The notes under the pieces: model-generated
What the model saw: the letters and a program-made list of their open reading frames with translations, nothing else
Databases searched by the model: none
Told to the model about the DNA's origin: nothing
Part shown: positions 1 through 7,574 of the stretch, one piece after another
Numbering within the stretch: position 1 is the stretch's first letter
How the letters are laid out: each line of letters starts with the position of its first letter
Assembly: GCF_003334305.1 (NCBI RefSeq)
Contig: NZ_QOWS01000046.1
Length of the DNA: 7,574 nt
Reading direction: 5' to 3' (one strand)
Source: Escherichia coli
Lineage (GTDB): Bacteria; Pseudomonadota; Gammaproteobacteria; Enterobacterales; Enterobacteriaceae
Translations under genes and position numbers: made by a program

Positions 1-77
<77 letters not shown>

Positions 78-112
78 GCATATAATGCAACATTTTGAAT
101 TAGCACGATTTT

Positions 113-147
<35 letters not shown>

Positions 148-170
148 TTTTGTGCACGAGGCTGGCTTTA

Positions 171-994
171 TCACTGAGTCAGCCCAACAAAGCGACCCGC
201 CTTGATATAAATCCCAGGCTTCAGGTGCCCAACATACTGTAACTGCGTTTCTGGCTTAAACGCAGAGACATCACCAATACGCATATGCATCAGATCGGCA
301 GGGCTAATCCAGCCCGATTGCGCCAGTGTAAGTGGATGCCCGGCTTTGGCAAAGGCATCCGTGACAAATTCCGAACAAAACCACGACTTTTTGTCTCCTT
401 CGCCCACACTGCTTAACTGCGCTTTCGCCAGGCCGCTGACGCACTTTGGCGAAAATCCTCGGAGAACGGATTCAGTGAGCACATCTGGCGAGTCACCATA
501 AAGGGAATAAATTCGACAATGCCGCGATAGTTATAACCGCTATCTTTGATTTTATTGGCAAACGCGGTGATATCTGTGGCTTGTTGCGGGGTAAGATCCG
601 GGACTCGTAAGACGAAAAGCTTATCACTATGCTTCATCGCTTTTTTAAGGGAAACAATCTGGACGCCAGCGCCTGTCGCTTCTGCAACGTTATTATCACC
701 CAGAAAGATTGCAACGTGACTCACAGAGGAAGTGCTGAAGACGCGGATTCCAAATGAGGTTACCCCAAGGCTTGAGGAGAACAGCAAATCGCCGGGTTTG
801 AGATCAGGTGCCGTTATTTCTTTTATTGATTGTTCGGTGAAAGAGCTTTGATGCTGGAATTTGACAGCCCATGTTTTTGCCTCGGCATCTACTGCTGTGG
901 CTGATGGGTCTGGCTGGCTGATATCAACGGTACAAGCCGAAAGTAAAAGAAAGCTGGGGAGAAACAGGCGGCAGTACGCCTTTGGTTTATCCAT
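171..994 (-). pseudogene. yaeF: yaeF-like lipoprotein (permuted NlpC/P60-type putative peptidase), interrupted by a frameshift in this sequence
   Basis: Two overlapping minus-strand ORFs in different frames (413..1048 and 171..482). The upstream one starts MDKPKAYCRLFLPSFLLLSAC (signal peptide plus lipobox LSAC) from ATG at 992-994 and stops at TAA 413-415. The downstream one carries the Cys motif WFCSEFV and runs to the stop at 171-173. His-containing and Cys-containing segments fall in separate frames. Span 171..994 is 824 nt, not a multiple of 3. Confidence 0.8.
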
Positions 995-1010
995 TTTATA
1001 CAATCCATGT

Positions 1011-1038
1011 AAAAAAAGGGCCCTGAAATTCAGGACCC
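1011..1038 (-). terminator. Rho-independent terminator of proS
   Basis: Read on the minus strand: GGGUCCUGA-AUU-UCAGGGCCC, a 9-bp stem with one G-U pair and a 3-nt loop, followed directly by U7 (plus-strand a7 at 1011-1017). It begins about 10 nt downstream of the proS stop. Confidence 0.8.
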
Positions 1039-1047
1039 TTTCTGGCA

Positions 1048-2766
1048 TCAGCCTTTAATCTGTTTCACCAGATATTCGACGATGTCACCAGTCTTAATTA
1101 ACTGTTTCTCGCCGTTGCGACGATATTTATATTCGATATCGTCGTTGTCGAGGTTACGGTCGCCCAGCACAATAGTGTGCGGAATACCGATCAGTTCCAT
1201 ATCAGCAAACATCACGCCCGGACGCTCTTTGCGGTCATCCAGCAGCACTTCGATACCTTGTGCACGCAGTTCGCTGTACAGTTTCTCAGCAAGCTCTTGT
1301 ACGCGGAAGGATTTGTGCATGTTCATCGGCAGAATCGCCACCTGGAACGGCGCGATAGCGTCAGGCCATACGATGCCTCGTTCGTCGTAGTTCTGCTCAA
1401 TCGCCGCAGCTACCACACGCGTTACCCCGATACCGTAGCAACCCATCGTCAGGATTTGGTTACGGCCATCTTCACCCTGTACGGAGGCTTTCAGTGCTTC
1501 GGAGTACTTGGTACCCAGCTGGAAGATGTGACCAACTTCGATACCACGTTTGATCAGCAGCGTACCCTGGCCATCCGGGCTTGGATCGCCAGCCACCACG
1601 TTACGGATATCTGCAACTTCCGGGGTAGCGACATCGCGATCCCAGTTGATGCCGAAGTAGTGTTTACCATCGATGTTAGCACCAGCAGCGAAATCACTCA
1701 TCGCCGCAACGGTACGGTCAATCACCACCGGAATCGGCATGTTTACCGGACCCAGTGAACCCGGACCGGCTTTAACCACGGCACGAATTTCTTCTTCGGT
1801 CGCGAAAGTCAGCGGGCTTGCAACCTGCGGCAGTTTTTCTGCTTTAACTTCGTTCAGCTCGTGATCACCGCGCACCAGCAGCGCAACCAGCGGGAAGCTA
1901 CTGCCTTCAACCGCTTTAACCAGCAGAGTCTTAACCGTTTTCTCAATCGGCAGATTGAACTGTTCAACCAGTTCCGCGATGGTTTTCGCGTTCGGCGTAT
2001 CAACCAGCGTCATTTCCTGGGTAGCAGCAGCGCGCGGTTCTTTCGGCGCGATAGCTTCTGCCAGTTCAATGTTCGCTGCATAGTCAGAGGTGTCGGAGAA
2101 GACCACATCGTCTTCACCGCTCTGCGCCAGCACCTGGAATTCGTGAGAGGCGCTGCCGCCGATAGAACCGGTGTCGGCTTGTACGGCGCGGAAATCCAGC
2201 CCCATGCGGCTGAAGATTTTGCTGTAGGCCGCATACATTGCATCGTAGGTTTCCTGCAGGGATTCCTGAGAAGTATGGAAAGAGTAAGCATCTTTCATCA
2301 GGAATTCGCGGGAACGCATGACGCCGAAACGCGGACGCACTTCGTCGCGGAACTTGGTCTGGATCTGATAGAAGTTCAGCGGCAGCTGTTTGTAAGAGCT
2401 AAGCTCGTTACGAATCAGGTCAGTGATAACTTCTTCATGAGTTGGGCCGAGTACGAACGGACGCTCGCCACGGTCAACAAAACGCAGCAGTTCCGGACCG
2501 TACTGTTCCCAACGACCACTCTCTTGCCACAAATCAGCTGGCTGAACCACCGGCATCGACACCTCGATCGCACCGGCGTTGTTCATCTCTTCACGCACGA
2601 TGTTTTCGACTTTTTTCAGAACGCGCACGCCGGTCGGCAGCCAGGTATATAACCCGGAGGCCAGCTTGCGGATCATCCCGGCGCGCAGCATCAGCTGATG
2701 GCTGATCACCTCGGCGTCGGCAGGTGTCTCCTTGAGAGTGGAGAGCAGGTATTGGCTAGTACGCAT
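1048..2766 (-). CDS. proS: Prolyl-tRNA synthetase (class II aaRS with INS editing domain), 572 aa
   Basis: The 590-aa ORF contains the recognisable ProS sequence starting [20 protein letters not shown] at an internal ATG (2764-2766), giving 572 aa. The 18 upstream in-frame codons are treated as non-coding leader. Confidence 0.96.
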
Positions 2767-2877
2767 GTTGTTACGGTTCCAGTTGGAAGGTAGAACAGGC
2801 TCAAGGCGAGCCTGGGACAAAAAAAAGTGATTTAGTTTACCAGTGCAAAAGAAATGTCAAAAGAGAAGGGCGTGAAT

Positions 2878-3585
2878 TTAACGCGGTTCCAGCGCAAAGA
2901 CTTCAAAACCTGCGTCGGTGACGCGCCAGCGAACGTTAAAATCATGTAGCCAGACGGCATAGGTTTTGCCCGTTTCCTCACCTTTACGATAGGCCGGGCG
3001 TGGGTCCTGCGCCAGTACTTCGCGGATAAACAGCGTTAACTGCGGATAACGCTTCTCCAGCGTCAAAAGCTGCTTTTCGACCTCTGCGGTAAAACTCACC
3101 GCCATCTCTGCCGCTGGCGCACTTTGCGCATAGCTGGCACTGGCATCGGGAAGCGATTCGGCAAAGGGGAGATACGGTTTGATATCCACTACCGGCGTAC
3201 CATCGACCAGATCCAGACTGCCGAGCTTCAGAATCACGCTGTCTTTATGGCAAACAACCTCTTTCAGCTCTACCAGCGACATACCAATTGGGTTAGGGCG
3301 GAAAGTAGAGCGTGTTGCGAAAACCCCCATTCTGGCGTTACCGCCGAGGCGCGGTGGACGCACAGTCGGACGCCAGCCGCCTTCCATCGTTTGATGAAAG
3401 ACGAAAAGGATCCATAAATGGCTGAACGCTTCCAGGCCGCGAACGGCGTCGGCCTGGTTGTAGGGAGCAATGAGATGCAGTTCGCCGTTGGCGCTTTTTA
3501 CCAGACCTGGCTGGCGCGGAACGGCGAATTTTTCTTTATAGGGCGAGCGAATAACGCCTATTTGCTCGAACTGGAAACTGCTCAT
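2878..3585 (-). CDS. trmO: tRNA (adenine37-N6)-methyltransferase TrmO (formerly YaeB/TsaA), 235 aa
   Basis: ORF translation MSSFQFEQIGVIRSPYKEKFAVPRQPGLVK... recognised as E. coli YaeB/TrmO with matching length. Its ATG overlaps the rcsF stop (ATGA). Confidence 0.94.
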   Translation of the reverse strand: MSSFQFEQIGVIRSPYKEKFAVPRQPGLVKSANGELHLIAPYNQADAVRGLEAFSHLWILFVFHQTMEGGWRPTVRPPRLGGNARMGVFATRSTFRPNPIGMSLVELKEVVCHKDSVILKLGSLDLVDGTPVVDIKPYLPFAESLPDASASYAQSAPAAEMAVSFTAEVEKQLLTLEKRYPQLTLFIREVLAQDPRPAYRKGEETGKTYAVWLHDFNVRWRVTDAGFEVFALEPR

Positions 3586-3986
3586 TTCGCCGTAATGTTA
3601 AGCGCAGAGCCGATACATACAGCCTGACGATAGCAGCCTGGCGTACCGCTGGTGACTTCGCAGCTATGCAGTAATACCGCATTGGCCTTCATTTTCGAGG
3701 CGTTGATTTGCATCCGCTTACGCGCGGTTGGAATGCTCGGCGGAGAGTCCTGATTAGAGGCCTGGCAAGAGTCGCCACTGACTTCACCGAGATCGCGGAA
3801 CGGTTTGCCGACTAATTCTTCTGCATTGGTATAAATTCGGACCGGCGTGGCGCGCGGCGCTTTCGGTTTTGCAGGCTCCGCTTTCGGCTGGGGTGCAGTG
3901 CTTTGAACGGGTTCGACAGGGGATCTGCTTAACATGGAACAGCCGCTTAGCATGAGTGCTACTAAACAGATCGGTAAAGCACGCAT
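3582..3986 (-). CDS. rcsF: Outer-membrane lipoprotein RcsF (Rcs envelope-stress sensor), 134 aa
   Basis: ORF MRALPICLVALMLSGCSML... with lipobox LSGC, a Pro/Lys-rich linker and a C-terminal Cys-rich domain. RBS GAGGA lies 8 nt upstream of ATG at 3984-3986. Recognised as RcsF. Confidence 0.95.
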   Translation of the reverse strand: MRALPICLVALMLSGCSMLSRSPVEPVQSTAPQPKAEPAKPKAPRATPVRIYTNAEELVGKPFRDLGEVSGDSCQASNQDSPPSIPTARKRMQINASKMKANAVLLHSCEVTSGTPGCYRQAVCIGSALNITAK

Positions 3987-4048
3987 AGTATTTCCTCAAT
4001 GTATGATCAAAACGTCAATATTGAATCAGGAGCTTGTAAAAATGACAA

Positions 4049-4066
4049 GACGGGCAAGCGCCCGTC
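4049..4066 (-). terminator. Probable intrinsic terminator downstream of metQ (end of the metNIQ operon)
   Basis: Minus-strand hairpin GACGGGC-GCUU-GCCCGUC (7-bp GC-rich stem) followed by UUGUCAUUUUUA, about 38 nt after the metQ stop. The U-tract is interrupted, hence moderate confidence. Confidence 0.5.
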
Positions 4067-4103
4067 CTGAATGATATTACAAATTGTGGAAACAGCCTAA
4101 AAA

Positions 4104-4919
4104 TTACCAGCCTTTAACAGCGCCGCCGTTAAACACTTTGTTTGCTGCTTCGTAAACTTCATCAGACTGATAAGCCTGGACGAATTTCTTCACGTTCTCG
4201 GCGTCTTTGTTATCTTCACGCGTTACGATCAGGTTTACGTACGGGGAGTCTTTATCTTCGACAAAGATACCGTCTTTCGCTGGAGTCAGGCCAATCTGGC
4301 TGGCATAGGTGGTATTGATAACTGCCAGAGCGATTTGCGCGTCGTCCAGAGATCGAGGCAGCTGCGGTGCTTCCAGCTCAACAATTTTCAGATTTTTTGG
4401 GTTCTCAACAACATCAAGAACGGTCGGCAGCAGGCCAACGCCATCTTTCAGTTTGATCAAGCCCACTTTTTGCAGCAGCAGCAGTGAACGACCAAGATTA
4501 GTTGGATCGTTTGGCACGGCAACCTGCGAACCATCCTGCAGTTCATCCAGTGATTTGATTTTCTTGGAGTAACCAGCAATCGGATAAACAAAAGTGTTGC
4601 CTACTGCGACCAGTTTGTAGCCACGATCTTTCAGTTGCTGATCAAGGTACGGTTTATGCTGGAAGGCGTTGGCGTCGATATCGCCTTTGCTCAATGCTTC
4701 GTTTGGCAGAACATAGTCGTTGAAGGTTACCAGCTCAACGTCCAGGCCATATTTGTCTTTCGCAACTTTCTGCGCGACTTCTGCTACCTGCTGTTCGGCA
4801 CCAACAATCACGCCGACTTTAATGTGGTTTGGATCTTTTTCATCCTGACCGCAGCCTACCAGTGCCAGTGATCCAATCAGGGCTCCCACTGCCGCAAAGG
4901 TTTTGAATTTGAACGCCAT
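4104..4919 (-). CDS. metQ: D-methionine ABC transporter substrate-binding lipoprotein MetQ (NlpA family), 271 aa
   Basis: ORF MAFKFKTFAAVGALIGSLALVGCGQDEK... with signal peptide and lipobox cysteine. Strong RBS AAGGAA upstream. Recognised as MetQ with matching length. Confidence 0.96.
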   Translation of the reverse strand: MAFKFKTFAAVGALIGSLALVGCGQDEKDPNHIKVGVIVGAEQQVAEVAQKVAKDKYGLDVELVTFNDYVLPNEALSKGDIDANAFQHKPYLDQQLKDRGYKLVAVGNTFVYPIAGYSKKIKSLDELQDGSQVAVPNDPTNLGRSLLLLQKVGLIKLKDGVGLLPTVLDVVENPKNLKIVELEAPQLPRSLDDAQIALAVINTTYASQIGLTPAKDGIFVEDKDSPYVNLIVTREDNKDAENVKKFVQAYQSDEVYEAANKVFNGGAVKGW

Positions 4920-4958
4920 ACCTTATTCCTTCTTCAATTATTTATGTTGTGTTGAACG

Positions 4959-5612
4959 TTACTTGCGAGTGACAGCCCGGACGATGCGGTCGCCTGCGAA
5001 CTGAATTAAATAAACCAGAATGACCAGCAATACCAGTACCGTATTCATCACCGTCGCGTTATAGCCGATGTAGCCATACTGATAGCCAATCTGACCTAAA
5101 CCACCGGCACCGACTGCACCACCCATCGCGGAATAACCGACCAGGGTAATCAGGGTGATAGTTGCCGCATTCACCAGACCCGGCAATGCTTCCGGTAACA
5201 GCACTTTACGGACGATCTGCATCGGCGTGGCACCCATTGCACGGGAAGCTTCAATTAACCCGGTTGGGATCTCCAGCAGAGCGTTCTCGACCATACGGGC
5301 AATAAACGGTGCTGCACCAACGGTTAACGGAACAATCGCTGCCTGCAAACCAATCGATGTACCGACAATAACGCGGGTAAACGGAATCATCCATACCAGC
5401 AAGATAATGAACGGGATGGAACGGAAAATGTTCACAATCGCAGAAACGGTACGATACAGCTTCGCGTTAGCAATAATTTGCCCCGGGCGCGTAACATAAA
5501 GCAGGACGCCGACCGGCAGACCAATCACAAAGCCAAAAAATCCGGATACGAAGGTCATTGCCAGCGTTTCCCATACGCCACGAACCAGCAACCACATCAT
5601 CGGCTCAGACAT
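4959..5612 (-). CDS. metI: D-methionine ABC transporter permease MetI, 217 aa
   Basis: Hydrophobic multi-[33 protein letters not shown]... Start ATG overlaps the metN stop by 8 nt. Recognised as MetI with matching length. Confidence 0.95.
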
Positions 5613-6636
5613 AACCCAGTACCTCTACTTTTACATGGTGTTCCTGCAGCCAGGCAATGGCGGCTTGCGTATCTTGTTGTGTGCCGTGCATTTCAGTCAG
5701 CATGATGCCGAACTTAACGCCACCGGCGTAATCCATCTGCGCGCTAATAATGTTGTTGTTGACGTTGAAACGACGCGCGGTTTCAGAAAGCAGCGGGGCA
5801 TCGACCGATTGACCGGTAAACTCCAGGCGCAACATCGGCACGCAGTCAGTAAATGGCTCCGCTTGCAGACGTTCCTGGTAATCTTCCGGGATATCCAGAT
5901 GCAGGGTCGACTGAATAAACTTCTGCGCCAGCGGCGTTTTCGGATGCGAGAACACTTCACTTACCGTGTCCTGCTCGATCAGTTCGCCATTGCTGATGAC
6001 CGCCACGCAATCACAAATACGCTTCACAACGTCCATTTCGTGGGTGATCAACAGAATCGTCAAACCCAGACGGCGGTTAATGTCTTTCAGCAGTTCGAGA
6101 ATAGAACGTGTCGTTGCCGGGTCCAGCGCGCTGGTGGCTTCATCACACAGCAATACTTTGGGATTGCTGGCTAATGCACGGGCAATCGCCACACGTTGTT
6201 TCTGCCCACCGGAAAGATTCGACGGGTAGCTATCATGCTTATCGCCAAGACCAACCAATGACAGCAATTCCGTCACGCGACGTTTGATCTCGTCTTTCGG
6301 TGTGTTGTCCAGCTCCAGCGGCAGAGCCACGTTGCCAAAAACAGTACGCGAAGAGAGCAGGTTAAAATGCTGGAAAATCATACCAATCTGGCGGCGAGCT
6401 TTGGTCAACTCGGATTCTGACAGCGTGGTCAGTTCCTGGCCATCGACCAGCACGCTACCCTCGGTTGGGCGCTCCAGCAGGTTTACACAACGTATAAGCG
6501 TACTCTTACCCGCGCCTGAGGCACCGATAACGCCATAAATTTGTCCAGCTGGCACATGCAGGCTGACGTTGTTCAACGCCTGGATGGTGCGGGTGCCCTG
6601 GTGGAACACTTTGGTGATATTCGAAAGTTTTATCAT
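5605..6636 (-). CDS. metN: D-methionine ABC transporter ATP-binding protein MetN, 343 aa
   Basis: Walker [13 protein letters not shown] signature LSGGQKQR, Walker [12 protein letters not shown], and a C-terminal regulatory extension. Recognised as MetN with matching length. Confidence 0.96.
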
Positions 6637-6710
6637 TGATTATTTATTATCGTCATTAAGTTAGTCGTGGCATTTCGAATGCCTGAAACGGGCAACGCCG
6701 TCAATGAAAT

Positions 6711-6742
6711 GGATGTTAAGGCATCCAGACGTCTAAATCAAT
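6711..6742. promoter_or_regulatory. MetJ operator (met box) region in the metN promoter
   Basis: Perfect met-box octamer AGACGTCT at 6727-6734, flanked in 8-bp register by degenerate copies (aggcatcc, 5/8; ggatgtta, 4/8). It lies about 90 nt upstream of the metN start codon. Confidence 0.55.
6713..6741 (-). promoter_or_regulatory. Candidate sigma70 promoter of metNIQ
   Basis: On the minus strand: -35 TTGATT (6736-6741), 17-bp spacer, -10 TAACAT (6713-6718). The perfect met box lies inside the spacer, consistent with repression by occlusion. Confidence 0.4.
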
Positions 6743-6823
6743 CAGGTTTATGCGAAGAGCACTTTCTTGCAGGTCGAAACATGCGATACTAGCGTCACAT
6801 GCCTTATTAAGGAGCTATAAAAG

Positions 6824-7396
6824 GTGGCGAAGAGCGTACCCGCAATTTTTCTTGACCGTGATGGCACCATTAATGTCGAGCACGGCTATGTCCATGAGAT
6901 CGACAACTTTGAATTTATCGACGGTGTTATTGACGCCATGCGCGAGCTAAAAAAAATGGGCTTTGCGCTGGTGGTAGTAACCAACCAGTCTGGCATTGCT
7001 CGCGGTAAATTTACTGAAGCGCAGTTTGAAACGCTGACCGAGTGGATGGACTGGTCGCTGGCGGACCGCGATGTCGATCTGGATGGCATCTATTATTGCC
7101 CGCATCATCCGCAGGGTAGTGTTGAAGAGTTTCGCCAGGTCTGCGACTGCCGCAAACCACATCCGGGGATGCTTTTGTCAGCACGCGATTATTTGCATAT
7201 TGATATGGCCGCTTCTTATATGGTGGGCGATAAATTAGAAGATATGCAGGCAGCGGCTGCGGCGAACGTGGGAACAAAAGTGCTGGTGCGTACGGGTAAA
7301 CCTATTACGCCTGAAGCAGAAAACGCGGCGGATTGGGTGTTAAATAGCCTGGCAGACCTGCCGCAAGCGATAAAAAAGCAGCAAAAACCGGCATAA
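6824..7396 (+). CDS. gmhB: D-glycero-beta-D-manno-heptose-1,7-bisphosphate 7-phosphatase GmhB (HAD superfamily), GTG start
   Basis: ORF (M)[24 protein letters not shown]... with HAD motif I DRDGT. RBS AGGAG at 6810-6814, 9 nt upstream of GTG at 6824. Stop TAA at 7394-7396. Recognised as GmhB/YaeD. Confidence 0.93.
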
Positions 7397-7397
7397 T

Positions 7398-7412
7398 GAT
7401 TAAAAGATGAGC
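7398..7412. promoter_or_regulatory. Candidate Fis site (site I, centred near -71 of rRNA P1)
   Basis: gattaaaagatgagc: 15-bp G...C-bounded element with an A/T-rich core, centred at 7405, about 71 bp upstream of the predicted P1 start. Confidence 0.4.
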
Positions 7413-7437
7413 AATTGAAATAAAAATGCATTTTTCC
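7411..7437 (+). promoter_or_regulatory. UP element of rRNA operon P1 promoter
   Basis: A/T-rich tract gcaattgaaataaaaatgcatttttcc immediately upstream of the -35 hexamer (-40 to -60 region), as in rrn P1 promoters. Confidence 0.6.
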
Positions 7438-7439
7438 AC

Positions 7440-7476
7440 TTGTCTTCCTGAGACGACTCCCTATAATGCGCCTCCA
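7440..7476 (+). promoter_or_regulatory. rRNA operon P1 promoter (rrnH-type): -35, -10, GC-rich discriminator and start site
   Basis: -35 TTGTCT (7440-7445), 16-bp spacer, -10 TATAAT (7462-7467), discriminator GCGCCTCC, predicted +1 near 7476. Near-identical in layout to rrnB P1 (TTGTCA-16-TATAAT-GCGCC). Confidence 0.85.
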
Positions 7477-7549
7477 TCGACACGGCGGATGTGAATCACT
7501 TCACACAAACAGCCGGTTCGGTTGAAGAGAAAAATCCTGAAATTCAGGG

Positions 7550-7574
7550 TTGACTCTGAAAGAGGAAAGCGTAA
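7550..7574 (+). promoter_or_regulatory. rRNA operon P2 promoter, truncated by the window edge
   Basis: ttgactctgaaagaggaaagcgtaa: -35 TTGACT (7550-7555), 16-bp spacer, and the window ends on TAA, the first 3 nt of the expected -10 TAATAT. Lies about 75-100 nt downstream of P1, as in rrn operons. Confidence 0.7.

Follow-up and report, generated by a model that had tools for sequence, protein, structure and literature searches.

The window (the whole stretch of 7,574 nt that was analysed) was found to carry on its minus strand a copy of the Escherichia coli gene yaeF in which the reading frame is broken by the loss of a single base (Table 1). In the ORF list the locus appears as two minus-strand ORFs, 413..1048 and 171..482, which lie in different frames and share a stretch of 70 nt (413–482), as had been reported in a preliminary description of this DNA. 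The former, of 211 aa, begins at an ATG upstream of position 994, where the ATG start of YaeF is annotated. Translation gives MDKPKAYCRLFLPSFLLLSAC...SVSHVAIFLGDNNVAEATG... in the upstream frame and ...KKSWFCSEFVTDAF...GLTQ* in the downstream frame. The motifs previously assigned to the two frames were read in these translations, namely the lipobox LSAC (within MDKPKAYCRLFLPSFLLLSAC) and the segment SHVAIFLGD in the upstream frame, and SWFCSEFV in the downstream frame. Judged by eye on the translation, FLLLSAC with Cys21 fits the lipobox pattern [LVI][ASTVI][GAS]C, and the product is predicted to be a lipoprotein. The length of the gene from start to stop is one nucleotide below that of yaeF in K-12 MG1655 (b0193; NP_414735.4; 825 nt, 274 aa), which agrees with the shortfall calculated in the preliminary description for a protein of the K-12 length.

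The position of the gene is orthologous to that of yaeF elsewhere, with proS directly upstream in the window and the order proS, yaeF, nlpE found in identical and related genomes; in some of the compared genomes a copy of IS621 separates yaeF from nlpE. The left end of the window belongs to such a copy. Positions 1–77 match strain SE11 just beyond the IS621 transposase gene, and in strain A7 this gene ends 34 nt before the base that corresponds to base 1, while strains lacking the element at this site (e.g., E2863) part from the window left of base 67. A palindromic element of the REP type lies just downstream of yaeF and probably accounts for the whole-window search having matched a median of 30 places in each genome; in K-12, about 45 extra nt directly after the yaeF stop form a further REP-like unit. 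On the other side of the gene a terminator-like hairpin follows proS. No Shine-Dalgarno sequence was seen before the yaeF ATG, and no sigma-70-like promoter was found in a scan of positions 1–1300, which gave matches at chance level only. When the window was scanned with Rfam over its full length, nothing reached the gathering threshold.

Table 1. Features of the yaeF locus and its surroundings in the window.
Feature	Position	Strand	Description	Basis
Outer end of IS621 insertion (IS110 family)	1..66		between nlpE and yaeF	
REP-type palindromic element	113..146	minus	GCCGGATGCGGCGTAAACGCCTTATCCGGCCTAC	
yaeF pseudogene	171..994	minus	824 nt, ATG at 994 to TGA at 171–173	ORF list, sequence, alignment
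Downstream ORF	171..482	minus	103 aa if GTG at 482 is the start; bases 171–444 are in the original YaeF frame, residues 185–274	
Cys207 codon (TGT), catalytic	375..377	minus	downstream of the break, out of the start-codon frame	SWFCSEFV aligned with EYICSEFV of 3kw0 (Cys154, PMC3142127)
Frame open from the yaeF start	413..994	minus	193 aa: YaeF residues 1–183 and 10 out-of-frame residues (SASAAWRKRS), TAA at 413–415	
1-nt deletion	445..446	minus	C of codon 184 (CAG, Gln) absent between 446 and 445	alignments to intact alleles
Glu105 codon (GAA), polar third residue of the triad	680..682	minus	upstream of the break	aligned with Glu64 of 3kw0 (PMC3142127)
His93 codon (CAC), catalytic	716..718	minus	upstream of the break	SVSHVAIF aligned with SMFSHTGII of 3kw0 (His49, PMC3142127)
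Signal peptide of lipoprotein	932..994	minus	ends in L-S-A-C; Cys21 codon at 932–934	read from translation
Terminator-like hairpin and T7 run after proS	1011..1041	minus	ends 17 nt before the yaeF ATG; unreported by the promoter/terminator scan	
proS, tsaA, rcsF, metQ, metI, metN, gmhB	1048..7396		intact, as expected	

The lesion was located by aligning the yaeF of the window first with four alleles, two of them frameshifted and two intact, and then in a set of eight sequences in all. The intact alleles came from K-12-like, B2 and other backgrounds (a K-12-like allele, JJ1886, strain 205 and strain 4012). A single gap column was obtained, at gene nt 550, with CGC CAA CAG TGC in the intact alleles against CGC CAA -AG TGC in the window (intact CGCCAACAGTGC, window CGCCAAAGTGC). 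The net deletion of 1 nt which had been placed somewhere within 413–530 is thereby pinned to the junction 445/446. The site that had been put forward for it, the run of four A at 452–455, proved to be the wrong one. This run (T4 on the minus strand) is identical in all aligned alleles, with the gap five bases further on, and the missing base is the second C of CAACAG, a site with no homopolymer in the intact allele. When the C is re-inserted, a 274-aa protein is restored.

The repaired protein was found to match the NCBIfam equivalog model NF008552 (YaeF family permuted papain-like enzyme) end to end with 534.5 bits (residues 1–274 of 274; curated cutoff 279 bits), which bears out the naming of the gene as yaeF. 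As encoded, the N-terminal fragment reaches 336.4 bits (residues 1–184 on model positions 1–184) and the C-terminal fragment 184.5 bits (model positions 180–274), the latter being under the cutoff. The Pfam family PF05708 (Peptidase_C92) also matches the repaired protein (E = 2.9e-8), and a weak match to YiiX was seen in NCBIfam. Xu et al. (2011; PMC3142127) described the family of YaeF as circularly permuted NlpC/P60 enzymes whose N-terminal subdomain contains the His and a polar residue and whose nucleophile Cys is found close to the C-terminus. In BcPPNE (3kw0) the triad consists of His49, Glu64 and Cys154 (PMC3142127). A phmmer search of YaeF against the PDB gave no more than a marginal match to 3kw0 (E = 0.11), which was used solely to place the catalytic motifs. 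In this alignment, weak overall, His93, Glu105 and Cys207 of YaeF fall exactly on the 3kw0 triad once the numbering of the PDB chain is corrected for its 19-residue tag. The two proteins are of the same superfamily and have the same permuted order of His, polar residue and Cys, but are distant paralogues, and the copy of YaeF in the window is disrupted.

All three triad codons are present in the window in the permuted order His, Glu, Cys, but not in a single uninterrupted frame, on account of the deletion at codon 184 and the stop at 413–415. The break parts the lipobox (Cys21), His93 and Glu105 from Cys207. Since the His precedes the Cys in the permuted NlpC/P60 fold, both halves are required in one chain, a point which had been assumed in the preliminary description and which is upheld by the published fold (PMC3142127) and by the alignment to 3kw0. 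With Cys207 out of frame and the stop codon ahead of it, the locus is to be regarded as a pseudogene of the YaeF family and not as a functional member. In the intact orthologues (b0193 of K-12 and, in strain 503025, the gene for WP_001297208.1) the C at nt 550 is present, one frame of 274 codons is open, and His93, Glu105 and Cys207 lie in one chain.

The distribution of the deletion was found to be wide. An exact 69-mer across it was present in 1197 of 5332 complete E. coli genomes (more than one fifth), and the non-identical matches sampled in this search all span 70 bases, so that the extra base is present there. With a repaired query of 326 nt, about 13 of 60 evenly spaced matches carried the deletion, and the same query, in a spread sample, put the intact version of the window's own yaeF allele at fewer than about 90 genomes. 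A query of 911 nt around yaeF found matches of 100% identity in many complete genomes of E. coli. Over its full length the window is matched at 100% identity by strain A7, and two dozen further strains among the matches listed are near-identical to it. Carriers of the deletion include IAI1, SE11 and O26:H11 11368, classical strains of phylogroup B1 whose genomes were finished in the Sanger era. The site is intact in K-12 and its derivatives, JJ1886, CFT073, O157:H7 and O55:H7.

The locus is also known to the databases in its broken form. The RefSeq annotation (PGAP) bears the "frameshifted" flag in every carrier that was opened (E2863, SWYH.B349aT, Ec387, IAI1, SE11, O26:H11 11368, and A7). 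In A7 the name given is "YaeF family permuted papain-like enzyme, frameshifted", with bounds that correspond exactly to 171..994, and likewise in E2863, IAI1 and SE11. When the window is set beside the RefSeq pseudogenes ECIAI1_RS00980 (IAI1), ECSE_RS00990 (SE11), ECO26_RS01010 (O26:H11 11368) and AOY58_RS04245 (A7), the same position between proS and nlpE, the same length of 824 nt and the same flag are seen; there is no substantive difference, and the window holds a further copy of this allele. Fragments of 193, 211 and 103 aa stand in the databases as E. coli proteins in their own right, with contig numbers from hundreds to at least 1000, under the names "NlpC/P60 family protein" (193 aa), "putative lipoprotein" (211 aa), and "hypothetical protein" or "Lipoprotein" (103 aa, e.g., BAG75718.1), and in current RefSeq they are merged into one pseudogene. 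The exact sequence of the repaired protein is likewise deposited on at least 1000 contigs. A literature search on yaeF returned papers at the level of the family and none on this pseudogene. The yaeF frameshift is, in sum, an already annotated, real but ordinary and lineage-wide lesion.

These data bear on the two origins between which the preliminary description had left the choice, pseudogenisation and a homopolymer sequencing error. A miscall or other sequencing or assembly error, with an intact 825-nt yaeF in the organism itself, would be in keeping with single-base indels being the commonest assembly error and with the AAA run which the deletion has left in the window. Against it, the intact allele reads CAACAG at this site, outside any homopolymer, and the same deletion is shared by no fewer than 1197 independent complete genomes, which come from many laboratories, among them the three B1 carriers named above, with A7 and others identical over the full window. 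Such an error is extremely improbable, and it was dropped as an explanation on the grounds of genome distribution and sequence context. The identical deletion in 1197 genomes, the RefSeq flags and the B1 carriers together indicate that the lesion is inherited and lineage-wide and no miscall; of the two origins, pseudogenisation is the one that stands.

The yaeF genes of IAI1 and SE11 are identical to the 824 nt of the window, and that of O26:H11 11368 differs at one base. The K-12-like allele differs from the window by five substitutions and the indel. In strain 503025 yaeF is intact (WP_001297208.1) and identical at all 824 shared positions, the presence of the C being the sole difference. 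This was the only genome opened that has an intact allele of the window type, and its neighbouring gene nlpE is flagged as a pseudogene (positions 4260–4969 of the 503025 locus). The insertion of IS621 and the frameshift are independent of each other, since IAI1 and E2863 are frameshifted without the element and 503025 has the element with yaeF intact. In Ec387 the deletion allele was observed with ten substitutions in its first 130 nt (positions 366–500 of the Ec387 locus; gene nt 23–129), five of them in common with the B2-type allele, and beyond these 130 nt the gene is identical to that of the window. This pattern suggests a recombination breakpoint inside the gene, and the occurrence of the deletion together with a recombinant 5' end fits a single origin followed by recombination. 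Secondary damage is absent, which fits a young pseudogene. The same absence leaves a test of selection without power, and the lack of further decay is insufficient on its own as proof of lost function.

The intact remainder of the gene could also be read as a sign that the frameshift is bypassed, by a -1 slip of the ribosome at T_TTT_C (451–456) or A_AAG (422–425) which would yield a 274-aa enzyme with a few residues changed (e.g., RQQ to SPK) and leave the gene partly functional. A shift of -1 is the direction required, both frames are open over 413–482, and the zero frame of the overlap contains both of these single-tRNA slippery tetramers. However, inspection of the zero-frame codons revealed no canonical X_XXY_YYZ heptamer within the overlap, and the downstream RNA (window 375–455) is no more stable than shuffled sequences (z = -0.25). 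The flanks are equal in the intact alleles, so that nothing appears to have evolved to favour slippage. In addition, the split state is limited to one lineage of E. coli, with strains of A, B2 and E intact at the site. Unless stimulated, ribosomes generally slip at a low rate on tetramers of this kind. The genes of E. coli with programmed -1 frameshifting of the dnaX type likewise have two overlapping frames which a -1 shift joins; unlike these, yaeF has no slippery heptamer and no significant downstream structure, its split is not conserved beyond one lineage, and an intact single frame is the norm in homologues outside that lineage. Programmed frameshifting at yaeF is therefore unsupported, and a bypass that keeps the gene partly functional is given a very slight probability.

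A second way in which function might be retained is as a split gene, with the two ORFs translated apart and the fragments reassembling or each acting alone. Gene finders predict a protein for each fragment, both have database entries, and the break lies between the N-terminal (His, Glu) and C-terminal (Cys) subdomains of the fold (PMC3142127). On the other hand, the sequence upstream of the GTG at 482 has no Shine-Dalgarno sequence, and the translation of the downstream ORF has no signal peptide, so that the lipoprotein half would be exported and the Cys half left behind in the cytoplasm. With the halves in different compartments, an enzyme made of two pieces is unlikely. The score of the Cys half (184.5 against a cutoff of 279 bits) and the treatment of the locus as one pseudogene in RefSeq also speak against this reading, to which next to no likelihood is attached.

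The explanation which we hold with great confidence is that yaeF in the window is a genuine inherited loss-of-function allele. Intact YaeF is a lipoprotein of 274 aa and of the circularly permuted NlpC/P60 type (YaeF/YiiX, Pfam Peptidase_C92), with an active site composed of His93 and Glu105 from the N-terminal subdomain and Cys207 from the C-terminal subdomain. The C of codon 184 would have been lost in an ancestor common to a large lineage of E. coli, to which reference strains of phylogroup B1 belong. Translation from the normal start would then leave the frame after residue 183, add 10 unrelated residues and terminate at 413–415, and the product, if stable, would be a lipoprotein fragment of 193 aa that lacks the nucleophile Cys and is hence catalytically inactive. 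As judged from the sequence, it is likely that no active enzyme is made. The loss of yaeF appears to be tolerated and may be neutral or mildly beneficial. A knockout that is incomplete is considered highly unlikely. In that case low-level -1 slippage at the same tetramers would still supply a certain amount of full-length YaeF, or the 193-aa fragment, exported with its His and Glu, would have a non-catalytic role (e.g., lipid binding), and the very successful B1 group would have retained the allele since a reduced or altered activity is advantageous. Understanding of the function of the bacterial members of the family is poor. Their substrate has been proposed to be lipid-related (PMC3142127; PMC7387801; PMC12994826), and a hydrophobic S1 pocket has been proposed for the BcPPNE group (PMC3142127).

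Beyond correct annotation, the importance of a loss-of-function allele of yaeF is little. For annotation, the ORFs of 193/211 aa and 103 aa belong together as one pseudogene, which some database entries still count as separate proteins. The single-base deletion is a handy marker of its lineage, and the natural pair one base apart, the intact yaeF of 503025 and the broken yaeF of the IAI1 type, could serve as an isogenic comparison. YaeF, an uncharacterised permuted NlpC/P60 lipoprotein enzyme, is dispensable for a lineage which makes up more than one fifth of sequenced E. coli, and this provides a small clue to its function.

Follow-up and report, generated by a model that had tools for sequence, protein, structure and literature searches.

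Read-through of at least 5% occurs at 75% of termination sites in E. coli, and about 40% add genes to the transcript, as described for dapA-bamC and prs-dauA (Yan et al. 2018, PMC6131387). The proS-yaeF junction resembles these two pairs: a canonical hairpin with a U-tract separates a housekeeping gene from a co-directional downstream gene that lacks an evident promoter of its own. As proposed below, the downstream gene would also join the transcript only by read-through. In dapA-bamC this downstream gene is, like yaeF, a lipoprotein gene. However, read-through of the two known pairs has been measured and depends on growth conditions (11-40% and 46-91%, respectively), and an attenuator-like alternative structure is predicted for dapA-bamC (PMC6131387). 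For proS-yaeF, read-through is proposed, and no alternative structure is predicted. The proS-yaeF arrangement is an ordinary and known kind of operon architecture. Another point of comparison is the reporter series built on the lambda tR2 terminator, in which a terminating ribosome lowers termination efficiency when the stop codon lies closer than about 27-30 nt: efficiency drops below 10% when the stop is 5 bp away, lies at 0.12-0.8 for 17-18 bp and reaches about 0.9 once the distance exceeds 30 bp (Li et al. 2015, PMC4824070). The 9-nt gap of proS falls inside this range. However, tR2 is one phage terminator on a reporter plasmid, from which the proS terminator differs by its native chromosomal context and expression level. 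Since the tR2 effect is sequence-specific (0.12 versus 0.8 at 17-18 nt), its size at the proS terminator is not predictable.

The window (the whole stretch of E. coli DNA analysed, 7,574 nucleotides) carries both genes on the minus strand (Table 1). Read directly from the sequence, the minus-strand order of the junction is TGA-UGCCAGAAA-GGGUCCUGA-AUU-UCAGGGCCC-UUUUUUU-ACAUGGAUUGUAUAAA-AUG. The initial annotation had located the proS stop, the hairpin with its U7 and the yaeF ATG within 57 nt, and all of its coordinates are correct; the gap between the U-tract and the ATG, given there as about 16 nt, is exactly 16 nt (1010..995) and AU-rich. In the NCBI annotation, the proS end at window position 1048 corresponds to K-12 217057, and the yaeF start at 994, annotated both in K-12 and in a 100%-identical strain, to 217003. 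The proS open reading frame covers 1048..2820 (-), with TTG as the first in-frame start listed and the annotated ATG at 2766. A longer in-frame ATG for yaeF exists at 1048..1046 (211-aa ORF). It was rejected because translation from this codon would pass through the hairpin sequence and put 18 extra residues ahead of the lipoprotein signal peptide, which makes 994, the start used by NCBI, the sensible one.

Table 1. Features of the proS-yaeF region (window coordinates)
Feature	Position	Strand	Remarks
proS (proline--tRNA ligase) CDS	1048..2766	(-)	Stop TGA 1050..1048; ORF list, NCBI annotation of 100%-identical strain and K-12
Spacer UGCCAGAAA, 9 nt, proS stop to G-C stem	1039..1047	(-)	AGAAA able to pair with U-tract
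Terminator hairpin GGGUCCUGA-AUU-UCAGGGCCC	1018..1038	(-)	5' arm 1038..1030, loop 1029..1027, 3' arm 1026..1018
U7 tract	1011..1017	(-)	From sequence; T6 in many other E. coli strains
yaeF translation initiation region ACAUGGAUUGUAUAAA	995..1010	(-)	SD-like GGA 1006..1004; out-of-frame upstream AUG 1008..1006
yaeF start codon ATG	992..994	(-)	NCBI annotated start; yields lipoprotein signal peptide MDKPKAYCRLFLPSFLLLSAC
yaeF (YaeF-family permuted papain-like lipoprotein), pseudogene here	171..994	(-)	Annotated 'frameshifted' in identical strain
Weak sigma-70-like match TCGACA-N17-AAATAT inside proS	1123..1151	(-)	Score 7.2; upstream of hairpin
Candidate proS promoter TTGACA-N15-TAAACT	2834..2860	(-)	Score 13.2, best minus-strand PWM match in window; prediction only

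The hairpin between proS and yaeF is real and goes beyond what chance would produce. The 9-bp stem is GC-rich (7 G-C, 1 A-U and 1 G.U pairs) and closes a loop of 3 nt. It folds with -14.6 kcal/mol alone and -15.8 kcal/mol when the tail is included (z = -4.3; none of 200 shuffles folds equally well), while pairing of the upstream A-tract with the U-tract extends the fold to 14 pairs and -20.5 kcal/mol. A d'Aubenton-Carafa-type score equals +37.6, well within the terminator range. In an alignment of 14 loci from 7 genera, 97% of the cells are paired and 7 of the 10 pairs show compensatory changes. None of 500 shuffles matches the observed covariation score or percentage paired, one of 500 equals the number of pairs in which both partners are altered, and slid controls are 30-56% paired. 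The site combines sequence features of an intrinsic terminator: a stem-loop, a U7 directly 3' of the stem, a position downstream of a stop codon and a conserved structure. A simple terminator scan did not list it, but this is likely an artefact of the scanner, the AAA/UUU extension of the stem probably consuming the T-run, and does not count against the site. When 40-220 nt from upstream are included, the mean pair probability of the stem is 0.97 in every context tried and no mutually exclusive antiterminator is predicted upstream of the hairpin; the window contains no Rfam match. A regulated terminator of the attenuator or riboswitch type was rejected on these grounds.

The junction is shared well beyond this strain. 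Of 5,426 complete E. coli genomes, 5,424 carry its 90-mer, which is identical in K-12. proS and yaeF are adjacent and co-directional in all 15 loci compared (9 genera), and the order tsaA-proS-yaeF, convergent with nlpE, is found in Escherichia, Citrobacter, Klebsiella, Enterobacter, Intestinirhabdus, Dryocola, Tenebrionibacter, Franconibacter and Serratia. The gap measures 50-78 nt and consists of a GC hairpin, a T-run, an SD and the ATG in 13 of the 15 loci. The T-run is T6-8 in most of them and weaker in Dryocola and Tenebrionibacter; among E. coli strains it is polymorphic (T6/T7). The spacer between stop and stem measures 8-13 nt in Escherichia, Citrobacter, Klebsiella and Enterobacter. 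As judged from these comparisons of sequence, the layout tsaA-proS-hairpin-T run-SD-yaeF is conserved across Enterobacterales.

The initial annotation had argued that a yaeF promoter finds little room between the U-tract and the yaeF ATG, and indeed these 16 nt are too short for a conventional promoter and hold no promoter-like sequence. A promoter scanning tool returned no minus-strand site between 353 and 3100, and in our own sigma-70 PWM scan of the minus strand nothing places a start at 995-1012. The PWM was crude and sigma-70 alone was scored formally; motifs for sigma-E, sigma-54, sigma-28 and sigma-S were judged by eye over the last 200 nt of proS, again with nothing convincing. Promoter prediction in the 3' end of proS, the check recommended by the initial annotation, gave no convincing candidate in the last 450 nt. 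The best gene-strand sigma-70-like match within 450 nt upstream of yaeF is the weak one at 1151..1123. A promoter inside proS would in any case also need read-through, because it lies upstream of the hairpin. The initial annotation had listed read-through and a proS-internal promoter as separate routes to yaeF expression; the latter is not an alternative. Since no convincing promoter was found and any proS-internal promoter must pass the hairpin, read-through is the best explanation. The read-through transcripts likely start at the predicted promoter upstream of proS (Table 1).

Hairpin and U-tract thus probably constitute the Rho-independent terminator of proS, with the promoterless yaeF transcribed only by read-through as part of a conserved proS-yaeF unit. 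yaeF would be the promoter-distal gene of this unit, reached by those polymerases that pass the proS terminator. A ribosome terminating on proS could sit over the foot of the 5' arm at the time when RNA polymerase reaches the U-tract. As the stop codon is only 9 nt away, the ribosome may mask the stem base, which suggests that read-through is substantial and not rare. Against this, the sequence looks like that of a strong terminator (perfect U7, GC-rich stem base, A-tract) and taken alone predicts little read-through. The initial annotation had named very poor yaeF expression, behind a strong terminator, among the possibilities. The strength is a prediction from sequence, and poor expression as its consequence is not established, given the 9-nt gap between stop and stem, the absence of a listed Term-seq end and the Rho-dependent termination inside yaeF.

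Data obtained in K-12 with and without bicyclomycin show sense transcription that arrives in yaeF from the direction of proS (Adams et al. 2021, PMC7815308). Within yaeF, at 216647(-), they place a Rho termination region, for which counts in the upstream and downstream windows are 81 and 19 in untreated cells and 122 and 112 with bicyclomycin (PMC7815308); the numbers are low, each window spans 800 nt and RNA stability is left out of account. The count columns were checked against the formula of that paper. The upstream window is about half proS. Because of this, and because the counts are nearly equal when Rho is inhibited, a large share of polymerases appears to pass the hairpin. The region recalls Rho polarity in poorly translated genes, both by its location inside yaeF and by the C-rich, G-poor start of the mRNA (C/G 1.3-1.7 over the first 200 nt), although it is placed at the resolution of 800-nt windows from low counts and is not individually validated by Adams et al. 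2021 (PMC7815308). We infer that the Rho signal stems from read-through transcripts. Rho would then cut many of them short inside yaeF, and the net outcome would be a low yaeF expression set by proS transcription.

The Term-seq table of the same study, which is thresholded, contains the metQ terminator at 220052/3 and no minus-strand 3' end between 214116 and 219994 (PMC7815308); the missing 3' end at the proS terminator is weak evidence. Neither proS nor yaeF is mentioned in the SMRT-Cappable-seq supplements, and the Romero 2014 supplement has only REP-associated transcripts at nlpE-yaeF. A NsrR ChIP peak labelled 'c0233 / yaeF' in CFT073 is irrelevant here: c0233 is CFT073-specific and transposase-like, and its NsrR motifs are absent from the window.

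Read-through transcripts would present yaeF with an AU-rich, unstructured leader. The GGA is its only SD-like element (anti-SD duplex of -3.1 kcal/mol). The initial annotation had described it as weak, which holds in comparison with the AAGGA of other genera (-5.2 kcal/mol) but not with the SD of proS (-3.3 kcal/mol), than which it is no weaker. ACAUGGAUUGUAUAAA is identical in the Escherichia and Citrobacter loci, apart from one A fewer in locus L007, while the flanking codons vary. At the orthologous position other genera carry AAGG(A), followed by U in most, and Tenebrionibacter has AAGGC. The E. coli AUGGA is probably a degenerate SD derived from an ancestral AAGGA. The out-of-frame upstream ATG was rejected as a conserved uORF: its frame and length vary (6-codon ORF in L007), and it is lost in strain 33E and in the AAGGA genera.

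Several other explanations were weighed. The terminator might work efficiently in vivo and leave yaeF all but silent under ordinary conditions, with slight input from a weak or condition-specific proS-internal promoter, for example that at 1151..1123, leaking through the hairpin. This is rather unlikely. It agrees with the strength predicted from sequence features, and yaeF is often truncated in E. coli (many truncated protein clusters), which would fit weak selection on a barely expressed gene. Four of 14 loci (E. coli, Escherichia sp. E1V33, K. quasivariicola and Serratia) share the 1151..1123 match at an identical position. However, it is a poor match (3/6 in the -10) within conserved codons, and synonymous changes remove it in E. 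whittamii, the Citrobacter loci, K. huaxiensis and others. A silent yaeF is also difficult to reconcile with downstream counts nearly equal to upstream counts under Rho inhibition, and with the maintenance of an intact yaeF and initiation region across many genera.

Two further proposals reinterpret the conserved nucleotides around the GGA, and both are very improbable. A promoter could overlap the terminator, with TTCAGG (1027..1022), N16, GATTGT (1005..1000) and transcription beginning around the A of the ATG, so that the yaeF mRNA would be leaderless or nearly so and the conserved GGATTGTA would be a -10-like element instead of an SD. Such a match does exist and GGATTGTA is conserved in Escherichia, Citrobacter, K. 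huaxiensis and Enterobacter; TTCAGG is conserved as well, because it is part of the hairpin. Yet the score is only 3.2, a value reached at about 1 in 200 random positions, with 3/6 matches per hexamer. Moreover, GATTGT lies 4 to 7 nt from the ATG depending on the genus, and more distant genera keep AAGG(A) and not the hexamer, as expected of an SD. The other proposal takes the invariant spacer UACAUGGAUUGUA for the site of a CsrA-like regulator, which would bind GGA in the loop of a small hairpin and control yaeF translation on read-through transcripts. The CsrA SELEX consensus is RUACARGGAUGU, which UACAUGGAUUGUA resembles. UGGAU lies in a 5-nt loop of the minimum-energy fold, a second AUGGAU is located at the start codon, 14 nt downstream, and the spacer is invariant in Escherichia and Citrobacter save for the A missing in L007. 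However, the mini-hairpin is worth only -0.6 kcal/mol, and sequence rich in AU would give such flanking stems by chance (shuffle p = 0.53 for E. coli, 0.18 combined over 7 lineage groups). The second GGA is not conserved beyond E. coli (absent in E. whittamii, Citrobacter, Klebsiella and Enterobacter), and the literature searched contains no link between yaeF and CsrA. The SD-in-loop hairpin was rejected because of the shuffles and of the poor conservation of the second GGA.

In the alignment with K-12, yaeF of this strain lacks one base after window position 445, and the 90-mer carrying this frameshift is identical in 1,197 of 5,426 E. coli genomes. The initial annotation had suggested that a minor, pre-existing expression of the gene could be related to tolerance of the frameshift. 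This idea finds no support: K-12 (MC4100), with an intact yaeF, has the identical junction. O157:H7 and strain 83972, in which yaeF is likewise intact, show no other differences at the junction than a shorter T6 run and one G.U-preserving change. Other genera with an intact yaeF keep the same layout. The junction therefore does not distinguish the pseudogene allele.

Read-through of the proS terminator leaves the general picture unchanged, since pervasive terminator read-through is already known in E. coli. For annotation, this would mean placing yaeF at the distal end of a proS-yaeF transcription unit, behind an internal partial terminator, and not assigning it a promoter of its own. proS-yaeF also offers a clean natural case for the tuning of an intrinsic terminator by stop-codon proximity, because the hairpin, U-tract, 9-nt spacer and downstream frame are conserved and because intact and frameshift alleles are both common in E. 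coli. A more speculative possibility, which we regard as doubtful, is that the closeness of stop and stem (8-13 nt) has been selected: the terminating ribosome would gate the terminator, yaeF transcription would report how closely translation of proS keeps up with RNA polymerase and Rho inside yaeF would act as a second checkpoint. If true, the gene of an envelope lipoprotein would be under a promoter-free control in two steps that is conserved across Enterobacteriaceae.

On the minus strand, the proS stop codon is separated by UGCCAGAAA from a hairpin, which runs directly into a U7 tract, a short spacer and the yaeF start codon (see the table). The sequence and the hairpin fold thus agree with the close packing of these elements described in the initial annotation. 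With 994 as its start, as annotated, yaeF encodes a normal lipoprotein signal peptide that ends in LLSAC. A start at the longer in-frame ATG, 1048..1046, is not credible and would read through the hairpin. The hairpin alone folds at -14.6 kcal/mol (z-score -4.3; 0 of 200 shuffles fold equally well) and reaches +37.6 on a d'Aubenton-Carafa-type terminator score. It can be extended to 14 pairs by pairing with the upstream A-tract, which is probably why it is absent from the list of a simple terminator scan. The window is E. coli chromosome, with 100% identity to several sequenced strains across 100-1300; near the junction, K-12 coordinates equal window coordinates plus 216009. The REP element between nlpE and yaeF is single (GCCGGATAAGGCGTTTACGCCGCATCCGGC); K-12 is longer here by about 68 nt (REP16a/b).

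Gene order in the window and elements of the proS-yaeF junction (window coordinates)
Feature	Position	Strand	Basis or remark
nlpE, 3' end		plus	ORF list and NCBI annotation
REP element, one	100-160		between nlpE and yaeF
yaeF	171..994	minus	annotated as 'frameshifted' in this strain
yaeF AUG	994..992	minus	
Spacer ACAUGGAUUGUAUAAA	1010..995	minus	before yaeF AUG
U7 tract	1017..1011	minus	
Terminator hairpin GGGUCCUGA-AUU-UCAGGGCCC	1038..1018	minus	sequence and fold
proS stop (TGA)	1050..1048	minus	
proS	1048..2766	minus	
tsaA, rcsF, metQ, metI, metN		minus	beyond proS
gmhB		plus	last in gene order

The yaeF neighbourhoods of seven Escherichia and Citrobacter genomes were compared, together with nine further ones (Citrobacter braakii, two Klebsiella species, Enterobacter hormaechei, Intestinirhabdus, Serratia, Dryocola, Tenebrionibacter and Franconibacter). 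All those fetched have tsaA, proS and yaeF on the same strand and nlpE convergent. Of 15 loci analysed, 13 have a proS-yaeF gap of 50-78 nt, in which the order is GC-rich hairpin, T-run, short AU-rich spacer with a Shine-Dalgarno (SD) and ATG. The T-run is T6-8 in most loci and weaker in Dryocola and Tenebrionibacter. The hairpin varies in sequence among genera while its pairing is retained: an alignment of 14 sequences has 97% of its cells paired, and 7 of 10 pairs have changed on both sides. Of 500 shuffles, none matches its covariation score or percentage paired and one has at least as many pairs with changes on both sides; as a control, a shift of the partner by 1 to 3 columns lowers pairing to 30-56%. 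The junction 90-mer is present in 5,424 of 5,426 complete E. coli genomes. Variants inspected in this species carry T6 for T7, one G.U-preserving change or, in one strain, AGGGA for AUGGA.

The gap reaches about 200 nt in the loci from Intestinirhabdus (L014:2297-2500) and Serratia (L016:2300-2500). The former has the hairpin region twice, in near-identical copies, with an insert of roughly 150 nt between them, the latter a palindromic, highly structured element of roughly 130 nt inside the hairpin-like ACACCCUG...CAGGGUGUUUUG (gap fold -79.5 kcal/mol). Both inserts look like small mobile repeat elements with the terminator as target.

Nascent-RNA folds with 40-220 nt of upstream context contain the terminator stem every time (mean pair probability 0.97) and no predicted antiterminator alternative, and a comparison of the window with Rfam gives no match; any read-through is therefore either stochastic or caused by something external to the RNA. 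On three grounds this read-through would not be small. The first G-C pair of the stem follows the proS stop codon at a distance of 9 nt (8-13 nt in core genera). According to Li et al., the terminating ribosome blocks folding of the lambda tR2 hairpin: termination efficiency is below 10% with the stop codon 5 bp away and 0.12-0.8 at a distance of 17-18 bp, and only past 30 bp does it come to about 0.9 (PMC4824070). Moreover, the K-12 study of Adams et al. 2021 (PMC7815308) places a Rho termination region inside yaeF at 216647, minus strand (about 638 in the window), with counts in the 800-nt windows upstream/downstream of 81/19 untreated and 122/112 with bicyclomycin (column order verified against their Rho-score formula). 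About half of the upstream window is proS, and near-equal counts under Rho block would hardly be expected of an intrinsic terminator with high efficiency. A rough estimate from the bicyclomycin counts, which are small and ignore RNA stability, is 45-85% read-through. Finally, their curated Term-seq 3' ends include none on the minus strand from 214116 to 219994, with those of metQ at 220052/3 present, a weak point since the list is thresholded. The first 200 nt of the yaeF mRNA are C-rich and G-poor (C/G 1.3-1.7), a composition that fits Rho loading. Adams et al. 2021 also give a Rho termination region antisense to yaeF (K-12 216516, plus strand), and Cappable-seq has weak plus-strand starts at K-12 216563, 216613 and 216712 in yaeF and 217144 in proS.

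A sigma-70 scan of the window left the minus strand from 353 to 3100 without a site. A second scan used a crude position-weight matrix of hexamer frequencies. Its top minus-strand match, second in the window, is a candidate proS promoter (TTGACA-N15-TAAACT, 2860..2834, score 13.2). The leader behind this candidate carries a T8 run and a 7-bp hairpin (CAGGCUC-GCCUU-GAGCCUG); promoter and leader elements together lie within 2797-2860 (minus strand). In line with the little promoter room initially claimed, no match places a transcription start between 995 and 1012, and the best gene-strand match in the last 450 nt of proS and the gap is weak (TCGACA-N17-AAATAT, 1151..1123, score 7.2). Four of 14 loci have it in the same place, within conserved codons, and synonymous changes remove it elsewhere. 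Since all candidate promoters are upstream of the hairpin, a yaeF mRNA with its own ribosome binding site must cross the terminator. The sole exception would be a near-leaderless yaeF start from TTCAGG-N16-GATTGT, but the score of this match is a low 3.2 and its distance from the ATG varies among genera. That yaeF has no promoter of its own and depends on read-through is therefore the best-supported reading, and a reasonably likely one. By fold and score the sequence predicts the strong terminator of the initial annotation; the step from there to poor yaeF expression is not established.

Elsewhere in the window, at the metQ/rcsF junction, there is room for a promoter beside a terminator. A candidate rcsF promoter (TTGTCA-N17-TTCAAT, 4048..4020) overlaps the tail of the metQ terminator (GGACGGGCGCTTGCCCGTC and T-run, 4020-4075, minus strand), where strong Term-seq 3' ends map (K-12 220052/3). 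An NsrR site beside yaeF in CFT073 (227478-227553, outside the window; transposase-like c0233, strong ChIP-seq) was also considered; its motifs are absent from the window.

The 16 nt 5' of the yaeF ATG are invariant in all Escherichia and Citrobacter loci, except for one A fewer in one locus of this set (L007), while the proS and yaeF codons on either side vary. At this position the other genera carry ACAAGGAUUGUA, AAAGGAU or a similar sequence, so that the conserved core is an AAGGA SD. An A-to-U change common to Escherichia and Citrobacter weakens the yaeF SD (anti-SD duplex -3.1 vs -5.2 kcal/mol), in keeping with the weak GGA first noticed. However, the same measure gives -3.3 for proS, -2.1 for tsaA and +0.3 for metN, so that a weak SD alone need not mean poor translation in this neighbourhood. 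The AAGGA-to-ATGGA change also creates an out-of-frame AUG (1008..1006, minus strand) opening a 39-codon ORF that overlaps the yaeF start in this strain. There is no conservation of this ORF: it has 6 codons in L007, and strain 33E has lost the ATG. A CsrA-like site, with the SD within the loop of a conserved small hairpin, was demoted to a low-probability rival by a shuffle test: chance alone is enough to give such stems in AU-rich flanks (p = 0.53 in E. coli; combined p = 0.18 over seven lineage groups).

In this strain yaeF is a pseudogene with one base fewer than K-12 after position 445. Of 5,426 complete E. coli genomes, 1,197 share the deletion-bearing 90-mer (401-490) without a mismatch, and the frameshift is therefore a widespread lineage allele; together with the many truncated E. 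coli YaeF clusters in the protein collection, this indicates that yaeF loss is common in the species. Among strains with intact yaeF, K-12 MC4100 has a junction identical to that of the window, and in O157:H7 and 83972 the only differences are a T6 run and one G.U-preserving change; other genera with intact yaeF have the same layout. The layout of the junction is much older than the frameshift and does not set this allele apart. Given the identical junction beside an intact gene, the suggested link to tolerance of the frameshift remains speculation.

Read-through of intrinsic terminators is pervasive in E. coli, amounting to at least 5% at 75% of mapped termination sites; about 40% of sites add downstream genes in this way, and measured values are 11-40% for dapA-bamC and 46-91% for prs-dauA (PMC6131387). 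No paper discussing yaeF transcription was found in the literature searched, where yaeF occurs in the text of 18 papers and no listed title is on that subject. The proS-yaeF junction falls in the same class as the dapA-bamC and prs-dauA read-through terminators and is an ordinary, conserved instance of a known architecture.

Follow-up and report, generated by a model that had tools for sequence, protein, structure and literature searches.

A conserved stem-loop behind a U-rich 5' tail in the mapped leader of the Escherichia coli proS mRNA

As judged from sequence comparison, the hairpin between trmO and proS of E. coli is a structured cis-acting RNA element of the proS 5' UTR, since it is contained in a mapped transcript and its helix is backed by compensatory substitutions. 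The pattern of nucleotide exchange among related leaders shows that the stem-loop is maintained by selection as a base-paired structure. This previously undescribed leader element is best filed in the broad class of structured 5'-UTR cis-elements; a literature search found no paper describing a proS leader element. With regard to its role, we tentatively favor the proposal that the proS leader represents a translation-initiation module, in which a U-rich landing tract for ribosomal protein S1 and the 30S subunit together with a clamp hairpin would offset a weak Shine-Dalgarno sequence.

The window, i.e., the whole stretch of DNA that was analyzed, comprises 7574 nt and is identical to positions 216010-223583 of NC_000913.3 (E. 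coli K-12 MG1655). A 251-nt query around the hairpin found a match with at least 95% identity in 5425 of 5426 complete E. coli genomes, at a median of one copy. In NC_000913.3, the trmO-proS spacer is devoid of annotated RNA or regulatory features. The proS ATG is located at 2766-2764 on the minus strand, and the following features are given in window coordinates:

1048..2766, minus strand: proS coding sequence, proline--tRNA ligase (RefSeq annotation of NC_000913.3)
2767..2795, minus strand: 29-nt ribosome-binding stretch from the hairpin to the AUG, including GGAA at 2780-2777 and the invariant UGGAACCGUAACAAC
2796..2814, minus strand: leader stem-loop CAGGCUC-GCCUU-GAGCCUG, +15..+33
2819..2826, minus strand: U8 tract (A8 on the plus strand), leader +3..+10
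2828 (genome 218837), minus strand: main proS transcription start (A), from SMRT-Cappable-seq
2834..2842, minus strand: extended -10 element TGgTAAACT, with TG at 2842-2841 and the hexamer TAAACT at 2839-2834
2855..2860, minus strand: -35 hexamer TTGACA of the proS promoter, read from the sequence, 15 nt upstream of the -10 hexamer
2878-3585, minus strand: trmO, with its stop codon at 2880-2878
yaeF, rcsF, and metQIN: minus strand of the window
gmhB: plus strand of the window

TTGACA, the 15-nt spacer, and TGgTAAACT were shown to form a sigma-70 promoter that starts transcription at window position 2828, as the start predicted from the promoter coincides with the mapped start at genome position 218837, 6 nt downstream of the -10 hexamer TAAACT. 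In the SMRT-Cappable-seq data (Yan et al. 2018; PMC6131387), a reverse-strand transcript spanning 217019-218837 is listed for b0194, supported by 476 reads in one condition and 441 in another. The same data contain a second proS start at 218988 (window 2979) inside the trmO coding region, a rcsF-trmO-proS read-through unit from 220022 (window 4013), and a rcsF-trmO unit from 220072 (window 4063), with both of the latter starts being situated upstream of rcsF. In the part of the data set that was available, A(+1)C(+2)U8 is the sole start reported at the 2828 promoter, and the other listed start, 218988, is located 151 nt upstream. No match for the proS start was obtained in the Cappable-seq supplements. 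The consensus promoter scan called no promoter at proS, which is explained by the spacer of 15 nt, as the scan permits 16-18 nt.

Given the start at 2828, the proS mRNA begins with A-C-U8 and carries the hairpin inside its 5' UTR. A structure in the 5' UTR was one of several options offered in the initial annotation, together with start mapping as a way to check it, and the option is borne out since the start at 218837 lies upstream of 2796 and the hairpin is thus within the mRNA. The complete leader measures 62 nt and is composed of A-C-U8 (U8 at +3..+10), GUCC, the hairpin at +15..+33, and a stretch with GGAA at +49..+52, followed by the AUG at +63. The further option that the T-rich tract is an UP-like promoter element had to be dropped. 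UP elements are A/T-rich and reside at about -40 to -60, but the T-tract (2826-2819) is found at +3..+10, downstream of the start, and therefore is not an UP element.

For comparison, proS upstream regions were collected from 80 genomes and by a metagenome scan with a degenerate promoter pattern excluding the E. coli allele, and this combined sampling resulted in 57 unique leaders with proS downstream. The -35 region CTTTTGRC is nearly invariant in 15 Enterobacterales and in the 57 unique leaders, of which the metagenome loci were selected by pattern, and CTGGTAAACT, representing the extended -10 element, varies little or not at all between E. coli and genera as distant as Yersinia and Photorhabdus. 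Because CTTTTGRC and CTGRTARACT constituted the search pattern for the metagenome loci, independent conservation is provided only by the genome-derived loci, in which hardly any variation of the -35 and the extended -10 elements was seen, even in Yersinia, Acerihabitans, and Photorhabdus.

In some lineages, namely a Klebsiella sp. BIGb0407-like lineage and an Acerihabitans-like metagenome contig (loci L004:1853-2010, L124, L194, and L084), a strongly folding insertion of 60-110 nt, ending with ...ACGGGTATA, is situated within the proS promoter/leader. By its sequence, this insertion looks like a small TA-targeting mobile repeat. Three of the four insertions give rise to TATAAA, 3 nt ahead of the T-run, a hexamer that possibly serves as a replacement -10 element.

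The hairpin had initially been described as a 7-bp stem at 2796-2814 with an A8 run at 2819-2826, and these coordinates are exact. On the plus strand, CAGGCTC (2796-2802) and GAGCCTG (2808-2814) constitute a perfect 7-bp inverted repeat enclosing the 5-nt loop AAGGC, and reading along the proS sense strand gives U8-GUCC-hairpin. Folding prediction assigns -11.2 kcal/mol to the isolated hairpin and pair probabilities of 0.95-0.99 to its helix in the leader ensemble. At 25, 37, and 42 C alike, the ensemble prediction leaves the U-tract about 95% unpaired, which gives no support to a fourU-type thermometer, in which the U-tract pairs with GGAA. Dinucleotide shuffling of the 111-nt intergenic region yields a perfect 7-bp hairpin in 2.8% of cases, the window contains five perfect 7-bp hairpins (3.3 +/- 2.4 expected) and two A8 runs (0.62 expected), and the fold z-score of the leader is -1.5 to -1.8. 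Hence, neither the hairpin alone nor A8 alone exceeds chance, and it is because of its conservation and not because of folding statistics that the hairpin was judged to be real. An Rfam search of 2500-3100 with a permissive E-value returned two chance-level matches (E 2.7 and 5.5), which score far below the gathering scores and do not cover the hairpin. The second A8 run, at window 6949-6956, is located within the gmhB coding sequence and represents a candidate slippage-prone homopolymer.

The proS reading frame is open through the leader to TTG 2820 (ORF 1048..2820, 590 aa). A leader peptide or N-terminal extension starting from this in-frame TTG was discarded, as the TTG is positioned at +9 and lacks a Shine-Dalgarno sequence. 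Among relatives, the leaders measure between 57 and 75 nt, so that the TTG frame is not kept and the open frame is considered accidental.

It is very improbable that the hairpin weakly terminates, pauses, or 3'-protects the rcsF-trmO transcripts and in this way attenuates read-through into proS; attenuation of read-through had been listed as a possibility at the outset. This proposal could refer to the detection of both a rcsF-trmO unit (220072) and a rcsF-trmO-proS unit (220022) by SMRT-Cappable-seq (PMC6131387), of which the former implies that some transcripts stop after trmO and before proS is complete, and to UUCU directly 3' of the hairpin. However, the 0-2 nt following the stem do not lead into the U-rich tail of an intrinsic terminator, with the sequence reading UUCUACCU and U8 lying on the wrong, i.e., the 5' side, and a terminator scan of 2400-3300 was empty. 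Furthermore, in the available part of the Term-seq list (Adams et al. 2021, PMC7815308; one data set), 214116 and 219994 are consecutive minus-strand 3' ends, and no 3' end maps to the trmO-proS spacer. In addition, in every genus the hairpin accompanies the promoter and the ribosome-binding site of proS. The intrinsic terminator was therefore rejected, in agreement with the non-terminator orientation already recognized in the initial annotation, and the idea of attenuation found no support, with rcsF-trmO-proS read-through transcripts being detected.

The 3' end at 219994 (window 3985) is a strong one in the accessible part of the Term-seq data and lies at the very start of rcsF (PMC7815308). 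Close by, at window 4049-4066 downstream of metQ, the minus strand reads GACGGGC-GCTT-GCCCGTC followed by TTGTCATTTTT, a hairpin with tail that is a plausible intrinsic terminator of metNIQ. It overlaps the rcsF start found by SMRT-Cappable-seq at window 4063.

Evidence for the helix was obtained from 44 distinct Enterobacteriaceae-type leaders, which were aligned with MAFFT and served as the covariation set. In this alignment, 98.7% of the cells belonging to the 7-bp helix are paired, and two-sided compensatory changes affect three of the seven stem pairs. In detail, pair 7 occurs as GC (19), CG (18), and UA (1), pair 6 as UA (33), CG (9), and GC (1), and pair 2 displays one AU-to-UA change. 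In whole-structure controls, in which helices 1 and 2 were treated together, none of 500 shuffles matched the observed pairing or covariation score. Pairing falls to 12-56% if the 3' partners are slid, and the RNAalifold consensus is the same helix. Conservation of the stem, a further point put up for checking at the beginning, thus holds in the form of a helix that is kept with compensatory changes. In contrast, a small UUCC/GGAA helix, predicted in E. coli to hide the Shine-Dalgarno-like motif, is paired in 69.9% and shows zero two-sided changes; it was rejected as not conserved.

Within the Enterobacteriaceae, the outer five pairs CAGGC/GCCUG are nearly invariant. More distant genera carry unrelated stems in the same position, i.e., GGCUGCC/GGCAGCC in Serratia-like leaders, GCUGC/GCAGC in Yersinia and Acerihabitans, and CUGGCAA/UUGCCAG in Photorhabdus. 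When the alignment was turned into a covariance model, this model recovered the Serratia-like, Yersinia, Acerihabitans, and Photorhabdus leaders, and a search with this model beyond the Enterobacterales returned no homologous leader. Among 53 unique leaders, 47 distinct hairpin sequences with a median of -11.2 kcal/mol were counted, and loop sequence as well as loop length vary. In Enterobacteriaceae-type leaders, the first base of the hairpin falls at +13..+17 (+15 in E. coli), and the 3' edge of the hairpin is situated 29-30 nt before the AUG in nearly all of them, with a variable sequence in between.

The combination of a variable loop, variable half-site spacing, and compensatory changes points to an RNA structure rather than a DNA operator or a loop-specific ligand. 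A site for a specific factor, be it a DNA-palindrome operator at +15..+33 or an RNA operator bound by ProRS (as in thrS) or by an sRNA, is accordingly regarded as highly unlikely. The near invariance of the outer five pairs in the Enterobacteriaceae would fit such a site, and thrS provides a precedent for synthetase autoregulation via leader hairpins. Nevertheless, the spacing of the half-sites varies with the top pairs and the loop length, which is incompatible with a dimeric DNA operator and rules it out. A thrS-like operator was rejected as well, since loop sequence and length vary and a conserved GG-containing, anticodon-like motif is absent; likewise, the unrelated stems of distant genera speak against a specific factor. 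The accessible portion of the Hfq CLASH data contains no sRNA hybrid in the proS leader. Its single hybrid at proS involves ChiX and is located at the proS stop codon/3' end (genome 217039-217071, window 1030-1062).

In front of the hairpin, the 5' tail has a median U content of 73%, and its longest T run has a median length of 7 and a range of 3-8 (53 leaders). The motif "ACTTTT" is invariant in the 44 leaders, and in these Enterobacteriaceae-type sequences little or no variation affects UGGAACCGUAACAACAUG, the start context (CA-C), or the four T with which the tract opens. Further on, the homopolymer is often interrupted (CTTTTGTTTTG, CTTTTTACTTTTTT, CTTTTGAAAATTTT; CUUUUGUUUUG, CUUUUUACUUUUUU, CUUUUGAAAAUUUU), with U-richness persisting. 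T6-T7 is found in E. albertii and most other Enterobacteriaceae, and E. coli strains exhibit a T7/T8 length polymorphism with identical promoter and hairpin (loci L202-L205).

Beyond the Enterobacterales, the 130 nt upstream of proS (loci L016-L081) often contain a -10-like hexamer, a GC-rich discriminator, and a T-run, e.g., TAGAATGGCGGCAATTTTTTCAG and TATACTTGCGCCAATTTTTTCAG. A run of at least three T occurs 4-9 nt after a -10-like hexamer in 31 of the 66 non-enterobacterial proS upstream regions compared to 3.2 +/- 1.7 in shuffles, an enrichment that is indicative only, as these regions are phylogenetically related. A (C/T)GGAA motif 8-12 nt before the ATG is widespread in the non-enterobacterial regions.

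These observations lead to a rather unlikely explanation at the level of transcription initiation, according to which T8 at +3..+10 would give rise to an all-rU:dA hybrid at promoter escape, causing RNA polymerase to stutter or abort and thereby throttling proS transcription or rendering it UTP-sensitive, in the manner of upp, codBA, and pyrBI. The hairpin would then be a separate device, e.g., one that halts slippage or backtracking once folded. In case of upp, UTP-dependent reiterative transcription operates, and the architecture is nearly the same, with TATAAT-CCGTC-GA-T8-G in upp and TAAACT-AAATC-AC-T8-G in proS. As in upp, T8 of proS extends from the third base after the upstream-most start and is followed by a G, and in upp and proS it is equally distant from the -10 hexamer. 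Reiterative initiation requires a homopolymer of at least 3 nt beside the start (PMC8812562; PMC12709180), and T8 is such a tract. The invariance of "ACTTTT", the enrichment of T-runs behind -10-like hexamers outside the Enterobacterales, and the fact that the T-run adjoins the start although the hairpin parts it from the ribosome-binding site can all be cited in its favor.

On the other hand, the single mapped proS transcript starts with a two-base A-C anchor ahead of the U-run. Transcripts of upp with a two-base anchor (G6 starts, GA-U8) reportedly mostly escape reiteration. Across the genome, productive slippage goes along with tracts whose first nucleotide is the start itself (PMC12709180). 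Unlike upp, proS is not a pyrimidine gene and is without pyrimidine logic, and its homopolymer is interrupted in many genera whereas U-richness is kept. Moreover, upp carries no conserved hairpin after T8, and initiation-level action leaves the selection on the proS stem unexplained. A literature search found no paper linking proS to reiterative transcription. In its most far-reaching form, which we regard as improbable, the upp-like T8 would make the synthesis of ProRS depend on the UTP pool or on the kinetics of promoter escape via reiterative or abortive transcription, with a T-run that is ancient across the Gammaproteobacteria and a hairpin that ends slippage or fixes the productive transcript. 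If true, an aminoacyl-tRNA synthetase gene would join the pyrimidine genes, the only ones for which nucleotide-sensing control of initiation is known. The upp-like T8 offers a cheap test of reiterative or abortive initiation outside pyrimidine genes.

The translation-initiation module that we favor would act after transcription. The initial statement that proS has a poor Shine-Dalgarno sequence is correct, as it consists of a weak GGAA 10 nt before the AUG, which is nevertheless invariant in the 44 leaders, as are the GGAAC..ATG columns in total. In this module, the unpaired U-rich 5' tail would offer the 30S subunit a landing site or enhancer via ribosomal protein S1, aiding a start with a poor Shine-Dalgarno sequence. 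The end of the hairpin, 29-30 nt before the AUG, would correspond to the 5' edge of the ribosome footprint. As a structural clamp, the hairpin would fold 19 nt away and bring the U-tract beside the ribosome-binding stretch, and it may also shield this stretch from pairing with upstream RNA, both in promoter-initiated and in rcsF-trmO read-through transcripts.

We favor an action on translation because the spacing between hairpin and AUG is fixed and GGAA is weak but invariant. Further support comes from hairpin-less Gammaproteobacteria, since in their short proS leaders the T-run follows the -10 element and is thus located directly upstream of (C/T)GGAA; folding of the enterobacterial hairpin would restore this proximity. 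U-rich or AU-rich tracts upstream of weak Shine-Dalgarno sequences are known to bind S1 and to enhance translation, and the U8 of rnd reportedly acts as such a U-rich enhancer. The structural features of an S1-dependent U-rich enhancer are present in proS, with a predicted P(unpaired) of 0.95 for the tract and the weak GGAA downstream.

Several points run counter to a role in translation. In the primary sequence, the U-tract is 52 nt away from the AUG, which is further than in characterized enhancers. In every lineage the T-run adjoins the transcription start, a position that suits a role at the level of initiation of transcription equally well. The fixed distance between hairpin and AUG could partly stem from mutational bias, given that indels arise easily in a homopolymer and not in mixed sequence. 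Finally, a clamp does not obviously need so stable a stem.

Stability of the stem is of relevance for a further proposal, considered unlikely, that concerns mRNA decay. The hairpin would either block 5'-end-dependent scanning or entry of RNase E, or it would become a 5'-terminal protective stem-loop after a cut in the U-tract, and the U-rich tail would be an access site for a nuclease, RppH, or Hfq. Such a function would account for a stable hairpin of any sequence near the 5' end behind an unpaired U-rich tail, the identity of the loop being immaterial. RNase E prefers U-rich single strands, and stem-loops reportedly obstruct its scanning. Against this, the 14-nt unpaired tail disqualifies the hairpin as a 5'-terminal stabilizer of the ompA type, a scanning barrier requires no fixed distance to the AUG, and in the accessible part of the Hfq CLASH data proS is represented only at its 3' end and by no hybrid in the leader.

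The sequence AACAACAUG directly before the proS start codon (window 2764-2772) is invariant and contains ACA sites, ACA being the cleavage motif of MazF. Judging from this motif, cleavage by MazF at AACAACAUG could generate a near-leaderless proS mRNA under stress. A table of the MazF regulon includes proS (PMC5001579).

The proS gene is essential, and a stem-loop supported by covariation and a conserved U-tract are now located in the leader of its main transcript, and this in the best-studied bacterium. The leader thereby offers a concrete and easily mutated target for asking how the output of ProRS is set. If it merely tunes translation from a weak start, it would be an ordinary but previously undescribed leader element.

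Compared to known systems, the proS element shares with intrinsic terminators a GC-rich 7-bp stem, a short loop, and an adjoining run of eight U. It differs from them in that, on the transcribed strand, the U-run comes before the hairpin, and in that the other strand reads A8. With stabilizers of the ompA type it has in common a stable stem-loop near the 5' end of the mRNA whose sequence is not critical. However, protective hairpins are located within a few nt of the 5' end, and the proS hairpin starts at +15 (+13..+17 in Enterobacteriaceae-type leaders) behind its U-rich tail, for which reason this class was rejected. Similar to the thrS operator and the pheST attenuator, the proS element is a conserved structure in the leader that precedes a synthetase gene, but this leader measures just 62 nt and is without anticodon-arm mimic, leader peptide, and terminator; unlike for thrS and pheST, we know of no described control of proS. 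The leader of rnd, encoding RNase D, resembles that of proS in that the 5' UTR of a gene with a poor initiation region harbors both U8 and a GC-rich stem-loop, the U-tract being single-stranded. Both the GC-rich hairpin and U8 are reportedly needed for translation of rnd. The order of the two elements is opposite, as in rnd the hairpin is followed by U8 directly before the Shine-Dalgarno sequence, whereas in proS U8 occupies the extreme 5' end and the hairpin lies in between.

What the first reader, a model, noticed from the sequence alone, without database searches (positions are those of the whole stretch)
3582..3585. rcsF stop and trmO start overlap (ATGA): an envelope-stress sensor coupled to a tRNA-modification enzyme
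The rcsF stop codon TGA and the trmO start codon ATG share the sequence ATGA on the minus strand, a classic translational-coupling arrangement. The sequence shows no terminator between rcsF and trmO. This links translation of an outer-membrane stress-sensing lipoprotein to that of a tRNA m6t6A37 methyltransferase, a functionally unexplained pairing.
Basis: seen in the sequence. Interest (0 to 1): 0.3.

Follow-up and report, generated by a model that had tools for sequence, protein, structure and literature searches.

The report
rcsF–trmO overlapping stop/start (ATGA) junction
The stop codon of the E. coli envelope-stress lipoprotein gene rcsF really does overlap the start codon of the tRNA methyltransferase gene trmO, an ordinary and already catalogued operon junction; the only mildly new point is that this gene pair stays together in almost every bacterium that has an RcsF-like gene.

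Summary
Confirmed and ordinary. The window is E. coli chromosome (metNIQ–rcsF–trmO–proS). On the minus strand rcsF ends AAA-TGA and trmO begins ATG-AGC, sharing ATGA at 3582-3585. RefSeq annotates it this way. The pair is listed with distance −4 in a published table of E. coli gene pairs, and a Klebsiella paper names the 'rcsF-trmO operon'. A −4 overlap is the commonest junction between same-strand E. coli genes, and most such pairs do not encode complexes.

What I added:
- ATGA is invariant in 80 of 80 Enterobacteriaceae species while neighbouring synonymous sites vary.
- trmO has no Shine-Dalgarno sequence in any of them, whereas rcsF has a strong one.
- No terminator, consensus promoter or constrained synonymous block lies inside rcsF.
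- Across 24 RcsF-family lineages, including Corallincola, Marinobacter and marine metagenomes, trmO lies downstream on the same strand in 23, usually within −11 to +33 nt and usually without an SD.

Best explanation: a bicistronic operon in which trmO is translated by ribosomes that terminate on rcsF and reinitiate. Coupling itself is untested. No functional link between the two proteins is shown. Low interest; already known.

The parts
4046..4069 (-). Intrinsic terminator of the upstream metNIQ operon (GACGGGC-GCTT-GCCCGTC followed by a T-run). It marks the upstream boundary of the rcsF-trmO transcription unit.
   Evidence: Terminator scan. The stem and T-tail are conserved in 75 unique Enterobacteriaceae sequences.
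4020..4048 (-). Putative rcsF-trmO promoter: TTGTCA (4048-4043), a 17-nt spacer, then an extended −10 TGaTTCAAT (4028-4020). This is a prediction only.
   Evidence: Read. These blocks (CTTGT.ATTT ... cTGaTTCAATa) are the conserved parts of the metQ-rcsF spacer in 75 unique sequences. The site is not picked up by the strict consensus scan. A Salmonella study used this upstream region as the 'yaeB promoter', and a Klebsiella study mapped a CRP site in the rcsF promoter.
3993..3997 (-). Shine-Dalgarno sequence of rcsF (GAGGA).
   Evidence: Anti-SD duplex −6.2 kcal/mol in the window; mean −6.1 in 80 relatives.
3582..3986 (-). rcsF coding sequence (134 aa outer-membrane lipoprotein, lipobox LSGC, four conserved Cys).
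   Evidence: NCBIfam NF008048 scores 229.5 bits against a cut-off of 140. Pfam PF16358 is recorded on homologues.
3582..3585 (-). The ATGA stop/start overlap: the trmO ATG (3585-3583) and the rcsF TGA (3584-3582).
   Evidence: Invariant in 80 of 80 Enterobacteriaceae species. The last rcsF Lys codon is always AAA, never AAG.
2878..3585 (-). trmO (tsaA/yaeB) coding sequence, 235 aa, with no Shine-Dalgarno sequence upstream. It contains the DPRxxY motif (DPRPAY).
   Evidence: TIGR00104 scores 207.2 bits against a cut-off of 93.25. The DPRxxY motif is described in PMC4132733 and read in the translation.
2834..2860 (-). Promoter-like element for proS directly after the trmO stop: TTGACA (2860-2855) ... 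TGgTAAACT (2842-2834). No terminator separates trmO from proS.
   Evidence: Read. Conserved in 71 unique sequences. No minus-strand terminator was found in 2766-2878.

Best explanation
rcsF and trmO form one bicistronic transcription unit. Transcription starts at a promoter between the metQ terminator and rcsF. trmO has no ribosome-binding site of its own, so a ribosome finishing RcsF at UGA finds the trmO AUG one base upstream and reinitiates there (termination-reinitiation). TrmO synthesis therefore depends on, and is capped by, rcsF transcription and translation. The arrangement is old. Because trmO relies on rcsF for both promoter and ribosomes, rearrangements that separate the two genes would silence trmO. 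That dependence is enough to explain why the pair stays together, without any biochemical link between a periplasmic or outer-membrane lipoprotein and a cytoplasmic tRNA methyltransferase. Shown here: the overlap, its conservation, the absence of an SD, and the absence of a terminator. Inferred: co-transcription in E. coli, the reinitiation mechanism, and the 'locked-in operon' reason for linkage.
For: - The overlap and ORFs are confirmed and annotated.
- trmO lacks an SD: −2.1 kcal/mol in the window and no stronger than −1.7 in 80 of 80 Enterobacteriaceae, against about −6.1 for rcsF. An SD is also absent in 26 of 29 distant lineage representatives.
- ATGA is invariant in 80 species while neighbouring synonymous sites vary. 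The synonymous change AAA to AAG, which would give a GTG start, is never seen.
- There is no minus-strand terminator and no consensus sigma-70 site inside rcsF or trmO.
- No block of constrained synonymous sites in the interior or 3' half of rcsF hints at an embedded promoter or SD.
- Only the metQ terminator and a TTGTCA-17-TGaTTCAAT element are conserved upstream of rcsF.
- In K. pneumoniae the locus is drawn as the 'rcsF-trmO operon', CRP binds the rcsF promoter, and trmO mRNA rises together with rcsF.
- Salmonella workers complemented a yaeB mutant by fusing the region upstream of rcsF directly to the yaeB ATG.
- Four of five native E. coli ATGA pairs tested by Huber et al. showed coupling, and about 20 nt of spacing abolishes it.
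- trmO follows the rcsF-family gene in 23 of 24 lineages, within 33 nt or less in 19 of them.
Against: - No experiment on this junction was found, so coupling is an inference.
- Huber et al. found that removing the SD usually lowers reinitiation in E. coli, and that one pair with a weak SD (bioBF) initiated de novo rather than by coupling. An SD-less junction is therefore not proof of coupling.
- The junction RNA has no significant structure that would block de novo initiation (z = 0.84).
- A weak internal promoter would escape both the consensus scan and the synonymous-site test.
- Some lineages tolerate separation: Xenorhabdus +33 nt, two lineages at about 190-320 nt, one clade with a 1.7-kb insertion that includes an opposite-strand gene, and one lineage where trmO is gone from the locus. 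trmO can therefore be expressed on its own.
- I could not retrieve TSS or ribosome-profiling values for trmO. It has no row in the one table I could read.
Confidence: 0.7

Rival explanations
1. trmO is expressed independently. An internal promoter within rcsF, SD-independent de novo initiation at an unstructured A-rich start region, or both, supply most TrmO. The 4-nt overlap is then only compact packing.
For: - The junction RNA is not significantly structured, so the AUG may be accessible.
- bioBF shows that a weak-SD ATGA pair can initiate de novo.
- Lineages with gaps of +33 to about +320 nt, or with an intervening opposite-strand gene, must express trmO without coupling.
Against: - There is no consensus promoter in 2600-4300.
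- There is no synonymous-site constraint inside rcsF apart from the final AAA codon.
- ATGA is invariant in 80 species and the SD is uniformly absent.
- trmO mRNA co-varies with rcsF in Klebsiella.
- Complementation of a Salmonella yaeB mutant used the rcsF upstream region as promoter.
Confidence: 0.15
2. The pairing reflects a real functional or regulatory connection. For example, TrmO output may be deliberately tied to RcsF-family lipoprotein synthesis or to envelope state, or the two may have a shared role that predates the Rcs phosphorelay.
For: - The rcsF-family-to-trmO order is kept in 23 of 24 lineages. These span Enterobacterales, Corallincola (Alteromonadales), Marinobacter and uncultured marine bacteria, and the upstream neighbours differ completely between them.
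- Adjacency kept over such distances is more typical of functionally linked genes (established generalisation, from my own knowledge).
- In Salmonella, yaeB affects virulence and pstSCAB expression (abstract).
Against: - The proteins act in different compartments. RcsF is exported and TrmO is a cytoplasmic tRNA enzyme (PMC4132733), so they cannot form a complex.
- 69.6% of tightly spaced E. coli pairs encode no complex.
- Dependence of a promoter-less, SD-less trmO on its upstream gene explains the linkage without any shared function.
- No paper connects the two functions.
- One lineage lost trmO from the locus and one clade inserted genes between the pair.
Confidence: 0.1
3. The overlap is a neutral by-product of stop or start codon drift, with no effect on expression. 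It is kept only because each of its four bases belongs to an essential start or stop codon.
For: - A single mutation turns an ATG start into an ATGA overlap, and −4 is the commonest junction in all prokaryotes.
- Three of the four bases are fixed by the need for a start and a stop.
Against: - The one free change (AAA to AAG, giving a GTG start) is never seen in Enterobacteriaceae.
- Distant lineages replaced ATGA by other very short junctions (−8, −1, 0 to +7) rather than drifting apart.
- An SD was not acquired in most lineages, which argues that the tight spacing itself is used.
Confidence: 0.05

Closest known systems
−4 nt (ATGA) overlapping unidirectional gene pairs translated by termination-reinitiation (Huber et al. 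2019, PMC6728339; 2023, PMC10666635)
   Same: Both have same-strand genes sharing ATGA. This very pair (b0196 rcsF / b0195 trmO, distance −4, 'CMPLX not') is in their E. coli table. The junction type is the most frequent in E. coli.
   Different: The pairs they tested experimentally (hyfHI, astDB, ydbH/ynbE, menDH, bioBF) did not include rcsF/trmO. Here there is no SD at all, whereas most overlapping pairs carry one inside the upstream gene.
rcsF-trmO operon of Klebsiella pneumoniae (PMC6985210)
   Same: The two genes and their order are the same. The K. oxytoca locus L081 reads CAATGA at the junction, also a −4 ATGA overlap. The paper describes the locus as one operon with a CRP-bound promoter upstream of rcsF, and trmO mRNA follows rcsF.
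   Different: That work measured mRNA only, and in another genus. Translation coupling was not addressed.
metN/metI junction in the same window (ATGTCTGA, 8-nt overlap, 5605-5612)
   Same: It is another same-strand overlap in the same 7.5-kb window, which shows how common such junctions are.
   Different: metN and metI are subunits of one ABC transporter, and metI has a good SD (−7.1 kcal/mol). rcsF and trmO are functionally unrelated, and trmO has no SD.

Membership tests
ATGA (−4) overlapping gene pair with termination-reinitiation coupling | Two same-strand ORFs whose stop and start codons share ATGA | tested here: met
   listed with distance −4 in the PMC10666635 supplement.
ATGA (−4) overlapping gene pair with termination-reinitiation coupling | Both genes on one transcript (no terminator or promoter in between) | tested here: inconclusive
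   There is no terminator and no consensus promoter and no constrained synonymous block in rcsF. Operon status is reported in Klebsiella. No E. coli transcript map could be consulted.
ATGA (−4) overlapping gene pair with termination-reinitiation coupling | Translation of the downstream gene falls when upstream translation is terminated early, at constant mRNA | not testable with these tools
   This needs a reporter or Ribo-seq experiment. Only indirect support exists: the absent SD and the invariant junction.
RcsF (NCBIfam NF008048 equivalog; Pfam PF16358) | Whole-protein score above the curated cut-off; lipobox plus four conserved cysteines | tested here: met
   229.5 bits against a cut-off of 140. 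LSGC lipobox; of the four cysteines C74, C109, C118 and C124, C109 and C124 are invariant and C74 and C118 are at least 90% conserved in alignment A1. The distant RcsF-like proteins (Corallincola, Marinobacter, marine) score only 54-70 bits. They are family members by Pfam but not equivalogs.
TrmO / TsaA (TIGR00104; Pfam PF01980 + PF18389) | Score above the cut-off; N-terminal beta-barrel domain plus a C-terminal domain with the DPRxxY motif | tested here: met
   207.2 bits against a cut-off of 93.25. DPRPAY is present in the translation; the motif is defined in PMC4132733. Neighbouring homologues carry TrmO_N and TrmO_C.

The most novel reading that the evidence does not exclude
The near-universal rcsF-family-to-trmO adjacency includes bacteria outside the order that carries the Rcs phosphorelay, and is mostly SD-less and within a few nucleotides. 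Under the novel reading it is not just operon inertia. It would instead be a selected device that ties the level of a tRNA-Thr anticodon-loop methyltransferase to the synthesis of an envelope lipoprotein, implying an unrecognised link between envelope biogenesis or stress and decoding.
Probability: 0.1. Interest if true: 0.55.

Novelty: already known. Interest (0 to 1): 0.2.

Why it matters
In practice it matters to anyone who manipulates rcsF. Nonsense, frameshift or insertion alleles of rcsF are likely to be polar on trmO at the level of translation, so phenotypes credited to the Rcs sensor could partly reflect loss of m6t6A37 in tRNA-Thr. Conversely, 'yaeB promoter' studies are really studying the rcsF promoter. 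Conceptually it is one more example of the majority class of tightly coupled E. coli gene pairs that do not encode a complex. The one observation that goes beyond the textbook is the depth of the linkage: 23 of 24 RcsF-family lineages, across several gammaproteobacterial orders. It could be followed up cheaply by a full-genome census, but by itself it does not open a long-standing question.

Tried and rejected
- Broad RcsF alignments A1 (45 sequences) and A2 (16 sequences) were too diverse for the genome scan. The narrower A3 worked but returned only Enterobacteriaceae, so distant lineages had to come from 12 single-protein look-ups and one metagenome scan.
- I looked for RNA structure at the junction that might gate initiation. 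None exceeded shuffled controls (z = 0.84).
- The consensus sigma-70 scan of 2600-4300 found no sites. It therefore missed even the conserved extended −10 elements upstream of rcsF and proS, so its silence inside rcsF is weak evidence.
- I looked for E. coli TSS and ribosome-profiling data. My look-ups for the Li et al. 2014 and Thomason et al. 2015 datasets (by PubMed id and by PMC numbers recalled from memory, not verified) found no paper held. The Burkhardt 2017 table lists rcsF but has no row for b0195, for a reason I did not determine.
- Literature searches for rcsF with yaeB, trmO, tsaA, proS, Shewanella or 'gene neighborhood' gave no paper that discusses the pairing beyond the Klebsiella operon figure.
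- I considered a physical RcsF-TrmO complex and rejected it because the proteins sit in different compartments.
- I considered a Thr-codon (ACY) bias in rcsF as a link to TrmO. Nothing obvious showed in the translation, and I did not pursue it.
- I could not test what lies upstream of trmO in gammaproteobacteria that lack RcsF, nor whether the non-Enterobacterales carriers have RcsC, RcsD, RcsB or IgaA.

Full report
**What the window is.** A 1.5-kb stretch around the finding matches 5,425 of 5,426 complete E. coli genomes at 95-100% identity. RefSeq annotation of an identical copy gives gmhB, metN, metI, metQ, rcsF, tsaA (TrmO), proS, yaeF (frameshifted) and nlpE. In window coordinates, all on the minus strand, the genes are metN 5605-6636, metI 4959-5612, metQ 4104-4919, rcsF 3582-3986, trmO 2878-3585 and proS 1048-2766.

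**The observation.** On the minus strand the sequence reads ATT ACG GCG AAA TGA for rcsF and ATG AGC AGT TTC for trmO. ATGA at 3582-3585 is shared. Both products are unambiguous: RcsF scores 229.5 bits on NF008048 (cut-off 140) and TrmO scores 207.2 bits on TIGR00104 (cut-off 93.25). The TrmO alignment starts at residue 1, and the next in-frame ATG is residue 66, so the start at 3585 is sound. ATGA as a bare tetranucleotide is not enriched, at 43 occurrences against about 60 expected. What is non-random is its role and its conservation.

**Anatomy of the unit.**
- Upstream of rcsF sits the metQ terminator (4069-4046).
- It is followed by a conserved TTGTCA-17 nt-TGaTTCAAT element (4048-4020) and a strong SD (GAGGA, −6.2 kcal/mol).
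- trmO has essentially no SD: −2.1 kcal/mol, at a spacing of 1 nt.
- No minus-strand terminator and no consensus sigma-70 site lies in rcsF or trmO.
- The junction RNA folds no better than shuffled sequence (z = 0.84).
- After the trmO stop there is no terminator. There is a conserved promoter-like element for proS (TTGACA ... TGgTAAACT, 2860-2834).

**Conservation in Enterobacteriaceae.** A scan of one genome per species with an RcsF alignment returned 80 loci from Escherichia, Citrobacter, Salmonella, Enterobacter, Klebsiella, Buttiauxella, Cedecea, Kosakonia and other genera.
- In all 80 the junction is ATGA. One locus (L051) was mis-scored by my script but reads AAATGAGT.
- Codons around the junction vary synonymously, for example TCG GCG AAA, TCT GCA AAA and GCG CAA.
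- Synonymous codon entropy in the last 14 rcsF codons is at or above the gene mean. Only the final Lys codon is frozen as AAA; AAG, which would give a GTG start, never occurs.
- No interior window of rcsF shows the constraint expected of an embedded promoter or SD.
- In all 80 species trmO lacks an SD (−1.7 kcal/mol or weaker), while rcsF keeps one (about −6.1).

**Conservation beyond Enterobacteriaceae.** I took representatives of the RcsF family at 50% clustering and looked up their contigs.

| Lineage | rcsF–trmO junction |
|---|---|
| Pectobacterium | −4 |
| Unnamed lineage (P0128) | −4 |
| Ca. Erwinia impunctatus | −4 (GTGA) |
| Xenorhabdus | +33 |
| Providencia-like | +7; the called start is probably too far upstream |
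| P0158 | −1 (TAATG) |
| Two AT-rich lineages | about +190 to +320 |
| P0181 | +3 |
| Corallincola (Alteromonadales) | +2 |
| Marinobacter | −8 |
| One lineage (P0144) | trmO absent; an SDR and a LysR gene sit between rcsF and proS |

A metagenome scan with a distant RcsF-like alignment gave 68 further loci. Every locus with enough downstream DNA has trmO downstream on the same strand, and most are at −11 to +26 nt. One clade of about 20 loci has roughly 1.7 kb inserted, consisting of a small ORF and an opposite-strand epimerase-like gene.

After dereplication at 70% identity there are 24 lineages. trmO is downstream in 23 and within 33 nt in 19. Of 29 distant representatives, 26 lack an SD before trmO. 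The upstream neighbours are not conserved: metNIQ in Enterobacterales, a glycosidase, H-NS or amidohydrolases elsewhere. proS often, but not always, follows trmO.

The distant proteins are Pfam RcsF-family members but fall below the NCBIfam equivalog cut-off, at 54-70 bits. Source names place family members also in Plesiomonas, Thorsellia, Aeromonas and Shewanella.

**What is already known.**
- Huber et al. 2023 list this exact pair (b0196 rcsF / b0195 trmO, distance −4, no complex) in their E. coli table.
- They report that −4 ATGA is the commonest configuration.
- 707 of 2,987 unidirectional E. coli pairs lie between −8 and +6.
- 69.6% of short-distance pairs encode no complex.
- About 20 nt of spacing abolishes coupling.
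- Huber et al. 2019 showed coupling for four of five native E. coli ATGA pairs, with a variable role for the SD.
- A K. pneumoniae paper draws the 'rcsF-trmO operon', shows CRP binding to the rcsF promoter, and finds that trmO mRNA rises with rcsF.
- A Salmonella yaeB paper complemented its mutant by fusing the region upstream of rcsF, including the rcsF SD, directly to the yaeB ATG. In effect it treated the rcsF promoter as the yaeB promoter.
- The TrmO discovery paper does not mention rcsF.
- No searchable paper discusses why the two genes are paired.

**Most likely mechanism.** rcsF and trmO form one transcript from the rcsF promoter, and ribosomes terminating at the rcsF UGA reinitiate on the overlapping AUG. 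The anatomy and conservation are shown here. Co-transcription in E. coli and reinitiation are inferred. The deep linkage is most simply explained by dependence. A trmO without its own promoter or SD cannot easily be moved away from its upstream gene, and the exceptions (insertions, long gaps, one loss) show that escape is possible but rare. A direct functional link is not needed and is not supported. RcsF is exported to the envelope (from my own knowledge of the Rcs system), and TrmO is a cytoplasmic SAM-dependent tRNA-Thr methyltransferase (PMC4132733).

**Rivals.**
- Independent expression from an internal promoter or by SD-less de novo initiation (confidence 0.15).
- A genuine regulatory link between envelope lipoprotein synthesis and tRNA modification (0.1).
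- A neutral overlap with no effect on expression (0.05).

**Verdict.** The only increment from this work is the breadth of conservation of the rcsF-family–trmO pair and of the SD-less tight junction. Interest 0.2; novelty: already known.

Noticed in passing
L091/L092 (Corallincola) 3001-4091; L163 (Marinobacter) 3001-4081; L095-L160 (metagenomes): RcsF-family lipoprotein genes exist outside Enterobacterales, the order I know to carry the Rcs phosphorelay, and are still followed directly by trmO. These proteins lack the Pro/Lys-rich N-terminal linker of E. coli RcsF. Instead they carry a conserved SNLDKxNFxxYF segment after the lipobox, and they score below the NCBIfam RcsF equivalog cut-off (54-70 bits against 140).
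   Followed up: partly
L104-L122, L151 (for example L104 2897-4472): In one high-GC clade of about 20 metagenomic or MAG loci, roughly 1.7 kb is inserted between the rcsF-like gene and trmO. It holds a 128-aa ORF with no NCBIfam match and an opposite-strand NAD-dependent epimerase/reductase-like gene. CydDC-like ABC transporter genes lie upstream. Here trmO cannot be coupled to rcsF.
   Followed up: partly
L086 658-4101: One RcsF lineage (P0144, 147 aa) has no trmO at the locus. An opposite-strand SDR oxidoreductase and a LysR-family (YafC-like) regulator sit between rcsF and proS.
   Followed up: partly
L163 4078-4698; L091 4141-4737: In Marinobacter and Corallincola, trmO is followed by a hexapeptide-repeat acetyltransferase gene. 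In Marinobacter it overlaps the trmO stop by 4 nt, so a second coupled junction extends the unit.
   Followed up: no
L051 (Leclercia adecarboxylata NCTC13032) from about 4298: trmO is broken by two frameshifts; the reading frame moves 0 to 1 to 2 while similarity continues. It is either a pseudogene or indel errors in the assembly.
   Followed up: partly
window 5605-5612 (minus strand): metN and metI overlap by 8 nt (ATGTCTGA). This is a second stop/start overlap in the same window, here between subunits of one ABC transporter and with a good SD for metI.
   Followed up: yes
window 171-1048 (minus strand): yaeF appears split into two overlapping ORFs (413-1048, 211 aa; 171-482, 103 aa). This agrees with the 'frameshifted' pseudogene flag in the matching RefSeq record.
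   Followed up: no
window 2780-2815 (minus strand): The proS leader holds a conserved inverted repeat (CAGGCTC...GAGCCTG) preceded, not followed, by a T-run. It is conserved in 71 Enterobacteriaceae sequences and is not a terminator in either orientation. Its function is unknown.
   Followed up: no
window 4003-4016 (minus strand): TGACGTTTTGATCA between the putative −10 element and the rcsF SD loosely resembles a CRP half-site pair. A CRP site in the rcsF promoter was reported for K. pneumoniae. This stretch is only weakly conserved in the alignment.
   Followed up: no
L003-L080 (contig ranges): Many draft assemblies end 3.5-3.8 kb upstream of rcsF, just beyond gmhB. This fits a repeated element, probably an rRNA operon, at that position across Enterobacteriaceae.
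   Followed up: no

Follow-up and report, generated by a model that had tools for sequence, protein, structure and literature searches.

A predicted metI ribosome-binding site conserved within the 3′ end of metN in the Escherichia coli metNIQ operon

The metNIQ locus

The stretch of DNA analyzed here, referred to throughout as the window, comprises 7,574 nt of Escherichia coli chromosome that align as a whole with K-12 MG1655 at 99.1% identity; positions 4000..6800 are 100% identical in several RefSeq strains, and this region was found in 5425 of 5426 complete E. coli genomes. The minus strand carries yaeF (frameshifted), proS, trmO, rcsF, metQ, metI, and metN, and the plus strand carries gmhB. 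At the center of this work are metN (5605..6636, minus strand), a 343-aa open reading frame for the ATP-binding subunit of a methionine ABC importer; metI (4959..5612, minus strand), a 217-aa frame for the permease subunit that opens at the first start codon after an in-frame stop; and metQ (4104..4919, minus strand), a 271-aa frame for the lipoprotein substrate-binding subunit. These genes lie in the order N-I-Q on one strand and, as expected of a metNIQ importer, all three products match curated models over their full length and score well above the cutoffs, namely MetN against NCBIfam TIGR02314 (701.8 bits, cutoff 499.7, aligned over residues 1-343 of 343), MetI against NF008049 (452.5 bits, cutoff 212, aligned over 1-217 of 217), and MetQ against NF008285 (570.1 bits, cutoff 374), so that the gene names given in the first-pass annotation of this DNA were right. 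Within MetN, Pfam models identify an ABC_tran domain and a C-terminal NIL (NIL/C2) domain at residues 268-339, while MetI residues 1-217 are identical to the crystallized 217-residue chain A of PDB entry 3DHW.

The three genes are the native E. coli metNIQ (MetD) methionine importer operon. The K-12 locus (metD; abc-yaeE-yaeC) has the identical gene order, protein lengths of 343, 217, and 271 aa, 8-nt metN/metI overlap, and 39-nt metI-metQ spacer, and differs by strain-level substitutions only, of which the closest to the junction is a synonymous TTG/CTG difference at position 5591, in metI codon 8. Comparison with annotated metNIQ operons, which had been suggested as a check, returned the geometry of the window both in K-12 MG1655 (metN 221614..222645, metI 220968..221621, and metQ 220113..220928; b0199, b0198, and b0197) and in a PGAP-annotated strain with 100% identity to the window over 4000..6800. 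According to the accessible literature, the identical K-12 proteins transport L- and D-methionine.

The limits of the operon can be proposed from two features that together would delimit it. Between metQ and rcsF, a consensus scan picked out a hairpin resembling an intrinsic terminator (4046..4069, minus strand; 10 pairs, 7 of them G-C, followed by a T run), which is likely the operon end. Upstream of metN, a perfect candidate MetJ box, AGACGTCT, occupies 6727..6734 and is the sole zero-mismatch match in the window; by eye, it is followed by the degenerate 8-mers GGATGCCT and TAACATCC. In the met regulon, such a box would serve as a MetJ operator.

Several features of the window stand apart from the junction considered below. 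The metN leader (6637..6661, minus strand) is A/T-rich and lacks a recognizable Shine-Dalgarno (SD) sequence (duplex energy +0.3 kcal/mol, published aSD value 0.419); metN gave an in vitro initiation peak of 0-8 CPM, yet has an average translation efficiency of 1.04 in vivo. Relative to K-12, yaeF carries a 1-bp deletion at about position 445 that splits it into open reading frames at 171..482 and 413..1048 (minus strand), and it is a RefSeq pseudogene in a strain 100% identical to the window over 4000..6800. The rcsF and trmO genes overlap by 4 nt (ATGA; 3582..3585, minus strand), the commonest overlap class, and the mechanical proS frame (1048..2820, minus strand) encodes 590 aa from a TTG start, as opposed to an annotated protein of 572 aa from an internal ATG.

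The metN/metI junction

The overlap of metN and metI spans 8 nt (5605..5612, minus strand) and consists of the metI ATG (5612..5610) and the metN TGA (5607..5605), reading ATGTCTGA as the reverse complement. Direct reading, the open reading frame list, and annotation all bear out the overlap that the first-pass annotation had pointed to, and its coordinates for the metI start and the metN stop were right, with the addition that they lie on the minus strand. On that strand metN ends GTA GAG GTA CTG GGT TAT GTC TGA (V-E-V-L-G-Y-V-stop), and metI begins, one base out of phase with metN, ATG TCT GAG CCG ATG ATG (M-S-E-P-M-M). The overlap is already present in the reference annotation and is an ordinary case of common bacterial gene packing; as the class is well described, we give it little weight as a discovery. 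A frameshift fusion of MetN to MetI was considered and dropped, as no slippery heptamer is present at ...GGU UAU GUC UGA and no evidence supported it.

What had been overlooked is that metI has a conserved SD of its own. The motif GAGGT (5621..5625, minus strand) lies 8 nt before the metI ATG and coincides with metN codons E338-V339, the final two residues covered by the Pfam NIL model (268-339). Its duplex with the 3′ end of 16S rRNA is predicted at −7.1 kcal/mol (published aSD value −7.881), at least as strong as that of metQ, and both the SD and the AUG are predicted to be mostly unpaired (0.78 and 0.79, respectively). Folding of a 121-nt segment revealed no unusual RNA structure at the junction (z = +1.2), and with the SD and AUG predicted mostly unpaired, coupling by "unmasking" of the metI start is not supported.

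Conservation among Enterobacterales

A single scan of representative genomes yielded 80 Enterobacterales loci from 80 species, ranging from Escherichia to Serratia, Pectobacterium, and Lonsdalea, in which MetI is 88-100% identical to the query. The ATG start, the TGA stop, and the exact octamer ATGTCTGA are kept in all 80 loci, and GAGGT stands 8 nt 5′ of the metI ATG in every junction listed for this set, although these species are related, so that the 80 loci do not amount to 80 independent observations. In E. coli itself, the 44 nt around the junction are at least 99% identical in 5358 of 5416 matching genomes.

Conservation of the protein can be separated from that of the DNA by looking at synonymous sites. 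Across 75 distinct, ungapped metN sequences, 237 codons are both conserved in protein and degenerate, and of these only three are synonymously invariant: E338 (GAG), Y342 (TAT), and V343 (GTC), each in 75 of 75 sequences. The other 11 conserved Glu codons of metN each occur as both GAA and GAG, and TAT and TAC likewise both occur at each of the other three conserved Tyr codons. The frozen codons correspond to the SD core, to the AT of the start codon, and to the G of the start codon together with metI codon 2. This pattern provides strong evidence, from sequence comparison, that the SD and start codon at the metI junction are under purifying selection.

Distant homologs of the junction

For a deeper comparison, we examined 16 distant MetI homologs (38-54% identity) from plasmids and chromids, many of them MetNI-like chromid paralogs that adjoin sulfur-acquisition genes. 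The ATPase and permease genes overlap in 15 of the 16 loci, with start codons in unannotated loci assigned by us from open reading frames and alignment. In 11 of the 16, the permease ATG falls within the Tyr/His codon that ends ...LG(Y/H), and the two genes share 8 nt in Burkholderia (ATGTTTGA), 11 nt in Cereibacter, Paracoccus, and Phyllobacterium, 20 nt in Rhizobium, Shinella, Variovorax, Komagataeibacter, Acinetobacter, and Ralstonia, and 35 nt in Azospirillum. The remaining loci have overlaps of 13 nt (a Pantoea plasmid paralog), 4 nt (Novosphingobium and Tsukamurella), and 1 nt (Enterococcus), or, in Deinococcus, a 5-nt gap and no overlap.

The ATPases of the alpha-, beta-, and gammaproteobacterial loci end in ...E-V-L-G-Y/H followed by 1-10 residues, and it is the length of this tail alone that varies; the E. 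coli MetN tail is the shortest, with one codon after the Tyr and then the stop. At the DNA level, the proteobacterial junctions read GAGGT-N8-ATG, in which the ATG is formed by the Tyr or His codon (TAT or CAT) and the next G. Most of the other Proteobacteria compared (Burkholderia, Cereibacter, Paracoccus, Rhizobium, Variovorax, Acinetobacter, Ralstonia, and Azospirillum) share this arrangement with E. coli, while a few distant junctions keep only the ...LG(Y/H) part, with the permease N-terminus aligning at residue 1. Beyond the length of the ATPase tail, the distant loci differ from that of E. coli in gene order, which is often metQ-metN-metI. Judged by these alignments, the metI initiation region is an old dual-coding element, as the same GAGGT-N8-ATG encoded by E-V-L-G-Y/H recurs across alpha-, beta-, and gammaproteobacteria.

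Initiation at metQ and its GcvB target site

The metI-metQ intergenic spacer (4920..4958, minus strand) is, by direct reading, 39 nt long and holds the metQ SD, AAGGAA (4926..4931, minus strand), 6 nt before the ATG; both the spacer and this string had been described correctly. Among 79 Enterobacterales loci, the spacer ranges from 29 to 136 nt, while AAGGA is found at most 22 nt from the metQ start in 77 of the loci and AGGA in all 79. The conserved SD within a spacer of variable length, a translation efficiency five times that of metI, and a spacing of more than 20 nt form the basis on which metQ is considered to be translated independently of metI and at a higher rate, a conclusion that is supported by the data.

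The first-pass annotation had read a strong ribosome-binding site as consistent with a higher rate of independent initiation at metQ. The higher rate itself holds up, with a translation efficiency of 1.57 versus 0.31 for metI, an in vitro initiation peak about four times as high, and 5-15 times as much protein. The link to a strong SD does not, as the metQ SD (duplex energy −6.1 kcal/mol, published aSD value −7.481) is no stronger than that of metI, and SD strength therefore does not explain the difference. MetQ is reported at about 20,000 copies per cell, and the binding proteins of type I importers are found at 10-200-fold above their transporters.

The spacer also contains a known target site of the small RNA GcvB, which the earlier reading had missed. 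A C/A-rich sequence, CAACACAACAT (4944..4954, minus strand), is a perfect 11-nt complement of the GcvB R1 seed; it is the sole 11-mer R1 complement on either strand of the window and lies inside the metQ translation initiation region. The R1/spacer duplex is predicted at −20.9 kcal/mol, and the C/A motif is kept in 54 of 79 metI-metQ spacers. Energy calculations were uninformative as predictors, since full-length GcvB gave a long, meaningless duplex no better than those with shuffled sequences (69 of 500) and R1 alone gave several coding windows that beat the spacer; we relied, therefore, on the exact 11-nt complement and on the literature, which lists metQ (yaeC) as an R1 target that has been verified in Salmonella, is conserved in E. 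coli, and was recovered there by RIL-seq.

Other GcvB-repressed binding-protein mRNAs (dppA, oppA, livJ, argT, and gltI, among others) have the same C/A-rich R1 site just upstream of the SD of the binding protein. In those mRNAs, however, the site lies in the 5′ leader, whereas that of metQ sits between two cistrons inside a polycistronic mRNA, where targeting would be confined to the last cistron. GcvB would thus act on metQ separately from metN and metI through the C/A-rich spacer site, and the standing of metQ/yaeC as a published GcvB target implies that repression could fall on the last cistron apart from the other two.

Long spacers of 84-136 nt occur in loci L013, L025, L054, L061, and L072 (Raoultella, Tenebrionibacter, Yersinia, and others) and hold GC-rich inverted repeats, for example ggccgcgcgcaccgcgcgcggc. 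These repeats could be inserted hairpin or REP-like elements.

Translation of metI relative to metN

The first-pass annotation had taken the overlap as support for coupled translation of the ATPase and the permease. We regard coupling as plausible by analogy with other gene pairs, and it is a reasonable expectation given that MetN and MetI form one complex. The metI ATG begins 5 nt before the metN stop on the same strand, which makes the genes a −8 pair. This spacing (ATGNNTGA, NTGNNTGA) is the third most enriched, after −4 and −1, and −8 pairs are enriched among subunits of heteromeric complexes; the metN-metI junction resembles the ATGNNTGA class in having the same ATG 5 nt before the TGA, an SD in the upstream gene, and products that are partners in a heteromeric complex. 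In work covering 2.66 million gene pairs, a spacing between −8 and +6 was described as indicative of termination-reinitiation, and genes more than 20 nt apart are predicted to be translated independently; the metN-metI distance also falls within the reported permissive range of −8 to about +10 nt. Of the overlapping E. coli pairs tested experimentally, four of five were coupled, and removal of the SD substantially cut reinitiation in the same number, while bioBF was uncoupled. The coupling experiments in the literature, however, cover −4 and −1 pairs and engineered distances, and the ribosome densities of metN and metI are unequal. Our literature search turned up no published test of the dependence of metI on metN translation.

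Ribosome profiling densities had been named as a further check on coupling, and they point away from equal output. In the table of Burkhardt et al., ribosome densities are 1024.6 for metN, 269.8 for metI, and 2131.7 for metQ, with mRNA levels of 985, 880, and 1356 and translation efficiencies of 1.04, 0.307, and 1.572, respectively. The density of metI is thus 0.26 of that of metN, a 3.8-fold difference at similar mRNA, which means that the output of the two genes is not 1:1 and fits partial coupling at best. As inner-membrane proteins in the same table also show low efficiency, part of the gap may be a class effect reflecting generally low efficiency, or under-recovery, of such proteins. Label-free proteomics gives MetN:MetI ratios of 1.6-2.7 and a MetQ:MetN ratio of about 5. 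Despite the overlap, neither the published ribosome densities nor the proteomic ratios support equal output of MetN and MetI.

We think it rather probable that, in the native metNIQ operon, the metI ribosome-binding site lies inside metN and is served both by SD-assisted reinitiation and by de novo loading, with metQ initiating independently. In this model, the ribosome-binding site of metI is written within the last six codons of metN, with Glu338-Val339 supplying the SD GAGGU and Leu-Gly the 8-nt spacer, and with the AUG formed by Tyr342 (UAU) and the G that opens Val343. One codon later comes the metN stop, which gives the 8-nt overlap. Ribosomes ending metN stop 5 nt 3′ of the metI AUG, from where the SD can still be reached, and some of them probably reinitiate at metI by SD-assisted termination-reinitiation, a contribution that, like its size, we infer. 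Free 30S subunits would also be able to load on the same exposed SD and AUG. The net effect is that metI is translated about one-quarter as often as metN, with no strict 1:1 relationship, and that metQ, 39 nt further on, initiates independently at its own SD and at a higher rate. Ribo-RET in vivo, for its part, showed no peak for metN, metI, or metQ.

A rival account, which we consider less likely, is that metI initiates essentially de novo at its own SD and that the overlap is a by-product of compact packing, the start being anchored in the conserved C-terminal strand of MetN without meaningful coupling. In INRI-seq, a synthetic RNA starting about 30 nt 5′ of the metI ATG gave a retapamulin peak in vitro in five of five replicates (84-152 CPM for metI, compared with 300-411 for metQ and 0-8 for metN), and since this fragment contains only about 30 nt of metN, metI can initiate without translation of metN. 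The predicted accessibility of the SD and AUG, the lack of a masking structure, the 3.8-fold difference in ribosome density, and the uncoupled bioBF pair, one of the five tested, are likewise in keeping with purely de novo initiation. Initiation on naked RNA in vitro is, however, uninformative about a site that in vivo is continuously crossed by elongating ribosomes. The four other tested E. coli pairs were coupled, the −8 spacing is specifically enriched both genome-wide and among complex subunits, and the overlap is kept in 15 of 16 distant homologs even though the length of the ATPase tail varies.

Whichever route brings ribosomes to metI, we consider the evidence strong, on the basis of the sequence, that metI starts at the ATG at 5612 with GAGGT as its SD. 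This judgment of the annotated start draws on the invariance of TAT and GTC, the 8-nt spacing of the SD, the in vitro retapamulin peak in all five replicates, and the alignment of the NCBIfam model with MetI beginning at residue 1. The possibility that metI instead begins at the in-frame ATG of codon 5 (5600..5598) or codon 6 (5597..5595), leaving no overlap and a gap of a few bases, is highly improbable, and we reject it. Both ATGs are present, and that of codon 5 is conserved in the 80 loci; MetI residues 2-4, being dual-coded with the metN stop, cannot be judged independently; and no native MetI N-terminal peptide was found in the datasets searched, the TRAINSPOTTER N-terminomics data having no entry for MetN, MetI, or MetQ. 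Yet GAGGT lies at least 20 nt from those ATGs compared with 8 nt from the first, and the invariance of TAT at Y342 would be unexplained if the first ATG were unused. A codon-5 start also predicts an INRI-seq peak 24-30 nt away, whereas the peak was observed 12-18 nt from the annotated start, and metI does not appear in the portions covered of the other tables of the INRI-seq paper. In addition, Variovorax, Komagataeibacter, Acinetobacter, and Burkholderia lack Met5, yet their first ATG occupies the same position.

One might argue that the overlap is a chance or annotation artifact without selective meaning, since short overlaps can form when a stop codon is simply lost or shifted and the ATPase tail beyond the Tyr codon differs in length between lineages. 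This reading is refuted in practice by conservation of the identical 8 nt in 80 of 80 species with MetI identity down to 88%, by the lack of any synonymous change at precisely the SD and start codons, and by the agreement of independent annotation pipelines.

Implications for MetN and the importer family

The significance of the junction lies less in the overlap itself than in the observation that metI carries a selected SD of its own inside metN. A practical consequence is that codon changes or deletions at the 3′ end of metN or the 5′ end of metI hit both genes. Keio-style deletions reportedly retain the start codon and remove codon 2 onward. A metI deletion that begins at codon 2 removes the last residue of MetN, V343, along with the metN stop codon, and adds a read-through tail. 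MetN, alone among ABC ATPases, is reported to have "completely failed to express" in a strain deleted for metI (PMC12094219), and, if that strain carries a codon-2 deletion of metI, loss of the MetN stop could lead to this failure.

Beyond E. coli, it is tempting to speculate, though we hold this only tentatively, that the E-V-L-G-Y of the MetN NIL/C2 domain is held unchanged throughout the Proteobacteria in part because the same codons serve as the metI ribosome-binding site, GAGGU-N8-AUG. If this is true, a translation signal would constrain the sequence of a regulatory protein domain.

Follow-up and report, generated by a model that had tools for sequence, protein, structure and literature searches.

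The 24 bases at 6711-6734, upstream of metN in this stretch of E. coli DNA, are the catalogued MetJ operator of metNIQ (metD). We consider it almost certain that the site works as three met boxes laid over a sigma-70 promoter, at which MetJ bound to S-adenosylmethionine (SAM) would block RNA polymerase, and that the divergent gmhB promoter is separate. The assignment draws together tandem contiguous boxes, their overlap with a methionine-transport promoter, occupancy by MetJ in vivo, derepression without MetJ, and conservation across the lineage. Nothing contradicts it. The operator is already published and its regulation is textbook material; the site has no novelty.

The window, by which we mean the whole 7,574-nt stretch of DNA that was analyzed, is by its sequence matches part of the E. 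coli chromosome, from a strain other than K-12. Of 5426 complete E. coli genomes, 5425 matched a 601-bp query around the site, strain A7 showing 100% identity to the window over the 601 bp, and the annotation of the matching region has metN, for a methionine ABC transporter ATPase, facing gmhB. When this annotation was mapped onto the window, the minus strand carried the coding sequence of metN, the ATPase of the methionine ABC importer (5605-6636), then metI (4959-5612) and metQ (4104-4919), with proS, tsaA, and rcsF listed upstream of metQ. On the plus strand, gmhB (6824-7396) is followed by rrnH. Coordinates of the metN (6636) and gmhB (6824) start codons confirmed that the intergenic region is 187 bp long, as the first-pass annotation had it, and that it also holds the divergent gmhB promoter. 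The offset between the window and K-12 (NC_000913) is 216009, and K-12-sized genomes match window positions 6703-6745 at 222712-222754. The window does not contain metJ, which is b3938 in E. coli K-12 and was present in 122 of 122 Enterobacterales in a published survey. At the end of the window (7440-7574, plus strand) lies the rrnH promoter region. Its P1 has a -35 TTGTCT at 7440-7445, a -10 TATAAT at 7462-7467, and a start at 7476, which the Cappable-seq supplement lists as 223485, all on the plus strand. Of P2, the window includes the -35 (TTGACT, 7550-7555, plus strand) and ends before the -10.

We located the metN promoter from published transcription start mapping. Table S1 of Kim et al. 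2012 (PMC3415461) gives a single metN start at NC_000913 222714 on the minus strand, supported by 83 reads and preceding a 69-nt leader, and the upstream sequence given there is identical to the window. With the offset of 216009, this metNIQ start is the A at 6705 on the minus strand. The -10 hexamer TAACAT (6718..6713, minus strand; -13 to -8) is 7 nt upstream of this start, and the -35 hexamer TTGATT (6741..6736, minus strand; -36 to -31), which is conserved as TTGAYT in 21 Enterobacterales sequences, is separated from it by a 17-bp spacer (6735..6719), an arrangement that fits a sigma-70 promoter. The spacer contains the octamer AGACGTCT. The first-pass annotation had proposed both hexamers with the octamer between them and had named a mapped start that disagreed with its -10 as grounds for rejection; the mapped start agrees with it. 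The two hexamers have 8 of 12 consensus matches, which is below the 9/12 threshold of our consensus scan, so the scan did not report them. The scan offered instead ATGCCA-N16-GATAAT (6673..6646, minus strand) as an alternative metN promoter, a candidate that we rejected, since it would give a 3-nt leader and the sole mapped start of metN is the one at 6705. In Klebsiella pneumoniae, a start has been mapped separately for the metN promoter (KPN_00213). This promoter agrees with the window at every base from GATTGATTT at the -35, over all three boxes, as far as the start, and its leader is of similar length (71 nt compared with 69 nt in E. coli); the sequence upstream of the -35 diverges (PMC3415461).

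The metN leader has a conserved block, GGCATTCGAAATGCCACGACTAAC (6660-6683, minus strand), which reads 'GAAAATGCCACGGCTAAC' in 11 related genera and can form a small hairpin of 4-6 bp. This block showed no covariation, a fold z of -0.22, and no Rfam match, and on the same grounds we dropped the idea that the leader or the intergenic region holds an RNA element, the Rfam search having given no match at E ≤ 1. There was no obvious Shine-Dalgarno sequence for metN within 6637-6660 (minus strand). The 20 nt preceding the metN ATG are A/T-rich (GACGATAATAAATAATCA), and 'CGATAATAAATAA' is kept across enteric genera.

On the minus strand, 6734..6711 reads as three contiguous met boxes, AGACGTCT GGATGCCT TAACATCC, in register and without spacers, which together cover -29 to -6 of the metN promoter. 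Box 1 (6727..6734; -29 to -22 from the metN start) lies within the promoter spacer and matches the consensus at 8 of 8 positions, as the first-pass annotation had noted for this octamer. Box 2 (6719..6726; -21 to -14) matches at 5 of 8 and box 3 (6711..6718; -13 to -6), which contains the -10 hexamer, at 4 of 8; all three belong to the published operator. To score them, we used a symmetrized leave-one-out weight matrix made from 26 published E. coli K-12 boxes of other operators, with metN excluded. The array at 6711-6734 reached 11.7 + 4.1 + 4.1 = 19.8 bits and was the best three-box array of the window; the next unrelated site in the window had 4.3 bits. The weight-matrix scoring that the first-pass annotation had proposed as a check thus came out in its favor. 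Its further remark that the octamer has degenerate tandem neighbors held on the low-coordinate side, where boxes 2 and 3 contribute 4.1 bits each, and failed on the other side, where a possible fourth box at 6735-6742 scored -5.3 bits and the octamer is the -35 region. Hence, the operator extends over three boxes, 6711-6734, and not four. A terminator-like hairpin at 6727..6710 (minus strand) was also discarded; it reflects the palindromy of the adjacent met boxes and lies upstream of the metN start. Box 1 contains an AatII site.

The site coincides with a published one. Table S1 of Augustus & Spicer 2011 (BMC Genomics 12:558, PMC3228920) assigns to b0199 metN three boxes with 20.45 bits, 'agacgtctggatgccttaacatcc', separated from the start codon by 74 bases. 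This 24-mer equals window 6734..6711 on the minus strand exactly, and the distance is the same (6711 - 6636 - 1 = 74), so that for this entry there is no difference between the window and the operator of E. coli K-12 metNIQ (metD, b0199-b0197) in its 24 bases or its position. Among the K-12 operators in that passage of Augustus & Spicer, a perfect 8/8 box occurs at metN alone.

Published data also place MetJ at this operator in cells and document its effect. A MetJ ChIP-exo study of cells in methionine-supplemented medium (5 mM methionine; Sastry et al. 2019, PMC6892915) reports peak MetJ-3 at 222715, which corresponds to window 6706, between gmhB and metNIQ. With an intensity of 11, this is the weakest peak that they tabulate, and the coordinate given for it falls 5 bp outside the boxes. 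A lacZ fusion with 400 bp from upstream of E. coli metN had a repression ratio (wild type/metJ deletion) of 0.05, corresponding to 20-fold repression, with negative controls at about 1. When metJ was deleted, RNA-seq showed log2 fold changes of 3.98 (metN), 3.80 (metI), and 3.61 (metQ); derepression of metN in a metJ-deletion mutant has been put at about 14-fold. All three transporter genes are members of the 17-gene MetJ i-modulon. The site, the transcription start, MetJ occupancy in vivo, and a MetJ-dependent repression of about 14- to 20-fold are therefore matters of data, and the repression of the transporter by MetJ that the first-pass annotation had anticipated from the promoter geometry is borne out.

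We analyzed the conservation of the site in 80 metN loci fetched from other species, with an alignment of 21 Enterobacterales upstream regions. The three-box array was present in 21 of 21 Enterobacterales loci, with scores of 17.0-22.5 bits and 61-103 bases ahead of the start codon. In these 21 sequences the phylogenetic footprint is sharp: the majority-base frequency is 0.99 in box 3 with the -10, 0.96 in box 1, 0.94 in the -35, and 0.86 in box 2, compared with flanks at 0.61 (the leader) and 0.53 (the stretch separating the metN promoter from that of gmhB). Seven of 8 columns are invariant in box 1 and likewise in box 3, and box 2 reads RGAYRCCY across genera. The near invariance of box 3 is explained by its double role as met box and -10 hexamer. 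Among 5426 complete E. coli genomes, 5350 carry the promoter/operator segment of 43 bp (6703-6745) unchanged and 75 have one mismatch in it. The variant inspected from these 75 is E. coli strain 130 (locus L082), in which a C>T change at 6726 turns box 2 from GGATGCCT into AGATGCCT, closer to the consensus; this strain also has a T>C change at 6674, in the leader hairpin. Outside the Enterobacterales, strong met boxes occur upstream of metN in different contexts in Vibrionaceae, Aeromonas, Pasteurellaceae, Orbaceae, and Psychromonas. No met boxes were found upstream of metN in the Bacteroidota, Halomonas, and Endozoicomonas loci, where the best scores were at most 4 bits. Their absence there agrees with published BLAST surveys, in which MetJ was found in five gammaproteobacterial orders only. 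The MetN relatives in Bacteroidota (73% in Pedobacter caeni, 64-65% in Flavobacterium) are nearer to E. coli MetN than are those of Halomonas (55-59%), a likeness that hints at horizontal transfer.

Could the resemblance to a met box be accidental? A perfect octamer alone says little, since AGACGTCT, which has a single copy in the window (6727-6734), turned up somewhere in 20 of 200 and 137 of 2000 dinucleotide-shuffled windows (7-10%); the lone octamer is not beyond chance. The tandem array is. Its score of 19.8 bits was reached in 2 of 2000 window shuffles and in none of 5000 intergenic shuffles, and the promoter position, the conservation across genera, the ChIP-exo peak, and the metJ-mutant data all oppose a functionless chance palindrome, a reading that is already refuted and to which we give next to no probability. 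Slightly less remote, and still very improbable, is the explanation that the block is conserved merely as a promoter, its likeness to met boxes being incidental and the control of metNIQ by MetJ indirect. Part of the conservation must indeed stem from polymerase contacts, since box 3 is the -10 and the octamer beside box 1 is the -35. However, promoter spacers are normally not constrained in sequence, and box 1 is in the spacer and almost invariant. Moreover, Vibrio, Aeromonas, and Pasteurellaceae have strong met boxes although their flanking sequences and the spacing to the start codon differ, the boxes are missing from lineages where surveys in the literature detected no MetJ, and ChIP-exo places MetJ here in vivo.

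A different question is whether MetJ at 6711-6734 also controls gmhB, through promoter interference, relief of polymerase competition, or blocking of a transcript. The main plus-strand start in the region, at 222806 (score 31.4) in the Cappable-seq data of Ettwiller et al. 2016 (PMC4782308), puts the gmhB transcription start at 6797 (plus strand). Six nucleotides upstream of it is an extended -10, TGcGATACT (6782..6790, plus strand; TG at 6782-6783, GATACT at 6785-6790), which is conserved to at least 90% at 7 of its 9 columns across the 21 sequences and stands out as a second island of conservation between the two genes. The metN and gmhB starts are 92 bp apart, so that back-to-back polymerase footprints would abut, and the ChIP-exo table names gmhB as the plus-strand neighbor of the MetJ-3 peak. 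Cappable-seq also has a weak start at 222667 on the plus strand (window 6658; score 2.0), from which transcription would read through the boxes. The divergent pairing of gmhB and metN is kept in 34 loci from several orders, and at metE/metR shared met boxes do control both genes. Against this, the boxes are at -86 to -63 of the gmhB start, outside the gmhB core promoter. Furthermore, gmhB is neither among the 17 genes of the MetJ i-modulon nor in the table of 38 genes whose expression shifted by 5.7-fold or more on deletion of metJ. Its expression did not follow that of metN over a metN range of 3.9 log2 units (about 15-fold) in 49 of the 278 PRECISE samples (r = -0.15, p = 0.31, slope -0.045 ± 0.044), while in the same samples metN tracked metI (r = 0.93) and metQ (r = 0.89). 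Thus, the response of both divergent genes that would mark a bidirectional shared operator was not seen in these data, and the suggestion in the first-pass annotation that MetJ occupancy could affect both genes was not upheld. The gmhB promoter is separate and appears unaffected by MetJ, the available data excluding large effects only; control of gmhB from this operator is very improbable.

Related systems offer both kinds of outcome. In E. coli metC/exbB, a MetJ operator in a divergent intergenic region serves metC and exbB is unregulated in vivo, which provides a documented precedent for an unregulated neighbor on the same operator fragment, as seen for gmhB. The metC operator consists of two boxes (agacatccagacgtat) at a distance of 18 bases from the start codon, compared with three boxes at metN. 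Tandem met boxes likewise lie between the divergent genes of metE/metR and metJ/metBL; there, both genes are in the regulon and share the boxes, whereas at metN/gmhB only metNIQ responds.

The weak plus-strand start at 6658 lies within the region of the metN start and leader. It is antisense to metN, points through the met boxes toward gmhB, and fits a promoter-like site from the scan, TCGAAA-N18-TATTAT (6621-6650, plus strand). The 34 fetched loci in which gmhB is the divergent neighbor of metN (among L002-L037 and L051) comprise all 21 of the Enterobacterales as well as loci from Vibrionaceae, Pasteurellaceae, and Orbaceae. Judged by these loci, the pairing is unusually deep. In many of them a contig edge comes just past gmhB, in keeping with a possible rRNA operon at that place.

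MetJ is a ribbon-helix-helix repressor that binds as one dimer per box, with cooperation between adjacent dimers. On this general biochemistry, we envisage that plentiful methionine would lead to plentiful SAM and that SAM-bound MetJ dimers would then occupy the metN boxes, presumably one on each. Binding would probably be nucleated at the perfect box beside the -35, because neighboring dimers cooperate, and cooperative dimer-dimer contacts could spread MetJ over boxes 2 and 3, both weak, and so onto the -10 hexamer that box 3 contains. RNA polymerase would be sterically excluded as a result, and synthesis of the methionine importer would be turned off. The dependence of binding on SAM at the metN operator is expected by analogy with established MetJ biochemistry; the published metJ-deletion RNA-seq work summarizes SAM in general terms as the co-repressor of MetJ.

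Overall, a reading made from the sequence alone placed the repressor site, the -35, and the -10 correctly to the base, and it added no new biology. The product of gmhB makes a heptose precursor of LPS. There is a very small chance that MetJ subtly tunes gmhB, either as a roadblock to the plus-strand transcript from 6658 or by altering polymerase competition between the promoters 92 bp apart; if true, such tuning might explain why the gmhB-metN pairing was kept from Enterobacterales to Vibrionaceae and Pasteurellaceae. For metNIQ itself, the operator provides a compact worked example of two overlapping codes: box 3 doubles as the -10 hexamer and hardly varies among Enterobacterales.

Follow-up and report, generated by a model that had tools for sequence, protein, structure and literature searches.

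The question raised by this locus is whether the upstream activating region of an rRNA promoter extends into the coding sequence of the preceding gene and, if so, which codons of that gene are held in place by the promoter. In the case studied here, the gene is gmhB, which encodes an enzyme of LPS core synthesis, and the promoter is P1 of the rRNA operon that follows it on the same strand. We consider it highly probable that the DNA around the gmhB stop codon is the rrnH P1 upstream activating region, with an UP element and with Fis sites at -71, -91, and -134, that the upstream sites lie in gmhB, and that some nucleotides are in dual use.

Locus and sequences compared

The window (the whole 7,574-nucleotide stretch of DNA that was analyzed) covers the Escherichia coli metQIN–gmhB–rrnH locus. 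Over bases 6700-7574, the sequence is the same as in E. coli strain A7 (100% identity) and is matched in all 5,426 complete E. coli genomes. The RefSeq annotation of strain A7 gives the gene order as metQ, metI, and metN (minus strand), gmhB (plus strand), 16S rRNA, tRNA-Ile, tRNA-Ala, and 23S rRNA, with 363 nt between the gmhB stop and the 16S start in that identical sequence. The K-12 counterpart of this 16S gene is rrsH, and the operon is rrnH. The upstream gene is placed as follows, based on the open reading frame list, NCBIfam, and the strain A7 RefSeq annotation.

6824..7396, plus strand: gmhB coding sequence, GTG start, 190 codons, TAA at 7394-7396

Its product scores above the curated cut-offs of both TIGR00213 (331.9 bits; cut-off, 149.6) and NF006506 (283.6 bits; cut-off, 178), the basis of the GmhB assignment. 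The gene ends at -80 relative to the P1 start (+1), where a TAA at codon 191 leaves a protein of 190 amino acids, and other Escherichia species likewise stop at 190. In K-12, a T-to-C change at -82 turns this TAA into CAA, and the next TGA ends the gene, with the stop at -77 and a protein of 191 amino acids. A MetJ box would be expected for the metNIQ operon, and AGACGTCT, at 6727-6734 in the divergent metN/gmhB intergenic region, agrees with the MetJ-box consensus at every base.

For the comparison across species, a GmhB protein search of species-representative genomes supplied the 80 closest Enterobacteriaceae loci among the matches listed. All 80 have the same downstream P1 DNA, and with the window and K-12 they make up a set of 82 sequences; these are phylogenetically related, and fractions of species quoted from the set overstate independence. 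Changes per column were counted as Fitch steps on a neighbor-joining tree. The contig ends within 1.4 kb past gmhB in 78 of the 80 loci, as is typical of a collapsed rRNA repeat, and all seven loci that are long enough have the 16S gene at the same distance past gmhB. One locus in the set (L087), labeled 'Chryseobacterium sp. 18061', has an enterobacterial gmhB-rrn junction and a GmhB that is 87% identical to that of E. coli; this assembly is probably contaminated or mislabeled.

The rrnH P1 core and UP element

A preliminary description of this DNA had placed an rrn P1 core shortly after the gmhB stop, and its position and layout are confirmed. The combination TTGTCT-16-TATAAT is the sole 10-of-12 promoter match within 6600-7574, and the core aligns base for base with those of rrnB, rrnA, rrnC, and rrnG P1. 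We infer by homology to the rrnB P1 core that +1 is A7476.

7416..7436, plus strand: UP element (-60 to -40), TGAAATAAAAATGCATTTTTC, A/T-rich, at the position of the rrnB P1 UP element and conserved in the 82 sequences; its function is taken from the rrn P1 literature
7440..7445, plus strand: rrnH P1 -35 hexamer, TTGTCT, of which TTG.C is invariant or nearly so in the 82 sequences
7462..7467, plus strand: rrnH P1 -10 hexamer, TATAAT, after a 16-nt spacer, invariant in the 74 of 74 sequences that reach -10
7468..7476, plus strand: GC-rich discriminator, GCGCCTCC (7468-7475), and start A7476, from the rrnB P1 core alignment

The gmhB stop and the -35 hexamer are separated by 43 nt. The UP element had been described as beginning 15 nt past the stop; by the rrnB definition, the distance is 20 nt. 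An rrn P1 promoter characteristically precedes its 16S gene by about 290 nt and has a second promoter, P2, some 120 nt farther on; in K-12, the 16S gene begins at +287 of P1. One reporter study found the rrnH promoter region (P1 and P2 together) to be the weakest of the seven (PMC4696680).

Predicted Fis sites upstream of P1

The published Fis motif has a G and a C at ±7 that are contacted by Fis Arg85, an A/T center, and a Y-R step at ±3-4 in about 80% of half-sites (PMC4784862). The matrix used here is approximate and symmetric and is our own, modeled after published logos and incorporating these three features. As a control, it was applied to the rrnB P1 upstream region, where the footprinted sites at -71, -102, and -143 came out as the top three. 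The matrix scan proposed in the preliminary description, made with a matrix thus validated, returned the following matches, none of which is assigned to a strand.

7398..7412: Fis site I, GATTAAAAGATGAGC, center 7405 (-71), 9.0 bits, second best of about 7,560 window positions
7378..7392: predicted Fis site II, GCAGCAAAAACCGGC, center -91, 4.6 bits (99.46th percentile), in the variable C-terminal tail of gmhB
7335..7349: predicted Fis site III, GGGTGTTAAATAGCC, center -134, 6.7 bits (99.88th percentile), over gmhB codons Trp171-Leu176
7391..7405: weaker Fis-like match, center -78, 7.0 bits, without the C at +7, overlapping site I at a 7-bp offset and spanning the gmhB stop

The match at -78 is probably not a separate site, as it lacks the C at +7 and is absent from the conserved columns.

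Site I is the 15-mer singled out previously. Its center lies at exactly -71, and it starts at the second base after the gmhB stop. The proposal that this site straddles the stop holds for K-12, where the G and A of the TGA belong to both stop and site, and fails for the window, where the site begins just past the stop. The upstream sites had been expected inside gmhB at about -102 and -143. Their location in the gene is borne out and the distances are not: we place them at -91 and -134, exact positions that are inferred from the sequence. At the rrnB spacing, matches at -104 and -101 are weak in E. coli (4.2 and 2.3 bits) and lack conservation (cross-species mean, 1.05; 12% of species), and these candidates were rejected. 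The window has nothing convincing at -102 and no matrix score at -143. Counted from site I, the predicted sites II and III lie 20 and 63 bp farther upstream, or roughly two and six turns of the helix, within or at the end of gmhB. As gmhB ends at -80, site II would occupy the last codons and stop region and site III codons 171-176.

The degenerate Fis consensus GNNYAWWWWWTRNNC (at most one mismatch) is not enriched over the whole window, with 4 matches found and 5.5 expected; two of the four are upstream of P1, at -71 and -134. Because these counts show no excess, the argument is built on position and conservation. Given about 7e-4 matches per position, a match located exactly at -71 is not chance. 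The -71 match also occurs in K-12 rrnH and in five of the six other K-12 rrn P1 promoters, rrnE being the exception.

The base composition of the three sites follows the motif to different degrees. G at -7 and C at +7 are present in all three window sites, and the centers (-2 to +2) read AAAAG in site I, AAAAA in site II, and TTAAA in site III, all of them conserved bases. Y-R steps at ±3-4 are found in both halves of site I (TA, TG) and of site III (TG, TA), and site III also has the T at ±8 of the published motif (PMC4784862). Site II is the counterpoint, as its window score is only 4.6 and neither of its halves has a Y-R step there (GC, CC); the right half reads TA in most species. Compared by eye, site II (GCAGCAAAAACCGGC) and rrnB P1 site II (GCTCGAAAAACTGGC) are identical at 11 of 15 bases.

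Conservation of spacing and sites

The distance from gmhB to the promoter is rigid. In every locus that reaches far enough, the P1 -10 lies exactly 638 nt after the gmhB start, and the 82 collinear sequences contain zero indels over these approximately 640 nt. On this fixed DNA frame, the annotated end of GmhB varies by point change from 185 to 191 amino acids, with the stop found after 185, 186, 187, 188, or 190 codons across genera. A stop that moves on indel-free DNA is what a promoter spacing constraint would produce.

The alignment of gmhB 3' ends across species, a further check that had been proposed, singles out the same three positions as the matrix scan. Ranked by mean Fis score, the top three of the 640 columns between the gmhB start and -40 are -71, -91, and -134, and these are the only columns at which at least 80% of species are above the window 99th percentile. 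The share of the 82 sequences above that percentile is 100% for site I, 93% for site II (cross-species mean score, 6.2), and 87% for site III.

Within the sites, conservation is concentrated on particular bases. In site I, G-78, A-74 to A-72, T-68, and C-64 are invariant, and -77, -76, and -69 change by 17-18 steps. In site II, all 82 sequences have G-98 and C-84, and -96 to -94 and -89 to -85 take 7-13 steps. In site III, the base at -141 is G in 72 of 82 sequences and that at -127 is C in 82 of 82. The stop codon falls inside site II in most genera, and the amino acids around this site are not conserved. Third codon positions in the body of gmhB typically take 15-30 Fitch steps, compared to which the intergenic stretch from -78 to -31 is far more conserved.

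Constraint on gmhB codons

Codon choice at two lysines near the end of the gene provides one line of evidence for dual use.

7373..7378, plus strand: Lys184-Lys185 codons, AAA AAG, an A-tract ending in the invariant G-98

In the codon for Lys185, G-98 occupies the third position, and wherever Lys is present at this column in the 82 sequences, the codon is AAG. The third positions of Lys184 and Lys185 take 1 and 0 Fitch steps, respectively, versus a mean of 12 for two-fold codons. Among 57 conserved two-fold codons, Lys185 ranks first in lack of synonymous change and Lys184 joint second, tied with Tyr132. Lys185 is the only Lys column fixed as AAG; the other conserved Lys columns prefer AAA and take 7-19 steps.

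A recoding test addresses site III. The observed Fis score was compared to scores obtained by re-encoding the GmhB amino acids of each species with the pooled codon usage of the gene. By this measure, -134 comes first of 515 columns, with an excess of +5.2 bits (column mean, 0.05; standard deviation, 1.0; z about 5), and in 88% of species the observed score is reached by fewer than 5% of the recodings. The rank of 1 of 515 was repeated with a plain count of consensus matches.

Bulk synonymous rates show a dip in the same region. Fitch steps are 0.58-0.67 of the gene mean from -143 to -101 and are normal or above average upstream of -146, with Mann-Whitney U p values of about 0.005-0.01 for most combinations of region and codon class and of 0.10-0.16 for two of the six. 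We do not regard this dip as decisive, because codons 124-140, which have no conserved Fis match, show a dip about as deep. Codons 161-169 change at or above the gene average. The preliminary description had extended the regulatory constraint over the C-terminal codons of gmhB in general. The constraint linked to the promoter is real in these alignments and is patchy: it covers codons ~171-176, codons 184-185, and the tail, and does not cover all of the last 30.

Two other stretches of the gene change little at synonymous positions. At codons 127-132 (7202-7219; GAT ATG GCx GCT TCT TAT), Asp127 and Tyr132 take 1-2 steps, and no conserved Fis-like match was found in this patch. At codons 1-20 (6824-6883), which adjoin the divergent metN control region, synonymous change is 0.3-0.6 of the gene mean; low synonymous change near a start codon is the usual pattern.

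Comparison with known rRNA and tRNA promoters

The closest counterpart is rrnB P1. The two cores share TTGTCx, a 16-nt spacer, TATAAT, a GCGCC discriminator, and a start 9 nt past the -10; upstream, both have an A/T-rich stretch from -60 to -40, a Fis site at -71, and two further sites in helical phase. The gene context is also alike, as the codirectional murI ends at -82 (-80 for gmhB in the window), no terminator intervenes, and the upstream sites are in coding sequence. Sites II and III of rrnB P1 have been placed in murI, and one tyrT Fis site has been placed in the purU reading frame (bioRxiv 10.1101/2024.03.27.586983). rrnB P1 differs in the positions of sites II and III (-102 and -143, versus the predicted -91 and -134 on rrnH), in its -35 (TTGTCA, versus TTGTCT), and in the sequence of the UP element.

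The rrnA P1/hemG and tyrT/purU junctions likewise combine a Fis-activated stable-RNA promoter with a codirectional gene that ends just upstream of site I (the hemG stop is at -86), and differ in the identity of the upstream gene and in site positions. rrnG P1 also has a codirectional upstream gene, clpB, and a Fis-like site at -71. In contrast to gmhB, clpB ends as far upstream as -152, and a clear terminator (stem-loop and T-run) lies between it and the Fis sites; thus, neither coding overlap nor the question of read-through arises at rrnG.

Proposed mechanism and alternative explanations

If rrnH P1 works as rrnB P1 does, the UP element at -60 to -40 would be bound by the C-terminal domains of the RNA polymerase alpha subunits, and a Fis dimer at -71 would activate by contacting alpha. 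Two further Fis dimers would bind at -91 and -134 on the same helical face. With sites II and III within gmhB, the nucleotides there would serve two purposes, and purifying selection on the promoter would limit synonymous change and forbid indels at the 3' end of the gene. PMC4696680 attributes to Hirvonen 2001 both Fis binding and activation on all seven rrn P1 promoters and the proposal of three to five Fis sites per promoter, and it states that the number for rrnH was confirmed by gel shift.

It is unlikely that only site I is a Fis site, with the conserved bases farther upstream reflecting phased A-tract curvature or the binding of H-NS or Lrp and the matches at -91 and -134 arising as by-products. 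The best-conserved bases do include A-tracts at about -101, -91, -72, and -53 that are roughly in helical phase, H-NS has been reported to bind the promoter regions of rrnA, rrnB, and rrnH (PMC4696680), and site II is a weak match in the window, all of which favor this explanation. However, the invariant bases include the exact G and C at ±7 that are contacted by Fis Arg85 (PMC4784862), which neither curvature nor H-NS would need, and the combination of fixed ±7, free ±5-6, and an A/T core is the Fis logo pattern at all three sites. The two readings are also not mutually exclusive, as A-tract curvature and H-NS binding may use the same bases as the Fis sites. Far less probable again is that chance alone, given a degenerate consensus and A/T-rich DNA, accounts for the Fis-like 15-mers; we give this almost no weight. 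The lack of consensus enrichment in the window would fit such an explanation, as would the several equally good matrix scores elsewhere in it. Against this stand the exact -71 position shared with the other K-12 rrn P1 promoters and the conservation of three sites in the 82 sequences, as no other of the 640 columns behaves likewise.

The low synonymous change at the gmhB 3' end could also reflect constraints of the gene itself (codon bias, mRNA stability, or termination context) that are independent of the promoter. In its favor, codons 124-140 and the 5' end of gmhB have dips similar to that near site III, which indicates that such dips arise for other reasons. We nevertheless judge this explanation very unlikely, because the codon fixed at Lys185 is a minority codon at every other gmhB Lys column and because the recoding test controls for both protein sequence and gene-wide codon use. 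Furthermore, conservation continues undiminished past the stop, and the same bases are kept, untranslated, in genera whose stop lies 2-5 codons earlier. The tail of the protein is not conserved in amino acid sequence, yet its DNA has no indels in the 82 sequences.

The Fis-dependent reading of the region is thus preferred, and it is not new: work on rrnH P1, its UP element, and its Fis sites dates back to 2001, when Fis sites were mapped on all seven rrn P1 promoters, and the layout is known for rRNA promoters. What the present comparison adds is modest, namely, a quantified case of dual-use DNA, in which a few codons of a gene for an LPS core enzyme would be fixed family-wide by the neighboring rRNA promoter and the gmhB stop would slide along a DNA frame held by that promoter. 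One practical consequence is that 'silent' recoding or deletion of the gmhB 3' end, as in Keio-type deletions or codon optimization, is likely to alter rrnH expression.

Transcription from gmhB toward rrnH

The preliminary description had noted no terminator between gmhB and P1, and we agree. A pattern scan found no terminator-like site on the plus strand between the gmhB stop and P1, and the RNA from 7340 to 7476 folds no better than shuffled sequences (z = 0.35). Site I and the UP element take up the 43 nt from the stop to the -35, leaving no room for an intrinsic terminator. Transcription of gmhB would therefore be ended by Rho or by the occupied promoter, or would continue into rrnH. In this respect, rrnH resembles most of its kind: among the four codirectional gene-to-rrn junctions of K-12, only clpB-rrnG has an intrinsic terminator before P1, and murI, hemG, and gmhB, with stops at -82, -86, and -77, have none.

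A bolder interpretation assigns a function to the very lack of a terminator, which has been retained in some 80 species. Bound Fis and RNA polymerase would then act as a roadblock that ends gmhB transcription, which would couple gmhB 3'-end formation, and possibly expression, to the growth-rate control of rRNA synthesis. On this interpretation, the length of the GmhB tail, itself a passenger, would be set by where a stop fits in Fis site II. We think it quite unlikely that the junction works in this way.

The window differs from K-12 at several bases of the promoter region. It has AA for GG at -63/-62 (7413-7414), exactly where Fis site I meets the UP element; 79 of the 82 sequences have G there. 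It also has A for G at -38 (7438) and A for C at -23 (7453). Farther downstream, P2 has a -35 of TTGACT at 7550-7555. Directly upstream of the P2 -35, the stretch 7536-7555 is a perfect palindrome, CCTGAAATTCAGG, which was flagged on the minus strand in the terminator scan.
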